A DNA stretch of 64,000 bases from NCBI GenBank assembly GCA_963745835.1, contig CAVUZH010000022.1, positions 32,001 through 96,000 on the forward strand, read 5' to 3'. The notes under the pieces were generated by a model, which searched no databases, was not told the DNA's origin, and saw only the letters and a list, made by a program, of their open reading frames with translations. Numbering within the stretch: the stretch's first letter is position 1; the number at the start of each line of letters is the position of its first letter. A program made the position numbers and the translations under genes. Below, piece after piece: positions 1 to 64,000 of this stretch. The stretch is from an uncultured delta proteobacterium (GTDB lineage Bacteria; Desulfobacterota; Binatia; UBA9968).

Positions 1-654
1 CGTTACCATTTTTTCCGTCAGAAATTTTTCCAAGCTCCCCGGATTTAGTAGAGCCTTGGTTTCCTGGTACAGCGAAGTTTTGTTCGCCGATCCGCCGCCC
101 TTGGTGACGAATAGGAACTGATACTCCATGCCGTCAGTGGCCATAAGATCGATTTGCGCCGGCAAATTGGTGCCGGTATCGACCTCGTCGTACATGTTTA
201 ACGGCGCGGTTTGGGAGTAACGCAGATTTTCTTCGGTGTAAGTTTTGTGGATTCCTTTGGCCAGGTATTCTTCGTCCTTAACACCGGTCCAAACCTGCTG
301 GCCTTTTTTACCGACGATCGTGGCCGTGCCGGTGTCCTGGCAAAACGGCAGAATCCCCTTTGCCGCCGTGTCGGCGTTGCGCAGCATCGCCAACGCTACA
401 TAGCGATCGTTGTCGGAGGCTGCTGGGTCCTTAAGGATAGCCGCAACCTTTTCAAGATGAGCGGTTCGCAACAAGAAAGACACATCGCGAATGGCGATGT
501 TCGAGAGATAAGTCAGCGCTTCGGGTGCAACCTTTAGAATCTCTTTGCCCTCGAACTGAGTGATAGAAACGTGTTCCTTGGTTAGCAAGCGATATTTGGT
601 CGTGTCTTTCTGTATCGGGAGCGGATCTTGGTAGACAAATTCAGGAGCAGCCAT
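1..654 (-). CDS. fumA: Class I (Fe-S) fumarate hydratase, N-terminal part (runs off the window start)
   Basis: Manual translation from ATG at 654 (RBS GAGGT upstream): [13 protein letters not shown]...[25 protein letters not shown]...[26 protein letters not shown]...[14 protein letters not shown] and KGGGSANK are class I fumarase motifs. Absent from the ORF track because it is truncated. Confidence 0.95.
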
Positions 655-852
655 ATTCGTACCTCATTGTGAAATATTAGCGAAAAAGTACCTGCTTGTC
701 GACGTACCGCGATCGAGCGATTTCGGCTGTTTAGCAGTGATGGTTGCGTAAAATTCGCGCGCGAATTCGCAGTATTTACGCCGGCGACAAACAAGTTCTT
801 CTCGAGTCGAAGTGACAGCAAAAAACATTCGCGTTGCTTCGGTCATAGACCG

Positions 853-882
853 TTGACATATCAACGCCTGCTCGACTACTTT
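853..882 (+). promoter_or_regulatory. Putative sigma70 promoter for the 902 gene
   Basis: TTGACA (853-858), 18 nt, TACTTT (877-882); GGAGG before the ATG at 902. Confidence 0.4.
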
Positions 883-901
883 CTTTGATAATGGAGGGCG
901 C

Positions 902-1894
902 ATGAGAAGAGGATTCCTATCGCTTCTTTTTACTACGTTCTGTGTTGCGATCACGCAGCCTGCCTTGGCGCAAACGTATGAGCAGCTCATTGCCGGCGCT
1001 AAAAAGGAAGGCAGACTTATCCTCTATGCTTCGGCCACCGCGCCGCAGCTACAGATGTATTTTGCCGCATTCAATAAAAAGTATCCCTTTATCAAGACGG
1101 AATTCTTTCGCACCGGCAAACAAGCGCTGTTGAGTAAGGTCCTCCTCGAAGAGCAAGCCAAACAACGAATAGCCGACGTCATCCACACCAGCGTCATCGA
1201 AACCAGTATCATGAAAAAGCGCGGGGCACTGAGCAAGTATGTTCCGCTCGAGGCCGCCGCTTACCCGGCGCAGTACAAGGATCCGGAAGGCCTTTGGACA
1301 TCTGCCTACGCCAGCGGTACCCTTCTCGGATTTAATTCCCGCCAAGTTAAACGGCCCGAGGCGCCCAAGAACTACGAAGATCTACTGAATCCGCGCTGGA
1401 AAGGCGCCATCGCCATCGATTCCAACAAGATCGAGTGGTTCGCCATGCTGTTAAAGCTCAAAGGCCAAGCCTTCATGGAGAAACTTGCCGCCCAGCAGCC
1501 CACCGTCCGCTCCGGCAACACCTTGGTCTTGCAGCTATTGGCTGCGGGCGAGTTTCCAATTTCTGCCGGCGTGTACGAATATTCGGTGGAGGACCTGAAG
1601 ACCAGAGGAGCGCCGGTGGATTGGATCGGCTTGGAACCGGTCATCACTTATACGGTTGCCGTCTCGCTTCCGTCGCAACCTCCTCATCCGCATTCCGCGA
1701 AACTTTTTACCGAATGGCTGTTGTCAAAGGAAGGCCAAGAGGTCGTCAACCAGTATGGCCGGGTGCCGATTCGCGATGACGTGGACTCTAAGTACGGCAA
1801 GATTCTCAAACAACACAAACTGCTGATGACCGACGTCGATCTAGGCCAGAAAGAAGCCGAAGTCAACGCCACATTTCGAAAACTATTCCAGTGA
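902..1894 (+). CDS. ABC transporter substrate-binding protein (Fe3+/thiamine/extracellular solute-binding type)
   Basis: Signal peptide; AKKEG..ILY, PKNYEDLLNPRWKG and PHPHSAKLFTEWLLSKEGQ motifs. Confidence 0.9.
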   Translation: MRRGFLSLLFTTFCVAITQPALAQTYEQLIAGAKKEGRLILYASATAPQLQMYFAAFNKKYPFIKTEFFRTGKQALLSKVLLEEQAKQRIADVIHTSVIETSIMKKRGALSKYVPLEAAAYPAQYKDPEGLWTSAYASGTLLGFNSRQVKRPEAPKNYEDLLNPRWKGAIAIDSNKIEWFAMLLKLKGQAFMEKLAAQQPTVRSGNTLVLQLLAAGEFPISAGVYEYSVEDLKTRGAPVDWIGLEPVITYTVAVSLPSQPPHPHSAKLFTEWLLSKEGQEVVNQYGRVPIRDDVDSKYGKILKQHKLLMTDVDLGQKEAEVNATFRKLFQ

Positions 1895-1906
1895 GAACCG
1901 ATTGAA

Positions 1907-2123
1907 TTAACCTAATCCGACAATCTTTGACCTTGTCAGCAGCGAGCGAGGATGGCGAGACCGGAGCCGTGGGCAGTCGAGTACGCAGTTGGCTCTAAGG
2001 CCCCGACGTACCAAACATCACCTTTAGGGGAATGCGGGGTGGCCTTTAAGGCACTGTCCGATTGCCCACGGCTATAGGGCTCGCTGGCCTCGCGGGATTC
2101 GAATAATGTCGGATTAGGGTTAA
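1907..2123. repeat. ~215-bp rod-like inverted-repeat element (MITE-like or structured RNA) flanked by TTAA
   Basis: CCTAATCCGACA (1911-1922) / TGTCGGATTAGG terminal IR; inner arms AGCCGTGGGCAGTCG / CGATTGCCCACGGCT; TTAA at 1907-1910 and 2120-2123. Confidence 0.7.
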
Positions 2124-2167
2124 CTCTCAGTCGATAAACTTTCGCCGATTCAAAAAAGAAACTTTTT

Positions 2168-4510
2168 ATCGCTACTCAACATTTACACACCTACTGCTCG
2201 ATGTGCACTTCGCGTTGCGGCGTTGTCGCAACTGTCGAGGATGGGGTGTTGACGCAAGTCAATGCCGACCCTGAGCACCCCAATGGTTGTATCTGCGTCA
2301 AGGGCGCGGCCGCACCGGAAATCGTTTACTCGCCGGACCGGCTACGTTATCCAATGGTACGAACCAGACCCAAGGGCGATCCTGATCCCGGTTGGACTCG
2401 CATCACCTGGGACCAGGCGCTCAATCTCGCCGCGCTGCGACTCAATGATATAAAAGATAATTTCGGCGCCGAAGCCGTCGTCTTTTCCCGCGCGACTACC
2501 GCCGGCAGCGCTTCCATTGACTTCGACGGCTGGCTGCAAAGGCTGGCCAATGCATTTGGCAGTCCCAACCTGCTCACTTCCAATCATATCTGCACTTGGA
2601 ACCGACGGGTCGGATCGAAGTACACTTTTGGCGTAGGCATGCCGCTGCCGGACCTTGACCATACGGAATGCATGTTGATCTGGGGCATCAATCCGCCCGC
2701 CACTTCACCGGCGCAAGCGCTGCGCATCAACCGGGCGCGCCGGCGGGGCGCGAAACTGATCGTCATCGATCCGCGCAAGACTACGATGGCTGCAAAAGCC
2801 GATTGTTGGTTGCGGGTTCATCCTGGAACTGACGGCGAGCTCGCGATGGCGATGATCCACGTTCTCCTTGAAGAAAAACTTTTTGACGAGGAGTTTACCC
2901 GTCGTTGGACCAACGGATCATTGCTGGTTCGCTGCGATAATAATCAACTTCTCACGCAACGTGATCTGCAGATTACTGGAGATTCGAACACCTACATGGT
3001 TTGGAACGAACAAGAAAACGCGCCCAGAGCAATGGGAGACAATACTGCCGCGGCGCTTTTTGGCAGTTTCACTGTGGATCTCAGCGATGGAACAGCCCTC
3101 AAGTGTCAAACCGCGCTGCAAATGCTCGCAAACAAAGCCGCCGCACACGCACCCGAACAATCGGCAAGCATTACGACAGTTCCTCCTAGCCACGTCAGAA
3201 GGGCGGTGCGCCTGTTCGCGACGGAAAAACCGTCCAGCTACTGCACATGGGTCGGGCTCGAACAAGACTGCGACGCCATGCAAACCAACCGCGCTGTCTG
3301 CTCTTTTTACGCGCTAACCGGCCAATTCGACGAGCGCGGCAGCAACGTTCTCTTCGCCACCACACCGACCAATCCGATCAACGGCCGCGAGCTATTGCCG
3401 AAAGCGCAAGCGGATCGCCGGCTAGGAATCGCACAGCATCCGCTCGGTCCGCCCGCCGACCCGGGACTCGTCCAGGCTGCGGCAGTCTACCGGAGCATTC
3501 TCACTGAGCACCCGTATCCGATCAAGGCCCTGGTGTTATTCGGCAGCGATCCGCTGCTCGGACACGGCGATCCGCTCCACGGCAAGGCCGCACTGGAAGC
3601 GGTTGATTTCTACATCCACGTGGACATTACGCTTAATCCCAGCGCGGCATTCGCAGATTTGTTGCTGCCCGCGACAACGTGTTGGGAGAACGAAGCCTTG
3701 ATGCCGTCTTTCGAAATCGCCGAAGACACGCTCAATTGGGCGCAGCTCCGGCCGGCGGCGGCAAAACCCGTGGGCGAGTCACGCTCGGATATGGAAATTA
3801 TTTTCGATCTAGCCCAGAGGCTCGGTTTGGCGCACCAGTTCTTCAACGGCGAGATCGAAGCAGCTCTCAAGCATCAACTGGCTCCGGCGGAAATTTCCAC
3901 GCCGGAACTGCGACAAAATCGAATTGGAGTTCGAGCCAACGTCAGCACCAGGCACCGCAAGTATGCTGAGACTGATCCACGCACCGGCGAAGCAAGAGGT
4001 TTCGAAACCGCCACGCGAAAGCTTGAAATTTATTCGACTGCGTTCGCCAAAGCCGGCTACCCGCCGCTACCGGTGTTCGAAACCCGAGTTGACGACACAG
4101 ATTGGCGCTATCCGCTCACTTTGACGTTTTACCGGCTCGTGCAATTCTGCGACGAGCAACACCGCAACATTCCGCGCCTGCGGCGAGCGTTTCCCGAGCC
4201 GTTCGTCGAGCTTCATCCGAACACGGCTAAAACTGAAGGCATCGAAGACGGTGAATGGATTTTGCTGGAAACCGCGAACGGGAAGGTAAAGCTAAAGGCG
4301 AAATTCAACGAGTCGTTGCATCCGGCGGTCGTGACCACCGTGTACGGGTGGTGGCAAGCCTGCCAACTATCCAAGCTCAGCGGTTATGACCCTTTCAGTC
4401 AAAAGGGCGCTAACGCCAACCTGCTTATTGCCAACTCGGATGTGGATCCGATCAGCGCATCGGTTGCGCATCGCTCGCAGAGATGTCGCATCGGAAAAGT
4501 ATCTGATTAG
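2168..4510 (+). CDS. Molybdopterin (bis-MGD, DMSO reductase family) oxidoreductase with an N-terminal [4Fe-4S] motif
   Basis: HTYCSMCTSRCG...ICVKG, DRLRYPM, WGINP, VIDPRKT, ADLLLPAT, C-terminal PFVELHP dinucleotide-binding domain. The track start (ATG 2201) cuts off the first Cys; in-frame ATC at 2168 is proposed as the start. Confidence 0.85.
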   Translation: MATQHLHTYCSMCTSRCGVVATVEDGVLTQVNADPEHPNGCICVKGAAAPEIVYSPDRLRYPMVRTRPKGDPDPGWTRITWDQALNLAALRLNDIKDNFGAEAVVFSRATTAGSASIDFDGWLQRLANAFGSPNLLTSNHICTWNRRVGSKYTFGVGMPLPDLDHTECMLIWGINPPATSPAQALRINRARRRGAKLIVIDPRKTTMAAKADCWLRVHPGTDGELAMAMIHVLLEEKLFDEEFTRRWTNGSLLVRCDNNQLLTQRDLQITGDSNTYMVWNEQENAPRAMGDNTAAALFGSFTVDLSDGTALKCQTALQMLANKAAAHAPEQSASITTVPPSHVRRAVRLFATEKPSSYCTWVGLEQDCDAMQTNRAVCSFYALTGQFDERGSNVLFATTPTNPINGRELLPKAQADRRLGIAQHPLGPPADPGLVQAAAVYRSILTEHPYPIKALVLFGSDPLLGHGDPLHGKAALEAVDFYIHVDITLNPSAAFADLLLPATTCWENEALMPSFEIAEDTLNWAQLRPAAAKPVGESRSDMEIIFDLAQRLGLAHQFFNGEIEAALKHQLAPAEISTPELRQNRIGVRANVSTRHRKYAETDPRTGEARGFETATRKLEIYSTAFAKAGYPPLPVFETRVDDTDWRYPLTLTFYRLVQFCDEQHRNIPRLRRAFPEPFVELHPNTAKTEGIEDGEWILLETANGKVKLKAKFNESLHPAVVTTVYGWWQACQLSKLSGYDPFSQKGANANLLIANSDVDPISASVAHRSQRCRIGKVSD

Positions 4511-4585
4511 CGGCTGTTTCAAACTGGAAGAATACAAAGTAAAGAGTGCGGTACTCCTTTAACTCAGGTCAGTCTTAACCATTCG

Positions 4586-5554
4586 TCAATTCAGCGGCAT
4601 AAACAGTTCGTCCAACCTCATTTTCTTTGTCATCAATCCTTGATCGAGCGAATAGCCAACGAAGCGTTCCAGGTTGGCGCGGTTCTTTTCGAGACCGTAG
4701 GGCCAGGGATCGTCTCCCAAAAGTTTTTGTTCTTCTTCAAATGCCTGACGTCCCCAGGCCAGCCAGGACCAGTTAGGGTCGGCGTAGAATTCACGGCAGA
4801 TCCTCTTTGCTTGTTCGAATGTATCGAAAACGCTGCGCGCCGCTTCAGGATGATTTTTCAACACCTCGTCCTTGAACGCCACCACATGCATGATCGGGAA
4901 AAATCCGTTTTTGCCAAAATATCTGAGATCCTCGGCTTTCGGATCGGCAAACAGGCGGCGGATCTTTTTCGAGCCGCGCAGCACCGGCTTGGGCGGATGC
5001 GGTGTCATCATCGCGCTGATCTCGCCTGATTCGAGCATGGCGCCGATATCGGCGCTATCCGGCAATCGATCGATCTTAACGCCCTTTTCCGGCTCAAACT
5101 CTATGTTGTCCTTCTTGCTGAGCACCCAGTGAATTTCCCGCCATGGAACATTGAATTCGCTTTGCAAGTCGCCTTTGGAAAGTGTCGCCAGAGTATTCTG
5201 GAAGCTATGCAAGCCAACTCGCTTGCCGATCAGATCATGCGGCGACTGAACCGCGGCATCCACGTTTACCCACATTTGTGAAAGACTGAACAACCGGCGC
5301 GGGAACACGGGAATCGCGGTAAACGGCATACCGCGGCTCTTGGCCATTAGATAAGAGGATAGCGATAGCTCTGCCACATCGAACTCAGAATGCTGCAACA
5401 TCCGTTCATGGCGATCTTCGCCGTCCCGCTGTCGATCGGATTGACCCACGATAAAGATGTTGAGATCGATCTCGTCAGGCTGCGCCGTGCCGTCGAAGAA
5501 CGGCACATGCCGGTCGTAATGGGATAGCGCGATGGATAATCTAGGCTTTGCCAT
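4586..5554 (-). CDS. 4,5-dihydroxyphthalate decarboxylase-like protein (periplasmic-binding-protein fold)
   Basis: YDRHVPFFDG, FDVAELSLSSY, AIPVFPRRLF, FPIMHVVA, DPWPYGLEKNR motifs. Confidence 0.8.
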   Translation of the reverse strand: MAKPRLSIALSHYDRHVPFFDGTAQPDEIDLNIFIVGQSDRQRDGEDRHERMLQHSEFDVAELSLSSYLMAKSRGMPFTAIPVFPRRLFSLSQMWVNVDAAVQSPHDLIGKRVGLHSFQNTLATLSKGDLQSEFNVPWREIHWVLSKKDNIEFEPEKGVKIDRLPDSADIGAMLESGEISAMMTPHPPKPVLRGSKKIRRLFADPKAEDLRYFGKNGFFPIMHVVAFKDEVLKNHPEAARSVFDTFEQAKRICREFYADPNWSWLAWGRQAFEEEQKLLGDDPWPYGLEKNRANLERFVGYSLDQGLMTKKMRLDELFMPLN

Positions 5555-5640
5555 GAGCTTCTCCTTGAGACGCGTTCATTCGCTGAGCATCTAAACAGTC
5601 AAAAGTTGCCGCAGATAAATGAATGCCGAACAATCAAACA

Positions 5641-6969
5641 TCAGTCGACAGTTAGCAGCCGGGCCAATTCACGCGCGCTGCCGAAAGATTCCAAGCGACG
5701 GCTTGCTTCAATGATCTGATCCGACTTCTCCTTGCCCAGTACGGGCTCCAGCAACCAGGCGGCTTTCCTCTCCACCTCTTCAGGATTCATCGGATTTTCC
5801 GGGCGACCACGGCAATTGCTCACGTGCTCGCGGAGGGTCTGTCCATTCTTTAGACTAACCTCGACCAAGCCCTGGAAGCGGGCGCCCGTTCGCTCCAGCT
5901 CCTGGTCCGGAATCAATTCTACCCTCTGTTTCATCTCTTGGACCCGGGGATCGTGAAAACGATTGTAATCATGCGCTGATTCGAAAGTGAGTTTACCGTC
6001 TATCAAGATGGTCGAAACCATGTACTGCACATTCACGTCAGGCATATTTCGGTTGTTGACCGTGCGCGCGCCGCTCGCAGGTATGCGCACGACAACTCTC
6101 TCCACGTCTTGCGGTTGAACTGGCTGCTTGGCGAGCATTGCCAACGTCGCATCGACGGTTTCCATCATCGGTGAACCCACCGGATATTTTTTGACCAGGC
6201 AGCTGGTGATCGTGAATCTTTGCCCGAGTTCACTCAATAGTTTACTCGGGTCACATGGCGCATATGTCTTGATGATGTTCTGGTCTCCTTCAAGGACGTC
6301 ACGATTGCCGGTGAACCCTGACTGGACGAGCAGCGCAGCGGTTACGCCGTTGCGCGCCGGCATGCCCGCATAGTCGAATGCCTTCTCGATGTGATCGTCA
6401 TCGCCAACCCAAGCGCGGGAACCCGAAGCTTGCTGGGCGGCGTATGAAACCAAGTAACAAAGTTGCAAGTGATCGAGTTCGGCCAGGGCTCCGGCCGCGG
6501 CGGAGGCGCCGAACGTCGCGCCGAAACTGGTGGAGCGAGGCTCGAATGCCTGATGAAAGCGGAACCCGATATCGTATCCCAAAATGACGGCGCGCAGGAA
6601 AGCATCGCCGTTACGCTGCTGCGACTCGGCGATGGCGAATGCGGCGGGCACGATGGCGCAGCCCGGGTGGAGCTGGCTGTTCGAATCGTCCGTTTCATCC
6701 GCATGTCCCGACATTCCGTTGGAAAACGCGGCAACGATCGGCGTGGTTTTAAAATTGGACCCTATAACGCTGCAAGTTTCTTTGCCTCCTTGTTGCCGCG
6801 CGTGCTGTAGGCCTAGCTGTCCGGGCTTCAGGCGCGAGCCCGAGACGACAGCGGCAAACGAATCGAGAATATGGCTTTTGCCTTTTTGGATGACCTCCGC
6901 TGGCAGCGGCACCTGTCGCGCAGCCAACATATACTCGACGAGTGAGTCTATAATTTTTTTCGATGGCAT
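5641..6969 (-). CDS. MmgE/PrpD family protein
   Basis: AFSNGMSGHADETDD, HPGCAIVPAA, KKYPVG, RGRPENPM motifs. Confidence 0.9.
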   Translation of the reverse strand: MPSKKIIDSLVEYMLAARQVPLPAEVIQKGKSHILDSFAAVVSGSRLKPGQLGLQHARQQGGKETCSVIGSNFKTTPIVAAFSNGMSGHADETDDSNSQLHPGCAIVPAAFAIAESQQRNGDAFLRAVILGYDIGFRFHQAFEPRSTSFGATFGASAAAGALAELDHLQLCYLVSYAAQQASGSRAWVGDDDHIEKAFDYAGMPARNGVTAALLVQSGFTGNRDVLEGDQNIIKTYAPCDPSKLLSELGQRFTITSCLVKKYPVGSPMMETVDATLAMLAKQPVQPQDVERVVVRIPASGARTVNNRNMPDVNVQYMVSTILIDGKLTFESAHDYNRFHDPRVQEMKQRVELIPDQELERTGARFQGLVEVSLKNGQTLREHVSNCRGRPENPMNPEEVERKAAWLLEPVLGKEKSDQIIEASRRLESFGSARELARLLTVD

Positions 6970-7040
6970 GCCCCCTCCGTTAATCCCTAATCATTGTCCG
7001 TTGCATCTTCTTCTTCTGGTTTGGTGTGAAGAAAAGTCTC

Positions 7041-7118
7041 CCACAGAGGCACCGAGGTGCAGAGTTCGGAGTAAGCTTATCATACCCTTTCTCCGCACCC
7101 GCCGCGCCCTCTGCGGTG
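7041..7118. repeat. REP-like imperfect inverted repeat (CACCGCAGAG-type)
   Basis: CCACAGAGGCACCGAGGTGCAGAG ... CTCCGCACCCGCCGCGCCCTCTGCGGTG; a related half-site CACCGTAGAGCGCAG lies near 8899. Confidence 0.5.
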
Positions 7119-7191
7119 CCATATCCACCCCTAATTCACAAGGAAGCGTGAAGAACCAGTTACTTTGTCACTCTCAAACAGGTTTGAGTCG

Positions 7192-7258
7192 ATCGTATGG
7201 TTACTCGTAAACGGCTGTCAAGAACAAGTTGACACTATTTGATCAGATGCGTTATAGC
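7192..7258. promoter_or_regulatory. Back-to-back divergent sigma70 promoters (MmgE/PrpD leftward, SBP rightward)
   Basis: Minus strand TTGACA (7216-7221), 18 nt, TACGAT (7192-7197); plus strand TTGACA (7229-7234), 18 nt, TATAGC (weak -10). Confidence 0.5.
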
Positions 7259-7332
7259 CGTGATTTAGTTTCCTCTATCCGCTCGGCAGATCTTTTAACT
7301 GAAGGCGTTGCGCCTCAACAAAGGAGATTTCT

Positions 7333-8880
7333 GTGAGCATGAAAAATAAAACTTGGAGCCGGAGGGAATTCATCCAAAAGTCGGCCGCCGCCGGGGCAGT
7401 CCTCTCCTTCTCACGCTTTCATGCCGTATCACCCAGAGTCGAAGCCCAGTCCCTGAACAAGAACCGAGTCACCGTCGCTCACGGGGTCGGCGTCTATTCC
7501 ATGAACCCGTACGCGGTAACCACCTCACCTATTCAGGGAGTTTGGGGATCCGTGATGGAAACGCTGATTGACTTCGATTATGACAAACGTGAATACCGGG
7601 GCATCCTGGCTGAATCCTGGACCGTCAAAGGCAACAAGCTGCATTTCACCGTCCGCAAAGGCGTTCGTTTTCACGACGGAACTCCATTCAGCGGCAAGGA
7701 CGTCATCGCTTCGTTAAAGCGAATGATCACCGACAAGCAGAGCCTGGTGGCGCCAAGCTTACAGAACATTAAGGAAATGGAGTTACCGGATGATTTCAAT
7801 TTTGTCCTGACACTCAAGAAAGCCGACGCCACGGCTCTGGAAGATCTGAACAACCGCGTGATTATGAAGCAGCAGGTGGCTGAGAAGATGGGAGAGGCAG
7901 ACAGTCCGCCAATCGGGACCGGCCCATTTAAATTTGTCAGTTGGGAGCGTTCCGGCAATTTCGTCATGCGCCGCCATGAAAATTACTGGGGACCGCCTGC
8001 AAGAATCGAGGAGATTCTTTATAAAGTTATTAAAGAAGATGCGGCCCGCATTGCAGCACTGGAATCCGGCCAAGCGGATCTGGTCAGCAATATACCGCCT
8101 CATGAGGTAGCCCGGCTCAAGTCTAATCCTCGCCTCCAGGTGCAACCGGTGCAGGGCCTGCGTCCTATCTTCCTGGTATTGAGTCCGGCTTACAAACCGC
8201 TGGATAACCCGAAGGTCCGTCGCGCGATCACACAGGCGATCGACCGAGAGGGATTGATCAAACACATCTTGGAGGGAAACGCTTATCCGTTGAGCGGCCT
8301 GCTCAGTCCGCAGGTATTTGGCTATGATCCCGGAGCGAAAGCTTATCCATACGATCCCGAGAAGGCAAAGCAACTTTTGAAAGAAGCCGGCTTTGGCAGT
8401 GGGTTCGAGCTCGAGTACTACAGTCCTACGGGAAGATATCCCAAGGACTTGGAGATCGCGCAAGTGATTGTCGAGCAGCTTTCTAGAGTCGGCATCAAAG
8501 CGATTCTCAAAACACCGGAATGGAGCATCTTCAACACCGATTATAAAAACGGCAAATATCCCATGTACCTGACCGGCCGCGGCAGTCTCACCGATGCCAA
8601 TGCGCTATTTCATCAGTATTTCAGGACCGGTGTGACCAAGCGTGTGCTGGGATACAGCAACCCCAAACTGGACGAGATTCTCGATACGGAGCAACAAACC
8701 TTTGATGTGAAGAAGCGAGAAAGGCTGCTCGGGGATGCTCATCGGATCATTCTAGAAGACGCCTCGGCAATCCCGCTGTGGAATAGCATGGATATCTATG
8801 CTCACCGCGCCGATCTCGTTTGGACCCCGCCTCCAGATGAGAAGGTCCAACTAAAGGACGCATCATACAAATCGAAATAG
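7333..8880 (+). CDS. ABC transporter substrate-binding protein family 5 (peptide/nickel), Tat-exported
   Basis: SRREFI twin-arginine signal; RKGVRFHDGTPF, PIGTGPFKF, VRRAITQAIDR, YDPEKAKQLL. Confidence 0.92.
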   Translation: MSMKNKTWSRREFIQKSAAAGAVLSFSRFHAVSPRVEAQSLNKNRVTVAHGVGVYSMNPYAVTTSPIQGVWGSVMETLIDFDYDKREYRGILAESWTVKGNKLHFTVRKGVRFHDGTPFSGKDVIASLKRMITDKQSLVAPSLQNIKEMELPDDFNFVLTLKKADATALEDLNNRVIMKQQVAEKMGEADSPPIGTGPFKFVSWERSGNFVMRRHENYWGPPARIEEILYKVIKEDAARIAALESGQADLVSNIPPHEVARLKSNPRLQVQPVQGLRPIFLVLSPAYKPLDNPKVRRAITQAIDREGLIKHILEGNAYPLSGLLSPQVFGYDPGAKAYPYDPEKAKQLLKEAGFGSGFELEYYSPTGRYPKDLEIAQVIVEQLSRVGIKAILKTPEWSIFNTDYKNGKYPMYLTGRGSLTDANALFHQYFRTGVTKRVLGYSNPKLDEILDTEQQTFDVKKRERLLGDAHRIILEDASAIPLWNSMDIYAHRADLVWTPPPDEKVQLKDASYKSK

Positions 8881-8948
8881 ATCGTCGCGCCGAGGATACA
8901 CCGTAGAGCGCAGTGAAGATGAAAGGATATGAAAATTCGGTGAGAGAA

Positions 8949-8983
8949 AACCAGGGGGTGTCCCGGCCCGGCACCCCTTGGTT
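8949..8983. terminator. Hairpin between convergent genes (likely intrinsic terminator)
   Basis: AACCAGGGGGTG...CACCCCTTGGTT stem with an A-run on the left (U-tail for the minus-strand RRM gene). Confidence 0.65.
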
Positions 8984-8999
8984 CGTGATGACTTAGAAC

Positions 9000-9338
9000 T
9001 TACCAGCGATTCCGACCGCCGCCGCCACCGCGTCGCTCGCCACCCCCACCACCACCGCCGCCACCACCGAAGCCACCGCCGGATCGTCTTTCCTGGGGAC
9101 GCGCTTCGTTGACCGTCAGAGTCCGGCCACCAAGATCGCTGCCGTTAAGCGCTTGGATCGCCTTCTGAGCTTCTTCTGAGGAACTCATCTCGACAAATCC
9201 GAACCCGCGCGAACGGCCGCTGAACTTGTCGGTGATCACGCGAGCCGATTCAACAGCTCCATGGGCGGAAAAGATTTCCTGCAACTGATCGTCGGTCGTA
9301 GAGTATGGCAATCCACCGACATAGATCTTACTGCTCAT
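9000..9338 (-). CDS. RRM (RNP-1) RNA-binding protein with Gly-rich tail
   Basis: KIYVGGLPY (RNP2), RSRGFGFVEM (RNP1), LTVNEARP, poly-Gly tail. Confidence 0.95.
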   Translation of the reverse strand: MSSKIYVGGLPYSTTDDQLQEIFSAHGAVESARVITDKFSGRSRGFGFVEMSSSEEAQKAIQALNGSDLGGRTLTVNEARPQERRSGGGFGGGGGGGGGGERRGGGGGRNRW

Positions 9339-9521
9339 GTTCTCCTCCTCTGGAAAACGTTGTTGCTGTCTTTGACCCTGAGAACCTGATCAACGCAGGA
9401 ATCAGAACATGAAAAGAAAAACACGCTCTGGCCGGATTGTCCGCGAGGTAAGAATCGCAAGGAAAGACTGACCAAGCCTTCAACTCTCTGCTATATGTCA
9501 CTACAGAAGGCTCCATACTGA

Positions 9522-9550
9522 AGTGTATATTTAGCCTACTGGGTTTCCAA
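9522..9550 (-). promoter_or_regulatory. Putative promoter for the RRM gene, implying a ~175-nt 5' leader
   Basis: TTGGAA, 17 nt, TACACT on the minus strand. Confidence 0.45.
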
Positions 9551-9659
9551 ATCCAAAACAAGAGGATTTTTTTACCGGTTAAGTTGCGCCAAAGATACTT
9601 TTTGTATTAAGTGGACGGCTGGGCAATTCTCAAGAATATCCGACTTAAAGGAGGACACT

Positions 9660-10415
9660 ATGTACCGAACAGATCAATATGAAGGCATGATCGCCGAGAC
9701 CATGAGCATGCAGGGGCACAAAGGCGAAGCGATCAACGCTTACGTCGCCCGTCCGTTAGGCGCGGGTCCTTTTCCAGGCATGGTGCTGATCCACCACGCG
9801 CCCGGATGGGATGAGTGGTATCGCGAGTGCACTCGCAAGTTTGCTCATCATGGCTACGTCTCGATCTCACCCAATCTCTATTTCCGCGAAGGCCATGGCG
9901 GCCCCGAAGACGTCGGCGCGAAAGTACGCGCGGCCGGCGGAGTGCCCGACGAGCAGGTCCTGGGAGATTTAGATGGCGCTAAAAATCTGCTTCGTTCACT
10001 TCCGTACGTGGGCAAGGTAGGCGTTTTTGGCACCTGTTCGGGCGGCCGGCATGGTTTTCTCGCCGCGTGCAAGCTTAAAGGTTTCGATGCGCTGGTGGAA
10101 TGCTGGGGCGGAGGCGTGGTTATGAAACAGGAAGAACTCACCACCAAACGTCCGGTAGCGCCCATCGATTTTACCAAGGACCTTTCCTGCAATATGATCG
10201 GCATCTTCGGAAACGACGACAAATCACCGTCTCCTGAACAGGTCAACCAACATGAGGCGGAACTGAAGAAGCATGGCAAGAATTACGAATTTCACCGCTA
10301 CGATGGCGCCGGGCATGGTTTTTTCTATTATGACCGTCCGGCGTATCGCCAGGAGCAAGCGGTTGATGGTTGGAAAAAAGTTCTCGCTTTTCTTGAGAAA
10401 AATCTAAAAGGCTGA
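9660..10415 (+). CDS. Dienelactone hydrolase family protein
   Basis: GVFGTCSGG nucleophile elbow, GNDD, YDGAGHGF; AGGAGG RBS. Confidence 0.9.
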   Translation: MYRTDQYEGMIAETMSMQGHKGEAINAYVARPLGAGPFPGMVLIHHAPGWDEWYRECTRKFAHHGYVSISPNLYFREGHGGPEDVGAKVRAAGGVPDEQVLGDLDGAKNLLRSLPYVGKVGVFGTCSGGRHGFLAACKLKGFDALVECWGGGVVMKQEELTTKRPVAPIDFTKDLSCNMIGIFGNDDKSPSPEQVNQHEAELKKHGKNYEFHRYDGAGHGFFYYDRPAYRQEQAVDGWKKVLAFLEKNLKG

Positions 10416-10517
10416 TTGAAGATTCGATAAAGCTTCACAGCGCTGCGTACATCCTCAGGTCTACTGGTTAGGATCTACGCAGCCGGGTGCGGCGAAGTGA
10501 ATTGAAAGGAATGGAAA

Positions 10518-10811
10518 ATGTGCACGATGATTGTTCATCAGGCGAAGATCGAAGGCCGCGGTAAGAACGGCGGCGATTGGTTCGAGCTCAGCGAGGCCAA
10601 CATCTCCTACGATCATCCCTACGACATGCCGCTGGAACACGCGCTCAACATCGATTTCGTGAACGAGGCCAAGGGCCCGGCGGCGCGTGTGGCGGTGGAG
10701 TTGACCATTGAGGGAGCGCGCAATTTGATCAAAACCATCGAAGCGGTGCTGGCGCAAGCAGAAGAGCGCGGCGTATTGGAAGACATACGGGTAGCGGCAT
10801 CTTCCAAATAA
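10518..10811 (+). CDS. Conserved small protein (DUF6295-like)
   Basis: MCT...YDHP..PLEHALNIDFVN...RVAVELT pattern (family recalled from memory); AAGGA RBS. Confidence 0.7.
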   Translation: MCTMIVHQAKIEGRGKNGGDWFELSEANISYDHPYDMPLEHALNIDFVNEAKGPAARVAVELTIEGARNLIKTIEAVLAQAEERGVLEDIRVAASSK

Positions 10812-10834
10812 ACTAGCGGATAGGGCGAGCTTTT

Positions 10835-10991
10835 CTAGCAGGTTGATAAAAACCCGGACGCAGGCTGCTCAAAAATATCTCGGAGCCCGAGGCGCGCGAG
10901 GTTCAATGAGCTGGGGCGTGCGTCGGTAGTACATCGAAGCGAGGCGAACGAGCGCGACAAAAGCTATGAGTCTTTATCAACAGCCTGATAG
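10835..10991 (+). mobile_element. MITE-like dispersed repeat, copy A
   Basis: CTAG-CAGGTTGATAAAAA...CAGGCTGCTCAAAAA...GAGGCGCGCGA...TTTATCAACAGCCTG-ATAG; homologous to 47261-47419. Confidence 0.8.
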
Positions 10992-11069
10992 AGCGTCCTA
11001 TCCGCCCTATCAACACCAGCAAACCACCTCACTTTATCCTCTGCGCCGTTCATCCGGTTTCTGAACCGA

Positions 11070-12320
11070 TTGGCTGATTCACCCGAAATAGAGTTGCCAT
11101 CTCCGCCGAGCAACATTCGCCCCTGGTCGTCCCTGCTGATTCGGGATTACCGCTTGGTATGGTCGGCTAGCGTCTTTAATGCCGTCGCGGTTCAGGTACG
11201 AAATGTCGCCGGTCTCTATCAGGTGTACGAAATTTCCGGCTCTCCCTTTCAATTGGGGCTCACTGGTTTTTTCCAAGCTTTTCCTTTCGTCATTTTCGGC
11301 CTGTTTGCCGGCGCGGTTGCCGACGCTTTCGACCGTAAAAAGCTCCTCATTGCAACGGTTTCGATCCAATTCATTCCTAGCCTGCTTTTAGGGGTTCTTA
11401 CCGTCACCGGCAACGTGCAGGCTTGGCATGTCTATACGCTAGGATTTCTCGGCGCGCTGGTGGAGGTTTTTAATTGGCCGGCGCGCTCGGCGTTGATTCC
11501 CCGGTTGGTGCCGCGCCCATTGCTAATGAATGCAGTGACCCTCAACACGATTATCATCCAAATGAGCTTTTTACTCGGACCGGCAATCGGCGGGGTCTTG
11601 ATTGATCAGGTCGGCTTATCAACGACCTATTTCATCGCCGCCGCCGTGCTGATTCCAGCGGCCACAGCGATTGGCGCGATGCGCACTTCGGGAGTGCCCG
11701 AAGGGGTGCGCCGGAGGGTCAACCTGCGGAGTATCTTTGAAGGCATCGAGTTCATCTGGGTGCAGCGCATCATACTGTCGCTTTTTCTTCTCGATTTTGG
11801 CGTCACCCTGGTGGGTTTTTACCGGCCGATTCTGCCGATCTTTGCCGCCGATGTTTTTCACACCGGCGCCTCGGGGTTAGGGCTGCTCTACGGCGCTCCA
11901 TCCCTGGGCGCAATCGTCGGCTCTTTAGCCTTGCTCATGCTGGGCGATATCAGACGCAAAGGCGTTTTGGTAGTCAGCGCGGCGCTGATCTTTGCCGGCA
12001 GCCTGGCGCTGTTGGGAGTCGCCCATTGGTTTTGGATGGCGGTCGGCGCCACTTTGATTTTAGGATTCACCGACTCGGTCAGCGTGGCGATCCGCCGCAC
12101 GGTGGTTCAACTTCAGGCTCCCGATGGCATGCTCGGACGGGCCTCGAGTCTGATCTCGGTCTTCGCCCAGGCGACCAACGGGCTGGGAGCAATTCTAGCG
12201 GGCGTTGCGGCGCATTATGTCGGAGCACCGAACGCGCTGCTCCTGGGCAGCCTTCTCTGCTTCATCATGATATCGGCGATTTGCATCGCTATCCCTCAAT
12301 TGTGGCGATATAAATCGTAA
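11070..12320 (+). CDS. MFS transporter (EntS/DHA3-like)
   Basis: About 12 hydrophobic segments; AGAVADAFDRKK MFS motif A; GPAIGG; MLGRASS. Confidence 0.88.
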   Translation: MADSPEIELPSPPSNIRPWSSLLIRDYRLVWSASVFNAVAVQVRNVAGLYQVYEISGSPFQLGLTGFFQAFPFVIFGLFAGAVADAFDRKKLLIATVSIQFIPSLLLGVLTVTGNVQAWHVYTLGFLGALVEVFNWPARSALIPRLVPRPLLMNAVTLNTIIIQMSFLLGPAIGGVLIDQVGLSTTYFIAAAVLIPAATAIGAMRTSGVPEGVRRRVNLRSIFEGIEFIWVQRIILSLFLLDFGVTLVGFYRPILPIFAADVFHTGASGLGLLYGAPSLGAIVGSLALLMLGDIRRKGVLVVSAALIFAGSLALLGVAHWFWMAVGATLILGFTDSVSVAIRRTVVQLQAPDGMLGRASSLISVFAQATNGLGAILAGVAAHYVGAPNALLLGSLLCFIMISAICIAIPQLWRYKS

Positions 12321-12424
12321 GCGCCCGATATCTGCGAGCTTGCCAACAGCTATGACCGTGCATTGCCTGGCTCTGGAGGGCTCGCCGGTTTGCTCGCGTT
12401 AAACTTGGAAGTGTGAGGCCCGGG

Positions 12425-13477
12425 TCAGTAGAGGCTGCGGAAAAATCCGCTCTCCTCGAATCGTTTGCAGTAGCTCAAATCGGCGATTTCTTCCGGCTTA
12501 ATCTGCGATGCCTTGGCATTTAGCCCGTGCTGCGCCATGAGCTTGAGCATTGCGTTGATTCCCTCCACCGACGGGCAGGGTGGACGCGGAAGATTTGCCA
12601 GCAAGCCTTGATAAGCTTTTTCGACCCGGTCGGGTTTATCGAGGCGCAAATTTCGGCCCAGGCTCCTTAAGACAATCTCCTTATTGGCGGGCTTATGAAG
12701 AAAAGCCGCGCCTTCGACCGTGGCTTTGGCGATATTTTCGACTAACTGCGGATTGGTTTTGATCAAGCTGCGCGGCACGACCAGCCCGGACGATTGGAAC
12801 GGAACACCCTCTTTTCCGAGATCGATCAAAATCCGATAGCCTTCGCTGACCACCACTTGACCGATTTCCGGAGACAAGCTGGTCGCTTCCACACTACCCG
12901 ACCGGAGCGCGCCCATTCGTTCGGGCACACCGCCGATACCCAACAACGTGATTTGGTCGCGCCGCGGCACGAGTCCGAGATGGTCGAGTGACACGTAGGT
13001 TGCCAAAGATGCGGAGCCGGCCGGCGTGCCGATCGCCACTTTTTTGCCCTTTAAATCCTCGGCGCCTTTGATCGTCGGCTTGGCTACGAAAATGTAATCG
13101 AGTTTATTCTCCAGCCCGAGGATCATTGTGAAATCCCCGCCGCCAGTGTTGGCGTTGGTCACATGGGTCCCGCCAACCAGGCCCACCGGCACCTGTCCCG
13201 CCAGCATCGCCTGCATCGCTCGCCCGGCAATGATAAATACCAGGTCCGCATCTATGCCGTACTTGCGAAAAATGCCCTGCTCCTTGGCAATCCACAACGG
13301 CGCAACGTTGTTGCTGATGGCGCCATGCGCGATCAGGAGCTTCGAAGGTTCGGCGCCAACGCTCGGAGAGGCAAGCATCACGAGAACGTAAAATAGAAAA
13401 ATGATCGAAGAACTTGTCAGCTTGGTCCACCGATCTCGCGTACTCGAAAGTCTCCGGCTCAAAGTAAGGATAGCCAA
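12425..13477 (-). CDS. ABC substrate-binding protein (NMT1/SsuA/TauA-like)
   Basis: PLWIAKEQGIFRKYGID, DLKGKKVAIG motifs. Confidence 0.88.
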   Translation of the reverse strand: MAILTLSRRLSSTRDRWTKLTSSSIIFLFYVLVMLASPSVGAEPSKLLIAHGAISNNVAPLWIAKEQGIFRKYGIDADLVFIIAGRAMQAMLAGQVPVGLVGGTHVTNANTGGGDFTMILGLENKLDYIFVAKPTIKGAEDLKGKKVAIGTPAGSASLATYVSLDHLGLVPRRDQITLLGIGGVPERMGALRSGSVEATSLSPEIGQVVVSEGYRILIDLGKEGVPFQSSGLVVPRSLIKTNPQLVENIAKATVEGAAFLHKPANKEIVLRSLGRNLRLDKPDRVEKAYQGLLANLPRPPCPSVEGINAMLKLMAQHGLNAKASQIKPEEIADLSYCKRFEESGFFRSLY

Positions 13478-13495
13478 AATAAACCTCGCTAGTTT

Positions 13496-13861
13496 TTACG
13501 CTTTCCAGCCGTGCACGGAGACATCCACGGGAGTCCCCACCGGGTCCTGCACGCCCATTTCGGCGAATCTACCATCCCGCGGTTTTTTGTACGAATCGCT
13601 TTTCGCGCCCGTGGACGCCGCCGTTTTTAGCGTGCCTTCCAGATCTTCGACCTGGAAACCGAAGTGATCGATTCCCTCACGTCCGCCGCGCGCCGGCAAG
13701 ATCGCCATGTTGATATAACCGTCGGTCAGATAGATCGCGCGGTGGCCGTCTTCTCGCACCGGACCACGCCAGGCTTCGGTCATGCCGAAGGTTTCTTTAT
13801 AAAATGTTGCAGTCCGTTCTTGATCTTCCGCTTTGATGGCGAGATGTCTGATTTTAGCCAT
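13496..13861 (-). CDS. VOC (glyoxalase/bleomycin resistance/dioxygenase) family protein
   Basis: IRHLAI...FYKETFGM, GIDHFGFQVED, DPVG. Confidence 0.88.
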   Translation of the reverse strand: MAKIRHLAIKAEDQERTATFYKETFGMTEAWRGPVREDGHRAIYLTDGYINMAILPARGGREGIDHFGFQVEDLEGTLKTAASTGAKSDSYKKPRDGRFAEMGVQDPVGTPVDVSVHGWKA

Positions 13862-13876
13862 ACGTCTGTCCCCCGT

Positions 13877-14863
13877 TTATTTGTTTAACCTTTCTACAAA
13901 TCCGCTTTTTTTAATCTCGTCCAAGAAACTCTTGTTCACATACGGCGCCACAGACTGCGAGCGCGGCACGTTGATCAGATCAAGCTCCGCGCGCAACCCG
14001 TTATCATCCGGGTAAGGCAGCGACACCAGTCCTTCGCGATAATCATCGTACCAGAGCGCGACATGCTCTTCGCTCAAGCCTGCCATATATTTCTGGAGGA
14101 TTTTTATCGTCCCGGCTCGATTGGTTTTAAAATAGTGAATTGCCTCGACATAAGCTTGCACGAACCTGAGCACTGAACCTCGATCCGCTTTGATCTTGCG
14201 CTCGGTAGTTCCGAGCGGGGCGTCCAGCGCATGAAAGCCAAACTCTTTCGAACTCGCGCCTTTGAGAAATCGCGCCTTTCCGCGGAAGACAAGAAGCGCG
14301 CCCGACTCCCCGAGAACGCCGACCTCGATCCTGCCCGCTTCTAGCGCCTGCGACACTCCCGGCGTCCCGCCCATCTGCAGGATGGTGACTTCCGATTCCT
14401 TAATTCCGGATTTTTTGAGTGCGCCGCGGATAAAGGAATCGCCCGCAGAACCATACTGCGTGACGCCAACGGTCTTCCCTCGTATGTCGTTAAACGTCTG
14501 CACGGTTGAATCGGGTTTGAGCAGAACCCTTTGCGAAGAATATCCCGACAGAGATGAAAGGATCACGACATCGGCGCCTTGGGTGCGGGCTCGCACATAT
14601 GCGGGCGCGCCGGCAACGGCATAGTCGAGATCTCCGGCGATCAGAGCCTGGACGGTTCGAGGACTGCCGGGAATCAGCACGACCTCGGCGCTAAAACCGT
14701 GCTTGGCAAGCAAACCCGAATCTTTGGCGATCCAGAACATACCTTGTCCGGGATGGATCGCCACGTGCGCCAAAGTCAGTTTCTGTGCCAGGGTGCTTTG
14801 AGAAAATCCGACGAGAAAAAGCACGCTAATCGAAAGAAACAAAGTTTTCATGGAAGTCTTCAT
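13877..14863 (-). CDS. ABC substrate-binding protein (NMT1/SsuA/TauA-like)
   Basis: Signal peptide; WIAKDSGLLAKHG, DIRGKTVGVTQYGS. Confidence 0.88.
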   Translation of the reverse strand: MKTSMKTLFLSISVLFLVGFSQSTLAQKLTLAHVAIHPGQGMFWIAKDSGLLAKHGFSAEVVLIPGSPRTVQALIAGDLDYAVAGAPAYVRARTQGADVVILSSLSGYSSQRVLLKPDSTVQTFNDIRGKTVGVTQYGSAGDSFIRGALKKSGIKESEVTILQMGGTPGVSQALEAGRIEVGVLGESGALLVFRGKARFLKGASSKEFGFHALDAPLGTTERKIKADRGSVLRFVQAYVEAIHYFKTNRAGTIKILQKYMAGLSEEHVALWYDDYREGLVSLPYPDDNGLRAELDLINVPRSQSVAPYVNKSFLDEIKKSGFVERLNK

Positions 14864-14973
14864 AGTAGTTTCGGTGTCCCGGTTTACTGCGGTATTTTTT
14901 CCATGTCAACGGCTGTACCGCCGTCAGATCACTCCATTTAGTTCTTCCTTCGGTAACGCTGCGCTCTCTGTTT

Positions 14974-15924
14974 TCATATATCCGAGGTGCGCGATAAGAC
15001 GCCCGTCGGCAGATCGTTCGGGTCAATCTGATGCGCTAGTTTCTCACATACCGCGGCTAACGCATCGCGCCAATGGCGCATCGGCACCAGGCCAAGCTCT
15101 TCCGAGAGCAGGCAGCGCATCGGCGTGTAGCGAGGACGCGGTGCGATCCTTTGCATGTCGCGCTCGTGGACAACTTCTATAAGAGACCCGAGCTGCTGTT
15201 TTTCGAGCCCCGCCAGGCGTCCCGCTTCGAGAGCGAAATCGTAGTAGGAACAAACGCCCTCGTTGACGATCTGGTAGGTACCGTAATGGCGAAACCTGAG
15301 AATCTCCGAGCAACGAGCGATGAGATCTTCGACATAGGTGGTGCTCGACCAGACATCGTCGATGGCGCGAACGCGCCTGCCGGAGCCGAGATCGTTGTGC
15401 ACAGTGCAGAGAAAGCTGTCCTTGCCGCTACCGTAAACCCATGAAGTGCGGATGACATAACTTTGCGCGCACGCAGCGCGCACGGCTTCTTCACCGGCAA
15501 GCTTGGTCTTGCCGTAGATGTTTACTGGTCGAGGCTGGTCTTTGATCGTGTACGGCGCCCGTCCGATGAGTTCGCCGTCAAAGGCATATTGGGTGCTAAA
15601 TTGAATGATCTCCGCGCCACACCGAGCCGCCGCCTCGGCCAGAAACCCGGCTCCTTCCACGTTCACGGCCGCAGCTTTGGCGGCATCCCGCTCAGCTTCG
15701 TCGACCTGAACCACCGCGCAATTGACAATCAGAGATGGCCGTTCTGCGGCAACACGACTTCTGACCGCTGCCGGATCGGTGATATCGAGATCCTTTCGTT
15801 TCAACGCCAGCACATCATGATCGGTTGCAAATCGCTGCGCTAGATGGTGGCCGATTAGGCCGGCTGCGCCGGTGACGAGTACCTTCACGAAATCGAATGT
15901 AGAACGATGGCGCAGGGCCATCAA
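14974..15924 (-). CDS. rfbD: dTDP-4-dehydrorhamnose reductase (RmlD family)
   Basis: VLVTGAAGLIG, LDITD, NCA, PVNIYGKTKLAGE (YxxxK), RTSWVY, APRPRY. Confidence 0.85.
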   Translation of the reverse strand: MMALRHRSTFDFVKVLVTGAAGLIGHHLAQRFATDHDVLALKRKDLDITDPAAVRSRVAAERPSLIVNCAVVQVDEAERDAAKAAAVNVEGAGFLAEAAARCGAEIIQFSTQYAFDGELIGRAPYTIKDQPRPVNIYGKTKLAGEEAVRAACAQSYVIRTSWVYGSGKDSFLCTVHNDLGSGRRVRAIDDVWSSTTYVEDLIARCSEILRFRHYGTYQIVNEGVCSYYDFALEAGRLAGLEKQQLGSLIEVVHERDMQRIAPRPRYTPMRCLLSEELGLVPMRHWRDALAAVCEKLAHQIDPNDLPTGVLSRTSDI

Positions 15925-15990
15925 GAGTGCAAGGAACCGAAGATCTCGAGGAGAGCGCGCAGCAATGCGCGGCTCGAGGCTAGCAGATTT

Positions 15991-16119
15991 TTACGGAGTG
16001 GGACCTGCGAGAAAAAGCCACATCAAGATCAAACCCAAAGCGGCACCGAGCATCATGTAGACACCTACAATGAAGTTGAGCAGAAGATAGTCCCATTGTT
16101 GCGCGAAGGTCTTCCACAT
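15991..16119 (-). CDS. Small putative membrane protein (42 aa)
   Basis: MWKTFAQQWDYLLLNFIVGVYMMLGAALGLILMWLFLAGPTP; one hydrophobic helix; GGAG upstream; fills the gap between co-oriented genes. Confidence 0.5.
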   Translation of the reverse strand: MWKTFAQQWDYLLLNFIVGVYMMLGAALGLILMWLFLAGPTP

Positions 16120-16150
16120 AACGCCGGTGCCGCTCCACTGATGTTCGAGC

Positions 16151-16519
16151 CTAGTAGTACTCGTTGCCACGCTGGCGAATTTGTTCGAGCTGCTCGCGCT
16201 GGCGGTTAATTTCCTGCTGATTGCGGTAGATCTGCTGATCCTGTTCGTAGGCCTGATTTTCGCGGCCCTGCAACTGATCGCCGACAACCGCTCCGGCGCC
16301 CAGACCAAGTGCCGCTCCGATAGCTGCGCCCGCGCCGGGATGACGGACCGCGGAACCGATAAGGCCACCGGCGGCTGCGCCGCCCAAAGCGCCAATGCCG
16401 GCGCCTTTCTCACGGGTCGTGAGCCCCCCACCCGCGCACCCGGCTAACAAAGTTCCGCTTACGATGGCTACAGCGGCGATGCCGTTTAGTTTTTTTATCG
16501 CTTTTGTATGTATGCTCAT
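16151..16519 (-). CDS. Glycine-zipper lipoprotein
   Basis: Lipobox LLAGC; GAGIGALGGAAAGGLIG / GAAIGAALGLGAGAVVG; coiled-coil tail. Confidence 0.85.
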   Translation of the reverse strand: MSIHTKAIKKLNGIAAVAIVSGTLLAGCAGGGLTTREKGAGIGALGGAAAGGLIGSAVRHPGAGAAIGAALGLGAGAVVGDQLQGRENQAYEQDQQIYRNQQEINRQREQLEQIRQRGNEYY

Positions 16520-16640
16520 GGCCTACTCTCTCCTTTTGCCATTTAGACGAATGAAGCAGAGCTTCGTTTACATTGATCGACTGCACCCTGAAACATCCTA
16601 ACCCTTGTTAATGGTTGGCTTTTGGCGCGGCTGTTAGCGT

Positions 16641-17342
16641 CTAGCGCATTTTCTTGAGCGCCGAAATTCTGTCAATCAATGCGGGGTGGGTCGAGAGAAA
16701 ACCGCCAGCTTGCTGATCGCCCGAGGAACGCTGGATCCAGCCGAGGGTGTCGATCATAACCTCTGGCGGATAACCGATGCGGCGGAGCAGCACAATTGCG
16801 TGTCGGTCGGCGGCATATTCCTCTGTCCGGCTGTGGCCCCGGGTGATCAGTGTTCCAGCTAATGGCGCAATCGCGCCTGAGCCCGGAAGAATGTGTTCGA
16901 GGAGAGCTGCACCGATACTCAAACCGGCGCCGAGCATTTGCGCTTTAACGGCATGCCCCAAATCTTGATGCGCAATCTCATGCGCCATCACTCCCAACAA
17001 ATGATCATCGTTGGCGCGTTGCAGCAAGCCGCTCGTCACGAAGAATTGGCAACCGCCGGCATTGGCAGCATTGATTGTCGGCTCGTTCATGATCTGCACG
17101 CGCAGTTCATCAGGTTGACACGGCCGGTCCATGGCTCCCAACAGCGGAAGTATCGTTCGCCGAAGACGATCTTCGATCCGCGCATCGCCTCCCCGGCTCG
17201 ACTCCGAATATGCCATGGCCGAACCGGCGCGATGCCGCGGCACGGGCGAGTACCTGAACCCGGAAAACACTGCGCTGAGAATTCCGAGGGAAAGCACAAA
17301 CAAGGCGAATCGAAGTTTTAAATTTTTTATCGCCGCTTTCAC
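16641..17342 (-). CDS. M48 family zinc metallopeptidase
   Basis: INAANAGG, GVMAHEIAH, SRTEEYAAD, LSTHP. Confidence 0.9.
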   Translation of the reverse strand: MKAAIKNLKLRFALFVLSLGILSAVFSGFRYSPVPRHRAGSAMAYSESSRGGDARIEDRLRRTILPLLGAMDRPCQPDELRVQIMNEPTINAANAGGCQFFVTSGLLQRANDDHLLGVMAHEIAHQDLGHAVKAQMLGAGLSIGAALLEHILPGSGAIAPLAGTLITRGHSRTEEYAADRHAIVLLRRIGYPPEVMIDTLGWIQRSSGDQQAGGFLSTHPALIDRISALKKMR

Positions 17343-17377
17343 TTCATTGCCTCACATGATCGCCATATCCAGGAGCG

Positions 17378-18289
17378 TCAACTCGACGGACCCGGTGAAT
17401 CCACGGTAGTGGCCGACTGCACGCCGGTCTTATCCTGAACCAACTCCATATAAACGTTGCCGGCAAACATTCTGCTCCAAAGCTTAACCGGGATGCGCCG
17501 CTCATCGGCAGAGACCCAGATAGCAGCTTCATTCACGCGCCCCGCATAACCTTTTTTAGTCAGGTTGGTTAATTTTGGCACAAGTTTAAACGCCTGAATC
17601 ACAGCGCGGGATTCCAGCTCCACCGGCTCCTTCTTTTCCACGTTCAACTCGAGCAAATACTGATGACGACCGCCAAAAACGTGGAAAAACAATTTTTCAC
17701 CGACATTGAAGTCAATGCTGCGCGCAAGGTAGACTGCGGTGATCGGGTCCAAGGTATTGTTCGAGTCAAAATCGTAAACTCTGGGCTTCCTTCCTTCTTG
17801 CCAACGATTGACCGCCCATTTTTTGGCCTTCTGGTCGAACGTGGCCTCGGTATCGATCACGCGAGAATTTTCCCGCTGGCTGAAAACGAACCGCGACGGC
17901 GCCAGCGATTTCGCGTCGAACACTGAAGTGATGGTGTCGCGCATTTTCCAAATCAGGTCCAAACCTTTGGACGTTTTGGCATCAATCCGAACTCGGAAAG
18001 ACTTTTTCCCTTCGAAGATGATCGGTGTCGTTTCGATTTCCGCAGTGGCGACTGGAACGCCGTTCCAACTCGCTCGGTACCATGCTTTCTCGCCGCTCTC
18101 GTAGGGATAGAATTTCGGCTGGTACAGCGGCACGCTTGTGGGAGCCTTTGCCGGTTCCTGAGCGTGCGCCGCTGTCAGGAAAAGCGTTGCTAAAGCCAAC
18201 GCCTTAATAGTAGAAGGGAGTTTAAGCAAGCGCCGCATCATTTTACGGTTTAGACGACTCATAGATAAAATAGTTACACATTTCGCCAC
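17378..18289 (-). CDS. DUF3108-like exported protein
   Basis: Signal-like segment; GEKAWY.ASW.G, LDPITAVY, IWVSADERRIPVKL. True start probably a downstream Met. Confidence 0.7.
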   Translation of the reverse strand: MAKCVTILSMSRLNRKMMRRLLKLPSTIKALALATLFLTAAHAQEPAKAPTSVPLYQPKFYPYESGEKAWYRASWNGVPVATAEIETTPIIFEGKKSFRVRIDAKTSKGLDLIWKMRDTITSVFDAKSLAPSRFVFSQRENSRVIDTEATFDQKAKKWAVNRWQEGRKPRVYDFDSNNTLDPITAVYLARSIDFNVGEKLFFHVFGGRHQYLLELNVEKKEPVELESRAVIQAFKLVPKLTNLTKKGYAGRVNEAAIWVSADERRIPVKLWSRMFAGNVYMELVQDKTGVQSATTVDSPGPSS

Positions 18290-18418
18290 AAAGAAAAGCA
18301 GCGTTGCAATCTCGCCAATAGCGCTTGGAGCGATGAGTAATGACGGCGTTTTATTGCGGCCTGATCATCTTGTGGTTAAAATTGCAGCAATCGCGCACCA
18401 AGAAGGAGAATTCTCATT

Positions 18419-19582
18419 GTGTCATTACTTGCATTAAAGCTGGCAAGGACGTTGTTTTGGCTGGCAATCTTTTCCACAGCTCAACTTACTTCGAGCTTTG
18501 CGCAGGTTGAGCCGCAATCCTCAACGTCATCTGAGTTACCTTCCATCGAGGCGCTGAAATTTTGCCTTACCGGAGCCGAGAGCGCTGTTTGCCTGGACAA
18601 GATTTTCCGCGAAGTCCTAAAAACCGAGTCGACGAAAGCTGCTTTACAGCTCATCCAGCGCTTTGAACTCCAGGATCCTGAGCTGCGCCGCGATTGCCAC
18701 CCCATCGTCCACGCCGTCGGTCGCGAAACCTTCCGAATTAAGGGTAACATCCACGACTCCTTCTCGGCGTGCGATCAAACCTGCCACTCCGGCTGCTACC
18801 ACGGTTCCGTGGAGCGTTTTTTACGCGGCGAGGACATTTATTCTCAAGTCGAGCGCCATCCAAGCCAGGCGGAGCTTAAAGAGAAAGCCGCGGCCGCCTG
18901 CGACTCCGACGTGCCGGTAAGATTGCGTTTTCAATGCCTACACGGTCTCGGCCATGCTCTGATGTTCTTTTCACGCTACAAGCTCGCTCCGTCGCTCGAA
19001 GCATGTGACGGGTTAATCGAAGAATGGAGCCGCCAGTCGTGCTATGGCGGTGTGTTCATGGAAAATGTTTCTAGTTCCACACCGGAACTGCGCGATCTCA
19101 GCCCCACCGACTACCATTATCCCTGCAATAAGGTCGATACTCGCTACCGAGGCGAATGCTATGTGATGCAGACCTCCAGGATGACTGAAATGGGGCTGTC
19201 GGCGTCCAGAATTTTTGAGGAGTGTCAAAAGAGCGGTGAATACGATTTGCCGTGCACACTTTCCATCGGCCGCGATCTTTCCAACGATGTTCGAATCGGC
19301 CAGTCGCGGCCCACCGCGCAGAAATGCGAATCGGTGGCAGGCGCGCGCCGGCTGGCGTGCATGCGCGGCGTGATCTATGCTTTAATCGACAACACCTGGG
19401 ATGGCCGTTATGTGCTGCCCTTCTGCGTTGCCTTCGCGGAGGAAAGCGACCAACAGAGTTGTATAAGAGAAAGCATCGGCTATCTGAAAACGACCTTTCA
19501 AAAATCAGTCGAAGAGATCACCAACGACTGCGCACAGTATCTGGGCCAACCGAAGCGCTGCCTGGATTTGGCATCGCGTTAG
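18419..19582 (+). CDS. Exported Cys/His-rich conserved hypothetical protein
   Basis: Signal peptide; DCHPIVHAVG, CHSGCYHG, QCLHGLGH, CYGGVFMEN motifs. Confidence 0.75.
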   Translation: MSLLALKLARTLFWLAIFSTAQLTSSFAQVEPQSSTSSELPSIEALKFCLTGAESAVCLDKIFREVLKTESTKAALQLIQRFELQDPELRRDCHPIVHAVGRETFRIKGNIHDSFSACDQTCHSGCYHGSVERFLRGEDIYSQVERHPSQAELKEKAAAACDSDVPVRLRFQCLHGLGHALMFFSRYKLAPSLEACDGLIEEWSRQSCYGGVFMENVSSSTPELRDLSPTDYHYPCNKVDTRYRGECYVMQTSRMTEMGLSASRIFEECQKSGEYDLPCTLSIGRDLSNDVRIGQSRPTAQKCESVAGARRLACMRGVIYALIDNTWDGRYVLPFCVAFAEESDQQSCIRESIGYLKTTFQKSVEEITNDCAQYLGQPKRCLDLASR

Positions 19583-19719
19583 ACGAAGATCTACTAGCTG
19601 CCACCGTAAACATTATGGCTCGTTCGAGCAATTCCGCGCACGCCTCGGATGATAGCGAAATTCAAGATCAGGAGGGTTTATCTGAAAACGATTAACGCAC
19701 GGTTGTGGTTCTCTAACCG

Positions 19720-20106
19720 ATGACTTCACCGCTTTTGTTGATTGTTGACGATGAATTTGGAGTGCGTGAATCTCTCAAGATGGTTTTTTACAAAGATTTT
19801 CGTCTGATGGAAGCGGATTCAGTAGGGACGGCAATACCGATAGTGCTGGATTCCAAACCGAACGTAGTCCTGCTCGACGTGCTGATGCCGAAAACCGATG
19901 GCATTGAAGCTCTGCGCCGCATCAAGAAAATCGAGCCTGCCTGTGAAGTCATCATGCTGACCGGGGTGAACTCGCAGCAACTTTCCAACGAAGCTTTGAA
20001 CTCCGGAGCCTTCGATTTCGTCGCTAAACCATTCGACGTTGTCGATCTGCGCCAAAAAGTCGCGCGAGCCCTGCAGAAGATCCAGCAGCAAGCAAGTAAA
20101 AGCTAA
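19720..20106 (+). CDS. Single-domain response regulator receiver
   Basis: LIVDDE, LLDVLMP, IMLTG, FVAKPF. Confidence 0.92.
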   Translation: MTSPLLLIVDDEFGVRESLKMVFYKDFRLMEADSVGTAIPIVLDSKPNVVLLDVLMPKTDGIEALRRIKKIEPACEVIMLTGVNSQQLSNEALNSGAFDFVAKPFDVVDLRQKVARALQKIQQQASKS

Positions 20107-20228
20107 CTGGATGGACGTCGGAAAAGCGGGTTCCATTCACTCCATTCGGGCACGCCTCACAATCGGCTATCCTCCACTTCGGCACAGATTGGACTGAGAA
20201 GAGAATTTGAGATCGCGCGGGTTATTTG

Positions 20229-20906
20229 TTATTTCGGCTGACTGCCTTTTGAAGGATCGGTAAGACCGGATTCGTTCGAAGACTCCGACGGCTCCACTAA
20301 TTGGAACGAGTTGAAGACTGCTCTCAGCAGGGCGTTTTCCTTTTCAGCGCCCGGATCGAAAAAGGCGGTCATCACAAAGCTGATCGAATATGGTTTCGAA
20401 AAGGGGTACGAATGTATACCCGCGACAATAATTGGTTCCCCTGCTTTCATCTTGTTAAGACTCGAGACATAGAATTTGATGGCGGCATCGTTTGAAAGAT
20501 CGGTCTTCTCGCCGAATTTTGTCTCCACAGCGCCGAGATTGCGGGCAACAATCCGGTAGATTTCCTGGGTAGTCTCGTCGATCAGCTTATCGACCCGGGC
20601 GCTGCGCTTGGGATCGGACTGAAACTCCGCCTTGGTGGGATTTTGACCGCGCTTCTCGACGATCACCATGAAGGAGTCGCCGCTAGGTGTTTGCAGCGAG
20701 ACTCGAATGTCGTCATTAGCCGCTCCTTCCGGCAACTTTTTTAGCTTCCAGTGGCCTGGGTACTGGAAACTATAGGCATACTCGGAATCGCGGTACTCTG
20801 CGACCGCCGGTTGTTCCTGAGCGCCAAGGAAGCTCGCCAACTGCGCCGTCAAAAATAACCCGAAAAGCAAGACCGCTGATCCTTTGATCAAAATTTCTGC
20901 TCCCAT
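20229..20906 (-). CDS. Exported hypothetical protein (PsbP-like)
   Basis: Signal peptide; YRD..Y.YSFQYP..W and ..VFNSFQ termini typical of PsbP-like domains. Confidence 0.6.
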   Translation of the reverse strand: MGAEILIKGSAVLLFGLFLTAQLASFLGAQEQPAVAEYRDSEYAYSFQYPGHWKLKKLPEGAANDDIRVSLQTPSGDSFMVIVEKRGQNPTKAEFQSDPKRSARVDKLIDETTQEIYRIVARNLGAVETKFGEKTDLSNDAAIKFYVSSLNKMKAGEPIIVAGIHSYPFSKPYSISFVMTAFFDPGAEKENALLRAVFNSFQLVEPSESSNESGLTDPSKGSQPK

Positions 20907-21071
20907 CGATGTTTTATCAGCCTGAGACTAGCACACGAGACCGATGATGAAAGCCCAAGCAGGAAAGAGCCTATCGCTGTGGCGCAATCGATCGCTGGCG
21001 AGCAAAAACATTGTCCATCGTCGCTTGCCGATATTATCTAAAATAGGTAATTTACGTCGATTGGAGTTTGC

Positions 21072-23072
21072 TTGACCACACAATACATTCTCAAAAATTC
21101 TACTCAACCGATCCGCAACAGCTCAGCACTCGACTACCGGAAAGAGTTAAACGAGGCGCAATATCAGGCGGCAAGCACGGTCGAGGGTCCGCTGCTGATC
21201 ATTGCCGGCGCCGGCACGGGAAAGACTCGCACCCTGGTATATCGCGTCGCTCACTTGATCGACAGCGGGGTCGATCCCCGTTCGATTTTACTGCTGACCT
21301 TTACCCGCCGCGCCGCGGAAGAAATGATTCGCCGAGCGGGGCTGCTGATCGACAGCCGTTGCCATCAGGTGGCCGGCGGAACCTTTCATTCGTTTGCCAA
21401 TCTCGTTCTGCGTGAATATGGCCGGCGCATCGATTTAGCGCCTTCTTTTACCATCATGGATCGAACCGACAGCGAAGCCGTGATCCAAGAGATCCGAGCG
21501 GAAATGGGTTTAAACGTCAAAGACCGGCGTTTTCCACGCAAACAGACCTGCGCCGAGATCTTCAGCATGGCGCTCAACAAACAGACGCCGTTGGGCGAGC
21601 TCATCGAACTGGAATACCCTCATCTTATCGAATCCAACGAAGAACTGATCGATTTGAATCGACGTTACATCGACTACAAGCAAACCAAGTCGCTGGTCGA
21701 CTATGACGATCTCTTGACTAAACTAAAGGATTTGTTGGACAGCCATGAACAGGTGCGCAACCGTCTGTCGGAACGGTTCCGCTTCATCATGGTCGATGAA
21801 TATCAAGACACCAATCACCTGCAATCAAAGATTGTCCGGCTGCTAGCGGCAACCCACAACAACGTTGCCGTGGTCGGCGACGACGCTCAGAGCATCTATT
21901 CGTTTCGCGGCGCCGACTTTCGCAATATCATGGATTTCCCGAAGCAATTCCCCGGCGCGCGGATCATCAAGCTCGAGGAAAACTACCGCAGCACCCAGCC
22001 GATCTTGAATCTTACCAACGAAATCATTCAACGCGCCGCCGAAGGCTACGAAAAGCGTTTGTTCACTCGCAAAAGCGTCGGTCCACGGCCGCGTCTGGTG
22101 CAGGCCGGCAGCGAACAAACACAATCACAGTTTGTTTGCCAGAAGATATTGGAGCTGCGCGAACAAGGTGTGCCGCTATGGGACGTGGCGGTGCTATTCC
22201 GCTCCAGCTTCCATTCCTTCGATCTCGAAATCGAACTCGCGCGGCAAAACATTCCCTTCGTCAAGCGCGGCGGTTTCCAGTTTATGGAAGCGTCCCACGT
22301 CAAGGATCTGCTGGCGCATTTGCGGATTTTGGCTAATCCGCAGGATGCGATTTCCTGGAGCCGCGTGCTGCTGCTGCTTGAAGGCATCGGACCGGGGGCA
22401 AATCAAAAAATTATCAAATGGCTGCTGGACGGCGGTAATCCAATTGAGCGGTTGCGCACCTATCCGGCCAGGGGCAAGATCGCTCAGGGTTTGAAAACAT
22501 TGGCGCAAGTCCTTGAAGTAACCTCCGAGGCCGAGCTGCCCGTTGAGCAGGCGCAATATCTGATGCAATATTACACGCCGATCCTCAAGCAGAACTATCC
22601 CGACGACCATCCAAAACGCTTACGCGACCTGGAACACTTCCAGGGCATGACCGAACGTTATCGCAATCTCGAACGTCTGCTCAGCGACATGGCGCTGGAG
22701 CCTCCGAATGACAGCATCGCCGGGGTGCTCGCGGTTAATCCGGATGAAGGTCCGCTCATTCTCTCGACCATTCATTCCGCCAAAGGGCTCGAGTGGAACT
22801 CGGTTTTTATCATTTGGGCCTTGGAAGGAAGATTCCCGTCCATCTACAACACCAATACGACCGAAGAACTGGAGGAAGAAAGACGTTTGCTGTACGTCGC
22901 GGCAACCCGCGCTAAGCAGAATCTTTTTATTTCCTACCCGACCAGGGTTTTTGACAAGAGCTTGCGCATGGTGTTATCTCGCCCCTCGCAGTTCGTGGAC
23001 GGCATCTCGCATCGGCTGCTCGAACCGGTCTCGCTGGTGCCCGAGGGAAGTCTTTGGAGTTGGGAGAGTTAA
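21072..23072 (+). CDS. UvrD/PcrA/Rep family ATP-dependent DNA helicase
   Basis: AGAGTGKT, LTFTRRAA, VDEYQDTN, GDDAQSIYSFRGA, LEENYRS, STIHSAKGLEW, EERRLLYVAATRA. Confidence 0.95.
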   Translation: MTTQYILKNSTQPIRNSSALDYRKELNEAQYQAASTVEGPLLIIAGAGTGKTRTLVYRVAHLIDSGVDPRSILLLTFTRRAAEEMIRRAGLLIDSRCHQVAGGTFHSFANLVLREYGRRIDLAPSFTIMDRTDSEAVIQEIRAEMGLNVKDRRFPRKQTCAEIFSMALNKQTPLGELIELEYPHLIESNEELIDLNRRYIDYKQTKSLVDYDDLLTKLKDLLDSHEQVRNRLSERFRFIMVDEYQDTNHLQSKIVRLLAATHNNVAVVGDDAQSIYSFRGADFRNIMDFPKQFPGARIIKLEENYRSTQPILNLTNEIIQRAAEGYEKRLFTRKSVGPRPRLVQAGSEQTQSQFVCQKILELREQGVPLWDVAVLFRSSFHSFDLEIELARQNIPFVKRGGFQFMEASHVKDLLAHLRILANPQDAISWSRVLLLLEGIGPGANQKIIKWLLDGGNPIERLRTYPARGKIAQGLKTLAQVLEVTSEAELPVEQAQYLMQYYTPILKQNYPDDHPKRLRDLEHFQGMTERYRNLERLLSDMALEPPNDSIAGVLAVNPDEGPLILSTIHSAKGLEWNSVFIIWALEGRFPSIYNTNTTEELEEERRLLYVAATRAKQNLFISYPTRVFDKSLRMVLSRPSQFVDGISHRLLEPVSLVPEGSLWSWES

Positions 23073-23076
23073 ATTC

Positions 23077-24594
23077 ATGGTGCAATTGTTGCTCGGCTTT
23101 GTGGTATTCGTTAGCGGTGCGGTTTTGATGTCGCTGGAGATCGCCGGCAGCCGCATCCTCGCTCCTCATTTCGGCAGTTCGATCTTTGTCTGGGGCAGCC
23201 TGATCTCAGTGGTAATGGCCTCCCTGAGCGTCGGTTATTACTGGGGCGGCTGGCTTTCAGCCCGGGACCCCTCTTACGGCCGGCTGCTGATCCTCCTTCT
23301 GATTCCGGGAATCGTGATCTTCTTTCTTCCATTCGTTTATCCCTCGGCGAACGAATGGGTGGCGCGCAACGATTTCGGCATGCGCCTGAATCCGCTGATC
23401 GCTTGTACCATGCTTTTTTTATTGCCCGGGGTGTTTCTCGGAACCATTTCGCCTTATGCGATTCGGCTCGCTGCAACGACACTTTCCACCGTCGGCAGCA
23501 CCGCCGGCACTCTCTACGCCGTGTCGACCTGCGGCAGTATTTTCGGCACCCTGTTGACCGCCTTTTATCTGATTCCTGCGGCTGGTGTCCGCAATATTAT
23601 TCACGGACTCGGGATTACTCTGGTTTGTCTGTCGCTATTTGTAGTACCTTTGGTCCGCCTGCGGGGCATTACCCTTGCCCGGGCGGTTACCGCGGTCACT
23701 GTCATACTCGGATCCTTCATGATGCCTTGGACACCCGGCGCTCTGGCACGGATAAAAACACTCGTTGAGAAGGAAACTTTCTATCACCGCATTCGCGTCG
23801 AAGAAGACGATGAAGCCCGCTACATGTACTTCGACCGAACCCTGCAAAGCGCCATGAATCTAAAGGATCCCACCGCGCTCAGACTGATCTACTCGCGCTA
23901 TACGTCCTTGGGACTTGCATTTCGGCCCGACGCCAAAAAAATGGCCCTGATCGGGCTCGGCGGCGGCTCGATACCGAAGAAGCTGCTCAAGGAATTTTCC
24001 TCTTTGGAAATCGACGCGGTGGAGCTCGACCCCGAAGTTATCCAAATCGCCAAAACCCACTTCAACGTGCGCGAGAGCAACAACTTGAGATTGCACGCTC
24101 AGGATGGACGCATGTTTCTGTCGCGGACGCAGCATCAATACGACATCATCCTGCTCGACGCATACTTTACCGATGCCATGCCCTTCCATCTGGCGACTAA
24201 GGAATTCTTCGAATTGGCGCAGAAGAAACTCACTCCTAACGGCATCATCGTCGCAAACCTGATCAGCGCCGTCACCGGTCCCTCGGGCAAAATCGCGCGT
24301 TCGTTCGTGAAAACTCAGCGGCAAGTTTTCCCCCAGACTTACGTCTTCGCCGCACGGCGCCCGGACAACGTCAGCGTCGAGACCATTCAGAACGTCATTG
24401 TGATCGCGACCCGCGACAAGCAGCGACTCGATATCAAAGAGATCGTGAAGCGGGCAACGTCCATCGACAAGGGTCTTTTTCCTAATCCGATTCAGGACAT
24501 CGCCGTTGCTTATTTCGATCGGCCGCTGCCTGATCACGATGTCCCCGTGCTGACCGATGATTACGCGCCGACCGATAACTTACTGCATCCTTAG
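23077..24594 (+). CDS. Fused MFS-like membrane domain / spermidine synthase-like SAM methyltransferase
   Basis: N-terminal TM helices (GAVLMSLEIAGSRILAPHFG); IGLGGG, VELDPEV, DGRMFL, YDIILLDAY, LTDDYAP. Start moved to ATG 23077 just after the helicase stop. Confidence 0.88.
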   Translation: MVQLLLGFVVFVSGAVLMSLEIAGSRILAPHFGSSIFVWGSLISVVMASLSVGYYWGGWLSARDPSYGRLLILLLIPGIVIFFLPFVYPSANEWVARNDFGMRLNPLIACTMLFLLPGVFLGTISPYAIRLAATTLSTVGSTAGTLYAVSTCGSIFGTLLTAFYLIPAAGVRNIIHGLGITLVCLSLFVVPLVRLRGITLARAVTAVTVILGSFMMPWTPGALARIKTLVEKETFYHRIRVEEDDEARYMYFDRTLQSAMNLKDPTALRLIYSRYTSLGLAFRPDAKKMALIGLGGGSIPKKLLKEFSSLEIDAVELDPEVIQIAKTHFNVRESNNLRLHAQDGRMFLSRTQHQYDIILLDAYFTDAMPFHLATKEFFELAQKKLTPNGIIVANLISAVTGPSGKIARSFVKTQRQVFPQTYVFAARRPDNVSVETIQNVIVIATRDKQRLDIKEIVKRATSIDKGLFPNPIQDIAVAYFDRPLPDHDVPVLTDDYAPTDNLLHP

Positions 24595-25207
24595 CGCGCT
24601 GCTGCTTGCCTCGTGTTCTGCAATTACTTCTCCGGCGCCGGAACGGGTCGTCCAGGTCAAGGTGTTGGGCGATGTAAGCCTCAGGGCAAGAAATACCCGC
24701 TGGAATGAGGAAGTCCGAGGTCTGATTGAAGCCGCGTCAGACTACTACGAAAGAGAGTTCAACGTTCGTTTGGTCACCCAAAGCGTTTCAGCGTGGCCGC
24801 TCAAGGAGCGCATTCGTGGCACCCCCGAATTGCTGGCCAGGCTCGAACAAGATTTTCCACAGACAAAGAACCACGATCATGATCTGGTAATCGCTTTTAC
24901 TGCCGAAGGAATGAGCCGGTATACCAGAGCCGGCCGGCCACGGGTCGATCGAATCGGCAACTGTCAGCAAGGGTTGGGCGGGTATGCGGTTGTGCCGGTC
25001 AGTAGAGTCGTTCACTACACCGGATGGCGTGGCAACCCGGAACCTGAAGTCATCGCTCTAATCCACGAAATCGGCCATATCTTCGGCGCCCAACACGTCA
25101 CTGACACGGCTTCAATCATGCACGAAGACTTCGACTACCGCAGCGAGTTTGACGCCACCAACCGCGCCGTGATTGAAAGAAACAAGCTCTGCCGGTTTGC
25201 CAAATAA
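24557..25207 (+). CDS. Zinc metalloprotease lipoprotein (metzincin-like)
   Basis: Lipobox LLASC; HEIGHIFGAQH (HExxHxxGxxH) and SIM Met-turn. Confidence 0.8.
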   Translation: MITRRPITYCILSALLLASCSAITSPAPERVVQVKVLGDVSLRARNTRWNEEVRGLIEAASDYYEREFNVRLVTQSVSAWPLKERIRGTPELLARLEQDFPQTKNHDHDLVIAFTAEGMSRYTRAGRPRVDRIGNCQQGLGGYAVVPVSRVVHYTGWRGNPEPEVIALIHEIGHIFGAQHVTDTASIMHEDFDYRSEFDATNRAVIERNKLCRFAK

Positions 25208-25216
25208 GAAACGGAA

Positions 25217-25279
25217 GGTTCCAATCGTTCCAGTGGTTCCAACAGTTCCAATGGTTTCAATAGTTCGAAATGTTCCAGT
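25217..25279. repeat. Degenerate 9-bp tandem repeat (NGTTCCAAT x7)
   Basis: ggttccaat cgttccagt ggttccaac agttccaat ggtttcaat agttcgaaa tgttccagt. Confidence 0.8.
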
Positions 25280-25400
25280 TGGCCGAATCACAATCTCCAA
25301 TGTCTGAACGTCTCCAATCGTCGCACCTTGGAACTCCGTCTTCCGGATAAACGGTTGGAACGGCTTAGTTTCTGAGTTTGCTGGACCGACTTAATTTTAT

Positions 25401-26162
25401 ATGTCCTTAGACAACATCCGAATAGTGATGGTTCGCCCGCGCGGCTCGGGCAATATCGGCTCAGTGGCACGCGCTATGAAGAATACAGGACTGCGTGAAT
25501 TGGCCGTGGCCGGCAAATCGCGCACCCAGAGTTTTTGGGCCCGGGCCATGGCGGTGCATGGACGGGATATTTTAAATAACACGCGCTCTTATCAAACGCT
25601 CCGAGAAGCTGTTGCCGAATGCACGCTCGTGGTCGGAACGACTTGCCGGCAAGGTCTGTATCGCGCTCACAGCCGAAGCCCGCGGGACGTTGCCGTCGAG
25701 ATCGTTGCCGCGGCAGCAACTGGCAAAGTGGCTTTGATCTTTGGTCCCGAGGACCACGGCCTCAGTAACGAAGATTTGAAGCACTGTCAATTACTCATCA
25801 ACATTCCCGCCGATCCGCAATACCAGTCCCTGAACGTGGCGCAAGCCGCAATGATCTGTCTTTATGAGATCTATCTGGCATCGCTCGGCGAACCGATGAA
25901 AGAAAGTTTACCGCTGGCGCGTGCCGAGGATGTCGAGCGTCTTTATGACCGCATGCGCTCATCGCTATTAAAAATCGGCTTTCTTGACTCGCAAAATCCT
26001 GAGCACATGCTGTTTGCATTCAGACGCATTCTGGGACGCACCCGGCTGGAAGACAGAGACGTGCGAATCCTCACCGGCCTGTTTCGGCAGATCGAATGGT
26101 ATGCGGAGCGGGGATGGAAAGTGATACAAGAGAAAGAAAAGCAAGGGATCAAAATTCGTTAG
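25401..26162 (+). CDS. trmJ: TrmJ/TrmH-family SPOUT RNA methyltransferase
   Basis: GNIGSVARAMKN, LIFGPEDHGLSN, SLNVAQA, C-terminal helical domain. Confidence 0.85.
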   Translation: MSLDNIRIVMVRPRGSGNIGSVARAMKNTGLRELAVAGKSRTQSFWARAMAVHGRDILNNTRSYQTLREAVAECTLVVGTTCRQGLYRAHSRSPRDVAVEIVAAAATGKVALIFGPEDHGLSNEDLKHCQLLINIPADPQYQSLNVAQAAMICLYEIYLASLGEPMKESLPLARAEDVERLYDRMRSSLLKIGFLDSQNPEHMLFAFRRILGRTRLEDRDVRILTGLFRQIEWYAERGWKVIQEKEKQGIKIR

Positions 26163-26171
26163 GAGGCTTAA

Positions 26172-26813
26172 GTGAACGTCAACCATTTCGAACCGGAGAA
26201 AACCGGGCTGCTATTCTTCGACATCTTGAATGGCTATGTTCCTGCGCCCGAACCGGGCAAGCAGCGGGTTCTAAAACCATGGATTCAAAATGCCGTGAGA
26301 CTTAGCAAAGCCGGCCGGGCCGCCGGTCTGCCGGTATTTTTTGCCAAGGGCAATCACCGGCCGGACAATGCCACCACCGCGCTACTTCTCACCGACACTA
26401 ACAATTCGTTAACCCCGTGGCCCAACGGCGAGGTGAGCAAACCTAAAATGCATGTTATCGCCGGCGATAAAAGCTCCGATCCCCTTGCCGAACTGGACCC
26501 GAGCCCGGACGATTACTACATCGTGAAATATCGCTGGAGCGCATTTCATCAAACCTATCTCGATCTAGCTTTACGAGCGCGCGGCATAGATACCCTAATT
26601 ATTTCCGGCGGCTCCACTGATGTCGGCGTCGCTTCGACTTTGTATTCGGGAAGGGACATGGACTATAACATGATCGTCGCCAGTGATGCTTGCGGCACAT
26701 CTCATGACCAGCGCGTCCACGACATGCTCATAGAGCTGATTTTCCCGCGCATGGCGCGTGTGCGAACCACCGAGCAAATTATTCAGATGATTGAAAAGGC
26801 GCGAAGCAAATAG
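26172..26813 (+). CDS. Isochorismatase / cysteine hydrolase family protein
   Basis: FFDILN, KYRWSAF.QT.LDL.LRARGIDTL, SDAC; the usual catalytic Cys position reads G (STDVGV). Confidence 0.85.
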   Translation: MNVNHFEPEKTGLLFFDILNGYVPAPEPGKQRVLKPWIQNAVRLSKAGRAAGLPVFFAKGNHRPDNATTALLLTDTNNSLTPWPNGEVSKPKMHVIAGDKSSDPLAELDPSPDDYYIVKYRWSAFHQTYLDLALRARGIDTLIISGGSTDVGVASTLYSGRDMDYNMIVASDACGTSHDQRVHDMLIELIFPRMARVRTTEQIIQMIEKARSK

Positions 26814-26826
26814 CATTAGACTGATA

Positions 26827-26943
26827 AGCAGCTTGTTTTAGGTTTAATTTGCGAGACGCGCGACATTCGACAAGCTCAGACGTACGCGGCAGTACGTTGA
26901 AGCGAGCAACGAAGCAAAATAAGCCCTTTTTTAAACGGCCTGA
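26827..26943 (+). mobile_element. MITE-like dispersed repeat, degenerate copy B
   Basis: GCGAGACGCGCGA...ACGTACGCGGCAGTACGTTGAAGCGAGCAACGAAGCA...CCTTTTTTAAACGGCCTG matches the family core. Confidence 0.7.
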
Positions 26944-26960
26944 CCAAAGGAGACAAAGCA

Positions 26961-28097
26961 ATGACGAGCAATGGAAAACCGCCGGTGGGCATCAGCAAGA
27001 ACATCAAACAAATCGGTCGAATGGATATTCCAGGCGGAGGTTCGGTAGTTGTTGAAAATGGCTACGCCTATGTCGGTCACATGGACCCGCCGCATGGCAC
27101 GTCGATCATTGACGCGCGCGACCCGAAGAATCTTAAGGTCGTAGCGCACCTGGAAATTTCTGAGGGACTCCACTCTCACAAGGTGCGCGTGAGCGGCGAC
27201 ATCATGCTGATCAACTATGAACGTTATAAAGCGAGGCAGGAGCTCGACTCCGGCTTGAAAATTTTCGATATCTCGAATAGGTCCAAGCCGCGTGAAATTG
27301 CGTTCTTCAAAACGCATGGCAAAGGCGTGCACCGTTTTACGTTTGATGGCCGCTACGCCTACATTTCGCCGACCCTGGAAGGGTACCAAGGAAACATTGC
27401 CATGGTTCTGGATTTGAAGAATCCGGAAAAGCCCGAAGAGGTCTGCCGCTGGTGGATGCCGGGTCAGTGGACTGCCGGCGGTGAAACGCCGACCTGGCGC
27501 GGCACCGACACGCGCTGTCATCACCCGATCCGCAGGGACAACCGGCTTTACATCAGTTACTGGCACGGCGGCTTTGCGATCGTCGATATCTCGGACATGA
27601 GCAAACCGAAGACCATCAGCAGCCTGGATTGGAGCCCGCCTTATCCTTGCCCGACCCACACGACCTTGCCGATGCTCAACAAAATCATGGAGCGGGACTG
27701 GTTGATTGTCACCGACGAGGAGGTCGGCGAGAAACTCAATGAAACTCACAACGCATTCCTCTGGGTAGTCGATATTACCAAAGAAGAACTGCCGCTGCCG
27801 GTGGCGACATTTATCGTGCCTTTCGAAGGTAAATCGACACATCTGAACCGATTCGGCGCGCACCAGCCGGCCGAACAGGTTTACGGCAATACATTATACG
27901 TAACCTGGTTCGCAGGTGGTCTCCGGGCGGTGGATTTTTCCAATCCCTACATTCCGAAGGAAGTCGGCTATTACGTGCCGATGCCCGGCAAGGGTCAGTC
28001 GGCGGTGATGAGCAACGATGTTTTTCACGATAAAGACGGCAAGCTCTATCTGATGGACCGCTACGAAGGCCTGGAAGTACTCGAGCCGCAGATATAG
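26961..28097 (+). CDS. LVIVD-repeat beta-propeller protein
   Basis: Repeated IFDISN, IVDISD, VVDIT, AVDFSNP; His-rich HSHKV, CHHP, THT, GAHQ; NDVF. Confidence 0.85.
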   Translation: MTSNGKPPVGISKNIKQIGRMDIPGGGSVVVENGYAYVGHMDPPHGTSIIDARDPKNLKVVAHLEISEGLHSHKVRVSGDIMLINYERYKARQELDSGLKIFDISNRSKPREIAFFKTHGKGVHRFTFDGRYAYISPTLEGYQGNIAMVLDLKNPEKPEEVCRWWMPGQWTAGGETPTWRGTDTRCHHPIRRDNRLYISYWHGGFAIVDISDMSKPKTISSLDWSPPYPCPTHTTLPMLNKIMERDWLIVTDEEVGEKLNETHNAFLWVVDITKEELPLPVATFIVPFEGKSTHLNRFGAHQPAEQVYGNTLYVTWFAGGLRAVDFSNPYIPKEVGYYVPMPGKGQSAVMSNDVFHDKDGKLYLMDRYEGLEVLEPQI

Positions 28098-28099
28098 CT

Positions 28100-28150
28100 C
28101 GCTCAAGCGAGTTCAAAACGTTCAAGCTGTTCAAGTTCAAATCGTTTGAA
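28100..28150. repeat. GTTCAA-based degenerate tandem repeat
   Basis: cgctcaagc g agttcaaaa cgttcaagc tgttcaa gttcaaat cgtttgaa. Confidence 0.65.
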
Positions 28151-28206
28151 GTTGTCGAATGACCGGCTCCGAAGGAGCTCGCATTACTAAATTTGAGGAG
28201 TGCCAA

Positions 28207-28938
28207 ATGGTAATTACAAATGCTCAGTCAGGGACCAACATTCACGAGATCGCAGATCGGATTTATCGCATCAACACACCCGTTATCATCGAAGGTGGAC
28301 CGGGAGGCTTCTCATTCAATCAGTATCTCATCGTTGACGATCAGCCACTACTCTTTCACACCGGACCGCGAAAAATGTTCCCATTGGTTCGTGAGGCGGT
28401 GGCGAGCGTCATTCCGGTTGAGCGGCTGCGTTACGTTGCATTCTCGCATGTCGAGGCCGATGAATGCGGCTCGCTTAACCAATGGCTTACGGCAGCGCCT
28501 CGGTCTTTGCCGCTCTGCGGCAGCATCGCTGCGCTAGTGTCGATTGAAGACCTTGCTGATCGTTCGCCGCGCGCGCTGGCTGACGGGGAGCTGCTCTCGC
28601 TTGGTGAACATTCCGTGAGATGGTTCGATACGCCGCACCTTCCGCATGCCTGGGAATGCGGCTTCCTGATGGAAGAAGCGACGAAAACACTGCTCTGCGG
28701 TGATCTCTTCACTCAAGGTGGCGCCGATCATCCGCCGATCACCGAGTCGGACATTCTGGGCCCAAGCGAGGCCTTCCGTAAGTCACTCGATTACTACTCG
28801 CACACCAAAAATGCTCGCCCGATGCTCGAGAGACTTGCGGCCGCGCAACCGACGACAATGGCGTGTATGCACGGCAGCGCCTGGCAAGGCGATGGCGCCG
28901 CACTCCTGCGCGCCTTAGCTGACTCACTATCAGCTTAG
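28207..28938 (+). CDS. MBL-fold metallo-hydrolase (FprA/ODP-like di-iron domain)
   Basis: FNQYLI, SHVEADECG, TPHLPHAWE, CGDLF, CMHG; GAGGAG RBS before ATG 28207. Confidence 0.85.
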   Translation: MVITNAQSGTNIHEIADRIYRINTPVIIEGGPGGFSFNQYLIVDDQPLLFHTGPRKMFPLVREAVASVIPVERLRYVAFSHVEADECGSLNQWLTAAPRSLPLCGSIAALVSIEDLADRSPRALADGELLSLGEHSVRWFDTPHLPHAWECGFLMEEATKTLLCGDLFTQGGADHPPITESDILGPSEAFRKSLDYYSHTKNARPMLERLAAAQPTTMACMHGSAWQGDGAALLRALADSLSA

Positions 28939-28944
28939 TGCAAG

Positions 28945-29853
28945 CTACTCAGTACGCGCTTTTCTCCCCTCCTCCATCTCTTCCAACGTTTTAGGCCAGT
29001 CGGCTTTGAGCAAGCGCGACAGCGAACGATCGGCGAGCAAGCGCCCGCCGGTTTGGCACTTCGCGCAGTAGTTGGTTTCGTTTTCGGCATAGGCGATTCG
29101 CTGCACCGGTGAACCGCAGACCGGGCATGGTTTGCGATACTTGCCGTGAACCGCCATGTCATCACGGAAGGCGGTGACCCGTTCGGGAAAATTCTTGCCT
29201 GTGTCTTTGCGCAATCGCTGGATCCACTCGCGTAAAACTTCTTTGGTTGCTCGATAGAGTCTTTCGATTTCTACCTCGCTGAGATGTTGGGTCTGCTTGA
29301 TCGGCGATAATCCGGCGCGATGGAGAATTTCGTCGGAGTAAGCGTTGCCAATGCCGCTGAAAACGTGAGGATCGGTCATCGTTCTCTTAAGCGTGTGATT
29401 CTCGTCGATCAGCGCGGCGCGGAACGCATTCAGATCGGCGCCGAAGATTTCCAATCCTCCAGGATCGTGTTCGGCCAACCGTTCCCTGCCGCGGATCAGA
29501 TGAAGGGACGCTCGCTTTTTTGTGCCCATCTCGGTCAATAGTAAAGTACCGGCAGGGAAATCGAGCGCAGCATGACCGAATTTCCGCGGCACCGGCGCGC
29601 CGCGCTTTTTCCAGTGGAACCGGCCAGCGATCATAAGGTGAAAGATCATAAAGAGCTCGTCTTCCAATTCGAACACGATGCGCTTACCTATACGGTCAAA
29701 CGCAACGACCTTTTTTCCTTCCGCAGTTTGGATCGGCGGATCGAACGAGCGCAATATGAAAGGGCTGGCTATGCGTATTTTCTGCAGCGGCTGGTTCAGC
29801 AATCGATTTTGAAGCGCTTCGATGTAAACGGTGATATCGGGAAGTTCCGGCAT
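28945..29853 (-). CDS. Fpg/Nei family DNA glycosylase
   Basis: N-terminal PELP, RIGK, HLMIAG, GIGNAYSDEILH (H2TH), CPVC...CAKCQ zinc finger. Confidence 0.92.
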   Translation of the reverse strand: MPELPDITVYIEALQNRLLNQPLQKIRIASPFILRSFDPPIQTAEGKKVVAFDRIGKRIVFELEDELFMIFHLMIAGRFHWKKRGAPVPRKFGHAALDFPAGTLLLTEMGTKKRASLHLIRGRERLAEHDPGGLEIFGADLNAFRAALIDENHTLKRTMTDPHVFSGIGNAYSDEILHRAGLSPIKQTQHLSEVEIERLYRATKEVLREWIQRLRKDTGKNFPERVTAFRDDMAVHGKYRKPCPVCGSPVQRIAYAENETNYCAKCQTGGRLLADRSLSRLLKADWPKTLEEMEEGRKARTE

Positions 29854-29980
29854 GGTTAGATTTTCTGACTAACACGCGCGGCGATTAATTGACAAGCGGA
29901 CGGCAAGTCGGAACTCCGGCTTGAATTCTGCATGGACTCTGCCTTGCTTTTCGCGGCGCTTTCTCCTACATACCAGACTC

Positions 29981-30328
29981 ATGAAGATCATGAGAATTTA
30001 CACCGGAGCAGACAACGAATCGCACTTCGAAGAAAAAGAAATCAATCTCAAGTTCAATGGCGATATGGAAGCCTCCGAGCTGGAGCCTGCCACGGGAGTT
30101 TTTTTTCGCCAAGCTCCGGTTAATCACCTGAACGACTTCCATCCAGCGCCGCGGCGCCAGTACATCATCACTTTGTCAGGCGAGGTGGAGATCGAGATTG
30201 GCGACGGCACCATCAAACGTTTCGGCAAAGGCGATATCATGCTCGCCGACGACACCACCGGCCGCGGTCATATCACCCGCGTGCTCGGCAACCAACCGCG
30301 GATCTACGTGACCATTCCTCTAAAGTAA
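29981..30328 (+). CDS. Cupin-like protein
   Basis: RIYTGADNESHFE, FHPAPRRQYIITLSG.VEIE, DDTTGRGH. Confidence 0.8.
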   Translation: MKIMRIYTGADNESHFEEKEINLKFNGDMEASELEPATGVFFRQAPVNHLNDFHPAPRRQYIITLSGEVEIEIGDGTIKRFGKGDIMLADDTTGRGHITRVLGNQPRIYVTIPLK

Positions 30329-30379
30329 AGGTATCCCATCAGCAATCTGATTTCAGACGAAGCGCCACAGCGTGGTCGC

Positions 30380-31522
30380 TTGACGCTCTGCATCGTCCCC
30401 TGCTCTAACTTCATGCCATCGATGATGGTGGCAACATTGGGGATCGCCTTGCCTGAAATCAGGCAGTCGTTCTCGCTCTCTGAGGTCGAGGCGGCAAGCC
30501 TGTTCTCGGTTCTCATGATCGTCGCGGCCGTCACCAGCACTGTTGCGGGTCGTTTTGCTGACAGGTACGGCCGCAAGACGATATTAATCTCAGGCTTGAG
30601 CCTTTTGGCCGCCGGTTTTGCCTTGGCCGGTATTACTTCTAGTCGCCTCTTGTTTTTCTTGTCTCTCGGAATCACCGGATTGGGCTACGGCTTTACGCCG
30701 CCGGCGCTCTATGCCGTGATGTCGGATCTGCTACCCAACAAACGCGGTCTCGGCGCTAGCCTGGTTTCGGTTGCATACGGCATCGGCGGCGCCATCGGCG
30801 CCGTCTTGGCCAGCCGGATCATCGCCGTCTCGGGGTGGCGCGCAGCCTTTGTCACCGTTGGAGTCATTGCCGCAGTGATCATGTTGCTGCAGCTATATTG
30901 GATCCGCAATATCCGCTCGATTAAATCCGCCGTCCGCGGCGGATCTTTCAGAGGCTCTCTCTCGCTGCCGCTGTTGATTCTCGCCTTGGCCGAGTTCATT
31001 GGCGGATCGGTTTTCTGGAGCTCGGCGGCCTGGAGCCCAACCTTGCTGCGAAGCGATAAAGCGCTCACACTAAAAGAAACCGGTTGGGTCATGGGCGTGC
31101 TGAGCCTGGCAAACATGCTGGGCTCGTTCTGCTTAGGCGCTTTATCCGACAGGTTGGGCCGGCGCCGGGTAATCGTGCTGAGCTCGTTTCCGGCGGCGGT
31201 GGCGGCGTTCGTAGTTTACTTTTGGTTGCAATCGCTCCTTGGACTCGCCCTCGGTATGCTTGTGTTTGGTATGCTCAAGGCTTCGGTGCCTGCCTTGGTG
31301 GTTGCCTTGGCGCAAGAAGCCTCGCCGCCGGCAAGCGCCGGTACTGCCAGCGGCATTATCATGGCGCTCCACTACACCGCAGGAGTGATAGCGCCGCTAA
31401 TTGCGGCGAAATTGATCTCCGGCACCGGAGATATTGTCTTGGCGATGATCCTTTGCACTTCAGTCCCCTTGCTGCTCTATGGCACTCTCATCGCAACGGT
31501 GCGGGGGCGCGGCAATAGTTAG
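30380..31522 (+). CDS. MFS transporter
   Basis: AGRFADRYGRK and GALSDRLGRR motif A repeats; multiple TM helices. Confidence 0.88.
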   Translation: MTLCIVPCSNFMPSMMVATLGIALPEIRQSFSLSEVEAASLFSVLMIVAAVTSTVAGRFADRYGRKTILISGLSLLAAGFALAGITSSRLLFFLSLGITGLGYGFTPPALYAVMSDLLPNKRGLGASLVSVAYGIGGAIGAVLASRIIAVSGWRAAFVTVGVIAAVIMLLQLYWIRNIRSIKSAVRGGSFRGSLSLPLLILALAEFIGGSVFWSSAAWSPTLLRSDKALTLKETGWVMGVLSLANMLGSFCLGALSDRLGRRRVIVLSSFPAAVAAFVVYFWLQSLLGLALGMLVFGMLKASVPALVVALAQEASPPASAGTASGIIMALHYTAGVIAPLIAAKLISGTGDIVLAMILCTSVPLLLYGTLIATVRGRGNS

Positions 31523-31603
31523 GCATCGTAGTATTAAAAATTTGCTCCTATCCAAAGTTGAGGCCTCATTTCGAAGGATTTTTCCAGGATATCCGCAACC
31601 CCC

Positions 31604-31918
31604 TCAGCGAAGCCACGAGAGAGTCAGCACAAGCAACATGCCAGCGAGCATGCCGCTGACTGCGCTTCTGGTGATATAGGCAACGGCAATCGTCAGAGCC
31701 AATGACAGGGCTCGCGCCGGAGCAAGGTGCAATTCGAACTTGCCACCCGTCATAAAGAGCGTCACGGCGATGATGCTGCAAATAAAAGCGTAGGATAAAT
31801 AGCGCAACAGCCGGTCCAAGTATTCGGGAAATCTCCGGCCGACAAAAATCAGCTGCGGCAGGGCGCGCACGGCGAAGGCCATGAATCCCATGATCAAGAT
31901 AATGCCGATGCGCGACAT
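31604..31918 (-). CDS. azlD: AzlD-family branched-chain amino acid exporter small subunit
   Basis: IMG..AF.VRALP, LRYL; hydrophobic; overlaps the end of azlC. Confidence 0.75.
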   Translation of the reverse strand: MSRIGIILIMGFMAFAVRALPQLIFVGRRFPEYLDRLLRYLSYAFICSIIAVTLFMTGGKFELHLAPARALSLALTIAVAYITRSAVSGMLAGMLLVLTLSWLR

Positions 31919-32637
31919 TTCCACTGTTCCGCCCCCCAGACCAAAATTGCCACAAGGCTCGCCGTGACCAACCAACCCCAGCCGGGGCTCGCGAGAGCAC
32001 CGGGCACCGCCAAGAATAACGCAGCAAGGCAGACGACCGGCATGGCCCAGCCGCGCATTTCCACCACCAACAGCCCTGCGAAATAGCCCGGCAGAATAAA
32101 CTTTAGCGCTTCTTCAAATCCTGTCGGAAAGCCGAGCGCAACGGCATATCCGAATGCGCTGCCGATAACCCAAACCAAAAAGCTGCTGGCGCCGACGCCT
32201 AGAAAGAAGGCCAAATTTTCATAGCCGACTGTGGACTCAGTAAACCCCGAATCGCCGGCGTCCTGTCGTTCCTTTTGAAACTGCAGATAAGGCACGATGA
32301 AACTGCTGGCGCTAACGACATGAGACGAAAGCAGCAAGTTGAGGCGGTTGACGCCGTGAAAGTATGGCGCCAGAGCCGCGCTCATGGGCAGAAAACGCAA
32401 GTTCATGAGAAAGCCTGCCACCAGCACCTGGACTGACGATTTGCCTTCCGCCAGCGGTCCTAAAACGGCGAATTGCGCCGGACCGGAGTAGACCCAGGCG
32501 GACATCAGGACAATTTCCGCGAATCTCATTCCGTGCGCTTGCGCGGCAATGCCCCAGGCGAGAGAGGATGGCACGAAGGCGATCCAGATCGGAATCGCCG
32601 CTTTCATTCCTTGACGAAAACGGAACGCGAAGCGCAT
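31894..32637 (-). CDS. azlC: AzlC-family permease
   Basis: FRQGMKAAIP, MSAWVYSGPAQF, LMNLRFLPMSAAL. Confidence 0.85.
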   Translation of the reverse strand: MRFAFRFRQGMKAAIPIWIAFVPSSLAWGIAAQAHGMRFAEIVLMSAWVYSGPAQFAVLGPLAEGKSSVQVLVAGFLMNLRFLPMSAALAPYFHGVNRLNLLLSSHVVSASSFIVPYLQFQKERQDAGDSGFTESTVGYENLAFFLGVGASSFLVWVIGSAFGYAVALGFPTGFEEALKFILPGYFAGLLVVEMRGWAMPVVCLAALFLAVPGALASPGWGWLVTASLVAILVWGAEQWKCRASALS

Positions 32638-32750
32638 TGAAACCGCTTAGCTGACGGCGGTTCAAAGATCAACCAAAGGCAGACGCTATCGCTTTCCACT
32701 CTCATTCAAGGACTTTCGCCGGTGTGAAATCTCAGTCACCATGCGCGTCA

Positions 32751-33410
32751 GTAGCAGGTTGCCAACGAACTGCGTGCGGTTTACGCCAAGCGAAACATCG
32801 ATCCCCAAGCCAAGCTTCAGCGGGCCCAACCCCAAGTCTCGGGAGCCGAGGATCTCAGCGGCTATGCTCCGAGGATTGTGGGAGAAGATGTGGAGCTTTT
32901 GGGGTTTGTCAATCGGCAGATTGGAGGACTGGACAAGGAGTTGATGAAGATCGCTCTTGAAGATGGCTCGGCTAAGCGGCTGATGACGATCCCGGGGGTG
33001 GGAGCGGTCAGTGCGGTGGCGATGAGCTGCTGGATTGGCGAGATTGCTCGATTTTCTAATGCGAAAAAGTTGGCCAGCTACTTTGGGTTGGCGCCGCGGG
33101 TGCGCCAGAGCGCCGAGACCGAACGCCATGGACATATCACCAAAGAAGGTAATCGCATGGTGCGCTCTCTGGTGATCCAAGCCGCCCTGGTGCATACGCG
33201 AAGGGGTAAAGGCCCGAGCCGTAAGCATTATTTCGGGGTGCTTAAAAGAAGAGGCAAGCCGATGTGAAAAACTCTGGTTGCAGGCTGCTTAAAAAGATCC
33301 AGAGGCAAGACGCGCGAAAAACGACGAGCTAAGGCGTACTTCCAGTACGTTGCAGCGAGACGTTTTGAGCCGCAACGAAGCATATGGGGTCTTTTTCAGC
33401 AGGCTGTCAG
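32751..33410 (+). mobile_element. MITE-like repeat copy C, interrupted inside its left TIR by a transposase fragment
   Basis: GTAGCAGGTTGC (32751-32762) | insert | TGAAAAACTC...CAGGCTGCTTAAAAAGATCCAG...CTTTTTCAGCAGGCTG (to 33406). Confidence 0.85.
32763..33264 (+). pseudogene. Internal fragment of the IS110-family transposase, lacking both IS ends
   Basis: Matches 38773-39273 except for one substitution seen by eye (GGCCCGAGC vs GGCCCCAGC), plus one extra G at 33264. Confidence 0.92.
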
Positions 33411-33454
33411 TCATATTGAATTCAACCATGGCTTATGCGAACTTGAATTCCCTC

Positions 33455-34843
33455 ATGACCGAACAAGCGACGCACCTGCTCCGCGAGCTGCCGTCAGTGG
33501 ACCGGCTCCTGAAGCATCCCCGTTGCGAAGCGCTGCTGGCCCGATACAACCGCGATTATCTCATTCAGAAATGCCGGGACGCGCTCGATCAAGCCAGGAT
33601 TGAAATCAGGCAAGGTAAAAGCTCCGCCGGAGGCGCAGTTAAAGACGACGCGATCGCAGCGCGAGTTGAGGCGCAAATCGCAACGGAGAGCCAACCGGGT
33701 CTTGTTCGAGTGGTGAACGCCACGGGCACGATCCTGCATACCAATCTCGGCCGGGCGCTCTTGTCCCAGGCTGCAATAGACGCGGTTCTCGGCGTGGCCG
33801 GTTGTCCGGTGAATCTGGAATACGATCTTACCGCGGGAAAGCGCGGCCGGCGCGAAGAAACCGTTGAAAAGTTACTGATTGAGCTGACTGGAGCCGAAGC
33901 AGCGACGGTGGTCAATAACAATGCCGCTGCTGTGCTGCTCGCTTTGAACAGTCTCGCCGAAGACCGGGAAGTCATCGTTTCGCGCGGCGAGCTGATCGAA
34001 ATCGGCGGCGCGTTTCGGATCCCGGAGATCATGGCTAAAAGCAACGCGATCTTAAAAGAAGTCGGCAGCACCAATCGCACGCACCCGGAAGACTACGAGC
34101 GAGCCATTAACGACAAGACGGCTCTGCTGCTAAAAGTGCATACCAGCAACTATAAGGTCGTGGGATTTACCGCCGAAGTCGATTTGGCGCAGCTCGTCGC
34201 CATTGGTAAGGAACACAACGTCCCGGTGATGGAAGATCTGGGCAGCGGCGCGCTCATCGATCTCAGCCGCTACGGGTTGCCGAAAGAGCCGCTCGTTGCC
34301 GAGCGCATCGATGCCGGTGCCGATGTGGTCACTTTCAGCGGCGATAAGATTCTCGGCGGCCCCCAGGCAGGGCTGTTGGTCGGGAAAAAAAGTCTCATCG
34401 GCAGGATGAACAAAAATCATCTGCAGCGCGCGCTGCGCTGCGGCAAATTGACCTTGGCGGCTTTGGAAGGAACGCTTCGGCGCTACCAGCAATCGCCTGA
34501 TATCACCCGGGAGATTCCGACCTTAAGAAGCTTCACCCGCGGTGTCGATGAAATCGGCGAACTGGGCAAACAGCTGTTGCCGAGACTTCAACGCGCGCTC
34601 GGCGACGATTACCGCTTAACTCTGGAAGAATCGACTTCGCAGATCGGCAGCGGCGCGCTACCCACTGAAGAGCTACCAACCGTAGTGATCGCGATTGTCC
34701 ATGAGACGCTCAACGCCAACCGAATCGCCGAAAGCTTTCGCCGCGCCAATCCGCCGATTATCGGCAGGATTCAAGACGAACGTTTTCTGCTCGACTTGAG
34801 AACGATCTTCGATGCCGAGGATTTGGTTCCAAAATTTGACTGA
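33455..34843 (+). CDS. selA: L-seryl-tRNA(Sec) selenium transferase (selenocysteine synthase)
   Basis: LPSVD, VVNATGTILHTNLGRA, VVNNNAAA, SRGELIEIGGAFRIP, EDLGSG, FSGDKILGGPQAG (PLP Lys). The track start at 33350 lies inside the MITE. Confidence 0.96.
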   Translation: MTEQATHLLRELPSVDRLLKHPRCEALLARYNRDYLIQKCRDALDQARIEIRQGKSSAGGAVKDDAIAARVEAQIATESQPGLVRVVNATGTILHTNLGRALLSQAAIDAVLGVAGCPVNLEYDLTAGKRGRREETVEKLLIELTGAEAATVVNNNAAAVLLALNSLAEDREVIVSRGELIEIGGAFRIPEIMAKSNAILKEVGSTNRTHPEDYERAINDKTALLLKVHTSNYKVVGFTAEVDLAQLVAIGKEHNVPVMEDLGSGALIDLSRYGLPKEPLVAERIDAGADVVTFSGDKILGGPQAGLLVGKKSLIGRMNKNHLQRALRCGKLTLAALEGTLRRYQQSPDITREIPTLRSFTRGVDEIGELGKQLLPRLQRALGDDYRLTLEESTSQIGSGALPTEELPTVVIAIVHETLNANRIAESFRRANPPIIGRIQDERFLLDLRTIFDAEDLVPKFD

Positions 34844-34870
34844 GACATCGCGCAAAGACGCAAAGAGATA

Positions 34871-34992
34871 AGGCGGTTCAAGAAGGTTCAAATGCGAGGC
34901 GCGCGAAGAGCGATGAGCGGAACCGTACTCATGTACGTTGACGCGAAATCGGTCGAGCGCAACGAAGCAGATGAGCCTTTTTCAACAGCCTA
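34871..34992 (+). mobile_element. MITE-like repeat copy D
   Basis: AGGCGGTTCAAGAAGG...GAGGCGCGCGA...GTACGTTG...GCAACGAAGCA...CCTTTTTCAACAGCCT. Confidence 0.85.
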
Positions 34993-35101
34993 AGAAAAGT
35001 TGGAAAAAATGCCCTACATCATCGGCACCGCTACGAGATAACTACGAAGTCGAATTTTAAAATGCCAACAGTTCCATAGAAGCAGCAGTCCAAATGTCAT
35101 T

Positions 35102-35224
35102 CAGGCTGTTCAAAAAGGTTCAAATGCGAGGCGCACGAAGGGCGATGAGCGGAAACGTACTCGTGTACGTTGATGCGAAATCGATCAAGCGCAACGAAGC
35201 AGATGAGCCTTTTTCAACAGCCTA
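35102..35224 (+). mobile_element. MITE-like repeat copy E (direct duplicate of D)
   Basis: CAGGCTGTTCAAAAAGG...CCTTTTTCAACAGCCT. Confidence 0.85.
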
Positions 35225-35241
35225 AGAAAAGTTGACAAAAA

Positions 35242-37173
35242 ATGCCTTACATCATCGGCACCGCCGGACACATCGACCACGGTAAAACCAGCCTGATCAA
35301 AGCTTTGACCGGCGAGGACACCGACCGGCTCAAGGAAGAAAAGGAGCGCGGCATTTCCATCGATTTGGGTTTTGCCCAACTCGATCTCGGCGACGGCAAT
35401 CTCGCCGGAGTTGTCGACGTTCCCGGCCATGAGCGCTTCATCAAGAACATGCTGGCGGGCGCGCACGGCATCGATCTGGTGCTCTTTACCGTTGCCGCCG
35501 ACGACGGCGTCATGCCGCAGACCGAAGAACACCTCGACATCGTTCACTTGCTCGGCATCAAGGTAGCCGTCTTCGTGATCACCAAAGCGGACCTGGTTTC
35601 GCAGCCGCGCATTGCCGAAGTGGAAGAGGAAATCAACATCTTGACTCTCGGAACCGTTCTGGAAGATTCGCCGATCATCGCGGTTTCCTCAGCCACCGGC
35701 CAGGGGCTCAGTGAGCTCAAGCAGCTTGTTTCTCAATCATTGAAGTCTATCGATAAACCGGCGCCGAGCGGCTACTTCCGCCTCCCGGTGGACCGCGCTT
35801 TCGTGTTGCAGGGCCATGGCGTAGTGGTGACCGGCACGGCGCGCAGCGGCGAGATCAGGACCGGCGATCGGGTGCGTTGCCTGCCCGGAGAGCAAATTTT
35901 TCGCGTGCGCAGCCTGCAGGTGCACGGAGAATCTGTCGAGCTTGCCGGCTGGGGCCAACGGGTGGCGCTGAATCTCACCGGACCCGATACCGCCGAAGTC
36001 GCGCGCGGCCACGTCATCTGTCACGAGAAGATCTCGCTGACTTCAAATCGCTTCGACGCCTACTTGGAAGTCCGTCCGGCGGCGCGCAAGGGCATCAAGA
36101 ACCATCAGAACGTGAGGGTCCATTTGGGGACCGCCGAACGGCTTGGCAAAGTCATCATCCTCGGCGAAAGGGACCATATCGAGCCGAAGCAATCGGCGTA
36201 CTGCCAGATCACGCTGGCCGAGCCGATCCTGGCTTTGCGCGGCGATCATTTCATTCTCCGCGATGAAACCGCGCAACGGACACTCGCCGGCGGCATGGTG
36301 ATCAACCCATGGGCCAGAAGACATAAGCGCTCCGACGATCTGCGCGACAAACTCGAAGCGCTACACCGCGGCGACATCACCCAACTGACGGAAGCGTTCC
36401 TGGAAGAAAGCGAAGCGTTTGCCTTGCCGCTGGAATCCATTTACCAGTTCCTCGATTGCCGAGAGGAACTGATTCGCAGCTCCATCGACAAAATGAAAAA
36501 TGTCCGCGCGGTCAGCGCGGAGGGCGAGAAAGTCTACACCACCGAGCCCAAATGGCAGCGTCTCAAAGAGCAGATTTCCAAGATCCTCAAGGATTTCCAC
36601 GCAACCCATCCGCTGGTTCCGGGCATGGATATGGAAGAGCTGCGCGGCAAGCTCGCCTACGAGCTTTCGCCCAAAGTCTTCCGGCTGGTGATCGACGGAC
36701 TGATCGGTGAACGGCTGATCGCCAAGGAAGAAAACCTGCTGCGGTTAGCCCAGCATAAACTTCAGCTTGGCGGTCAAGACAAGTTGCTGATGGAGCGAAT
36801 AAAGAAAATCCTTGCCGAACACGAGATGGCGCCGCCGGAGCTGAAACAGATCGAAAAAGACGCGGCGGTGCCGCGCGCGAAATTGGCCGAGGTGCTGCGC
36901 CTGCTCGAAAGAGAGCGGTCGGTGGTCAAAGTAGCTACCGATCTGTATTTCCTATCTAGTTGTGTCGACAAGGTTAAGAATCTGCTTTGCACGCACCTCG
37001 CCGAGCAGGGTGAAATATCGGCTGCCACATTTCGTGACCTGCTGGGATCAAGCCGAAAATATACCATTGCGCTATTGGAACATTTCGATCGAGAAGGCGT
37101 GACTCTGAGGGTCGGCGACGTTCGGCGCCTGAAAGCCGCTTCGGTAACTGAAAAGCGTGGCTCAGCGCATTGA
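35242..37173 (+). CDS. selB: Selenocysteine-specific translation elongation factor
   Basis: [42 protein letters not shown]-terminal SRKY.I.LLE.FDR winged helix. Confidence 0.97.
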
Positions 37174-37207
37174 ATTGAGTTTGCGATCGAACTACACTCA
37201 CAGGTCT

Positions 37208-38263
37208 ATGATGCTCGGAAATAAAAAAGCCGTTCGGCTGACGCAGTCAGTCAAAGCCGCGGGTTGAGCCGCTAAGCTCGGCCCTGCCGACCTCGTGCAA
37301 GTTTTGCACGATCTGCCAAAGTTCAACCACCCGGACATGTTGGTCGGGACGGAGACCTCCGACGACGCCGGAGTCTTCCGCTTGCGGCCGGATCTCGCAA
37401 TCGTCAACACGGTCGATTTCTTCACGCCGATTGTCGATGACCCGTATACCTTCGGACAGATCTCGGCGACCAATTCGCTCAGCGACGTCTACGCCATGGG
37501 CGGTGAGCCCAAGACATGCCTGAACCTCGTCTGTTTTCCAAAAGGCAAGATGGATATCGAAATCCTGGGAGAGATCCTCAAAGGCGGCGCTGATAAGGTC
37601 AAGGAAAGCGGCGCGGTGATCATCGGCGGTCACAGCATCATCGACGAAGAAATCAAATACGGTCTGGCCGTGACCGGGACCATCCATCCCGATAAGATCT
37701 ACCGCAATGTCGGCGTGCAGGAAGGCGACGCGCTGATTCTAACCAAACCTCTCGGCACCGGCATCATCACCACGGCTCTCAAGAAAGGTAAAGCTGCCGA
37801 ACAAAGCGTCGATCAAGCCGTTCGGTCGATGACCACGCTCAACGCCACGGCGTCTAACGTGATGCGCAAATTTGCCGTGCACGCCTGCTCGGATATAACC
37901 GGCTTTGGCATCCTTGGTCATGGTTTGGGAATGGCCAGCGGCAGCGGTGTGACTCTGGTGATCGAATCGGCCAAGCTGCCGCTTCTGCAAGATGCCACCC
38001 ATTTAGCCGAGAAAGGCTACATCACCGGCGGCTGCAAACGTAATCGCGAGTTTTTGCAGGATAAAATATTCATCGAAAACTCGATCCGTGAGGGGCTTAT
38101 CGAAGTAGCCTTGGACCCGCAAACCTCGGGCGGACTGCTGATAGCCGTCGCCAACCGACATGCATCACAGCTTCTTGAAGAGCTTAAGAGCGCAGGTATC
38201 GACGCGGCAACGCAAGTCGGCTATGCCACCTCGCTGCAGAAATCCTGGATACGGCTCGTCTGA
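37208..38263 (+). CDS. selD: Selenide, water dikinase, selenocysteine-containing
   Basis: MMLGNKKAVRLTQSVKAAG-U(TGA 37265-37267)-AAKLGP in frame with the track ORF at 37295; DDAGV, TVDFFTPIVDDP, SDVYAMGG, LTKPLGTG, DPQTSGGLL. Confidence 0.95.
37268..37311 (+). promoter_or_regulatory. Putative bacterial SECIS element
   Basis: After the UGA: TCGGC-cct-GCCGA (37278-37290), then an 8-bp stem TCGTGCAA-gtt-TTGCACGA (37293-37311) with a G-first apical loop 33 nt after the UGA. Confidence 0.7.
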
Positions 38264-38359
38264 ACCATCCGTTAGCAGGTTGCTGATCTTATAAACGGAA
38301 TGGCCTCCGCGCGACCGGCTATGGTACACCGGCGGAGACAAAACCTTAGGAGGCCAGCG

Positions 38360-39376
38360 ATGGAACATTTTGTTGGTATCGATTTACACAAGTACGTATC
38401 ACAATTGGCGGTGTTGAGGGAAAGCCGATCTCCTTCACAGTTGCGTTTGGCGAATGACGTTGTGGCGGTGGAACGGGTTTTAAAGAAACTTCCCAAGGGG
38501 AGCAAGATAGCGCTAGAGGCGATGGGTTCATGGTGGTGGATGGTGGAGCTAGCGCAAAAGACCGGCCACGAAGTGTTTTTGTCCCACCCCAAGCAGACCA
38601 AGGCGATCGCGTCAGCGCGGTTGAAGTCCGATAAGGTCGATGCTTTGATGTTGGCCAAGTTACTTAAGGCCGATCTGCTTCCCACGGTGTGGATCCCTCC
38701 TGAAAACCAACGTCATATTCGCGAGCTTCTGACCCACCGGGCGCGCCTGGTGCGTCAACGAACCGCTGTGATCAACGAACTGCGTGCGGTTTACGCCAAG
38801 CGAAACATCGATCCCCAAGCCAAGCTTCAGCGGGCCCAACCCCAAGTCTCGGGAGCCGAGGATCTCAGCGGCTATGCTCCGAGGATTGTGGGAGAAGATG
38901 TGGAGCTTTTGGGGTTTGTCAATCGGCAGATTGGAGGACTGGACAAGGAGTTGATGAAGATCGCTCTTGAAGATGGCTCGGCTAAGCGGCTGATGACGAT
39001 CCCGGGGGTGGGAGCGGTCAGTGCGGTGGCGATGAGCTGCTGGATTGGCGAGATTGCTCGATTTTCTAATGCGAAAAAGTTGGCCAGCTACTTTGGGTTG
39101 GCGCCGCGGGTGCGCCAGAGCGCCGAGACCGAACGCCATGGACATATCACCAAAGAAGGTAATCGCATGGTGCGCTCTCTGGTGATCCAAGCCGCCCTGG
39201 TGCATACGCGAAGGGGTAAAGGCCCCAGCCGTAAGCATTATTTCGGGGTGCTTAAAAGAAGAGGCAAGCCGATTGCCCGGGTGGCGGCGGCCAACAAACT
39301 GTTGGGCGTGATTTTTCATATGCTCAAAGAACGCATCGACTATCATGAATTCCTCAGGCGTAGCGACGCACAGTGA
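38360..39376 (+). CDS. IS110-family DEDD transposase / bridge recombinase (338 aa)
   Basis: AGGAGG RBS; VGIDLHK (D), ALEAMG (E), KSDKVDA (D,D); TIPGVG; YFGLAPRVRQSA (catalytic Ser); ITKEGN; ARVAAANKL. Confidence 0.96.
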   Translation: MEHFVGIDLHKYVSQLAVLRESRSPSQLRLANDVVAVERVLKKLPKGSKIALEAMGSWWWMVELAQKTGHEVFLSHPKQTKAIASARLKSDKVDALMLAKLLKADLLPTVWIPPENQRHIRELLTHRARLVRQRTAVINELRAVYAKRNIDPQAKLQRAQPQVSGAEDLSGYAPRIVGEDVELLGFVNRQIGGLDKELMKIALEDGSAKRLMTIPGVGAVSAVAMSCWIGEIARFSNAKKLASYFGLAPRVRQSAETERHGHITKEGNRMVRSLVIQAALVHTRRGKGPSRKHYFGVLKRRGKPIARVAAANKLLGVIFHMLKERIDYHEFLRRSDAQ

Positions 39377-39524
39377 GTCCGTACTTTTTCATGGTCGCAA
39401 GACCGAGTTGCTGATTGGGCAGCTGTGCCTCTCCAGAGGGAGAACCGCCGGATTTAAGATCATGCGCTTTTAAAGGGCGCGAAGAGATGAGTGGGTCGCT
39501 ACCCATACGTTGATCAGCCCGGCG
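39368..39524 (+). ncRNA. Bridge RNA / seekRNA of the IS (target-binding and donor-binding loops); ends approximate
   Basis: Guides CTTTTTCA (39384-39391) and GTTGCTGA (39407-39414) match the target; TAAGATCA (39455-39462) and AGAGATGA (39483-39490) match the circle junction; enclosing stems GCACAG/CTGTGC and CGCCGG/CCGGCG. Confidence 0.88.
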
Positions 39525-39643
39525 ATCAGAGCCGAAAAGGGGAATACCAGGAGTCATATTAAACCGAGATCGTGCGTTATAAGCGAAATACGGAGGTCTT
39601 TTTTTTAGAAATCATTGCAAAACAAAATCAGGCTGTAACCCAC

Positions 39644-39671
39644 TTGACTGAGCCGTTCCGTTTAGAGATGA
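39644..39671 (+). promoter_or_regulatory. -35 half of a circle-junction promoter
   Basis: TTGACT (39644-39649), 17 nt, then GATGAA in the chromosome but GATGAT once the right and left ends are joined. Confidence 0.6.
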
Positions 39672-39850
39672 AAAAGCCCATAGGCTTCGTTGCTCTCGAC
39701 CGATTGCGCGTCAACGTGCAGGAGCACGCCTCCGCTTATCGATCTTCGCGCGCATGGATCTTTTTGAGCAGCCCGCCACCGAACTCAGCAACCTGCTAAA
39801 CTTCTACACTTCCCGAAAATTCCTGGTTCGGCTGAGCACCAAATTAGATT

Positions 39851-40873
39851 TCATTTGCCACTTGCCAGCACCGATTTGATAAAGCCACTCTGGTCCAACT
39901 CGCGTACTAATTGGCTATCCGCGAAATCCTCGGGTTTCGCTCCTCTGGCTTTTGGAAACTGTTTCTCCAATTCTTGTAACAAGCTGGCGATCCCCGCCGG
40001 ATATGGAGGGACACTGAAACCATTTTTGATGCTCATCTCGTATGTCTCTTCCAGCACTTCGCGGTCGTCGCTGCGAAAATACTTTCCCATGGTTTTCATG
40101 GCAAAGGCCTTGTCCTTCTGCCCGCGAACCGCGCCTTCAATATAAGCTCGGAGAAAACGGCGCACGACATCCTCGTTGCCTTTGAGATACCTGCGGGTAG
40201 TCACCAGACCATTGACGTGATACTCGACATCGAGTTTTGACAGGTCCATCAAGTCCTTGAGCTTAACTCTTTTCGCTTGCAGTGTGGCCGGCGGGGAGAT
40301 CGCCGCCGCATGAACTTTGCCGGTCATCATGGCAGTCACCGTTTCCGCCGGCCCGCCGGTTTGAACCATGGTGACGTCGCGCTCCGGATCGAGGCCATGA
40401 AGGCGCAACGCGATGCGTGAGGCTAGATCCGATTGAGTACCGAACCGGGTCGTGCCAAATACTTTGCCTTTTAAATCTTCCATACGGCTAATGTTAGGCT
40501 GGCTGAAGATCCACCAGTTAAATTTCTTCGCGATCGTCGCGATCACGACCGTATCCGTGCCCGACAGGGCAGCTTGGATCGGACCCGCGCCGCCAGCTTG
40601 AATGATCGGCAGCTCTCCCGACAACATCGCCTGCAGCGCCAGCGAGCTTCCGGGAATACTGATGAGTTCGACATTGAGCCCGTTTTTTTCGTAGTAGTTT
40701 CCTTCTTTGGCAAACCAGATGGACATCTGCGCCGCCGATGCCGAGCCGCCGCCGCTTCGTAAATTTTCGAGCTTCTTCTCCTGAGCAAGCAAGCCCGATG
40801 ACCCAGAGATTGCAGACAAAATCACAGTGCACATTATCAGTCGATGGATGATCATACCTTCTCTCCTCATCAT
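39851..40873 (-). CDS. ABC substrate-binding protein (NMT1/SsuA-like)
   Basis: WFAKEGNYYEKNGLNVE, DLKGKVFGTTRFG. Confidence 0.88.
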   Translation of the reverse strand: MMRREGMIIHRLIMCTVILSAISGSSGLLAQEKKLENLRSGGGSASAAQMSIWFAKEGNYYEKNGLNVELISIPGSSLALQAMLSGELPIIQAGGAGPIQAALSGTDTVVIATIAKKFNWWIFSQPNISRMEDLKGKVFGTTRFGTQSDLASRIALRLHGLDPERDVTMVQTGGPAETVTAMMTGKVHAAAISPPATLQAKRVKLKDLMDLSKLDVEYHVNGLVTTRRYLKGNEDVVRRFLRAYIEGAVRGQKDKAFAMKTMGKYFRSDDREVLEETYEMSIKNGFSVPPYPAGIASLLQELEKQFPKARGAKPEDFADSQLVRELDQSGFIKSVLASGK

Positions 40874-41115
40874 AAAATGCCCATCACGGCCCTATATAAC
40901 ACAGCTTTCGCCGCTCTTGTCGAGAAAGCGCCTCAGTGACACAGTCACTTCCGTGCGTATCATTTTTTACTGGGCACAGCTTAGTATGGATTCGTAACAG
41001 GACTTTCGCATCTCAATTACTTTTCGCGCGCTATACTTTTCCTTTGCTGAAATTTTATATACTAGCTTCATTGCAGCTTAGAAACGCAAGCTTGACAAGT
41101 TGGGCAGATTTCCTT

Positions 41116-41245
41116 GCCGGCTGCTCAACAAGATCTATAGACGAGGCGCGCGGAAATCGACGTGCGAAGGCGTACGTGCTGCACGTTGCAGCGAGGTGAT
41201 CGAGCGCAACAAAGTACATGGGGCTTTTTTCAAGCAACCGGCTAG
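41116..41245 (+). mobile_element. MITE-like repeat copy G
   Basis: GCCGGCTGCTCAACAAGATC...GAGGCGCGCGGAAATCGACG...GGCGTAC...CACGTTG...GCTTTTTTCAAGCAACCGG-CTAG. Confidence 0.8.
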
Positions 41246-41285
41246 GACACGGAGACTACCGTGAAGAGAACAAGCACGCTTTGGA

Positions 41286-41609
41286 GTGATCATCATTGCA
41301 TTATTTTTAACCGCGTCTTGTGACCAGATTTTTGATCGGGAAGGTGGAATTTTTAACTGGCCAGGATCGGCTCGGGATCTGGAGGGCAGCTGGTACGTTA
41401 ACGGCGACCGGGATCGCCGCGCCGAAATAGTCTCGGCACCCGGTGGACTCGAGGCGCGCAACGAGCGTGGCCAGAGCAGCCGGTTGGATATTATCAGCGG
41501 TGGCAACGTCCGTGCTTTAGACTGGGAAAGTGGTCTGCGAGGCACTGTCCGGCGTGACCAGATCGATTGGGAGAATGGCACGACCTGGACCAGGGAAGCC
41601 CGCCGATAG
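41286..41609 (+). CDS. Small hypothetical lipoprotein
   Basis: LFLTASC lipobox; LEGSWYVNG...IDWENGTTWTR. The start may be frameshifted (see findings). Confidence 0.6.
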   Translation: MIIIALFLTASCDQIFDREGGIFNWPGSARDLEGSWYVNGDRDRRAEIVSAPGGLEARNERGQSSRLDIISGGNVRALDWESGLRGTVRRDQIDWENGTTWTREARR

Positions 41610-41683
41610 CGACGGATAACGCGGAGTTCTGAGTTGTTTCGTCAATCACGGATGCGGTACAGGAGAGTTCGCGGTTTGCGTCG

Positions 41684-42460
41684 TCAATTATCCTGAAGCC
41701 GCGTATTAGCTGCGGCACCAGCAGCCAGCGCGGGTTGCTCATCCGGCAATGCCGGCCACTCGCGCATAAGCCGGCCGTAGCCACTGATCGGATAGGCAAG
41801 CCCAAGTTGCGAAAGCACGTACCATAGCATCGCCGGGTTGCTGGCAATCACCATCATTCCAAGCTCGCGCTCGATTTTCTCGAGAATTTTGATCGGATCG
41901 AGCACCGCGCCTTGAAAATAGATCGCATCCACAGGATCAGTCGCCCTGAGATTCTTCTTTGTCAGTTCGAAGACATCATCCGGGTCCATGCGTTTAGGTA
42001 CAGCGAGATCTTCAAAAGGATGCGGCGCCACCGCATCCACTCCTAGCTGCTCCAAATGCCCGCAAATCAGCTGATTCAAACGCTGATCGAACGGCGTCAA
42101 CAAAAGAACCCGCTGGGCGCGGTAAACCCGAAGCGCTGTAACACAAGCGTGCAAAGCCGTCGTGAAAGGAATGGCAAGCGCCGCTTTGAGCGCACCGAAG
42201 AGTCCCGGATTAAGCACTTCGGTAGGCGCGGCGGTGAGAATAACCCCGTCCCAGTGTCGCTGTGCAATCAGTTCTTGGATCCGCTCCACGATGATCTGTT
42301 TTTTATCCGCAATTTGATACAGCGATTCGCCGTAGAGCTGCAAACCGACAAAATCGAATTTAACCGCTTCGGGAAGCATCGGAAGAAAGCTACTGTAGTG
42401 CGGCATGGAGCCGGCCCCGCCGCTGACGAAGCCGATTGTAGCTTTGATTATTTCAGCCAT
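41684..42460 (-). CDS. Maleate cis-trans isomerase / Asp-Glu racemase-fold protein
   Basis: IPFTT, ALRVYRAQRVLLLTPF, DAIYF, IERELGMMVIASNPAMLW; both canonical Cys absent. Confidence 0.75.
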   Translation of the reverse strand: MAEIIKATIGFVSGGAGSMPHYSSFLPMLPEAVKFDFVGLQLYGESLYQIADKKQIIVERIQELIAQRHWDGVILTAAPTEVLNPGLFGALKAALAIPFTTALHACVTALRVYRAQRVLLLTPFDQRLNQLICGHLEQLGVDAVAPHPFEDLAVPKRMDPDDVFELTKKNLRATDPVDAIYFQGAVLDPIKILEKIERELGMMVIASNPAMLWYVLSQLGLAYPISGYGRLMREWPALPDEQPALAAGAAANTRLQDN

Positions 42461-42557
42461 TTGGCAACTCTTCCGTAACCGTGTGCAGGTTCACATTGGA
42501 ACGCTGATCAATGTAGCTCCTCTCTCCCGATCTCCTAGTCTGCCGCATCTTTTTTCG

Positions 42558-43019
42558 CTATTTCTTCGCCTTGTGGTTATCGATAGCCTGTTTAAGATCA
42601 TCGTACTCTTCGCATCTGCCAAGCATCGGGCAGGCCTTTTTCAGCGCGGCAAGTTGTTTTTCGGCATTGGCCATTTGATTCAGATCAAGATAAAGCTCGC
42701 CCAGATATTCATGGGCGCTGCGATGGTTGGCATCGATCTTTAGGGCGCGCTGATAGTGCTCCATCGATTTATCGAAATTACCCGTTTTTCTATAGCTATA
42801 GCCGAGCATGTTATGGGCATCGGCATCATTGGGCAGCTCCTGCACCGCCTTCGTGAGATACCCCACCGCGGCCTTGTAATCCTTCGCGTCGATGGCCTTC
42901 CGTCCGGCTTCCATATTGGGATTCTGCGGTCCGGCCTTGGGCTCCGGCAAGTCGGCGAACGCGCGCGTCTGCGTCAGGACCAGCGTAATCAACGTAATAG
43001 CGGCTAATAGCGATTTCAT
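42558..43019 (-). CDS. Exported tetratricopeptide repeat protein
   Basis: Signal peptide; ADAHNMLGYSYRK, YQRALKID, AHEYLGELY. Confidence 0.88.
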   Translation of the reverse strand: MKSLLAAITLITLVLTQTRAFADLPEPKAGPQNPNMEAGRKAIDAKDYKAAVGYLTKAVQELPNDADAHNMLGYSYRKTGNFDKSMEHYQRALKIDANHRSAHEYLGELYLDLNQMANAEKQLAALKKACPMLGRCEEYDDLKQAIDNHKAKK

Positions 43020-43109
43020 ACAGACCTCCTTGTGATGAATGCCGAACTTACCAATGGTGATAGCTGAAAGGCAAGACTTGTTTTTTTAGTCGTCTTAGTT
43101 GAACCCATT

Positions 43110-43188
43110 CTGTCTCCCCTTCTCCCTGTCTCCTGTCTCTCTGTCGTCCAGTCTCTTCTCTTTCTGTCTCCTGTCTCCCGTTGTCTGC
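43110..43188. repeat. CTGTCTC(C)-type low-complexity tandem repeat
   Basis: ctgtctc..ctgtctcctgtctctctgtc...ctgtctcctgtctccc pyrimidine-rich run between two minus-strand genes. Confidence 0.65.
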
Positions 43189-43190
43189 CA

Positions 43191-44168
43191 CTAGTTTTTT
43201 CGCAGTTCCGCTCTAGCCTCGCGGAGCATCGAAAGATCGACCAGACGGTCCACGGGAATCTCAGCGGCAATGCCGGACTCCTGTCTGATTTTGTTGAGGA
43301 TCGACTTCAAAACCGGCTCTTCGATATCACCGTCGGCATTTAACACTTGCTTGATCTGCCGGTAACTGTCCGCCGCCACGTTCTGCTCCAGACCAAATTC
43401 CTTCTGTATAAAGGGAATAACCTCGACATCATTCTTGAGAATCATCTCGTTGCTGCGCAACACGGCGCGCAACACAGCCTTGATCTGCTCGCGATGATTC
43501 TGGATGTGGCTCATTCTTCCCACCAACCCTCCTTGTACATCGCGCACGTCGAAGGTATCGCCGAGATCGACGTAGCCGGCCAGGGTTGCCATGGAGGTAT
43601 ATGGCGCCGTGAGAATCACCGCATCCGCCGCTTTGCCGGTCAGTGCCGCATAGCTATTTGCCGTGGTATTGGTGGCTATGTAGTTGATCTTGTCACCGGG
43701 ACCATCGCGGCCGAGCCGTTTCAACACCGTTTGCGCGCCATAATGCGCCAGCGAGCCGATGCCACTGACCGCAACATTTCTAATCTTCGCCGGCGTCATT
43801 CCCGGTTGGCCGATCAGACTGAAACTCAATCGGGTTTGGATGAATATCAATGCCCTGACCGGCAGTCCTTTCATCGCCGCACGCAGCGACACTCCGGTCG
43901 AGCCGGTGTAATCAACTTCACCCGCAGCCAAGGCAGTCACTCCGATGGGCGGCCTCATGATGATAATTTCCAGATCGAGCCCTTCTTTTTCAAAGAGCCC
44001 TTTTGACTTGCCGAAATAATATGGCAGATAGGTCAATGCCTTGGCGGCCACTGTGAGCCTGACTTTGTCGAAGGGCTTCTTGGTTTGTTGCTGGGCGCGC
44101 GCTGAATCCGGAATTGCAAGAATAACGGCAAGCAGTAGGATGCTCACCACGGTCATCGTTGGTTTCAT
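43191..44168 (-). CDS. ABC substrate-binding protein (NMT1/SsuA-like)
   Basis: Signal peptide; YLPYYFGKSKGLFEKEGLDLE. Confidence 0.85.
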   Translation of the reverse strand: MKPTMTVVSILLLAVILAIPDSARAQQQTKKPFDKVRLTVAAKALTYLPYYFGKSKGLFEKEGLDLEIIIMRPPIGVTALAAGEVDYTGSTGVSLRAAMKGLPVRALIFIQTRLSFSLIGQPGMTPAKIRNVAVSGIGSLAHYGAQTVLKRLGRDGPGDKINYIATNTTANSYAALTGKAADAVILTAPYTSMATLAGYVDLGDTFDVRDVQGGLVGRMSHIQNHREQIKAVLRAVLRSNEMILKNDVEVIPFIQKEFGLEQNVAADSYRQIKQVLNADGDIEEPVLKSILNKIRQESGIAAEIPVDRLVDLSMLREARAELRKN

Positions 44169-44196
44169 GAACTCTTCTCCGAGAATAAAAAGTTTT

Positions 44197-45615
44197 TCAT
44201 TTCTTAACCGCCAAACTGGCGCCGAACTTCTCGAGCATCTTCTTCTTCAATTCCGGACTGGCGCCCGAGACTTTCGGGAACTCATTGATCCACTCATACG
44301 GACGACAAGCATCGATAATGCCGCGGGATTGAAAGCCGCGCTCCTCCGGCGGAATGATCGGATCGATCGGATTGCTCCAGCAACGGCGCATGATATCGAT
44401 ATCTTTGATCGGATCGGTTCTGGTGCATAGCGCCCAAAGCAGTTCGTTGCTGTCCCAAATGTCGATGTCATCATCGACCACGACAACGTAACGGGTGAGC
44501 AGCGCCGCCGCCCGGCATTGCGCCGCGATCAGCGCCGCTTGCTTGGCATGGCCCGGATAGCGCTGCTTGATGGCCACCACAACCAGCATGCGGGTTTGAT
44601 AGTAGGCCACTCCCCTGATATCCGGCACCCCGGCTTTGTCGAGGTAGTTCCAGATGTAAGCCGCACGGATCAGATTGCTCTCGGCTCCGGGCGCGGGACG
44701 AAACGGCGGCGCTCCTGTGATAATAGGATCATCGCGATACATCAATCGCTTCACCTTGAGCATCGGCTCGGAACGGAGGCCGCCCGCATAATAGCCGGTG
44801 AATTCGCCGAACGGCCCCTCCGGTATTTTGGTGCCAGGGATGACTTCGCCTTCGATGGCGACTTCCGAATAGGCCGGGATCGGTAGCTGCGTGTTCTTGC
44901 CGAGAATTACTTCGAATGCCTCGCCACGCACACCGCCGGCATAATCGTACTCCGACTCTCCCGGCGGAACGTCCATCTGACCGAAGAACCATAGCAACGG
45001 ATCCGGTCCGAAACTAATCGCCACCGGAAACGGCTGCCCGCGGTCGAAGAATTTTTGCCGGTGAATGTTGCCGTGGTGCCCCGGCGACATGTAAAGCGCC
45101 AGCGTATTCTTGTCGTGCACCATAACACGGTAGCAACCCAAGTTGATCCAGCCTTCGTCGAGATCGCGGCTGATCGTGACATCCAACGTGCCCAGATAGC
45201 GGCCGCCGTCGCCTTCATGCCAGAAGGGCGCGGGCAATGAGAACAGATCGATATCGCTGCCTTCGAAAACATTTTCCATGAGCGGTCCCGAATCCACAAC
45301 CCGCGGGGGAATCAAACTCGGCTGGTCGAGCCGCTCTTTCCACGCGGCAATAAATTGATCGCGCGTGTAGTCGAGCGGCAGGTGATTAGTCAGGCACTGC
45401 CGCTTCAAGGTCGGATTGTGAATCCCCGTGAGCACGCGGCGTCCGGCGGGATAGCCGATGATTTTATCAAAAAGAACCGCCGGCGGCGTTTCTGAACGGG
45501 CCGCCACTTCGGTCACCGCGCCGATTTCTTGATTCCAGTCTGCGCCTTCCACCACCCGAAGCTCGCCGAATGAGTCCACGCCCTCTAACCAGCCCCGCAA
45601 ATCGCGATAATGCAT
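44197..45615 (-). CDS. UbiD family (prFMN-dependent) decarboxylase
   Basis: YRDLRGWL, DGGRYLGT, NLGCYR, EGPFGEFTGYY, VVVDDDID, WALCTR. Confidence 0.93.
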   Translation of the reverse strand: MHYRDLRGWLEGVDSFGELRVVEGADWNQEIGAVTEVAARSETPPAVLFDKIIGYPAGRRVLTGIHNPTLKRQCLTNHLPLDYTRDQFIAAWKERLDQPSLIPPRVVDSGPLMENVFEGSDIDLFSLPAPFWHEGDGGRYLGTLDVTISRDLDEGWINLGCYRVMVHDKNTLALYMSPGHHGNIHRQKFFDRGQPFPVAISFGPDPLLWFFGQMDVPPGESEYDYAGGVRGEAFEVILGKNTQLPIPAYSEVAIEGEVIPGTKIPEGPFGEFTGYYAGGLRSEPMLKVKRLMYRDDPIITGAPPFRPAPGAESNLIRAAYIWNYLDKAGVPDIRGVAYYQTRMLVVVAIKQRYPGHAKQAALIAAQCRAAALLTRYVVVVDDDIDIWDSNELLWALCTRTDPIKDIDIMRRCWSNPIDPIIPPEERGFQSRGIIDACRPYEWINEFPKVSGASPELKKKMLEKFGASLAVKK

Positions 45616-45818
45616 TTAGCCCTCCTGTGAAGTTGGCGAAGATCTTAGAACGGACCGGACGCCGCTACAACCGAGCACTGAATTCTATTTGCCGCATGGA
45701 TTCCCACGTCCAACCAAAGAAGGTCATCCCACTTCACAGCAAAGCGCGGATTGTCTATCTTCTAATGAGCAGCGGTCGCAGTAGCCAACCGTTAAGTGCT
45801 GCACGAAAGGAGAATCCC

Positions 45819-47099
45819 ATGCCGCTTAAAAACCTATTTCTCATAAGCCTTGCGTCGATATCGATGTTGATCCTTTCATGTTCGAGCGAAACTCGCTCCC
45901 AATTCTCCAGCAGTCACTACGCGCCCGGCACCGGACCGGCGGACAAGCTGCAGTTGCCGGCCCCGTTTGCAAGTCCTTCCGTTCGCAATACCTCGAAAGT
46001 AATCGGCTGGCCTGCTGGCAAAATGCCGGCTGCCGCGCCTGGTTTTACTGTCAGCCTTTTTGCCGAGGGGCTTAATAACCCGCGCGAGGCTTATGTGCTG
46101 CCCAACAAAGACATTCTCGTCGTCGAAGCGGTTCGCGTATTCCCCGATCGCCCGGCCAAGTCGGCAAACCAAATCACACTTTTCCGCGACACGAATGGTG
46201 ACGGCAAGCCGGAAGTTCGTGAAGTTTTCTTGACCGGCTTGAATATGCCGCACGGCATGCTGCTGCTGGGTGAGTGGTTCTACGTCGGCAATACCGATGG
46301 AGTGGTGCGCTACCCATACCGCGCCGGCCAGACCAAGATCGACAGTAAAGGCGAGAAGATTCTCGATCTGCCCTCCGGTGGACACTACACGCGCCACTTA
46401 ATCGCCGATCCCGCCGGCAAAAAGATTTACGTCGCGGTGGGCTCCGGCTCCAACGTCGATGAAGACGGCAGAGATGCCAAGGATCCACGGCGAGCGGCGA
46501 TCTTGGAGATGAATCCCAGTGGTAGCGGCATGCACGTTTACGCCAGCGGCCTGCGCAATCCGGTGGGAATGGATTGGGAGCCGAAAACCAAAACACTGTG
46601 GACCGTGGTCAACGAGCGCGATCTCTTAGGCGACGATCTGGTTCCCGACTATCTCACCAGCGTCCAGCCCGGCGCTTTTTACGGCTGGCCCTATTCTTAC
46701 TTTGGCCAACACGAAGACCCGCGCAAGAAAGGTGAGCGACCCGACCTGGTTGCCAAAGCGGTGAAACCCGACTACGCCTTGGGCTCCCACGTTGCCGCCC
46801 TCGGATTAGCTTTCTATGACGGCAAGTCTTTCCCCGCGCGCTATCACGGCGGCGCATTCATCGGCATGCGCGGCTCATGGAACCGCTCGAAGATGGTCGG
46901 GTACAAAGTCGCGTTTGTCCCGTTCGAAAATGGCAAACCCGCCGGCCCGATGGAAGATATCCTCACGGGCTTCATTGCCGATGAAAGTAAATTCGAAGCT
47001 TACGGTCGCCCGGTCGGCGTGACGGTCGCCCCCGACGGATCACTGTTGGTGGCCGACGATGCCGGCGGAAAGGTGTGGCGGGTTAGCGCGAAGAGGTAA
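45819..47099 (+). CDS. Glucose/sorbosone dehydrogenase family lipoprotein
   Basis: AAGGAG RBS; lipobox ILSC; SGLRNPVG, VNERDLLGDDLVPDY, FYGWPY, GSWNRS, GRPVGV, LLVADD. Confidence 0.88.
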   Translation: MPLKNLFLISLASISMLILSCSSETRSQFSSSHYAPGTGPADKLQLPAPFASPSVRNTSKVIGWPAGKMPAAAPGFTVSLFAEGLNNPREAYVLPNKDILVVEAVRVFPDRPAKSANQITLFRDTNGDGKPEVREVFLTGLNMPHGMLLLGEWFYVGNTDGVVRYPYRAGQTKIDSKGEKILDLPSGGHYTRHLIADPAGKKIYVAVGSGSNVDEDGRDAKDPRRAAILEMNPSGSGMHVYASGLRNPVGMDWEPKTKTLWTVVNERDLLGDDLVPDYLTSVQPGAFYGWPYSYFGQHEDPRKKGERPDLVAKAVKPDYALGSHVAALGLAFYDGKSFPARYHGGAFIGMRGSWNRSKMVGYKVAFVPFENGKPAGPMEDILTGFIADESKFEAYGRPVGVTVAPDGSLLVADDAGGKVWRVSAKR

Positions 47100-47260
47100 A
47101 CCGGAGCGTAACATCGGAAACTGATCCGCAACAGCGTTAGTTTGTCAGAGCGTCTGGAGCGCGGCTATGACTCCGCCACTATAGAAGTATGGAAAAGCCA
47201 CCGATAAGAACGGACTTCATCGAACATGACTGCGGCTGTCGGCGTTGGTACGAATCCGTA

Positions 47261-47419
47261 GTAGCAGGGTGCTGAAAAAAGCCTCTTACGGGCTGCTCAA
47301 AAAGATCCAGGTGCGAGGCGCGCGAAAAATCGACGAGCGGAGGCGTACATCCGCAGTACGTTGACGCGAGGCGATTGAGCGGCAACGAAGCATATGGGTC
47401 TTTTTCAGCAGCCTGCCAG
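47261..47419 (+). mobile_element. MITE-like repeat copy H (best-preserved copy)
   Basis: GTAG-CAGGGTGCTGAAAAAA...GGGCTGCTCAAAAAGATCCAG...TTTTTCAGCAGCCTG-CCAG; TIRs at 47265 and 47415. Confidence 0.88.
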
Positions 47420-47521
47420 GGCGCCCAGTAGAAGAGTTAAAGGAAGTAGTCGAATACTGCGCTATTCACGAGATCGAAAGCGACAGCTCGTGACACAATC
47501 GGCTCGTAAACGGAGAGAAGG

Positions 47522-48616
47522 ATGAGCACCAAGTGCCGGGCGGCGATTCTGGTAGAGCCCAACCAGCCACTGGTCATCGATGAAGTCGAGTTTCCGGATC
47601 TCGCGCCGGACCAGGTGCTGGTCAAGCTTTTTGCCAGCGGCGTTTGTCATTCACAACTTCACACGATGCGCCGGCCGGCTCGATCGGCTGATCGCTTACC
47701 GGCGCTCTTGGGGCACGAATCTACTGGAGTTGTCGCTGCGCGCGGCCGCGACGTGCGCCACGTAAAAGAAGGCGATCACGTGATCACGACGTGGGTGGAT
47801 CGCGATAATTCCACGACCAATCAGCCGCTGGTGGCGCACGCACTAAACGATCGCGCTCAGTCGATTGCTTCTTGGAAAGGCAAACAGGTATCGCATTCTG
47901 CCGCGACATGGGCGGAATACGCCGTGGCGCAAGAACGCATGGTGGTGAAATTGCCCCAAGATGTGCCCACCGACGTCACCGCCGTGATCGGCTGCGCCGT
48001 CATGACCGGCGCCGGAGCAATCGTCAACAACTTGTGCGTCAGACCCGGTCAATCGGTGGCCGTTTTTGGCGCTGGAGGCATTGGTCTTTGTGCTATCGCA
48101 GCGGCGGCTGCGGTCGATGCGCATCCTATCATTGCCGTCGACGTGACCGAGGAAAAGCTCGCCTTTGCGCAACGCTTCGGCGCTACCTACCTAGTCAATG
48201 GCAAAGAGTCCGATCCGGTTGACGCAATTCGGGAGCTCACCAACGGCGGCGTCGATTACGCCATCGATGCCATCGGTTTGCCGCAAACCCAGGAACAAAT
48301 CCTGCGCGCAGCAAGAATGGGATATTCCGGTCTCAGTCGGGGAGGCACCGCTTTGCTCATCGGCATCACGCCGCCTGGTGCCCAAGCGACCCTGGATACA
48401 AGCCTATTCATCGGCAGCCGGAGCTTCACCCGCACGAGCGGCGGAGACTGCCGACCGGATCGCGACTTCCCGTTGTTCGTGCGCTGGTATCGCGAAGGTA
48501 AGCTGAAACTAGATGAGCTGGTGACCCGGCGATACGCGCTCGAGCAGATCAATGAAGCGGTTGATGATTTGGAACACGGCCGAATCCTCGGTCGCGCGAT
48601 CATCACGTATACATAA
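47522..48616 (+). CDS. Zn-binding alcohol dehydrogenase (MDR family)
   Basis: GVCHS, LGHES.GVV, GCAVMTGAG, FGAGGIG; no structural-Zn four-Cys loop. Confidence 0.9.
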   Translation: MSTKCRAAILVEPNQPLVIDEVEFPDLAPDQVLVKLFASGVCHSQLHTMRRPARSADRLPALLGHESTGVVAARGRDVRHVKEGDHVITTWVDRDNSTTNQPLVAHALNDRAQSIASWKGKQVSHSAATWAEYAVAQERMVVKLPQDVPTDVTAVIGCAVMTGAGAIVNNLCVRPGQSVAVFGAGGIGLCAIAAAAAVDAHPIIAVDVTEEKLAFAQRFGATYLVNGKESDPVDAIRELTNGGVDYAIDAIGLPQTQEQILRAARMGYSGLSRGGTALLIGITPPGAQATLDTSLFIGSRSFTRTSGGDCRPDRDFPLFVRWYREGKLKLDELVTRRYALEQINEAVDDLEHGRILGRAIITYT

Positions 48617-48758
48617 ACAGGATCGCACGAGTCGAAACCCATGTCTTCATTCATACGATAGCGCAGTGCAACACCCGACCCCACAATGACTCCACTCGCG
48701 AGCGGTGAGAAGAAGCTTTGATGATACAGGTTGATTTCGCTCCGATGAAGCTGCAACA

Positions 48759-49313
48759 TCAAGCTTCTTGGAGGATCGCTTCGGCGTCGATGGTGATCTC
48801 AACCATGTTGCCGACGACGACCCCGCCCTTGTCTAATGCGCTGTTCCAGCTCACGCCGAAGTCGTGACGATTGATCGTGGTGGTGGCGGCAAAGCCCGCT
48901 CTGCTCTTCGGTCCCTTATCCACCCCATCTTCCCACCATGGGGTTTGCCACTGACCTAGATAATGGACGCGCAGCGGCACCGTGCGGGTGATACCCCGAA
49001 TCGTCAACTCGCCCGTGAGGATCGCTTCGTCCGCGCCGGCCAGTTCGACCTGCTTCCCCGCGAAAGTAAGCTTCGGATGTTTCTCTACGTCGAGAAAGTC
49101 CTCGCTCTTAAGATGAGCGTCGCGCGCCGCTTCGCCTGTCCAGATTCCAGCAGCTTCGATCGTAACCTCGACGGAAGTCGCGCCCGGGTCCGCCGGGTCG
49201 AAAACAAGTATGCCGTGGATATCTTTGAAATGGCCCCGGACAAAAGTCACCATCATGTGACGCACAGAAAACCCCGCCGCCGTATGCCCCGGTTCAAAAA
49301 ACCATTTGGCCAT
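48759..49313 (-). CDS. YceI family protein
   Basis: HT..GFSVRHMMV..VRG.F, RDAHLKSEDF, GELTIRG, INRHDFG. Confidence 0.92.
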   Translation of the reverse strand: MAKWFFEPGHTAAGFSVRHMMVTFVRGHFKDIHGILVFDPADPGATSVEVTIEAAGIWTGEAARDAHLKSEDFLDVEKHPKLTFAGKQVELAGADEAILTGELTIRGITRTVPLRVHYLGQWQTPWWEDGVDKGPKSRAGFAATTTINRHDFGVSWNSALDKGGVVVGNMVEITIDAEAILQEA

Positions 49314-49351
49314 AGTCCGCTCCTTCTATCTGGGATCATTTAGTCGCACTC

Positions 49352-49430
49352 CGTTCAACAGTTCAACGGGTTCAACCGTTCAACGACTCTTTTCGTCGAC
49401 GGAGGGTGAGCCTTTCTCAACAGCCTGCTC
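49352..49430. repeat. GTTCAAC tandem units followed by a lone right end of the MITE family
   Basis: cgttcaaca gttcaacgg gttcaac cgttcaac; GAGCCTTTCTCAACAGCCTG near 49408-49427. Confidence 0.55.
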
Positions 49431-49503
49431 AGAACAGTCGCACCTTGTTCAGATGGCACAGTCGTGTAATAGTCCGGCCATCACGCTCCGGAGGAGCCGA
49501 GCC

Positions 49504-50466
49504 ATGGAGAGCACAGCCGGAATTGCGCATCATCAACGACCCCGCTTCGCTTACCTGCACCACATCAGTCTACCGTGCCGCGACGTGGAAGAGTCAAAGC
49601 AATTTTATACCCAGGTATTGGGTGGGGAACTCCTCCATGACGTTCCCGGATTCGCCGAGGTATGCATCGCCGACATGATTTTCGGCATGTCTCAGCAGTC
49701 CGGCGGTTGGACGGGGCCAACGGTGGAGTACCCGCATTACGGACTGAATGTCGACGGAAAAAACTTTGCGCTGGCGCGTCGCTGGCTTGAAGCATGCCAG
49801 GTGCCTCAGCACGGCTGGACGCGAAACTACAAAACTGCGCTACTCTATTTTCGCGATCCTTCGGGTAATCTACTCGAGATTTACTGCGACAGCGGCTACG
49901 AAGACATTCGCGCCCTGGCGCTGGGACCGCGCCAGGGCGGGAGACCGCTGCCGTTGGAAGCGCTCCAGTATCAGTGGAACGGTGCCATGGGAAATGCCGC
50001 CGAGCGGCCGCGCATCCACTCCTTCGGTCACCTCAGCATGCCGGTGCGCGACATCGAACAGTCCAAGCGCTTCTTCATCGAGGTGATGGGTGGCGAACCG
50101 ATGGCAACGAGCGATCCAGAGACGTTCACTGAGGTTCGGCTCGCCGGCGCCGTCATCGGCTTATCGACGCGCGGGGGCGTGCCGACCGGGCGCGATGTCG
50201 AATATCCGCATTACGCGTTTTACGCGGACGCCGAGAATTTCCTGCAGATGATCGAGTGGCTCAAATCCCACGGCGTGGTAACACCAGGTCCGTGGACGCG
50301 CGACGGCAAGAAAGGTTTGATGTACTTTCGCGATCCCTCTGGAAACCTGCTCGAAATTTATTGTAGCGGCGATTTTCCGGCAGCGTCAACTTTTCCGCGC
50401 GGCATAAAGCAAGGCGGTAGTTACACTACAGATTACGCCAGTTTGTACTATAACTGGCGCGGCTAG
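49504..50466 (+). CDS. Tandem (duplicated) VOC-domain protein
   Basis: Two repeats of H.S.P.RD.E.SK.F...V.GG / EYPHY / WTR / YFRDPSGNLLEIYC; GGAGGAG upstream. Confidence 0.88.
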   Translation: MESTAGIAHHQRPRFAYLHHISLPCRDVEESKQFYTQVLGGELLHDVPGFAEVCIADMIFGMSQQSGGWTGPTVEYPHYGLNVDGKNFALARRWLEACQVPQHGWTRNYKTALLYFRDPSGNLLEIYCDSGYEDIRALALGPRQGGRPLPLEALQYQWNGAMGNAAERPRIHSFGHLSMPVRDIEQSKRFFIEVMGGEPMATSDPETFTEVRLAGAVIGLSTRGGVPTGRDVEYPHYAFYADAENFLQMIEWLKSHGVVTPGPWTRDGKKGLMYFRDPSGNLLEIYCSGDFPAASTFPRGIKQGGSYTTDYASLYYNWRG

Positions 50467-50827
50467 ATTCGTCGACATGGCTTTAAATTCCGGCTGCTCA
50501 CTCACCCCTGGCAGTGGGAGTGAAGTCCAGTTTGGCGCGCTAACGAAACGATCAGTCGTTCAGAAGGTTTTTTTCCGGTCGTGCCGGTACGTTGAACGTT
50601 GAACAACCTAAGAGCCGATCGCCGAATCGAGAAGTTGCGCAGGTCCTATCAAAATCGGCTGATCTGCTGAGACAAGTAGCGATAACGTCCGTTCCTGGCC
50701 TAAGGTTTGACATGATCGGTGTTTTCCTACATGGAGGAGGGCAGAGAACCGTTCGCGCCGGCGGCAACCAGGAGAGTTTCCCGGATATTGATCCAGAATC
50801 GTAGAACGAAGATCAGGGAGAAGTGAA

Positions 50828-51883
50828 ATGAATCAAAAGAACAATTTATCGAGGTCGATCGGATCCGCAATCTTTATGTCGACGATCGCCTTGGCTCTCA
50901 TTATCTGCGGTGCTTCTGCCGGTAAGCTCTTCGCGGCTGCTGCGGCGGATTCCCTCGATCAACTTTATGAGAAAGCAAAAAAGGAAGGAAAGATTACCCT
51001 TTATGCGCCGCTATCCCCTAACGCGATGTCGGTGATTCCGCCTGCGTTCATGAAGCGCTTTCCCGGCGTGACCGTCGATCATATCGACGCCACGAGCGAT
51101 AAGCTGATCGCACGAGTGCTCGCCGAGCAGAAGGGAGGACGCGTCATTGCCGACGTCATAAGCGGAGCGCTGACCTATTTACCACAAATCCTCGACCTTA
51201 AAATTGTCGAGCAGGTCGTCATACCCGAGGCGGCGGCGTATCCGGCGCAGCTAAAGGGAGACCTTTGGGTCGCCACCGATATGCAATTCTACATTGCCGG
51301 ATGGAACACCAATCTGGTCAAAAAAGGCGAAGAGCCAAAAAGCTACGAGGATCTCGCAAACCCTAAATGGAAAGATAGCATCATGGGCGAGCCGCGCGAT
51401 TACCAAATGCTGGTCGGATTTGCCAAACGAAAATACAATAACGATGAAAAGGCGATCGATTTGTTTAAGAAAATCGCCGCCAATCAAGTGGAGTTTCATC
51501 GAGGGCATTCGCAGTTAACCGAGTTCCTCTTGGCCGGTCAGCGCGCTATCTGTTTTACTTGCTACTCACACCATTTTCCGGTGCGCATAAAAAAAGGCGC
51601 ACCGATTCAACCGCTACTGACGGAAGGCGTGGGTGAAGTCGGTGGCTCAGTGATGGTAATGAAGGGAGCCCCGCATCCCAACGCCGCACTACTCTGGGTT
51701 CGCTGGGCCGTCAGTGAAGAAGGACAAAAGGTTTATGCTCAAGCGGGCGAAACTCCTGCTCATCCCAAAGTGGAACCTCTGGAAAAAATCCGGCCTACAA
51801 CGCCTCACATGCTGACCATCGACGACGTCAGAGAGTTTCCGAGGTACGAGAAAACGTGGAAGGAAATTTTTCAGATTCGTTGA
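50828..51883 (+). CDS. ABC substrate-binding protein (paralog of 902-1894)
   Basis: AKKEGKITLY, PKSYEDLANPKWK, APHPNAALLW..W..SEEGQ. Confidence 0.88.
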   Translation: MNQKNNLSRSIGSAIFMSTIALALIICGASAGKLFAAAAADSLDQLYEKAKKEGKITLYAPLSPNAMSVIPPAFMKRFPGVTVDHIDATSDKLIARVLAEQKGGRVIADVISGALTYLPQILDLKIVEQVVIPEAAAYPAQLKGDLWVATDMQFYIAGWNTNLVKKGEEPKSYEDLANPKWKDSIMGEPRDYQMLVGFAKRKYNNDEKAIDLFKKIAANQVEFHRGHSQLTEFLLAGQRAICFTCYSHHFPVRIKKGAPIQPLLTEGVGEVGGSVMVMKGAPHPNAALLWVRWAVSEEGQKVYAQAGETPAHPKVEPLEKIRPTTPHMLTIDDVREFPRYEKTWKEIFQIR

Positions 51884-51986
51884 AATTCGGGAGCGGTCTT
51901 CCAGCTGACCAGCCGCGGCAACGTAAGGCAACCACTACAATGAAAACTACCGCCCACTTGCGCCAGATACTACCCGACCCCTGGAG

Positions 51987-52976
51987 ATGGGCATGCTGCG
52001 CTTGACCTTGGCCGCGGGCCACTATGATCGGACAGAGGCGCTCCGCGACGGTCGGGTCAAGGCAGAGGGCATCGACTTGACCTACATCATGCTGCGCGTA
52101 GAGGAAATTTTCTGGCGCATGGCTCAGCACCGGGAGTTCGACGCCTCGGAGTTCTCCCTGGGCGGGTATGTAGTGCGCCGCGGGCGGGGAGTAGACGACC
52201 TGGTCGCGATCCCGGTTTTTCCGTCGCGCTTCTTCCGGCAGTCGTGCATCTTCATCCACGAGGGCTCGGCAATCCGCGGCCCGGAGGACCTTCGTGGCAA
52301 GCGGATCGGCGTACCCGAGTACCAGATGACCGCCGCGGTGTGGGCGCGCGGCATCCTGGCAGACGACTACGGGGTGCGCGCGGCCGATGTTGAATGGGTC
52401 CAGGGCGGGCTCGAGGAGCCCGGTCGTATTCCCTTTGAGCCCGCCGAGCCGGCGGGAGTCACGGTGGGCTTCGCGCCCGCGGACCGCTCGCTGGCGCAAA
52501 TGCTCGAGAGCGGAGAGATCGACGCGCTGGTCACGGCCAGGACGCCCTCGACGTATCGCCGTGATGGTACGGCGGTGCGTCGGCTCTTCGAGCACCCGTT
52601 CGAGGTCGAGCGCGCCTATTTCCGCCGGACCGGGATTTTTCCCATCATGCACACCCTGGTGGTCAAGAAAGAGATCCTCGATGCCAATCCCTGGGTGGCA
52701 TTTACCTTGTTCAAGGCGTTCTCGGAGGCCAAGGATCTGGCGATGGCCGACCTGACCCAGACAAGCGCTCTGCCACTCAGTCTACCGTTCCTGGTCGAGC
52801 ACGCCTACCAGACCATGGACCTTATGACCGAAGATTTCTGGCCCTACGGGCTTAAGAGCAATCGGCGCACGCTCGAGACGTTCGTGCGCTACATGCACGA
52901 GCAAGGACTCATTCCTGAGCCGATGCCGGTCGAAACCCTTTTCCCCGACAGCACGCAGCGGACTTTCAGGGTATGA
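51987..52976 (+). CDS. 4,5-dihydroxyphthalate decarboxylase-like protein (second paralog)
   Basis: YDRTEALRDG, FDASEFSLGGY, IPVFPSRFFRQS, GVPEYQMTAAVW, FPIMH, FWPYG. Confidence 0.85.
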   Translation: MGMLRLTLAAGHYDRTEALRDGRVKAEGIDLTYIMLRVEEIFWRMAQHREFDASEFSLGGYVVRRGRGVDDLVAIPVFPSRFFRQSCIFIHEGSAIRGPEDLRGKRIGVPEYQMTAAVWARGILADDYGVRAADVEWVQGGLEEPGRIPFEPAEPAGVTVGFAPADRSLAQMLESGEIDALVTARTPSTYRRDGTAVRRLFEHPFEVERAYFRRTGIFPIMHTLVVKKEILDANPWVAFTLFKAFSEAKDLAMADLTQTSALPLSLPFLVEHAYQTMDLMTEDFWPYGLKSNRRTLETFVRYMHEQGLIPEPMPVETLFPDSTQRTFRV

Positions 52977-53123
52977 CAGAAGCGGGAAGCCAATTGAGGT
53001 CTGACTTTGGAGTCTCCGTTTTTCTTTTGCGACGGTGAGACGACGCCCTCAAACGGATGGAGGAGTGAAGCGGTGAGAAAGTGTGATTGCAGAACCAATT
53101 CAGAGCCGACTTGCTGTTCCTCA

Positions 53124-53291
53124 TCACTTCCGCTCACTGATTTCGAATCCCACGCTGCGTAGCAACGTGACTGTCTCTTCTTCGGTCAGGGTGCGCCCAA
53201 CCTTCTCGTGCTCCCTGATCAGATGCGGCATCATGTCGGGCTTGAGCTCCATCCAATCCGGCACCTTGGCAATTGTGACACCCTCTTCCAT
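53124..53291 (-). CDS. Small hypothetical protein (55 aa), below the ORF-track cutoff
   Basis: GGAGG RBS; MEEGVTIAKVPDWMELKPDMMPHLIREHEKVGRTLTEEETVTLLRSVGFEISERK, followed by TGA TGA. Confidence 0.55.
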   Translation of the reverse strand: MEEGVTIAKVPDWMELKPDMMPHLIREHEKVGRTLTEEETVTLLRSVGFEISERK

Positions 53292-53471
53292 TGTCGCCCC
53301 TCCGATTTCGGCCCAACCGATAAACTGTCTATTTGTCGCACGGCTAGGCGTTTAACTCAGCGCTAAGATTGCTTCTGCTTTCCTATCGAACGGCTCTCCC
53401 GAACTTCTAAGCCCTTGTATGGTGTCCGTCAAATCCCGGCTATGTCAATCTGACGCCGAGACCGTGACCGA

Positions 53472-53822
53472 GGTCTCAGTCCGTGGAGGCACCGCTTTGC
53501 TCATCGGCATCACGCCGCCTGGCGCCCAAGCGATCCTGGATACCAGCCTGTTCATCGGCAGCCGGAGCTTCACCCGCACGAGCGGCGGATACTGCCGACC
53601 GGATCGCGACTTCCCGTTGTTCGTCCGCTGGTATCGCGACGGCAAGCTGAAGTTAGATGAGTGTGACCCGGCGATACGCCTTGGATCAGATCAATGAAGC
53701 GGTTGACGATTTGGAACACGGCCGAATCCTCGGCCGCGCGATTATCACGTACGCATAGACCGCATCGCACGAATCGAACGCCACATCGTGATTCAACGAT
53801 GTTGCAATGCAAGACGGACCCC
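53472..53822 (+). pseudogene. Diverged, frameshifted duplicate of the 3' end and downstream flank of the Zn-ADH gene (48329-48682)
   Basis: GGTALLIGITPPGAQA.LDTSLFIGSRSFTRTSGG.CRPDRDFPLFVRWYR shared; indel at GATGAG(CTG/T)GTGACC. Confidence 0.9.
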
Positions 53823-53916
53823 GCATCCGACCCCTTCGCGCCCTTTAGTTCACCTCTACGCCTAGTTCATCCAAGTCTTGCGTTCTGATTTCCTCACCCC
53901 TTCCTCTCGCGACTCA

Positions 53917-55059
53917 TTACGTAACAGTGAGTCCGTAAAAACGCGCTGTGTTATCGACGAGCAGCTTTCGCTTGCTCGCCTCGCTGATATCTTCTCGCTT
54001 GAGAAAGACATCGACCGCGCCGTAGAGCCGATCGCCGTGCGGGATGTCGGAGCCGTACACCCAGCACTCGTCGCCGAACTCTTCGATGGCGAAGGGCAGG
54101 AGTTTTTCGTCAACCTCGAAGCCAAAGTAAATCTGGCCGCGCTCGATGTATTCTTTGGGGAGATGCTTACCAGTATAGCCGCGGTGAAAATCGACTCCGG
54201 CACGCGCGCCGGGAAAGCCGCTGTATTCTTCGATACGCTCCGCTAGCGCCGGGACCCAGGAGCAACCCGCTTCGAGAAAGGCAATCCGCAAATTCGGATA
54301 GCGATCGGCGATCCCTTTCGAGATCACGCGGTGAAAGGCGAACTGCACGGTCAGCCAAAAGGATATTGCCGTCTTGTCGTGATGCGTGTCGTTCACCTCG
54401 CCCAGCGCGCGAAAGCTGTGTCCAGTATGCACCGCCACCGGAAGCCCGCTGTCGTTGGCAGCGGCCCAGATCGGCTCCATGGGCGGATCGTCGATGCGCA
54501 CATCGCCCGTAACGCCGAGCAGCATCACGGCCACCGCTCCCAGTTGCTTGCCGCGCTCGATTTCGCGAACCGATGCCTGCGGATCGACCGGATCGATAAT
54601 CGTGACCCACTTTAAACGGTCGGGACATTGGCTGGCGAGATCGGCGACCCAGCTGTTGTAGGCGCGCATCATGGCCACGGCCAACTGCCGATCGTACGTG
54701 ATTGGATAGGAGAGAAACATCGTGGGATAGATCACCTGAATTTCGGTATTCTCCCGATCCAATTGTTCAAGACGAGCTTTGACCGAGCGCATCTCGGCGC
54801 TTTCGACCGGGTCATGAGGACTGATCCCCGGAGTGACTTTCGCCGCGAGGCCATTCTTGCTCAATGGAAAGCCGGCTTGCTGATAGGGCCCGCTTCGCAC
54901 GGGAAAGGAGCGGGTATCGACCATCCAGTAGAGCGGGCCCTCCGAGCCAGTCTCGATGATGGTTGGTCTTCGGTCCTTCAGTTTAGGATCCCAGTATTTG
55001 TCGGAAAACGTAACTTCCGATTCCGATACATGTCCATCCGCGTCCCACGCCTTAATCAT
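53917..55059 (-). CDS. Amidohydrolase_2 family protein
   Basis: DADGH, QVIYPT, RAYNSW, PVAVH, AFLEAGCSW, YGSDIPHGD, DNTARFY. Confidence 0.9.
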   Translation of the reverse strand: MIKAWDADGHVSESEVTFSDKYWDPKLKDRRPTIIETGSEGPLYWMVDTRSFPVRSGPYQQAGFPLSKNGLAAKVTPGISPHDPVESAEMRSVKARLEQLDRENTEIQVIYPTMFLSYPITYDRQLAVAMMRAYNSWVADLASQCPDRLKWVTIIDPVDPQASVREIERGKQLGAVAVMLLGVTGDVRIDDPPMEPIWAAANDSGLPVAVHTGHSFRALGEVNDTHHDKTAISFWLTVQFAFHRVISKGIADRYPNLRIAFLEAGCSWVPALAERIEEYSGFPGARAGVDFHRGYTGKHLPKEYIERGQIYFGFEVDEKLLPFAIEEFGDECWVYGSDIPHGDRLYGAVDVFLKREDISEASKRKLLVDNTARFYGLTVT

Positions 55060-55419
55060 GTGTGCGCCTCTTCATCCAAATTGGTCCTGCAAAAACATTT
55101 CTATGCTAGCTGTACAACGCGCGCTCGTGTGTCTCAAGCTTCGGAAAGTGACACGATTCGCGATTATCTCACTATATCTGGTTGCTTTATCTGGTTGCTT
55201 TCGCTCGCCGCCCCAGAAGCTGCTTCCAATAGCAAGGCTATGCGTACAATCGCGAGCGGAATGTGCGATCCTGGAACTATTCACCTAGTGCCCCGGAGTG
55301 TCCTCCGGAGTCGACATTGGCCGATCCTTTTTTGTGTAGAAAACGATGGTTCGGTTTCAAGGGGGCAAAATCAAAAGCGGCATCAAAAAACTCTTGAAGG
55401 AAGGCAAGCCTGTAAGGGC

Positions 55420-55526
55420 AGCAATACTGCGCGATATCCAGCGGTAAAAAACACATTGCCAGCGCGTTGCTGCGCTGGTCAGATGATAAATCGCACTAGC
55501 AATTCAAGTCGGAGCGGTCTCGTCAT
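55420..55526 (-). pseudogene. Degraded N-terminus of a Y1 (HUH, RAYT/IS200-like) transposase; left limit approximate
   Basis: AAAGGA RBS, ATG at 55526; reads MTRPLRLE(F)ASAIYHLTS(RG)NA.. across frameshifts, matching the MARPLRIEF.GA.YHVTSRGN start of this family. Confidence 0.7.
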
Positions 55527-55551
55527 AACGGAGTTCCTTTCATCAGGACTG

Positions 55552-55576
55552 ATGTGGCACTACAAGACCTGGCCCC
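55552..55576. repeat. ~25-bp end motif next to the Y1 transposase start
   Basis: ATGTGGCACTACAAGACCTGGCCCC; relatives at 48658-48682, 53799-53822 and (minus strand) 63192-63214. Confidence 0.65.
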
Positions 55577-55794
55577 AGAGTCCCCTTGGTTTGCGGGCGA
55601 TCTTTTTCAGCGCTCAAGGAAATTTAGTTTATAAACTTCTGTTAAGCCTGTTGTCGTAGTCGTGAAGACCGACATTGCTTCACCATCCTATTGGTTTAGT
55701 TAAATAAAATTAATGTAAGAATAAAAACTGTGTACGGCATTGTGCAAGAGAATTTAAGTTGGTCAAAATTTAATATTACTAATATAAATTTCTC

Positions 55795-55811
55795 CTTCAG
55801 GTTCCCTTCAG
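55795..55811 (+). promoter_or_regulatory. PmrA/QseB-type response regulator box
   Basis: CTTCAG-N5-CTTCAG direct repeat in the AT-rich region upstream of the operon that encodes a QseB/PmrA-like regulator. Confidence 0.65.
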
Positions 55812-55851
55812 GTTTAAAAGCAACGCTTGAGTATAACTTAAGGAGTCTGCG

Positions 55852-56544
55852 TTGCTTAAGCTGAAGCTAAACGAGAACGATCTTTATACGGCAAATCTTT
55901 ACCTGCGGCCTGATTCGGTGGCGCGGATTAGCAAGCTGATGCCTACCGCCATCGATATCACCGCGCGGTGTCAGCCTGAGCGGGGACGGGTGGAGGCATT
56001 TATACGGGCAGTTTATGTCCGAGCCTACAAGGCCGATATTGCCGTATCCTACCCCATATTGATGAGCGTTCGGGATGCCGGCGGTACAATTCTGGCGGCG
56101 GCCGGGTTTCGTTACGCCAAAGAAGAGCCGCTGTTTCTTGAAAACTACACCGGCGCGCCAATTGAACAAGTTCTGCGTACCCCGCGGGAGCGGATTGCCG
56201 AGATCGGCAATCTTGCTTCCGCCGGTGGCGGGGCGTCGATCTTCCTGTTCGCAGCGCTGGCCTCGTATCTCAATTTCAATGGCATCGACTATGCCACCGT
56301 AACCGGCACGGATTACCTGCACCGAACGTTTAAAAAGCTTGGCCTCAACCCGCAAAAAATCTGCGACGCCTCGCTCGAAGCCGTTCAAAGCGACGGCCAG
56401 AACTGGGGAAGTTATTACGACACCAGGCCGCGCGTGTTGGCCGGGTCGGTCCCGCACAGCGTTTCGCGGCTGAAGAAAGCGCTGGGGGCGGAGTACCAGG
56501 ATTGCCGCCCGCGCCTGTTCCCGCGCCTGCATTACAGGACATAG
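55852..56544 (+). CDS. 'Thermostable hemolysin' family protein (GNAT/acyltransferase-like fold)
   Basis: FIRAVY..AY.A, AAAGFRYA..EPLFLENY, IAEIGNLAS, WGSYYDTRPRV.AG; AAGGAG RBS before TTG. Confidence 0.85.
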   Translation: MLKLKLNENDLYTANLYLRPDSVARISKLMPTAIDITARCQPERGRVEAFIRAVYVRAYKADIAVSYPILMSVRDAGGTILAAAGFRYAKEEPLFLENYTGAPIEQVLRTPRERIAEIGNLASAGGGASIFLFAALASYLNFNGIDYATVTGTDYLHRTFKKLGLNPQKICDASLEAVQSDGQNWGSYYDTRPRVLAGSVPHSVSRLKKALGAEYQDCRPRLFPRLHYRT

Positions 56545-56547
56545 GAT

Positions 56548-57945
56548 ATGAGCATTATACTTGAAGCCATAAGCAGGCATAAGCCTGATAAAATCGCGCT
56601 GATCGGTGATGACCAGACGCTTACCTATAAAGAGCTGGCGGCGGCGGTTGACGATATTGCCCTTGGACTTGATTCCGTGAAGGTCTTGGGGCTGGCGCTT
56701 GAGAACGGTATCGAATGGGTTTTGTGGGATCTCGCTGCCATAAGAGCGGGAATTGTTTGCGTACCGCTGCCGCCCTTTTTCTCGGCGGAGCAGCGCGATT
56801 ACGTTATTAAGGCTGCCGGGATCAGCCATATCGTAACAGCGGAAGGCATCAGCAACACCGATGCCGCTTATACAAATTCAATTCCTTCCGGCACGGCAAA
56901 AATCACCTTTACTTCCGGTACGACGGGCACACCCAAGGGAGTCTGCCTGTCGAAGGCGGCAATGGACCGGGTGGCGCTGAGTCTGGTCAATACGCTGGGT
57001 GCCGAGATTGCCGCGCGACATTTGTCGGTGCTGCCGCTTTCGGTTCTGCTTGAAAATATTGCGGGGGTTCATGCGACCTTGCTGGCAGCAGGCACTGCCC
57101 ATGTTTGCAGTCCCGGTCATATCGGCATGGGCGATCCGTTTAAGCCCGATTTCGTCCAGCTCGCCCACGCCATAAGCACAGATAAAATTACCGCAGCGAT
57201 CTTGGTGCCGGAACTGCTGCGCGGCCTGATGCAGGCGGTTGCCGGAACGAAGCTTTCTTTGCCCTGCCTTAAATTCCTCGCGGTCGGCGGTTCACGGGTT
57301 GCGCCTGAGCTTGTAACGCAGGCGCGGGCGCTGGGCCTGCCGGTTTATGAAGGCTACGGGCTTTCGGAATGTGCCTCGGTGGTGGCGCTGAATACGCCGG
57401 GGCAGGACAGGCCGGGCACAGTCGGCAGGGTTTTGTCGCATATTGATCTTGCCGTGAAAGACGGTGAAGTCGTCGTTCGCAATCCGGCATTTCTCGGCTA
57501 TCTCGGCAGTCCGCATAAAGGTGAATTTAAAACCGGCGATCTTGGTCACATCGATGAAAATGGCTTTTTGCATATCGAAGGCCGCTGCAAAAATGTTCTG
57601 ATTACTTCTTACGGTCGCAATATCGCGCCGGAGTGGATCGAGAGCCATTTGCTCGCAAGGCCGGAAATCCAGCAGGCCGTCGTTTATGGCGACGCCCGGC
57701 CTTATCTGAGCGCCCTGATCGTATCTGCAACCGAAACAGCCGATATCACGCAGGCCGTGGAAACGGCTAGCAAGGTCCTGCCGGAATACGCGCAGGTCAA
57801 AGACTTTCATCTGGTGCCACCCTTTACGATGCACGACGGCACACTGACCGGCACGGGAAGACCGCGCCGCAAGGCTATTTTCGCCAAGTACCAATCACTT
57901 ATTGCCAAGGAGAGTAACGATGAGCTTCTACGAACGGCTGGTTAA
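56548..57945 (+). CDS. AMP-binding enzyme (acyl-CoA synthetase / adenylation domain)
   Basis: KITFTSGTTGTPKG, YEGYGLSE, FKTGD, GRNIAPEWIE. Confidence 0.92.
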   Translation: MSIILEAISRHKPDKIALIGDDQTLTYKELAAAVDDIALGLDSVKVLGLALENGIEWVLWDLAAIRAGIVCVPLPPFFSAEQRDYVIKAAGISHIVTAEGISNTDAAYTNSIPSGTAKITFTSGTTGTPKGVCLSKAAMDRVALSLVNTLGAEIAARHLSVLPLSVLLENIAGVHATLLAAGTAHVCSPGHIGMGDPFKPDFVQLAHAISTDKITAAILVPELLRGLMQAVAGTKLSLPCLKFLAVGGSRVAPELVTQARALGLPVYEGYGLSECASVVALNTPGQDRPGTVGRVLSHIDLAVKDGEVVVRNPAFLGYLGSPHKGEFKTGDLGHIDENGFLHIEGRCKNVLITSYGRNIAPEWIESHLLARPEIQQAVVYGDARPYLSALIVSATETADITQAVETASKVLPEYAQVKDFHLVPPFTMHDGTLTGTGRPRRKAIFAKYQSLIAKESNDELLRTAG

Positions 57946-58594
57946 AGAAACCGAAGCGCAGCGACAGGTGCTCTACAACGTCTCGCAGCTTCAGGACGGG
58001 CTGCGCGGCGAGATCGATGTCGACAGCTATATTGCTTACCTGACGCAGGCCTATCATCACGTCAAACACACAGTGCCTTACCTGATGGCGATGGGCGCAC
58101 GGCTGCCCGAAAGCAAGAAATGGCTGCAAGGAGCGATCATCGAATATCTGGAAGAAGAAGTCGGGCATGAGGAGTGGATTCTCAATGACATTGAGGCCGC
58201 AGGCGGCAGCAAGGAAGAGGCGCGCAACGCGACCCCGCATTTGGCCACGCAGGTGATGGTTGCCTACAACTATGATTACATTGTCCGCAAAAACCCGGTC
58301 GGGTTCCTAGGTATGGTTTTCATGCTGGAGAGCACCAGCACCCAGATCGCGACGCATGGCGCAGATGCCGTGAAAAACGGACTGGGCCTGCCCGACAGTG
58401 CCTTTTCCTACCTTTACTCGCACGGGGCGCTCGATCAAAAGCATATGAAATTCTTTGAAAGCCTGATGGCAAAAATCGACGACCCGGCGGACCAGGCAGC
58501 GATTATCGAAGTTGCGCAAAATACGTTTTTGCTTTTTGCCGACGTGTTTCGGTCTATCCCGCACAAGGGCGAGGAAGAGCGTGATGCGGCTTAA
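57920..58594 (+). CDS. Heme-oxygenase-like (TenA/PqqC-fold) iron-containing redox enzyme
   Basis: YLTQAYHHVKHT, EEEVGHEEW, MLESTS, HGALDQKH candidate metal ligands; AAGGAG RBS. Confidence 0.85.
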   Translation: MSFYERLVKETEAQRQVLYNVSQLQDGLRGEIDVDSYIAYLTQAYHHVKHTVPYLMAMGARLPESKKWLQGAIIEYLEEEVGHEEWILNDIEAAGGSKEEARNATPHLATQVMVAYNYDYIVRKNPVGFLGMVFMLESTSTQIATHGADAVKNGLGLPDSAFSYLYSHGALDQKHMKFFESLMAKIDDPADQAAIIEVAQNTFLLFADVFRSIPHKGEEERDAA

Positions 58595-59342
58595 AGGCAG
58601 GACAGTATATATAACCGGCGGGACCGGCGGGCTGGGCCGGCCGGTTGTCAGGTTGCTGGAAAAAGAGGGCGCCATCGTCCATCTGCACGACCGTAGCAAG
58701 GATGGCGATCTTGCCGAAAACATCGATGCGCTCTGCAAACGGCTTGCGGCAAATCCGCCGGACATTCTCGTCAACATGGCCGGTATCAACGTGCTCGACT
58801 GGTGCGAAAACCAGAACGCCGAGCAGATTATCGGCATCAATTTGCTAGCGCCGGTTCGTCTCATTCAGGCCGTACTGCCTGGCATGAAAAAACGCGGCAG
58901 CGGCCATATCGTCAATGTCGGCTCGATGACCGGCCTTATTCCGCTTCCCTACTATTCCTGCTACGTGGCGACTAAGGCGGGGCTAAAAGGGTTTAACGAC
59001 GCCCTGCGCCGCGAGCTTTACGATAGTGGCATCGTGTTGACGCATATCGCGCCCCGCGCCGTCCAGACAAACATGAACGAAGGTGCAATCGCCGATTTCA
59101 ACCGGCAAACCCACGTTTATGTCGACAAGGCGGACAAAATCGCCGCGCGCATCCTGCGGGCGATTCTAACACAGGAAAAAGACGTGCGGATCGGCTGGCC
59201 CGAACGGCTTTATGCGTTCGTCAGCTTTTTGCTGCCCGGCGTAATCGACAAGGGGCTTGAAGCCCATCGCGTTGCCGGGAGTGAGGTAATTACCGAATAT
59301 AAAAACAAGGAGAAGAAAGATGAAGAAAACACGGCTGCTTAG
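58584..59342 (+). CDS. SDR family oxidoreductase
   Basis: ITGGTGGLG, NMAG, NVGS, YVATK (YxxxK). Confidence 0.92.
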   Translation: MRLKGRTVYITGGTGGLGRPVVRLLEKEGAIVHLHDRSKDGDLAENIDALCKRLAANPPDILVNMAGINVLDWCENQNAEQIIGINLLAPVRLIQAVLPGMKKRGSGHIVNVGSMTGLIPLPYYSCYVATKAGLKGFNDALRRELYDSGIVLTHIAPRAVQTNMNEGAIADFNRQTHVYVDKADKIAARILRAILTQEKDVRIGWPERLYAFVSFLLPGVIDKGLEAHRVAGSEVITEYKNKEKKDEENTAA

Positions 59343-60012
59343 TATGACTCTGGTCCTGAACCTTACCGTTCCCGTCTTTGCGCAGGACTACGGTTATACG
59401 CAACAGGCAACGGCGCCTTCACAGCAACAGCTCGATCCGGTCGCGGAACAAATTGCTTTCCTCCAGCAGGACTGGGCGCGGATCAAATACCAGGTAGCCG
59501 GTGAGGATGCCAAGGTTGACGCCATTCACAAGCTTAAGGACCATGCCGCCAAGGTTAGCGCGGCCTACCCGAACCGGCCGGAAGTCCTGATCTGGGAAGG
59601 CATTATCCTCTCGACCGATGCCGGGATTGTCAAAGGCATCTCCGCTCTTGGCAAAGTTAAAAAAGCCAAGGGCCTGTTTGAAACGGCATTGCGAATAGAT
59701 CCGACAGCACTGGACGGCTCTGCATATACTTCCCTGGGTTCTCTTTATTACCAGGTGCCCGGCTGGCCGATTGGGTTTGGGGACAACGATAAGGCGGAAA
59801 AGAACCTCAAGCAGGCGCTTTCTTTGAATCCCAACGGGATTGACCCAAATTTCTTTTATGGTGATTTTCTGCTTCAGGACGGTCGTTATGATGAGGCGAA
59901 GGCCTATCTGGAACGGGCGCTGCAAGCGCCAGCCCGTCCGGGCCGTGAACTTGCGGATGCCGGGCGCAGGCAGGAAATCAAGGCCGCGCTTGCGCAGGTG
60001 AGGAAAAGATGA
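59320..60012 (+). CDS. Exported TPR protein
   Basis: Signal peptide; ALDGSAYTSLGSLYYQVPGWPIGFGD; NPNGIDPNFFYG; AAGGAG RBS. Confidence 0.85.
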   Translation: MKKTRLLSMTLVLNLTVPVFAQDYGYTQQATAPSQQQLDPVAEQIAFLQQDWARIKYQVAGEDAKVDAIHKLKDHAAKVSAAYPNRPEVLIWEGIILSTDAGIVKGISALGKVKKAKGLFETALRIDPTALDGSAYTSLGSLYYQVPGWPIGFGDNDKAEKNLKQALSLNPNGIDPNFFYGDFLLQDGRYDEAKAYLERALQAPARPGRELADAGRRQEIKAALAQVRKR

Positions 60013-60053
60013 AAGATGGCGGCAGGAAGAGTTATAACCAGTAGACCGGATGA

Positions 60054-60722
60054 ATGCGCATACTCCTTGTCGAAGATGATGCCATGCTTGGCAAAGCCAC
60101 AGCAGAAGGCCTGAAAACGGCCTATGCCGTGGACTGGTGCCAGACGGCAGAGGATGCGCAGGCGGCATTGAAAGCCACGCCTTACGACCTTGTTATCCTC
60201 GATATCGGCCTGCCCGAAAAATCTGGCCTCGATCTGCTGAAAGAGTTGCGGGCGGTTAACGACGACCGCCCGGTCCTTTTCCTGACCGCGAGGGATGCTG
60301 TCCGGCACCGCGTTGAAGGCCTGAATGCCGGAGCTGACGACTATCTTGTTAAGCCGTTTGATCTCGACGAGTTAATCGCCCGCGCCGGGGCGCTGATCCG
60401 CCGTTCGCAGGGGCGCGCCAGTCCGGAAATCAAATGGCGGAATGTTGTCTTTGATCCGGCGGCGAAGCGAGTCTGCAAAGGCCAGGATTTCGTGAAACTC
60501 TCGGGCCGCGAACTCGCGATCTTGCAGGTTCTAATGGAAAATACTGGCCGGGTGCTCAGCAAGGCACAGATCGAAGACCATATCTACGACTGGGATAGCG
60601 GCGAGTTTGAAAGCAATACAGTTGAGGTGCATATCTCGGCACTGCGCCGTAAACTTGGCAAAGACCTGATCCGGACGATCAGGGGGATCGGCTATATGGT
60701 GCCACCGGAAACGGAGGCCTGA
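60054..60722 (+). CDS. OmpR-family response regulator (QseB/PmrA-like)
   Basis: MRILLVEDD, LDIGLP, LTARD, GADDYLVKPF, SNTVEVHIS.LRRKL, RTIRGIGY. Confidence 0.95.
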   Translation: MRILLVEDDAMLGKATAEGLKTAYAVDWCQTAEDAQAALKATPYDLVILDIGLPEKSGLDLLKELRAVNDDRPVLFLTARDAVRHRVEGLNAGADDYLVKPFDLDELIARAGALIRRSQGRASPEIKWRNVVFDPAAKRVCKGQDFVKLSGRELAILQVLMENTGRVLSKAQIEDHIYDWDSGEFESNTVEVHISALRRKLGKDLIRTIRGIGYMVPPETEA

Positions 60723-62179
60723 TGGATCAGGTCCGGCAATATTCGCTTCGGCTTCACCTGCTAAGCCTTATCAGTATCCCGATTATTCTCGCCGGGTGTC
60801 TGGTCGGCGCCTTTGCCCTGTGGTCGGCCTATCATGAAATTTCAGAAGTTTACGACGCCCAGCTTTCTCATGCTGCCAAGGTGTTGTTACAACTTACTGA
60901 GCACGAAGTGCGCGAACATGAAAGTTACGAGATCGAACTGGGCGCGGAGCGGCCCGACATCTACCACCGCTACGAAAAAAATATTTCCTTTCGTATCTGG
61001 AAGGGAGATCACCTTGTTACCGAGTCGCAAAATGCTGTCGAATTTGCCGATGTGAACGCACCGCTGGGTTTTTCTGACCAGAAGATTGGCGATGTATGGT
61101 GGCGCTTTTTCGTCTTTGTCGATGATCCTGCCGGCATTACCGTTGAGGTTGCCGAGCGTTATAAAATCAGGGCCGAGCTGATCTTGCAAATTCTGTTCAG
61201 TTTCTTTGCGCCGGCGCTAGTATTTATTCCTTTATTGCTCCTGCTGGTGTGGTGGGGCACAACCCGCAGCCTGCAGCCTTTGCTCGCCGTGTCCGAGGCG
61301 GTTGACAAGCGCGATGCCGGCGATCTGCGCCCGATTGACGCCGCACGTATTCCGAAAGAAATCGTGCCGCTGATGCGAGCCCTGAACCGCCTGCTGCAAA
61401 GGCTCGAAGTGAGCCTGCAGCGCGAGCGGGAATTTACCGACAATGCCGCCCACGAACTGCGTACACCGCTCGCCGTCATGAAGATGCAAACCCAGGTTCT
61501 CTTGAAAAAAGCGGGCGATGTGCCAGCCTGCCGGGAAGGGCTCGACAATCTCGAAGCGGCCATTGATCGCGCCTCGCATCTGGTCACTCAGCTTTTGTCC
61601 TTTGCCAGAATGCAAAGTAGTGATCTTGAATTCCGAGACCTCGACTTCTCCCAACTGGTTGAGAATATCGTTGGGGAATATTCCGCTATCGCTGCTGAGA
61701 AGAAGCAGCAATATGATATAAACATTGCTTCTGGTGTCAGAGTACACGGAAACGAAGACGCTTTAGCGATCATGGTCCGGAACCTTGTCGACAATGCGGT
61801 AAAGTTCACGCCCGGAGAAGGCCGTATCAACATCTGCCTGAAAGAAGACGGGGCATTGTTGGTCGCGGATAGCGGCCCCGGCATTCCTGATAACGAAAAA
61901 AAGAAAGTGCTTGAGCGTTTCACGCGTGGCAGCAAAACGCAGGAAATGGGAAGCGGGCTTGGTCTGGCCATGGTTAAATGGACCTGTGATCTGCATAAAG
62001 CTGAGTTGTCGTTATCCGATAACGAGCCGCACGGGCTCGTCGTCACTGTAAAAATGGAAACTTTGCCTTCCTCCTCAAAAATGGCAGCCATGGACGCTTT
62101 CGCATGTCGAGGTTCCCGAGGTTTACCAGAATTACGCACAGCCAAAATACGAGAAAAAAGCTGTCCAGAAGAAAGTTGA
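60722..62179 (+). CDS. Sensor histidine kinase (QseC/PmrB-like); C-terminal ~40 aa probably read-through
   Basis: Two TM helices, HAMP, FTDNAAHELRTPL, NLVDNAVKF, DSGPGI, GSGLGL. Confidence 0.93.
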   Translation: MDQVRQYSLRLHLLSLISIPIILAGCLVGAFALWSAYHEISEVYDAQLSHAAKVLLQLTEHEVREHESYEIELGAERPDIYHRYEKNISFRIWKGDHLVTESQNAVEFADVNAPLGFSDQKIGDVWWRFFVFVDDPAGITVEVAERYKIRAELILQILFSFFAPALVFIPLLLLLVWWGTTRSLQPLLAVSEAVDKRDAGDLRPIDAARIPKEIVPLMRALNRLLQRLEVSLQREREFTDNAAHELRTPLAVMKMQTQVLLKKAGDVPACREGLDNLEAAIDRASHLVTQLLSFARMQSSDLEFRDLDFSQLVENIVGEYSAIAAEKKQQYDINIASGVRVHGNEDALAIMVRNLVDNAVKFTPGEGRINICLKEDGALLVADSGPGIPDNEKKKVLERFTRGSKTQEMGSGLGLAMVKWTCDLHKAELSLSDNEPHGLVVTVKMETLPSSSKMAAMDAFACRGSRGLPELRTAKIREKSCPEES

Positions 62180-63191
62180 GTTTGCATTGCCCGGGCCGTA
62201 CTTTACCGCCATTGCGATATACTGCAGCATCACGAGGGCGGCCAGCGAATAGCAGAGATACTCGGTGAGTTCAAGTTGTCGCTTCGGCCGCTCCGGGTTA
62301 GCTTGGAAAGGTTCAGGGTGGAATTGATAAAGACACCGTACTGCCGGATGCAATAAGTCGATATTAGAAGACCGAGAATGCTCCAGCCTCTGTCGACTGA
62401 GAAGTCAAGGATCCCATGGAGGACGCATGCTGCTCCAAAGGCGAGAAGAAAATACTGAAGCGGCTTCTTCTGGGCGCGGTACCTGCTATAGAAGAGTCCG
62501 TACATAATTAATGAAGTGAATGTCATGTGCAGGACAACAGCCCCCCAATGCGCGGGAGGAGATTGCTCCGAGTCTCCATTCATAGCCGGGGAGCAGGTTT
62601 TCCATGAAGGCGAAACCGAGCGCCGATATAGAGCCGTAGATGATGTAGTCCAAAGGCTCATCGATCGCACGGGTCAGCCACATGACCAGGAGCACGGGAA
62701 TGATCTTTAACGCTTCCTCAATGAGCCCGACGACTAATACGTAATAAAGGAGATCCTTTTGGTCCGTGCCGTTGGCGCGGGATCCGAAGGCAAAGGCATC
62801 GTAGAGCGGCACTACAAAGCAACAAAAAATCATCCCTCCGGCCAGGACTATTACGGTGTAGCCAAGGCGTTTCGGCTCGAACCCTTCGATCTGCTGCAGA
62901 TAGACAAACCAGGTGCCAAGTATCAGCACGACGCCGAGGAGACCGTAGGCAGTCACGCGGCGGAAAACCGAAGCTTCCCATACGTAGTCTGCATACCTTC
63001 CCTCTCGCAGCGCCAGAAATCGTCGGATACGCGGTGGAAAAGAGTTTTTTGCTTCTGCACGGGCAGCAATTTGCTTGAGATCACTGTACTGCTTTGTGGC
63101 GTAAAATATCTGAGCAAGGCCCGAATAAGCTCCCGCTACATTACCTCCAACCTGGATCTCTCGATGGAAGTATTGCTTCGCCAGATCGAGA
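62132..63191 (-). pseudogene. PrsW-family intramembrane metalloprotease with TPR-like N-terminal region, 5'-truncated and frameshifted
   Basis: GLIEEALK and GFAFMEN in one frame, VLHMTFT and VLHGILD in a second, the hydrophobic tail in a third. Confidence 0.8.
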
Positions 63192-63217
63192 CGACCCGTC
63201 CTGCGATGCCACATTGT

Positions 63218-63638
63218 TCAATTCGTTTGCTCGATCTGTTTGAGTCTGCGGCTCACCGTTGCATAGTGAACGGCCAATACGCGGCAATCTCATGAAGCCG
63301 GTACCCATGATCGTATGCCTCGGCTATCGCCTTGCATCTGCTTTTTGCAAATAGCCGATCCAGCGACGGCTTGGCCGCTCTTAACTGTACCCGCGGAATT
63401 TCTTAAAGATCCTTGTTAGGACCTGCGTGCTTCTCGATAACGATTCGCTCCCTAAATAGATCTGCCCTCTTAGCTCTTCACAGGGCCGACTCGCCACTCC
63501 GTCCCTAACCAACTCCTAATCCCGCTTCTGCGCTTGTGCCCGTTCTTGCCGATTGCGCCAGGTCCAATCGGTGCTCAGAACCTCCGACACCCCAGCCAGT
63601 CCAGCGGTCGCCGCGTAGTTGCTCCATCTCCAACTCTG
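63218..63638 (-). pseudogene. Degraded C-terminal half of a Y1 (RAYT/IS200-like) transposase with HTH
   Basis: Manual translation: WRWSNYAATAG...STDW...*ELVRDG...ELRGQIYLGSE...*EIPRVQ...PSLDRLF...AYDHGYRLHEIAAY..VHYATVSRRLK, with internal stops and frameshifts. Confidence 0.78.
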
Positions 63639-63657
63639 AGCTCGATCCTCCATTCTC

Positions 63658-64000
63658 CTAACTGAACATTTCCCTGAACTTCTTGCTCCAGCTCTCCAGC
63701 TCTTCTTTACTCGGCAGCCACATTACGACGATTTGGTCGTCTTTTACATCTTTTTTGAACTTGTGGTCGGCCTCGGGGTGGAACACGTACTCGCCGTAAT
63801 TACCGAAGATGGTTTGCGCTTCAGGGCCAACAAAAAAATCCGTGAACAGGCGCGCCGCATTCGGGTGCGGCGCCTGACGGTTGATCGCCACGAAACTCAG
63901 CGAGGACAGGTATTTGTTCATGCGGACGTACTCGATCGGTCCCGGATACTGGTATTTATCTTTGATGTAGCCGAGCGCAACCTGAACCTCTCCGGAAGTC
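63658..64000 (-). CDS. ABC substrate-binding protein, 3' part (runs off the window end)
   Basis: APHPNAARLFTDFFVGPEAQ motif shared with the 902 and 50828 paralogs. Confidence 0.8.
   Translation of the reverse strand, partial: TSGEVQVALGYIKDKYQYPGPIEYVRMNKYLSSLSFVAINRQAPHPNAARLFTDFFVGPEAQTIFGNYGEYVFHPEADHKFKKDVKDDQIVVMWLPSKEELESWSKKFREMFS

Follow-up and report, generated by a model that had tools for sequence, protein, structure and literature searches.

The window analysed here, a stretch of 64,000 nucleotides, carries a 502-bp insert in one end of a MITE and, about 5.5 kb downstream of it, a full-length insertion sequence of the IS110 family, which is the likely source of the insert. Features are listed in Table 1, together with the positions in the source IS at which this insert (the C22 fragment) and a similar one found on C3 begin and end.

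Table 1. Features of the locus and inner boundaries of the two fragments, numbered along the window. A slash marks the bond at which a boundary lies.
Feature	Position	Strand	Evidence or detail
MITE left end (terminal inverted repeat), ending in the left target half GTTGC	32747..32762	+	read directly; family end consensus
502-bp insert	32763..33264	+	blastn, base comparison, Pfam; empty-site contigs in runs X1, X6, X9
Open frame of 129 aa, GTG start, transposase frame	32878..33267	+	ORF list, Pfam
Remainder of MITE, 146 bp, from TGAAAAAC (core and right target half) to the other inverted repeat	33265..33410	+	blastn
Full-length resident IS, 1385 bp, IS110 family, IS1111 group	38284..39668	+	sequence; both ends set by alignment with the C19 copy and 37 metagenome relatives
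Recombinase gene, 338 aa	38360..39376	+	Pfam
Guide (bridge/seek) RNA region, 3' of the gene	39377..39545	+	conserved stems, 24-sequence alignment; guide/flank agreement
Target loop arms	39383-39391, 39407-39414	+	guide RNA region
Donor loop arms	39455-39462, 39483-39490	+	guide RNA region
Internal TGATC, identical to the first 5 bases of the IS	38769..38773	+	motif scan; fragment starts at its last base
Internal TGATC, right breakpoint of C3 fragment	39183..39187	+	junction ctctggTGA/aaaac
Right breakpoint region of fragment in source, GAT/TGC	39271..39276	+	sequence, base comparison
C22 fragment, left boundary	38769-38773		TGAT/C
C22 fragment, right boundary	39271-39274		GAT/T
C3 fragment, left boundary	38692		GGA/TCC
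C3 fragment, right boundary	39183		within TGA of TGATCC

Alignment of window positions 32763-33263 with 38773-39273 by blastn gave 501 bp at 99.8% identity, with 1 mismatch and 0 gaps. Compared base by base, the insert differed from its source at 2 positions, 33216 (G, against C at 39226) and the last base 33264 (G, against T at 39274), and it consists of IS positions 490-990 followed by one terminal G. The first-pass annotation had described a 502-bp match to the interior of the IS110 transposase, with one SNP and an extra G, from which the IS ends, the repeats and the bridge RNA are missing and at which TGA is not duplicated; all of this was confirmed. The insert contains the complete Transposase_20 domain (Pfam) and lacks both IS ends, the subterminal repeats, the DEDD domain and the entire guide-RNA region. 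Neither of the two IS termini, which provide the donor halves of a donor junction, is present. Since it lacks IS ends, guide RNA and DEDD domain, the fragment is immobile, unable to move again. Read across the site, left flank gtcagtagcaggttgc is followed by the insert and by right flank tgaaaaactctgg; the insert thus separates GTTGC from TGAAAAAC of the MITE end, with TGA present once, on the right side only, and with no MITE base lost or duplicated.

The resident IS is intact in its ORF and in its ends, and the donor was therefore not consumed. Its site is again a MITE end, of another copy, with GTTGC to the left and TGA-AAAAG to the right of the element and the shared TGA at 39669-39671. 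Two domains were recognised by Pfam in its recombinase, DEDD_Tnp_IS110 (PF01548, residues 5-144, E 4.9e-18) and Transposase_20 (PF02371, residues 209-294, E 5e-24). In the account of Durrant et al. (PMC11208160), elements of the IS1111 group have a short left end, a long right end and a guide RNA downstream of the gene. The left non-coding end of the resident IS is 76 nt long (38284-38359) and the right one 292 nt (39377-39668), the guide RNA region lies 3' of the gene, and subterminal inverted repeats, for which 7-17 bp is the range applied to the group, read TAAACGG on the left and CCGTTTA on the right (identified by eye, unscored) and are kept in all aligned relatives. On these characters the element belongs to the IS1111 group.

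For the guide RNA, the right ends of 24 sequences were folded. The target loops read GTTGCTGA (39407-39414) and, as reverse complement, TGAAAAAG (39383-39391), and the donor loops AGAGATGA and, again as reverse complement, TGATCTTA; the target specified is GTTGC-TGA-AAAAG. The 5-nt left guide was identical to the 5 nt of the left flank at 31 of 38 loci and matched it at no fewer than 4 of the 5 positions at 37 of the 38, an agreement reached in 0 of 2000 shuffles, the 38 loci being related so that these counts overstate their independence; 7 distinct guide types match perfectly among them. The guide RNA reading, based on folding and flank comparison, is sound. No Rfam family was found for it: a scan of 32000-40500 with E up to 1 returned only a chance viral hit, and a scan of locus L071 at the gathering threshold returned nothing. 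With the loops read, the insertion site agrees with the guide-specified target at 12 of 13 positions, as had been claimed, and the insert lies, also as claimed, at the guide-specified bond, which the empty-site contigs described below show to the base.

The host repeat has the characters of a MITE, being small (about 160 bp without the insert), non-coding, bounded by terminal inverted repeats and dispersed over the genome in about 100 copies at 71-92% identity (blastn). A search of the genome with the 148 bp that follow the insert gave 116 blastn hits, 104 of which start within the first 25 query bases. Many of these 104, including most of the better-matching copies, have ctagcagg(t/g)tgc directly 5' of TGAAAAA, and the ends ctagcaggttgcTGAAAAA and their inverted counterpart are likewise present in many. 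An otherwise intact MITE terminus is therefore broken up by the insert. This would split the target of the MITE; and as fragment and full IS have 501 bp in common in direct orientation, the 6 kb that separate them could be lost or duplicated by RecA-mediated recombination. Two other routes to such an arrangement were considered and rejected: insertion of a MITE into an IS, because the 16 bp left of the insert read inward from the MITE terminus, and template switching between MITEs, which would copy IS ends and not the interior.

Public runs X1, X5, X6 and X9, from four studies, were compared with the window at this locus. Position 32762 was joined directly to 33265 in contigs of X1 (depth 11.9), X6 (6.75) and X9 (6.25), from three studies; the short sides of these contigs measure 19-25 nt and stop in the repeat, and the long sides cover 138-463 nt of unique flank with 0-5 differences. 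These contigs show that the site occurs empty in nature and that the insert measures exactly 502 bp. As empty alleles are found elsewhere, we concluded that the insert is a recent, polymorphic gain relative to an intact MITE. According to the first-pass annotation, an empty site at this place would have spoken against the insert; one was indeed seen, in other samples only, and it reveals a polymorphism, not an artefact. The X5 joint runs from 32683 to 33265, with room for about 80 diverged bases in between. Position 33763 differs between the window and each of the four runs, none of which can therefore simply be the strain of the window. No contig of X1, X5, X6 or X9 spanned the filled junctions; these are other samples and silent on the source sample, and the insert's own junctions come from the source assembly only. 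Likewise, a full IS was not demonstrable at this site in any of the four runs, the loose ends CGCTGTGAT before 32763 and TGCCCGGG after 33263 being from full IS copies. One X6 contig joins an IS right end to TGAAAAAC, either at this site or at another MITE copy. A further X6 joint, from 32684 to 33411 (depth 3.2, side 35), suggests an allele without the whole MITE and 62 further bases, in the same organism or in another.

The single mismatch is informative as to the origin of the insert. At 33216 the fragment has a G, as do 17 of 17 other close copies (the one on C19 and 16 metagenome loci), and the resident IS has a synonymous C. The fragment keeps the family-wide, ancestral base, so it is an independent copy and not a duplicated assembly path.

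Four IS-derived stretches were found in the genome, 2 full copies and 2 fragments. The second full copy, on C19, is frameshifted and 96% identical to the resident IS. All four stretches lie at the GC/TGA bond of MITE ends. Random deletions or insertions would not strike this bond four times, and we therefore infer that the outer boundaries were set by the recombinase. The second fragment lies at the same bond of another MITE, on C3 (G000:C3:491055-491549, minus strand, 495 bp, about 98% identity), between GTTGC and TGAAAAAC. It corresponds to IS positions 38694-39185, with 97.8% identity and two 1-nt deletions, and is the older of the two. The inserts are of similar size (502 and 495 bp) and offset by about 80 bp in the IS. 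At the right joint of the C3 fragment, ctctgg-TGA-aaaac, where the source has ctctggTGATCcaag, the sequence is exactly the canonical LD'-core-RT product. The left joint, GTTGC-TGA-acttg-tccctcc, has 5 extra bases; TGAACTTGT at this joint shares 7 of 9 positions with the true left end, TGATCTTAT.

Among the 41 genomes searched, close copies occur in the same genus only and no other interior fragment was seen at a target; a scan of the genome contigs gave 9 loci and no new fragment. Out of 49 loci in a metagenome scan, 47 had DNA-level similarity to the IS, none of these with an interior-only fragment between target halves. Loci L005/L070 correspond to a scrambled remnant, L054 and L058 appear left-truncated, and L055 is only more diverged.

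We then come to the inner boundaries. The IS contains 15 GATC sites and 4 TGATC, one of the latter being its own first five bases and 3 being internal. The TGAT at 38769-38772 does precede the left breakpoint in the source, as the letters had suggested at first sight. Three of the four inner boundaries fall inside GATC, against a background of 42 GATC-internal bonds among 1396 (3%), and 2 of these 3 fall within TGATC. At the left boundary of the C22 fragment, TGATC corresponds to the core and the first two right-donor bases, with 5 of 8 positions matching TGATCTTA. The right breakpoint of that fragment, 39273/39274, is outside GATC and without convincing donor match. The TTGC found there resembles the left target half. 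In sequence, the inner boundaries look like right-donor half-sites. The TGATC at 38769 is also a breakpoint in L003, from a genome of the same genus, in which the IS extends up to ccgctg and is followed by unrelated DNA. At metagenome locus L059, an internal deletion of 351-352 bp, from TGATC(A) to aGATCAag, starts at this same TGATC; L059 is 95% identical to L029 on both sides of the deletion, and the joint is 3 nt off register.

Direct repeats flank both fragments in the source, GAT (3 nt) for C22 and GATCC (5 nt) for C3. Among random fragments of 300-700 bp, a repeat of at least 3 nt was present in 5.8% of trials and one of at least 5 nt in 0.6%, these statistics, like those on the motifs, being post hoc and bearing on few events and two fragments. 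Such a flanking repeat is relevant only if the fragment ends were once joined, as in a circle or in the reciprocal product of a deletion.

Canonical bridge recombination yields LT-core-RD' and LD'-core-RT, with the core on both sides. The C22 fragment departs from this form: its left joint, GTTGC/CAACG, is without core, and in its right joint TGA is preceded by an additional G. From a clean event at TGATC one expects GTTGC-TGATC-AACG, and GTTGC-CAACG was observed, with TGAT missing. Considering both C22 and C3 joints, the right joint of C3 alone fits the canonical form. The C3 fragment as a whole fits a 492-bp circle running from GATCC to GATCC in canonical register, except for the 5 extra bases on the left. 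A single register for both C22 joints was sought and abandoned, as a TG core, heteroduplex cores and circles of 501, 502, 503 or 504 bp each need an extra assumption. In one reading the terminal G would be G38770, placed there by circular permutation, and this agreement has a 1-in-4 chance of being coincidental. Aberrant bridge recombination at cryptic donor sites, as put forward in the first-pass annotation, is thus retained in part: cryptic sites are indicated by TGATC at the left of C22, at the right of C3 and at the breakpoints of two related elements, and a clean recombination is not, both C22 joints being off register (TGAT missing on one side, one extra base on the other).

The explanation that we favour, with moderate confidence, is that the fragment is a partial product of about 0.5 kb made by the bridge recombinase of the resident IS, probably a partial circle, which was imprecisely sealed or re-inserted. 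A segment of about 0.5 kb from the interior of the transposase gene would have been released or copied; at its limits are short GAT(C) motifs, which imitate the right-donor half-site (TGATC) with which the IS begins. The released segment would most likely have been a small partial circle, as the GAT and GATCC repeats indirectly suggest. It would then have been inserted at an ordinary target, the GTTGC/TGA bond of the MITE end 5.5 kb upstream of the IS. Joints lying a few bases off the canonical register would reflect imprecise sealing, either by mis-registered strand transfer or by host end joining. Sun et al. (bioRxiv 10.1101/2025.10.25.684509) propose copy-out followed by transfer of the top strand only, completed by the host, and such a pathway could be a source of imprecise joints.

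Alternatively, the fragment may be what is left in place of a full IS that inserted normally and then lost both ends by two deletions, as had been proposed at the outset. We regard this as a rival that is still live, albeit rather unlikely. Each deletion would run from an IS-target junction to an internal site, the left one over about 489 bp and the right one over about 395 bp, and they could be 'adjacent' deletions made by the recombinase itself, between a true junction and an internal half-site. Several features of the C3 fragment agree with such a history, namely the TGA and the 9-nt stretch resembling the true left end that it keeps, and its right joint, which is the product expected of a TGA-to-TGA deletion. 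The four missing pieces are moreover alike in size (489 and 395 bp for the C22 fragment, 410 and 483 bp for that on C3), the L059 deletion starts from the same TGATC within an otherwise complete copy, and rare deletions between sites are described by Durrant et al. (PMC11208160). However, three events, an insertion and two flank-exact deletions, would have to fit within the time taken to accumulate one SNP, at a site whose flanks are near-identical to the empty alleles of other samples and where the four runs gave no demonstrable full IS. The left joint is also without the core that recombination between a junction and a half-site keeps, and the direct repeat common to the two ends of each fragment is left unexplained.

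Capture of stray DNA during repair of a double-strand break is, in our opinion, improbable. The break would have occurred at or near the target, and host Ku/LigD end joining would have inserted IS DNA cut at GATC by a host nuclease, and not by the recombinase. Junctions without microhomology and with filler bases (G here, 5 nt on C3) are typical of end joining, which is plausible in this organism as 4 Ku genes score above the Pfam cut-off, and the presence of 3 of 4 inner boundaries inside GATC would suit a nuclease of that specificity. Yet a host GATC nuclease is not supported: no gene of the DpnII, MutH/Sau3AI or D12 Dam families was found in this genome, which is 97% complete, GATC is not depleted (observed/expected 0.99), and the fragment itself contains 5 uncut internal GATC sites. 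Furthermore, it is IS DNA that was captured in both cases, precisely at the bond specified by the guide, and this implicates the recombinase; no foreign non-IS insertion at the target bond stood out among the 104 MITE-end contexts, inspected by eye and including many diverged ends.

An assembly artefact, with 501 bp that recur in the IS 5.5 kb away wrongly placed in the MITE by the assembler, was raised in the first-pass annotation as a real alternative, and we now hold it to be very improbable. The assembly is of metagenome type, with 25 contigs and 9.3% contamination, the filled junctions appear in no independent data set, and the difference at 33763 sets all four public runs apart from the window. 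A collapsed repeat cannot, however, create two novel junctions at the exact biological bond, nor does it account for the family-wide base kept by the fragment where the resident IS differs, or for a fragment of the same architecture on C3, 2% diverged and with indels. The assembly contains no second allele of the locus.

Finally, we give hardly any credence to a domesticated piece that would damp transposition of the full IS through the 129-aa Transposase_20 ORF or an antisense RNA: the transposase frame is open from 32755, the ORF has the complete domain (E 4.8e-25, Pfam) and its stop codon is the TGA belonging to the MITE, but the first start codon comes after 115 nt of the fragment, a search of 32550-33480 gave no promoter-like site, the allele is absent from all four other samples, and on C3 the fragment has a frameshift and breaks off within the domain. 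The ORF is probably not expressed, and the fragment likely has no function.

Returning to a partial product of the recombinase, a broader and distinctly speculative extension, to which we attach a low probability, is that this recombinase family regularly acts on half-matched GATC/TGATC sites in its own gene, giving partial circles of about 0.5 kb, a length near the optimum for DNA ring closure, and then non-conservative joints at bona fide targets, with core bases lost and filler bases added. If so, a 'break-free' recombinase leaves break-and-repair scars when only half a site matches, and relics of this kind could serve to chart the errors that it makes in nature. Programmable genome editing without breaks is the use for which bridge (seek) RNA recombinases are being developed, and natural relics record the errors of such enzymes. 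The record here would be of a target bond chosen correctly, of donor boundaries at cryptic half-sites in the transposase gene, and of imprecise joints. An interior IS fragment without ends, moreover, need not mean slow decay; it can be recent and polymorphic.

Elements of the IS1111 group of the IS4321/IS5075 type have subterminal repeats and use the terminal inverted repeat of another mobile element as target, inserting at a fixed position within it. Their targets are the terminal inverted repeats of transposons, whereas the host is here a MITE of about 160 bp present in about 100 copies, and to our knowledge interior fragments at the target are not part of their description. As in IS621 (Durrant et al., PMC11208160), the recombinase is RNA-guided, with target and donor loops. 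IS621 belongs to the IS110 group, its core being CT and its guide RNA lying in the left end, whereas the present element, of the IS1111 group, has the guide RNA in a right end of about 300 nt and TG(A) common to donor and target. Rare events at donor-like genomic sequences, and rare deletions and inversions between sites, are reported for IS621 (PMC11208160); in the results of that study considered here, its off-targets are insertions of the whole donor and not interior fragments.

A closer likeness is offered by ISPpu9 of Pseudomonas putida, an IS110-family element that targets repeated palindromic elements and forms several sub-element circles containing parts of the element (PMC12288879). 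Isolated partial modules are also present in the chromosome in that case, one of them with a 3' tnp fragment. These modules are bounded, in the description given there, by duplicated end boxes (A/A', B/B') with an AG crossover, whereas the boundaries here are cryptic GAT(C) motifs, with no end box or sRNA.

The closest parallel is with Hu et al. (bioRxiv 10.64898/2026.08.14.744561), who report in a preprint that partial circles of IS110 elements form under the guidance of one half-match, to RD or to LD, that internal endpoints recur, and that partial fragments, more than 99% identical and with empty sites, have reintegrated. Several characters of those fragments are also found at our locus: a sub-element piece more than 99% identical to its intact parent lies at another chromosomal site, an empty allele exists, the donor is intact, one boundary has a right-donor half-match only, and internal endpoints recur. 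The loci of that preprint are mainly expanded and cargo-bearing, as far as its account goes, in contrast with the compact 1.4 kb element of the IS1111 group studied here, in which both boundaries are internal, the joints are 1-5 bases off register and the circle is deduced from sequence. Partial circles of IS110 elements and their reintegration being already reported in that work, the present case is of limited added value; what it adds is an example from the IS1111 group for which an empty allele is known, another such fragment in the same genome, and the GATC pattern of the boundaries.

A second interior fragment of the IS was found in the source genome, G000, outside the window. It is 97.8% identical to the corresponding part of the resident IS, with two 1-nt deletions, and its insertion point is the bond between GTTGC and TGAAAAAC, the same as that of the window fragment, in a different copy of the MITE, which is itself internally shortened. 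Coordinates are collected in the table below.

Features outside the window that are related to the resident IS or to its right end
Feature	Location	Remarks
Second interior IS fragment	G000:C3:491055-491549	minus strand; matches window 38694-39185
Second full-length IS copy	G000:C19:502583-503969	96% identical
Related IS with internal deletion	L059:1306-2009	metagenome contig; sits in a ctagcaggctgc/TGA site
IS sequence ending at the internal TGATC	L003:1-126	same-genus genome G001; 94% identical
Scrambled remnant of a related IS	L005:1490-1800 (= L070)	
1518-bp repeat, three near-identical copies	G000: C13:760041-761558; C3:1165166-1166683; C14:245446-246962	

The internal TGATC, at whose last base the window fragment starts, is a breakpoint in relatives of the IS. 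The deleted element of L059 has lost 351-352 bp, from this same TGATC to another GATCA, the joint being 3 nt out of register. At L003 the IS match stops exactly ahead of the TGATC and gives way to unrelated DNA, followed about 145 bp beyond by a gene region homologous to G000 C13:239861 downwards. In the source, the surroundings of the TGATC contain TCAACGAAC, a 9-nt direct repeat whose two copies lie 13 nt apart (window 38751-38780); the window fragment starts at the second copy. In the scrambled remnant L005, a 34-bp piece in inverted orientation is followed by IS positions 436-590, and these adjoin the left end and first codons, in reverse complement, of another IS copy.

In X6, a public run from another study, one low-depth contig connects window 32684 to 33411, skipping 32685-33410. 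This would correspond to an allele devoid of the MITE and of 62 more bases on its left, so the incoming unit may be larger than the MITE consensus. Alternatively, the contig may come from another organism.

Within the right end of the IS, 42 bp (window 39564-39605) share about 90% identity with part of the 1518-bp repeat, which encodes a 459-aa HTH-domain protein and is probably another IS. This stretch, for which Rfam gave no match, recurs at 83-95% identity in nine other genomes (G004, G009, G014, G015, G017, G018, G020, G024 and G029), and G033, as well as a second locus of G018, gave overlapping matches of about 38 bp.

The full-length copy on C19, which has several frameshifts and has lost one nucleotide from the donor-loop arm, is probably dead; the window copy would therefore be the sole intact one.

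What the first reader, a model, noticed from the sequence alone, without database searches (positions are those of the whole stretch)
38272..39799. IS110/IS1111 element programmed to insert into the terminal repeat of a MITE (mobile element nested in a mobile element)
Seen: removing 38287-39671 rebuilds an intact repeat end, TTAGCAGGTTGC-TGA-AAAAGCCC. Among the repeat ends I compared, only the two with GTTGC-TGA-AAAA carry IS DNA; ends with GCTGC, GGTGC, CCTGC, GCTGT or an altered core are empty. Known: IS621 targets REPs and IS4321/IS5075 target Tn21 TIRs. Inference: this IS uses an abundant intergenic MITE as a safe harbour, disables its TIR, and may drive TIR divergence as escape.
Basis: partly seen in the sequence, partly recalled or inferred. 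Interest (0 to 1): 0.8.

Follow-up and report, generated by a model that had tools for sequence, protein, structure and literature searches.

The report
RNA-guided IS that targets a repeat's end
This is a 1.4-kb IS1111-type insertion sequence whose own guide RNA is written to match the end motif of an abundant small intergenic repeat, so it lands there almost every time; it is a clean natural example of a mechanism that is already known.

Summary
Window 38287-39671 is a 1385-bp IS110-family element of IS1111 layout: a 338-aa DEDD transposase, a 295-bp 3' non-coding region and 12-bp subterminal inverted repeats. Removing it rebuilds the end of a ~130-155-bp interspersed repeat with about 167 copies in this genome.

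The 3' region holds two loops of bridge/seekRNA architecture. CTTTTTCA and GTTGCTGA match the target GTTGC-TGA-AAAAG. TAAGATCAT and AGAGATGA match the IS ends.

All 4 pieces of IS DNA in the genome sit at GGTTGC-TGA-AAAA. None of 28 GCTGCTGAAAAAG sites is occupied. In other contigs 13 of 14 close relatives sit in the same repeat family. Copies whose guide reads GCTGC sit at GGCTGC or GGCTAC ends, and more distant homologues have other guides and matching other flanks.

The core interpretation is therefore supported, as a new member of a known kind (IS4321/IS5075 in Tn21 inverted repeats, IS621/ISPpu9 in REPs). Three points are not shown: that the repeat is a true MITE, that insertion disables it, and that the IS drives divergence of the repeat ends.

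The two 500-bp internal IS fragments are probably assembly artefacts at polymorphic insertion sites.

The parts
38272..38286 (+). Left 15 bp of the interrupted repeat (TTAGCAGGTTGCTGA): the left half of the target plus the shared TG(A) core.
   Evidence: matches the uninterrupted paralogue C19:495253-495377
38287..39671 (+). The IS, 1385 bp, counted with one copy of the TGA at its right end.
   Evidence: full-length second copy at C19:502586-503962 with the same junctions
38287..38305 (+). Left end: 7-nt extension TCTTATA, then the 12-bp subterminal inverted repeat AAACGGAATGGC (38294-38305).
   Evidence: conserved in relatives
38360..39376 (+). Transposase/recombinase gene, 338 aa. TAGGAGG lies 6 nt upstream of the ATG.
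   Evidence: Pfam PF01548 (E 4.9e-18) and PF02371 (E 5e-24). NCBIfam NF033542, 246 bits against a cut-off of 140. IS621 structure 8wt6, E 4.9e-14, with the D, E, D, D and Ser positions aligned.
39377..39671 (+). 3' non-coding region of 295 bp. It encodes the presumed bridge/seekRNA and the right end of the IS.
39384..39391 (+). Target guide 1, CTTTTTCA: complementary to the top strand of the target, TGAAAAAG.
39393..39404 (+). Conserved hairpin GGTCGCAAGACC between the two target guides.
   Evidence: all 5 stem pairs kept in 8 of 8 sequences while the loop varies
39407..39414 (+). Target guide 2, GTTGCTGA: identical to the top strand of the target's left half plus core. This is the position that reads GCTGCTGA in the other allele.
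39455..39463 (+). Donor guide 1, TAAGATCAT: the reverse complement of ATGATCTTA, the circle junction running into the IS left end.
   Evidence: The G003 homologue has GAGATCA opposite its own left end TGATCTC.
39464..39480 (+). Conserved hairpin GCGCTTTTAAAGGGCGC between the two donor guides.
39483..39490 (+). Donor guide 2, AGAGATGA: identical to the IS right end.
39644..39649 (+). TTGACT, a -35-like hexamer 17 nt before the terminal GATGA. It may be half of a junction promoter in the excised circle. This is inference only.
   Evidence: the G003 homologue has TTGACA at the same place. Not tested.
39652..39671 (+). Right end: subterminal inverted repeat GCCGTTCCGTTT (39652-39663), then AGAGA plus TGA.
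   Evidence: 11 of 12 positions complementary to 38294-38305
39672..39799 (+). The remaining 128 bp of the interrupted repeat. It has AAAAGCCCATAGGCTTCGTTGC at its start, then the inner right motif CTTTTTGAGCAGCCC, then a degenerate outer motif TCAGCAACCTGCTAA.
32763..33264 (+). A 502-bp internal piece of the same IS (IS positions 487-987, 99.8% identical) lying exactly between GGTTGC and TGAAAAAC in the outer end motif of another repeat copy. Probably the remnant of a polymorphic full insertion.
   Evidence: a contig of run X5 joins this site's left flank to a complete IS left end, and contigs of X1 and X6 skip the 502 bp.

Best explanation
The element is an IS1111-type member of the IS110 family. 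Its DEDD/serine recombinase is directed by an RNA transcribed from the 295-bp region downstream of the transposase gene.

That RNA has two internal loops:
- The first carries CUUUUUCA and GUUGCUGA on either side of a small hairpin. These would pair with the two strands of the 13-bp target GTTGC-TG(A)-AAAAG.
- The second carries UAAGAUCAU and AGAGAUGA on either side of another hairpin. These would pair with the joined IS ends, AGAGA-TG-ATCTTA, in the excised circle.

Recombination at the shared TG(A) core would then place the IS, always in one orientation, inside the terminal motif of a family-wide, mostly intergenic, MITE-like repeat of 130-155 bp.

In this genome the guide reads GTTGC. That matches a minority variant of the motif, found mainly in a third, outer copy at the repeat's right end. 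Sister lineages in other samples read GCTGC and sit in the majority GGCTGC left end.

Shown here: the anatomy, the guide matches, the occupancy pattern, guide-flank covariation, and population polymorphism of insertions. Inferred from published work on IS621, ISEc11 and their relatives: that the RNA is made, that it binds the protein, and that it directs the recombination.
For: Protein family:
- Pfam PF01548 and PF02371.
- NCBIfam 'IS110 family RNA-guided transposase', 246 bits against a cut-off of 140.
- Alignment to the IS621 structure with the DEDD and Ser positions conserved.

Guides:
- Four exact matches of 8-9 nt, in the expected order and each including the core.
- 0 of 500 shuffles of the non-coding region give all four.

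Occupancy in this genome:
- 4 of 4 pieces of IS DNA lie at GGTTGC-TGA-AAAA.
- 4 of 13 GTTGCTGAAAAA sites are occupied, against 0 of 28 GCTGCTGAAAAAG sites.

Relatives:
- 14 contigs from other assemblies encode relatives of 82% amino-acid identity or more. 13 show repeat-end flanks.
- 9 loci show both the second target guide and the left flank (own, C19, L032, L033, L034, L036, L037, L002, L003). 7 match perfectly over 8 nt and 2 differ at one base.
- The four loci with guide GTTGCTGA (own, C19, L032, L037) all sit at GGTTGCTGA.
- Of the loci with guide GCTGCTGA, L033 sits at GGCTGCTGA and L034 at GGCTACTGA.
- The same-genus homologue in G003 (76% identical) has guides TAGCCTGA and CAAAGGGGAC and flanks TAGCCTGA and GTCCCCTTTG. 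Its donor guide also follows its own left end.
- In the alignment of 8 non-coding regions the scaffold hairpins are conserved and only the guide segments vary.
- Copies with the GTTGC guide form one derived clade inside copies with the GCTGC guide.

Activity: contigs of public runs join the IS ends to three further GGTTGC-TGA-AAAA sites, namely the two 'fragment' sites and C18:461052, which is empty in this assembly.
Against: - No RNA data. Rfam 15 gave no match in 38000-40000.
- The minimum-free-energy fold of the non-coding region is no better than shuffles (z +1.13 for 295 nt; z -1.12 for 154 nt).
- Each guide match taken alone is weak: about 10% of shuffles give an 8-mer match in any one category.
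- 9 sites with the 12-mer are empty, so a match is not sufficient.
- One relative, L036, sits at a site with one mismatch to each guide, and its right flank does not look like the repeat.
- The C-terminal motif reads GLAPRVRQSA (Ser-Ala), not the usual S/T-G.
- The right terminal extension is 5 nt (8 with the TGA), not the 3 nt described for IS1111 members.
- The related contigs come from a few soil and rhizosphere data sets and are not independent.
Confidence: 0.9

Rival explanations
1. The target is not a MITE. It is a REP/BIME-like or functional intergenic repeat (structured RNA, terminator or protein-binding site). On this reading the case is simply another REP-targeting IS110-family element, and 'a mobile element nested in a mobile element' is the wrong description.
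For: - No target duplication beyond a possible TA.
- No transposase gene between pairs of end motifs in this genome.
- The repeat is old and widespread: found in 33 of 36 genomes of the same family and 4 of 5 of a second family (G012 and G018 among them are unpublished).
- A third copy of the end motif is unusual for a MITE.
- The element folds better than shuffles as single-stranded DNA (z -2.41, 3 of 200 shuffles as good).
Against: - The size (127-155 bp), the inverted ends of about 19 bp, about 167 dispersed copies and the intergenic location are all typical of MITEs.
- REPs are much shorter (35 bp in Pseudomonas putida, passage read in PMC12288879).
- No RAYT search was done.
Confidence: 0.3
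2. The recombinase protein alone recognises the palindromic repeat end, by sequence or by structure, and the matches in the non-coding region are coincidental.
For: Each 8-nt match alone occurs in about 10% of shuffles. The target lies in an inverted repeat that could form a structure.
Against: - All four matches together occur in 0 of 500 shuffles.
- A single-base difference in the guide tracks a single-base difference in the flank in 6 loci.
- Homologues of 72-76% identity have entirely different guides and matching different flanks.
Confidence: 0.04
3. The copies arose by duplication or homologous recombination of a block made of repeat plus IS. Targeted insertion was not involved.
For: Repeats are substrates for recombination. 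The region at window 34830-35242 holds a tandem duplication that includes a repeat copy.
Against: - Sequence outside the 15-bp end motif differs at every site.
- The host repeat copies are of different kinds, some a left end and some an outer motif.
- An uninterrupted paralogue exists, and contigs consistent with the empty form of one site were seen.
Confidence: 0.02
4. Side question: the two internal IS pieces of about 500 bp are real. They would be abortive or secondary recombination products (for example at internal TGATC pseudo-cores), or captures of degraded IS DNA at a cut target. They would not be assembly artefacts.
For: - One boundary of each piece lies at an internal TGATC, the sequence of the real junction core.
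- Both pieces have the canonical orientation.
- The C3 piece has TGA at both junctions.
Against: - Both pieces are close to 500 bp (501 and 492 bp) and both target halves are almost intact. That is what a consensus polisher working in 500-bp windows would leave at a site where most reads lack the IS. The window size is recalled, not checked.
- Contigs of public runs show a complete IS left end at both sites, and contigs consistent with the empty form at one.
- The C22 junctions lack the TGA pattern expected from core-mediated exchange.
Confidence: 0.3

Closest known systems
[quoted passage not shown] Partridge & Hall 2003: seen only as a title in the reference list of PMC11187229.
   Same: An IS1111-type element with subterminal inverted repeats inserts at one position and in one orientation inside the terminal inverted repeat of another mobile element.
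   Different: The host here is a small non-coding repeat of unproven mobility, with about 167 copies per genome. It is not a large resistance transposon. The transposase is only distantly related to named IS: the best tblastn identity in the plasmid collection is below 60%, and 36-42% for the eight records listed.
IS621, ISPpu9/ISPpu10 and ISPa11: IS110/IS1111-family elements that insert into REP sequences. For ISPpu9 I read the abstract and introduction of PMC12288879. That IS621 and ISPpu10 insert in REPs is recalled. For ISPa11 the passages I read (PMC11187229) speak only of its target.
   Same: An abundant intergenic repeat serves as the landing site, and the recombinase is RNA-guided.
   Different: IS621 and ISPpu9 carry the guide RNA upstream of the gene and lack subterminal repeats. 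REPs are about 35 bp, whereas the repeat here is 127-155 bp with three copies of its end motif.
ISEc11 / ISXne4 and ISEc21 / ISMch6: natural redirection of the seekRNA (PMC11187229, sections 9, 10 and 13 and passages read).
   Same: The order of the guides is the same: the top-strand complement lies 5' of the bottom-strand match, and the two overlap at the insertion point. Related transposases carry different guide segments and have different targets.
   Different: Here there is also a one-base retargeting between two variants of the same repeat end (GCTGC to GTTGC). The published pairs share only a few target bases.
The IS1111-attC group (ISKpn4, ISPst6, ISPa25), which targets attC sites of integron cassettes (PMC11187229, section 9 read).
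   Same: The target is a structured recombination site of another mobile system, selected by the seekRNA.
   Different: A different target class and different hosts.

Membership tests
IS110 family (DEDD RNA-guided transposase) | N-terminal RuvC-like DEDD domain | tested here: met
   PF01548, E 4.9e-18. GID, EA and D..D align with IS621 chain 8wt6_A.
IS110 family (DEDD RNA-guided transposase) | C-terminal PF02371 domain with the conserved serine | tested here: met
   PF02371, E 5e-24. The Ser of GLAPRVRQS aligns with the Ser of IS621 GLTPRRYES.
IS110 family (DEDD RNA-guided transposase) | Curated family model above its cut-off | tested here: met
   NF033542, 246.3 bits against a cut-off of 140.
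IS1111 subgroup | Long non-coding region downstream of tnp | tested here: met
   295 bp downstream against 73 bp upstream. Criterion from PMC11187229, section 6.
IS1111 subgroup | Subterminal inverted repeats of 11-13 bp | tested here: met
   38294-38305 AAACGGAATGGC against 39652-39663 GCCGTTCCGTTT: 11 of 12 complementary. Criterion.
IS1111 subgroup | Terminal extensions of 7 (or 6) bp on the left and 3 bp on the right | tested here: inconclusive
   The left extension is 7 nt (TCTTATA). The right is 5 nt (AGAGA), or 8 nt if the shared TGA is counted.
IS1111 subgroup | Transposase of 330-350 aa with the motif GL-P----S/T-G | tested here: inconclusive
   The length of 338 aa fits. The motif reads GLAPRVRQSA, that is S-A and not S/T-G (criterion).
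IS1111 subgroup | Transposase falls inside the IS1111 clade in a phylogeny | not tested
   No set of reference ISFinder sequences was on hand.
Bridge RNA / seekRNA guidance | [quoted passage not shown] | tested here: met
   CTTTTTCA at 39384-39391 and GTTGCTGA at 39407-39414, overlapping at TGA. Criterion.
Bridge RNA / seekRNA guidance | A second loop matching the IS ends (donor) | tested here: met
   TAAGATCAT and AGAGATGA. The first of these covaries with the left end in the G003 homologue.
Bridge RNA / seekRNA guidance | Guide and target covary among relatives | tested here: met
   7 of 9 loci match perfectly over 8 nt and 2 differ at one base. Four different guide sequences occur with four matching flanks.
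Bridge RNA / seekRNA guidance | The RNA is expressed, binds the transposase and is required for transposition | not testable with these tools
   No RNA runs were examined and no Rfam family matched.
MITE (the host repeat) | Short, non-coding, many dispersed copies | tested here: met
   127-155 bp, 167 non-overlapping nhmmer hits, 119 of them outside open frames of 200 aa or more.
MITE (the host repeat) | Terminal inverted repeats | tested here: met
   TAGCAGGCTGCTGAAAAAG against CTTTTTGAGCAGCCTGCAA, plus a third, outer copy.
MITE (the host repeat) | Target-site duplication | tested here: inconclusive
   Only TA at both ends, which may belong to the inverted repeat. Based on 26 full copies inspected.
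MITE (the host repeat) | An autonomous IS with the same ends | tested here: not met
   15 motif pairs lie 0.3-6 kb apart. The longest open frames of 7 of them were read and none looks like a transposase. This was a crude scan of this genome only.
MITE (the host repeat) | Presence/absence polymorphism of single copies | not tested
   Only a complex replacement at window 34830-35242 was seen.
REP/BIME (alternative for the host repeat) | Palindromic units of about 20-40 bp associated with a RAYT transposase | not tested
   The unit length of 127-155 bp argues against this. No RAYT search was done.

The most novel reading that the evidence does not exclude
The IS and the repeat are a co-evolving pair, a parasite of a parasite. 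Under this reading a single C-to-T change in the guide moved one IS lineage from the repeat's majority left end (GGCTGC; 52 left ends carry GCTGC-TGAAAA in this genome) to a minority variant found mainly in a redundant third copy of the end motif. Insertion into that outer copy leaves the inner inverted pair of the repeat intact. The outer motif would then act as a landing pad or decoy, and variant classes of the repeat ends across a whole bacterial family would be shaped by RNA-guided insertion.
Probability: 0.1. Interest if true: 0.6.

Novelty: new member of a known kind. Interest (0 to 1): 0.33.

Why it matters
It adds an uncultured-soil-bacterium example to the RNA-guided IS110/IS1111 recombinases. 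The whole logic can be read from sequence alone: the target loop, the donor loop, a natural one-base retargeting between two variants of one repeat, and insertion polymorphism in public metagenome runs.

It could serve as a compact natural test set for guide-target rules, with a 13-bp target, a TG core and tolerated mismatches at the outer position. It also warns annotators in two ways. IS copies inside repeats break repeat models. Internal IS 'fragments' of about 500 bp in long-read metagenome assemblies may be consensus artefacts.

It does not change what is known about the mechanism.

Tried and rejected
- **Rfam.** A scan of 38000-40000 at E up to 1 gave nothing, so no curated RNA family names the non-coding region or the repeat.
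- **Single-sequence folds.** Folds of the non-coding region were no better than shuffles. I relied on guide matches and the alignment instead.
- **Target duplication of the repeat.** Nothing beyond TA in the 26 full copies inspected.
- **Autonomous partner of the repeat.** There were 15 pairs of end motifs 0.3-6 kb apart. I read the longest open frames of 7, by eye and without a Pfam scan. They looked like ordinary genes or had no clear identity, not transposases.
- **'Escape by divergence'.** Per-column information of the repeat alignment shows the end motif among the most conserved parts. That alignment mixes both strands of a near-palindromic element, so the test is weak. I drop the idea as unsupported, not as refuted.
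- **Core-mediated deletion for the two IS fragments.** The C3 junctions fit this. The C22 junctions do not: TGAT is missing on the left and there is an extra G on the right.
- **The C19 copy as an unpolished duplicate.** Rejected in part. At least two of its 47 substitutions (IS positions 35 and 124) are also seen as variants in contigs of public runs, so it is a real diverged copy. Its 8 one-base deletions and 2 in-frame TAG make it a pseudogene or a poorly polished region.
- **Read laying.** The inside of the fragment (32822-33082) had no or little cover in X1, X5 and X6. I draw nothing from that. The joints that skip the fragment have short sides (22 and 25 letters) and are weak. I could not tell whether the loose end at 39669 in X7 is the empty form of the window's own site or the C19 paralogue.
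- **Other limits.** The search for related loci uses exact peptide words, so only close relatives were found. The 47 weaker loci (22-34% identity) and the distant ones were not analysed.
Full report
**The element**

The stretch 38272-39799 is a small repeat interrupted by an insertion sequence. The junctions read GGTTGCTGA|TCTTATAAACGG on the left and GTTTAGAGATGA|AAAAGCCC on the right. TGA is therefore present at both junctions. The IS is 1385 bp (38287-39671) if one TGA is counted with it.

It encodes one protein of 338 aa (38360-39376), with TAGGAGG 6 nt upstream of the ATG. That protein carries:
- Pfam DEDD_Tnp_IS110 (E 4.9e-18) and Transposase_20 (E 5e-24);
- NCBIfam NF033542 'IS110 family RNA-guided transposase', 246 bits against a cut-off of 140;
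- an alignment to the solved IS621 recombinase (8wt6, E 4.9e-14) in which the D, E, D, D and serine positions are conserved.

The upstream leader is 73 bp and the downstream non-coding region is 295 bp. A 12-bp subterminal inverted repeat lies 7 nt from the left tip (AAACGGAATGGC, 38294-38305). Its partner (GCCGTTCCGTTT, 39652-39663) lies 5 nt plus the TGA from the right tip.

These are the features that Siddiquee et al. give for the IS1111 group (PMC11187229, section 6 and passages). Two small departures are noted: the right extension is longer than 3 nt, and the motif is GLAPRVRQSA where S/T-G is usual.

**The repeat**

Removing the IS gives a 143-bp element. Three rounds of nhmmer find 117, 198 and 281 hits. 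These collapse to 167 non-overlapping copies, of which 74 are near full length.

The consensus has three copies of one motif of about 19 bp:
- a left end, TAGCAGGCTGCTGAAAAAG;
- an inner right copy in inverted orientation, CTTTTTGAGCAGCCTGCAA;
- in about half of the copies, an outer right copy whose reverse complement reads TAGCAGGTTGCTGAAAAACTCTGG.

Other properties:
- 119 of 167 copies do not overlap any open frame of 200 aa or more, whereas random 150-bp stretches are 76% covered.
- The family occurs in 33 of 36 other genomes of the same taxonomic family searched and in 4 of 5 of a second family. It was not found in 19 genomes of a third (G012 and G018 in that tally are unpublished).
- A homologue of the IS protein was found in only 3 of the 61 genomes at E up to 1e-40.

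The repeat is therefore old and the IS sporadic. I could not show that the repeat is a true MITE. No duplication beyond TA was seen, and no transposase gene lies between end motifs in this genome.

**The guides**

In the non-coding region I looked for exact matches of 7 nt or more to the rebuilt target and to the joined IS ends, leaving out the last 30 nt. Five matches came up, and four of them are of 8-9 nt:
- CTTTTTCA (39384-39391), the complement of TGAAAAAG;
- GTTGCTGA (39407-39414);
- TAAGATCAT (39455-39463), the complement of ATGATCTTA;
- AGAGATGA (39483-39490).

The fifth, TTATAAG at 39577, is a 7-nt match to the donor that I did not interpret.

The first two flank the hairpin GGTCGCAAGACC and overlap at TGA in the target. 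The last two flank the hairpin GCGCTTTTAAAGGGCGC and overlap at TGA in the circle junction.

Any one category reaches 8 nt in about 10% of shuffles, but all four together in 0 of 500. The order, with the top-strand complement first, is the one reported for IS1111 seekRNAs (PMC11187229, section 9).

**Occupancy in this genome**

blastn finds four pieces of this IS and no more. They are the window copy, a diverged copy on C19 (55 differences including 8 one-base deletions, and two in-frame TAG), and two internal pieces. All four lie at GGTTGC-TG(A)-AAAA.

| Site class | Occupied | Empty |
|---|---|---|
| 13-mer GTTGCTGAAAAAG, 0 mismatches | 2 | 2 |
| 13-mer, 1 mismatch | 2 | 66 |
| 13-mer, 2 mismatches | 0 | 496 |
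| 12-mer GTTGCTGAAAAA | 4 | 9 |
| GCTGCTGAAAAAG | 0 | 28 |

The last two rows give p = 0.007.

Among intact repeat ends, GCTGC-TGAAAA is the common left end (52 of the 140 left ends scored). GTTGC-TGAAAA is rare, with 3 left ends and 4 of the 65 outer motifs scored. This genome's IS is therefore tuned to a minority variant.

**Relatives and covariation**

Scans of the genome and metagenome collections returned 14 contigs that encode relatives of 82% amino-acid identity or more. These are L009, L010 and L026 and L032-L041 and L045. Every one shows at least one junction, and 13 of 14 have flanks of this repeat family. For five of them (L010, L026, L040, L041, L045) only the left motif of 17 nt or less is visible. 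L036 is the exception.

Nine loci show both the second target guide and the left flank:

| Loci | Guide | Left flank |
|---|---|---|
| own, C19, L032, L037 | GTTGCTGA | GGTTGCTGA |
| L033 | GCTGCTGA | GGCTGCTGA |
| L034 | GCTGCTGA | GGCTACTGA |
| L036 | GCTGTTGA | GGCTGCTGA |
| L002 (G003, same genus, 76% identical) | TAGCCTGA | TAGCCTGA |
| L003 (G045, a degraded copy) | ATTAATTGA | ATTAATTGA |

Further points from the G003 homologue:
- Its first target guide, CAAAGGGGAC, matches its right flank GTCCCCTTTG.
- Its donor guide, GAGATCA, follows its own left end TGATCTC.
- Its two junctions share only TG, so the core is probably the dinucleotide TG.

An alignment of eight non-coding regions shows conserved hairpins and linkers, with variation confined to the guide segments. 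In a small tree of the transposase genes the four copies with the GTTGC guide form one derived clade inside the GCTGC lineages. This fits a single C-to-T retargeting (12 sequences, FastTree).

**Activity and the odd fragments**

Two of the four pieces are internal segments (IS positions 487-987 and 408-899, 501 and 492 bp). They lack both IS ends, yet they sit exactly between the two target halves.

I laid Logan contigs of four public runs on window 32300-40100. They show:
- a 642-nt contig of X5 that joins the left flank of the window fragment site to a complete IS left end;
- joints in X1 and X6 that skip exactly the 502 bp (short sides of 22 and 25 letters, so weak);
- a contig of X6 that joins the left flank of the C3 fragment site to the IS left end;
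- a contig of X1 that joins the IS right end to the right flank of C18:461052, a perfect 12-mer site that is empty in this assembly.

Complete copies therefore occur at both 'fragment' sites and at a fifth site, and insertions are polymorphic. The assembly's contamination estimate of 9.3% fits a mixture of strains.

I think the 500-bp remnants are most likely consensus artefacts of polishing in 500-bp windows at sites where most reads lack the IS. The window size is recalled, not checked. A real origin is not excluded: one boundary of each piece lies at an internal TGATC. I give it about 30%.

**What it is and how new**

This is an RNA-guided IS1111-type element that uses the end motif of an abundant intergenic repeat as its landing site.

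The kind is known:
- IS4321/IS5075 in Tn21 inverted repeats (title seen in a reference list);
- ISPpu9 in REPs (PMC12288879, abstract and introduction read);
- natural redirection of seekRNAs (PMC11187229, passages).

One full-text search for IS110 together with 'miniature inverted-repeat' and 'target' listed 13 papers. Their titles and abstract openings, and the IS110 passages of one of them (PMC3718332), showed no report of an IS110-family element targeted to a MITE. That is one search only, and most subscription papers are not in the library.

The transposase has no close named relative in the plasmid collection: identity is below 60%, and 36-42% for the eight records listed.

I file it as a new member of a known kind, of modest interest. 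The points worth keeping are the one-base guide switch between two classes of the same repeat end, and the warning about fragment artefacts.

Noticed in passing
window 32763-33264; G000 C3:491052-491541: Two internal pieces of the IS, about 500 bp each and lacking both IS ends, lie exactly between the two halves of the target. Contigs of public runs show complete IS left ends at both sites. This is likely a window-based polishing artefact at polymorphic insertions, but one boundary of each piece lies at an internal TGATC.
   Followed up: partly
window 39564-39605; G000 C3:1165302-1165343, C14:246785-246826, C13:760177-760218: A 42-bp segment of the IS non-coding region (90% identical) also occurs inside an unrelated 1.5-kb IS present in three near-identical copies (C3:1165165-1166683 and two others). 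That IS has a 468-aa open frame on the opposite strand and direct repeats of about 15 bp at its flanks. Why two different IS share this segment is unexplained.
   Followed up: partly
window 34830-35242: A tandem duplication that includes a repeat copy and the first codons of the selB-like gene (ATGCC.TACATCATCGGCA occurs twice). Contigs of runs X6 and X7 replace these 411 bp by 40 other letters, so the region differs between close strains.
   Followed up: no
L009 from about 1340 to its end; L023 from about 130 to 200: A further shared sequence (CCATGCGTGGCACGGCAC...GCCGTCACAC...TTTGCAATGCG) abuts a truncated copy of this IS in L023 and lies next to the interrupted repeat in L009. It may be the end of yet another mobile element that inserts after GCTG.
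   Followed up: no
G000 C13:575704-576690 (L006): A second, distant IS110-family gene in the same genome (35% identity, E 4e-52). Its guides and target were not examined.
   Followed up: no
window 35242-38263: The IS and its host repeat lie just downstream of two ORFs, 35242-37173 and 37295-38263. From their translations I read these as SelB-like and SelD-like; neither was scanned against a family library. A convergently oriented ORF at 39851-40873 looks like a periplasmic binding protein, also unscanned. The insertion therefore lies between two gene ends.
   Followed up: no

Follow-up and report, generated by a model that had tools for sequence, protein, structure and literature searches.

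An intact IS1111-group insertion sequence whose right non-coding end very probably encodes a bispecific guide RNA

The window analysed here is a stretch of 64,000 nucleotides from an uncultured delta proteobacterium. At 38284-39670 it contains an intact, unnamed member of the IS1111 group of the IS110 family, an insertion sequence of 1385 bp with a long right non-coding end (Table 1). The gene starts at 38360, a start also used by relatives, and from this start the recombinase has the 338 aa given in the preliminary description. It matches NF033542 (IS110 family RNA-guided transposase) with 246 bits against a cut-off of 140. In 22 sequences residues D8, E53, D91, D94 and S254 do not vary, and they line up with the equivalent motifs of IS621. 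The region of the IS1111 motif GL-P----S(t)G reads GLAPRVRQSA, in which the G, L, P and S are kept and the last residue, A, is the consensus of the clade. Siddiquee et al. describe the motif after the catalytic serine as SG, TG or occasionally TA in the IS1111 group, with SG or TG in the IS1111-type seekRNA elements (PMC11187229), whereas the window recombinase has SA.

The non-coding ends are 74 nt on the left and 292 nt on the right, the longer one being downstream of the gene. The subterminal inverted repeats are 13 nt long and 92% complementary, and lie 6 and 4 nt inside the TG core. Elements of the IS1111 group are described as having subterminal inverted repeats of 7-17 bp, a recombinase of 330-350 aa and a longer non-coding region downstream (PMC11187229).

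Table 1. Positions, in window coordinates, of the features of the insertion sequence and its target flanks.
Feature	Position	Strand	Evidence or comment
Left target flank GTTGC, to which the five variable nt of g2 correspond	38279-38283	+	Same 5 nt at the C19 copy, L039, L048 and L052; outer DNA differs
TG core, left copy	38284-38285	+	TG followed by ATC in 57/57 readable relatives
Left non-coding end, 74 nt, with left subterminal inverted repeat (38292-38304) and ribosome-binding site AGGAGG (38348-38353)	38286-38359	+	
Recombinase gene, 338 aa, DEDD plus Ser type	38360-39376	+	PF01548 4.9e-18, PF02371 5e-24
Long form of the structured bridge/seek RNA, about 167 nt	39360-39526	+	Family consensus fold with its pair counts
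Outer closing helix P1, 5' strand; partner 39495-39502	39360-39367	+	Compensatory changes in 5/6 counted pairs
Target-loop outer stem, 5' strand (39369-74, 39377-81); partners 39416-20, 39422-27; stop codon in small bulge	39369-39381	+	11 pairs, 99.0% of cells paired, 5 compensatory
g1 CTTTTTCA, target guide complementary to top strand of right flank (TG plus AAAAAG)	39384-39391	+	9/9 pairing with 39668-39676; covaries in 19 lineages
Target-loop inner hairpin: U.G closing pair, GGTC/GACC stem, GCAA loop	39392-39405	+	97.2% of cells paired
g2 GTTGCTGA, target guide identical to top strand of left flank plus TGA; 5 nt variable, TGA invariant	39407-39414	+	GCTGC variant in sister lineages goes with GCTGC flanks
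Spacer hairpin between loops; 39430-34 with 39439-43	39430-39443	+	93.6% of cells paired, 4/5 pairs compensatory
Candidate pseudoknot helix, 5' strand; partner 39519-39524; crosses P1	39446-39451	+	90.4% of cells paired, 3/8 pairs compensatory
g3 TAAGATCA, donor guide complementary to left end (TGATCTTA)	39455-39462	+	Complementarity and permutation test across relatives
Donor-loop inner hairpin GCGCTTT-TAA-AGGGCGC	39464-39480	+	97.0% of cells paired, 4/5 pairs compensatory
g4 AGAGATGA, donor guide identical to right end (AGAGATG) plus one flank-matching base	39483-39490	+	AGAGATG invariant in RNA and right end
Conserved 42-nt module ending in T run, between RNA and -35 box	39564-39605	+	Kept in most relatives
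TTGACT, -35-like hexamer, 17 nt upstream of GATG at tip	39644-39649	+	Promoter role inferred
Right subterminal inverted repeat	39652-39664	+	Pairs with 38292-38304
TG core, right copy	39669-39670	+	
Right target flank AAAAAG, matched by g1	39671-39676	+	

The left junction reads GTTGC-TGA-TCTTA (38279-38291) and the right junction AGAGA-TGA-AAAAG (39664-39676). These boundaries are independently confirmed, because the window copy shares its flanks with a second copy of the element, which lies at G000:C19 and is 96% identical, and because an unoccupied site exists. In the latter, at C19:495372(-), the flank sequence is uninterrupted and its right-hand continuation is that of the window copy. 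Several independent insertions have occurred at the same sequence, GTTGC/TGAAAAA, which is occupied by five differently flanked copies (the window copy, the C19 copy, L039, L048 and L052). In addition, two short contigs of run X1 link the element ends to the flanks of sites that are empty in this genome. Across the five copies and one empty site insertion is orientation-specific and into one sequence, and the repeat is TG alone (here TGA). The host has an abundant REP-like repeat, of which the target sequence is a minor variant.

The only other full copy in the genome is a pseudogene with frameshifts and two TAG stops. Scanned with the single protein, the genome contigs yielded fragments and a single close, full relative, L008 (95%), and three distant relatives are present in a sample of 401 genomes from the phylum. 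There are matches in 426 plasmid records, all under 60% identity, the highest among the 85 matches listed being 41.7%.

The beginning of the right non-coding end and the last codons of the gene encode a structured RNA; a single outer helix closes it, and it may contain a pseudoknot. In 27 relatives a structure of 30 pairs has 94.2% of cells paired, compared with 34-44% when the structure is slid along the alignment, and 19 of the 30 pairs show compensatory changes, a level that none of 500 shuffles reaches. The RNAalifold structure has 26 pairs, of which 15 show compensatory changes. A minimum-free-energy fold of the single sequence, in which g2 pairs with downstream bases and 39373-80 with 39438-45, was dropped for this covarying family consensus. 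The covariance model built from the consensus structure (R1) finds a match immediately after the gene in 74 of 80 metagenomic relatives; the six misses are contigs that end inside the gene. R1 also matches a relative with merely 33% protein identity (L033, 26.9 bits), and gives no match in L032, L034 or the genome's other IS110-family gene (L037). In this genome R1 matches the two IS copies, along with matches at E 0.08 and 0.84, and the scan found no free-standing copy of the RNA. A search of 38200-39800 against Rfam 15 at E<=10 returned only three chance-level matches (E 0.8-5.9) to unrelated families. The preliminary description had placed the first stem within the last transposase codons, and the helix at 39360-39367 does overlap them, the stop codon being 39374-39376. 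Its limits for the RNA, 39368-39524, were too narrow, as the structured RNA extends from 39360 to about 39526.

Each of the two loops has a hairpin between a pair of guides. In the target loop a T, the hairpin GGTC-GCAA-GACC (39393-39404) and GA separate g1 from g2; in the donor loop g3 and g4 are likewise separated by T, the hairpin GCGCTTT-TAA-AGGGCGC (39464-39480) and GA. This guide-T-hairpin-GA-guide layout is as previously described, and all four of the 8-nt guide matches reported earlier were found in their places on the + strand, 8/8 in the window. A given 8-mer is expected 0.0043 times in the 292-nt right non-coding end, and all four together about 4e-10 times, so a chance origin of the guide matches is negligible.

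The decisive evidence for a guide RNA comes from comparing sequences across the family and is natural reprogramming, in which 19 guide pairs follow their own flanks. The sample comprises 80 metagenomic relatives with 46-98% protein identity; both guides and both flanks are readable in 43 of 70 loci, which gives the 19 distinct guide pairs. Cognate guides and flanks match at a mean of 10.12 of 11 variable positions, non-cognate ones at 2.87 (n=774). When each lineage is represented by a single locus, 187/209 positions match, a score that none of 20000 permutations reaches. The series contains a natural single-base switch, g2 with GTTGC going with GTTGC flanks and g2 with GCTGC going with GCTGC flanks.

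These results bear on the simplest reading of the region, that it is an ordinary structured 3' UTR or terminator whose complementarities arose by chance. The absence of any Rfam match and a T run at 39594-39601 would fit such a reading, but it is contradicted by the expectation of about 4e-10, by the covariation of guides and flanks in 19 lineages, and by the helix conservation test. No terminator-like hairpin was found in 39377-39670, the only terminator-like sites being inside the gene, and the T run is not called a terminator because the segment 39505-39625 folds no better than shuffles (z +1.51). We regard this reading as extremely improbable.

The extent of the core can be read from the same loci. 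The left end begins with TGAT in all 57 readable loci of relatives and g2 always ends in TGA, while the target-flank base after TG is A, T, G or C by lineage. Targets vary at the third base, which neither the RNA nor the left end does, and the core shared by the family is therefore the dinucleotide TG; the third A is shared in the window because this particular target has an A there. The preliminary description had instead proposed a trinucleotide core, TGA, with symmetric 5+3+5 recognition. In the window copy and its closest relatives TGA does indeed occur at the two junctions, in the empty site and in each of the four guides. However, across lineages g2 and the left end keep the A when the right-flank base changes, and in four loci the junctions differ at the second core base, with TG on the left and TC on the right. 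The pairing is also asymmetric, as g1 covers six variable nucleotides beyond TG and g2 five. A trinucleotide core with symmetric recognition is therefore very unlikely, and neither part of the proposal holds across the family.

Of the two donor guides, g3 covaries modestly with its end of the element. The variable positions of g3 match the left end in 39 of 64 cells compared with 27.8 when permuted, which one of 20000 permutations reaches, and in a distant clade the left end and g3 switch together (TGATG/CAUCA). The match between g3 and the left end is contiguous over 5-8 nt in relatives. The pairing of g4 has no support from covariation because g4 and the right end never vary; among 13 distinct combinations, the g4 base after AGAGATG agrees with the flank in 8. 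Both donor guides and the donor hairpin are kept down to 46% protein identity.

It is conceivable that only the target loop guides, as a short seekRNA of about 39368-39428, and that the protein recognises the element ends via the 13-bp subterminal repeats, the donor guides being conserved scaffold that resembles conserved ends. The donor loop may be dispensable, because in the published account of ISEc11 a short, target-only seekRNA of 82 nt is enough for movement (PMC11187229). The presence of subterminal repeats in the window element, the invariance of g4 and the right end, and a contiguous g3 match of just 5 nt in 7 of 16 distinct combinations also speak for it. Against it are the tracking of the left end by g3, including the TGATG/CAUCA switch, the retention of the donor hairpin and both of its guides, and helix P1, which surrounds both loops and covaries. 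On balance we consider a target-only RNA unlikely. Very probably, the guide RNA encoded in the right non-coding end of this IS1111-group element is bispecific, has a length of about 167 nt and contains a target loop and a donor guide pair. This agrees with the preliminary description, which placed a bispecific guide RNA downstream of the gene of an IS110-family (IS1111-group) recombinase and gave it separate loops for the target and for the ends of the element itself.

The guides may match the products of insertion as well as the substrates, as g2 ends in TGA like the left junction and g4 carries one or two flank-matching bases. Guide extensions that match partner DNA recall the 'handshake' guides of IS621/ISCro4-type systems.

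We propose that within one internal loop g1 would pair with the top strand of the right target half and g2 with the bottom strand of the left half. The second guide pair, which flanks another hairpin, would pair with the element, g3 with its left end and g4 with its right end. Each of the four guides overlaps TG, the dinucleotide at which strands are presumably exchanged. The complex of recombinase and RNA would bring a circular element, in which the right end is joined to the left at TG, to the target GTTGC-TG-AAAAA(G), and insertion would take place in one orientation with duplication limited to the core. By analogy with published work on IS621 and ISEc11, the RNA would be bound by the recombinase, Ser254 and the DEDD site would carry out strand exchange at TG, and a promoter formed at the circle junction would drive co-transcription of gene and RNA; the RNA may be processed to a shorter target-only form.

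Bridge RNAs have been predicted in 93.0% of IS1111 elements by Durrant et al. (PMC11208160). The nearest counterparts by description are ISEc11, ISPa11, ISKpn4 and ISPst6 (PMC11187229), which resemble the window element in a recombinase of about 340 aa, subterminal repeats and a downstream non-coding region. As in the window element, the IS1111-type seekRNAs described by Siddiquee et al. have the top-strand guide 5' of the bottom-strand guide, and the published long RNA is 145-170 nt (PMC11187229). Both target repeated sequences, and exchange of guides between relatives redirects them naturally (PMC11187229). The insertion point reported for ISEc11, TG*AA (PMC13604230), is like the TG|AA of the window element; the target sequence of the window element is different from those of all four.

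IS621 and ISCro4 (PMC11208160; structures 8wt6 and 9t56) share with the window element a bispecific RNA whose target and donor guides pair with both strands around a 2-nt core. The recombinases are homologous, with the same catalytic residues aligned, although the similarity is remote (55.6 bits; E 4.9e-14, for IS621 8wt6, and 3.3e-13). The window element differs in having its RNA at the right end rather than the left, a reversed guide order, a TG core instead of CT, and long subterminal repeats. One outer helix surrounds both loops of its RNA, whereas IS621/ISCro4 have two separate stem-loops. Plasmid elements of the same protein family (IS1328-annotated, ISAtu7, ISMch4 and ISKpn2) have 28-37% identity to the window recombinase, and in three of them the protein is longer, at 395-411 aa compared with 338 aa in the window. 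R1 gives no match at E<=1 in these four loci.

The RNA in the window is a further example of the bridge/seek system first described in 2024 and not a new kind. The novelty claimed for it earlier was overstated, as downstream bridge/seek RNAs of IS1111 elements had been published. The suggestion of an uncharacterised scaffold gains slight support from the lack of an Rfam 15 family and the silence of R1 in the four named elements, and it is weakened by the earlier publication of the class (PMC11208160). Only tentatively could the clade be called a distinct scaffold class of IS1111 bridge RNA, characterised by a single outer helix round both loops, donor guides in a multi-helix junction, a pseudoknot, and guides that match products as well as substrates. 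The helix 39446-51/39519-24, if a pseudoknot, may tether the 3' tail beside the donor guides. No comparable scaffold was found in the passages of published text compared; the word 'pseudoknot' does not occur in the review PMC13604230.

The current picture of how IS1111 and bridge RNA elements work is unchanged by the window element. Its clade provides a well-documented natural series in which one conserved scaffold is combined with at least 19 target specificities, a TG core and a compact enzyme of 338 aa, and which includes a single-base guide switch following a single-base target switch. Such a series helps to derive programming rules for the less-studied IS1111 branch and to pick orthologues.

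The right end also carries a candidate expression signal. A TTGAC-like hexamer lies at exactly 17 nt in 47 of the 57 loci with a readable right end; with this -35-like hexamer 17 nt before GATG, the -10 (GATG plus AT of the left end) would form only on the circle. A scan of the integrated element for sigma-70-like promoters found none. The 42-nt module at 39564-39605 recurs, at 90% identity, in an unrelated repeated element, of which three copies carry it. Contigs from RNA libraries (four runs) give scattered cover of the element, including 39415-39605; DNA may be present in such libraries, so this cover does not imply transcription, and uncovered parts carry no meaning. The X6 contig spans 39415-39507 with no mismatch and the X7 contig 39438-39605. 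Word depth in X6 is highest at 39419-39524; contig depth cannot rank parts of the gene.

A perfect 9-nt complement joins the RNA tail (39508-16) to a site in the gene (38769-77) at the left breakpoint of an internal fragment. It was given no weight, because we estimate that 1.4 kb would contain about four 9-mers of this kind by chance. Two apparent internal fragments of the gene, at 32763-33263 and at C3:491052-491541, lie in cognate target sites, and it is conceivable that this IS system left them there through partial, half-site recombination.

The element is an IS1111-type bridge/seek RNA system; it works like one and qualifies as one. Siddiquee et al. (PMC11187229) define the IS1111 type on features that are present here, and all those that can be tested are found, except that an A and not a G follows the catalytic Ser. 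For 93.0% of IS1111 elements Durrant et al. (PMC11208160) predicted a right-end bridge RNA, so the kind is already known. The ends are fixed because similarity to a second copy on another contig of the source genome (G000:C19, 96% identity) stops at the same two points, because both flanks abut at an empty site (C19:495372, minus strand) which continues in the same way as the window's right flank, and because the ends are common to 80 metagenomic relatives. With one core copy counted the element is 1385 bp long (38284-39668 or 38286-39670), with non-coding ends of 74 nt (left) and 292 nt (right) and a 13-nt inverted repeat just inside the element's termini (38292-38304 with 39652-39664, 92% complementary). 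The gene (38360-39376) encodes 338 amino acids with domains PF01548 and PF02371, and the protein scores 246 bits against NCBIfam NF033542 'IS110 family RNA-guided transposase' (cut-off 140). It is remotely related to the solved IS621 (E 4.9e-14) and ISCro4 (E 3.3e-13) enzymes, and D8, E53, D91, D94 and S254 are invariant in an alignment of 22 sequences.

The relatives were fetched using this alignment, as 80 metagenomic loci with protein identities of 46-98%; a protein search gave 2062 proteins at E<=1e-30 (8000 scored). In plasmid records all 426 matches lie in the <60% identity band, and the highest identity among the 85 matches listed is 41.7%. The named plasmid matches are only remote (IS1328-annotated 36.9%, ISAtu7 34.4%, ISMch4 31.4%, ISKpn2 28%), so the element appears to be unnamed, as far as can be seen from these records. 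The clade apparently comes from soil and sediment bacteria; a contig scan for relatives named Pyrinomonadaceae and Binatia genomes.

The four 8-nt guide motifs that a preliminary description had claimed for this RNA are all found in their proposed places, two for the target (g1, g2) and two for the element's own ends (g3, g4). At the left junction the sequence is GTTGC-TGA-TCTTA, at the right one AGAGA-TGA-AAAAG. By chance a given 8-mer would occur 0.0043 times in the right non-coding end (292 nt), and the full set of four about 4e-10 times.

Features of the RNA and its target in the window
Feature	Position	Remark
Outer helix P1	39360-67 with 39495-502	RNAalifold consensus
Target-loop closing stem, two-part	39369-74 + 39377-81 with 39416-20 + 39422-27	RNAalifold consensus
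Two inner hairpins, target and donor		RNAalifold consensus
g1 CTTTTTCA	39384-39391	5' side of hairpin GGTC-GCAA-GACC
g2 GTTGCTGA	39407-39414	3' side of hairpin GGTC-GCAA-GACC
Spacer hairpin	39430-34 with 39439-43	added to consensus, giving 30 pairs in all
g3 TAAGATCA	39455-39462	5' side of hairpin 39464-39480
g4 AGAGATGA	39483-39490	3' side of hairpin 39464-39480
REP-like repeat	38270-38286	
REP-like repeat, inverted copy	~39786-39799	

In alignments of the downstream region the scaffold is conserved and the guide blocks vary. From 27 sequences RNAalifold derives a consensus of 26 pairs, of which 15 show compensatory changes. In the 30-pair structure 94.2% of cells are paired, compared with 34-44% when partners are slid, both-side changes occur in 19 pairs, and none of 500 shuffles reaches any of five measures. 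In this structure the target loop is internal and symmetric (about 10+10 nt), and the 'T' of the preliminary description pairs with the 'G' of its 'GA', a U.G pair which lengthens the inner hairpin. An extra helix (39446-51 with 39519-24; 90.4% paired, 3/8 pairs compensatory) crosses P1 and is thus a candidate pseudoknot or alternative fold. The final six codons of the gene share sequence with P1 and the first half of the target-loop stem, in whose bulge the stop codon is located.

A covariance model built from the 30-pair structure matches 74 of the 80 metagenomic loci directly 3' of the gene; the other six are contigs that end within the gene. It also matches a relative at 33% identity (L033), and finds nothing in the four named plasmid insertion sequences or at the source genome's other IS110-family gene. 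By this search only the window element and its C19 copy carry the RNA in the source genome.

The target guides track the flanks. Of 70 loci, 43 have two readable guides and two readable flanks, the window among them (in the other 27 a flank was missing or guides or flanks were not extracted), and these 43 contain 19 distinct guide pairs. Over 11 variable positions (five of g2 and six of g1) guides match the flanks of their own locus at a mean of 10.12, compared with 2.87 for non-cognate combinations (n=774); the cognate score is 11 in 20 loci, 10 in 10, 9 in 11 and 8 in two. When each guide pair is represented by a single locus, the matches add up to 187/209, which none of 20000 permutations reaches (permuted maximum 124). 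In the closest relatives a single-base change in g2 from GTTGC to GCTGC is paired with the identical change in the left flank. Natural guide reprogramming of the same kind is described for ISEc11 and ISXne4 (PMC11187229), and the present series is much larger.

The target sequence is part of an abundant REP-like repeat with the core CAGGCTGCTGAAAAAG, often followed by ...CATATGCTTCGTT; genome-wide, the 12-mer is present at least 53 times and the looser core (CAGG[CT]TGCT[GC]A) 145 times. Among the 53 occurrences of G[CT]TGCTGAAAAA, the minor GTTGC variant fitted by g2 of the window element accounts for nine sites, all unoccupied, and GCTGC is the major variant (44 sites), for which sister lineages carry the guide. 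In two short contigs of run X1 the left end adjoins a flank that matches the C18:461052 site, and the right end one that resembles the C3:469676 site; in the source genome neither site is occupied. The window, the C19 copy, three relatives (L039, L048, L052) and the two X1 junctions are therefore several independent insertions at one sequence.

The 3-nt TGA core of the preliminary description does not extend to the family. The left end starts TGAT in 57/57 readable loci, the right end closes with AGAGATG in 50 of 55 with a readable right junction, and g2, wherever the search pattern located it, ends TGA and runs on into conserved TTGGGCAGC, which has single-base variants. The flank base 3' of TG differs by lineage and can be any of the four, while the TGAT left end is fixed, so, judged from these alignments, TG alone is common to donor and target; the overlap in the window is TGA because its target happens to have A there. 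In four related loci (L074, L076, L092, L093) the right junction is TC with g1 altered to match, and the left junction and g4 retain TG. The second core base may therefore differ between the two junctions, a pattern which would be consistent with exchange of the top strands immediately 3' of the T. IS621 guides include 'handshake' guides. The one or two bases after AGAGATG in g4, which tend to match the right flank (first base, 8 of 13 distinct combinations; 66/20000 permutations reach this), and the invariant A that follows TG in g2, which matches the left end, are reminiscent of these.

The role of the donor loop is the weakest step, because a short target-only RNA was sufficient for ISEc11 (PMC11187229). 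Neither g4 nor the right end ever varies, so covariation can teach nothing there. At its variable positions g3 agrees with the left end in 39/64 cells, compared with 27.8 when permuted (1/20000 permutations reaches this), and in the most distant clade a left end changed from TGATC to TGATG is accompanied by the corresponding switch in g3. Unbroken matches between g3 and the left end span only 5-8 nt, and the window reaches the upper limit of 8.

A promoter scan of the integrated element found none. A TTGAC-like hexamer lies exactly 17 nt 5' of the terminal GATG in 47/57 loci, and joining of the ends would add AT to give GATGAT. Siddiquee et al. (PMC11187229) propose a circle-junction promoter driving the gene and a long RNA; here too a putative promoter at the joined ends of the circle would transcribe both. 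RNA-library contigs cover the RNA region, though such contigs do not establish transcription.

The novelty is modest, and consists of an unnamed clade with a TG core, a predicted RNA fold with a single outer helix and a possible pseudoknot, and a rich series of guides retargeted in nature.

The right end of most relatives has kept a 42-nt module that finishes in a T run (39564-39605) and lacks both a convincing hairpin and a match in Rfam. Three copies of an unrelated repeated element (L005-L007) also carry this module, with 90% identity, about 140 nt inside that element's end and opposite a 459-aa ORF. One contig from a relative in an RNA-library assembly (run X7) joins 39002-39400 to 39638-39666, with six other bases in place of the 237 nt (39401-39637) that hold most of the RNA and the module; it may represent either a derivative that arose by deletion or a chimera. 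Two short contigs (L104, L115) have two RNA-model matches each, in L104 in opposite orientations, suggesting that copies are adjacent or nested.

Two internal fragments of the recombinase gene, about 500 bp each, lie at 32763-33263 and G000:C3:491052-491541, with 98-100% identity to the window copy; they have neither of the ends nor the RNA. Each is flanked by the two halves of a cognate repeat, ...AGGTTGC on the left and TGAAAAAC... on the right. The C3 fragment passes at its right edge from an internal TGATC of the gene into the target, with the join at TGA, as recombination via a false left end would give; the three other edges do not fit this scheme. Just upstream of the element, 35242-38263 holds two ORFs that by eye resemble genes for a SelB-type elongation factor (643 aa) and for a selenophosphate synthetase (322 aa), and the element starts about 20 nt past the stop codon of the second ORF.
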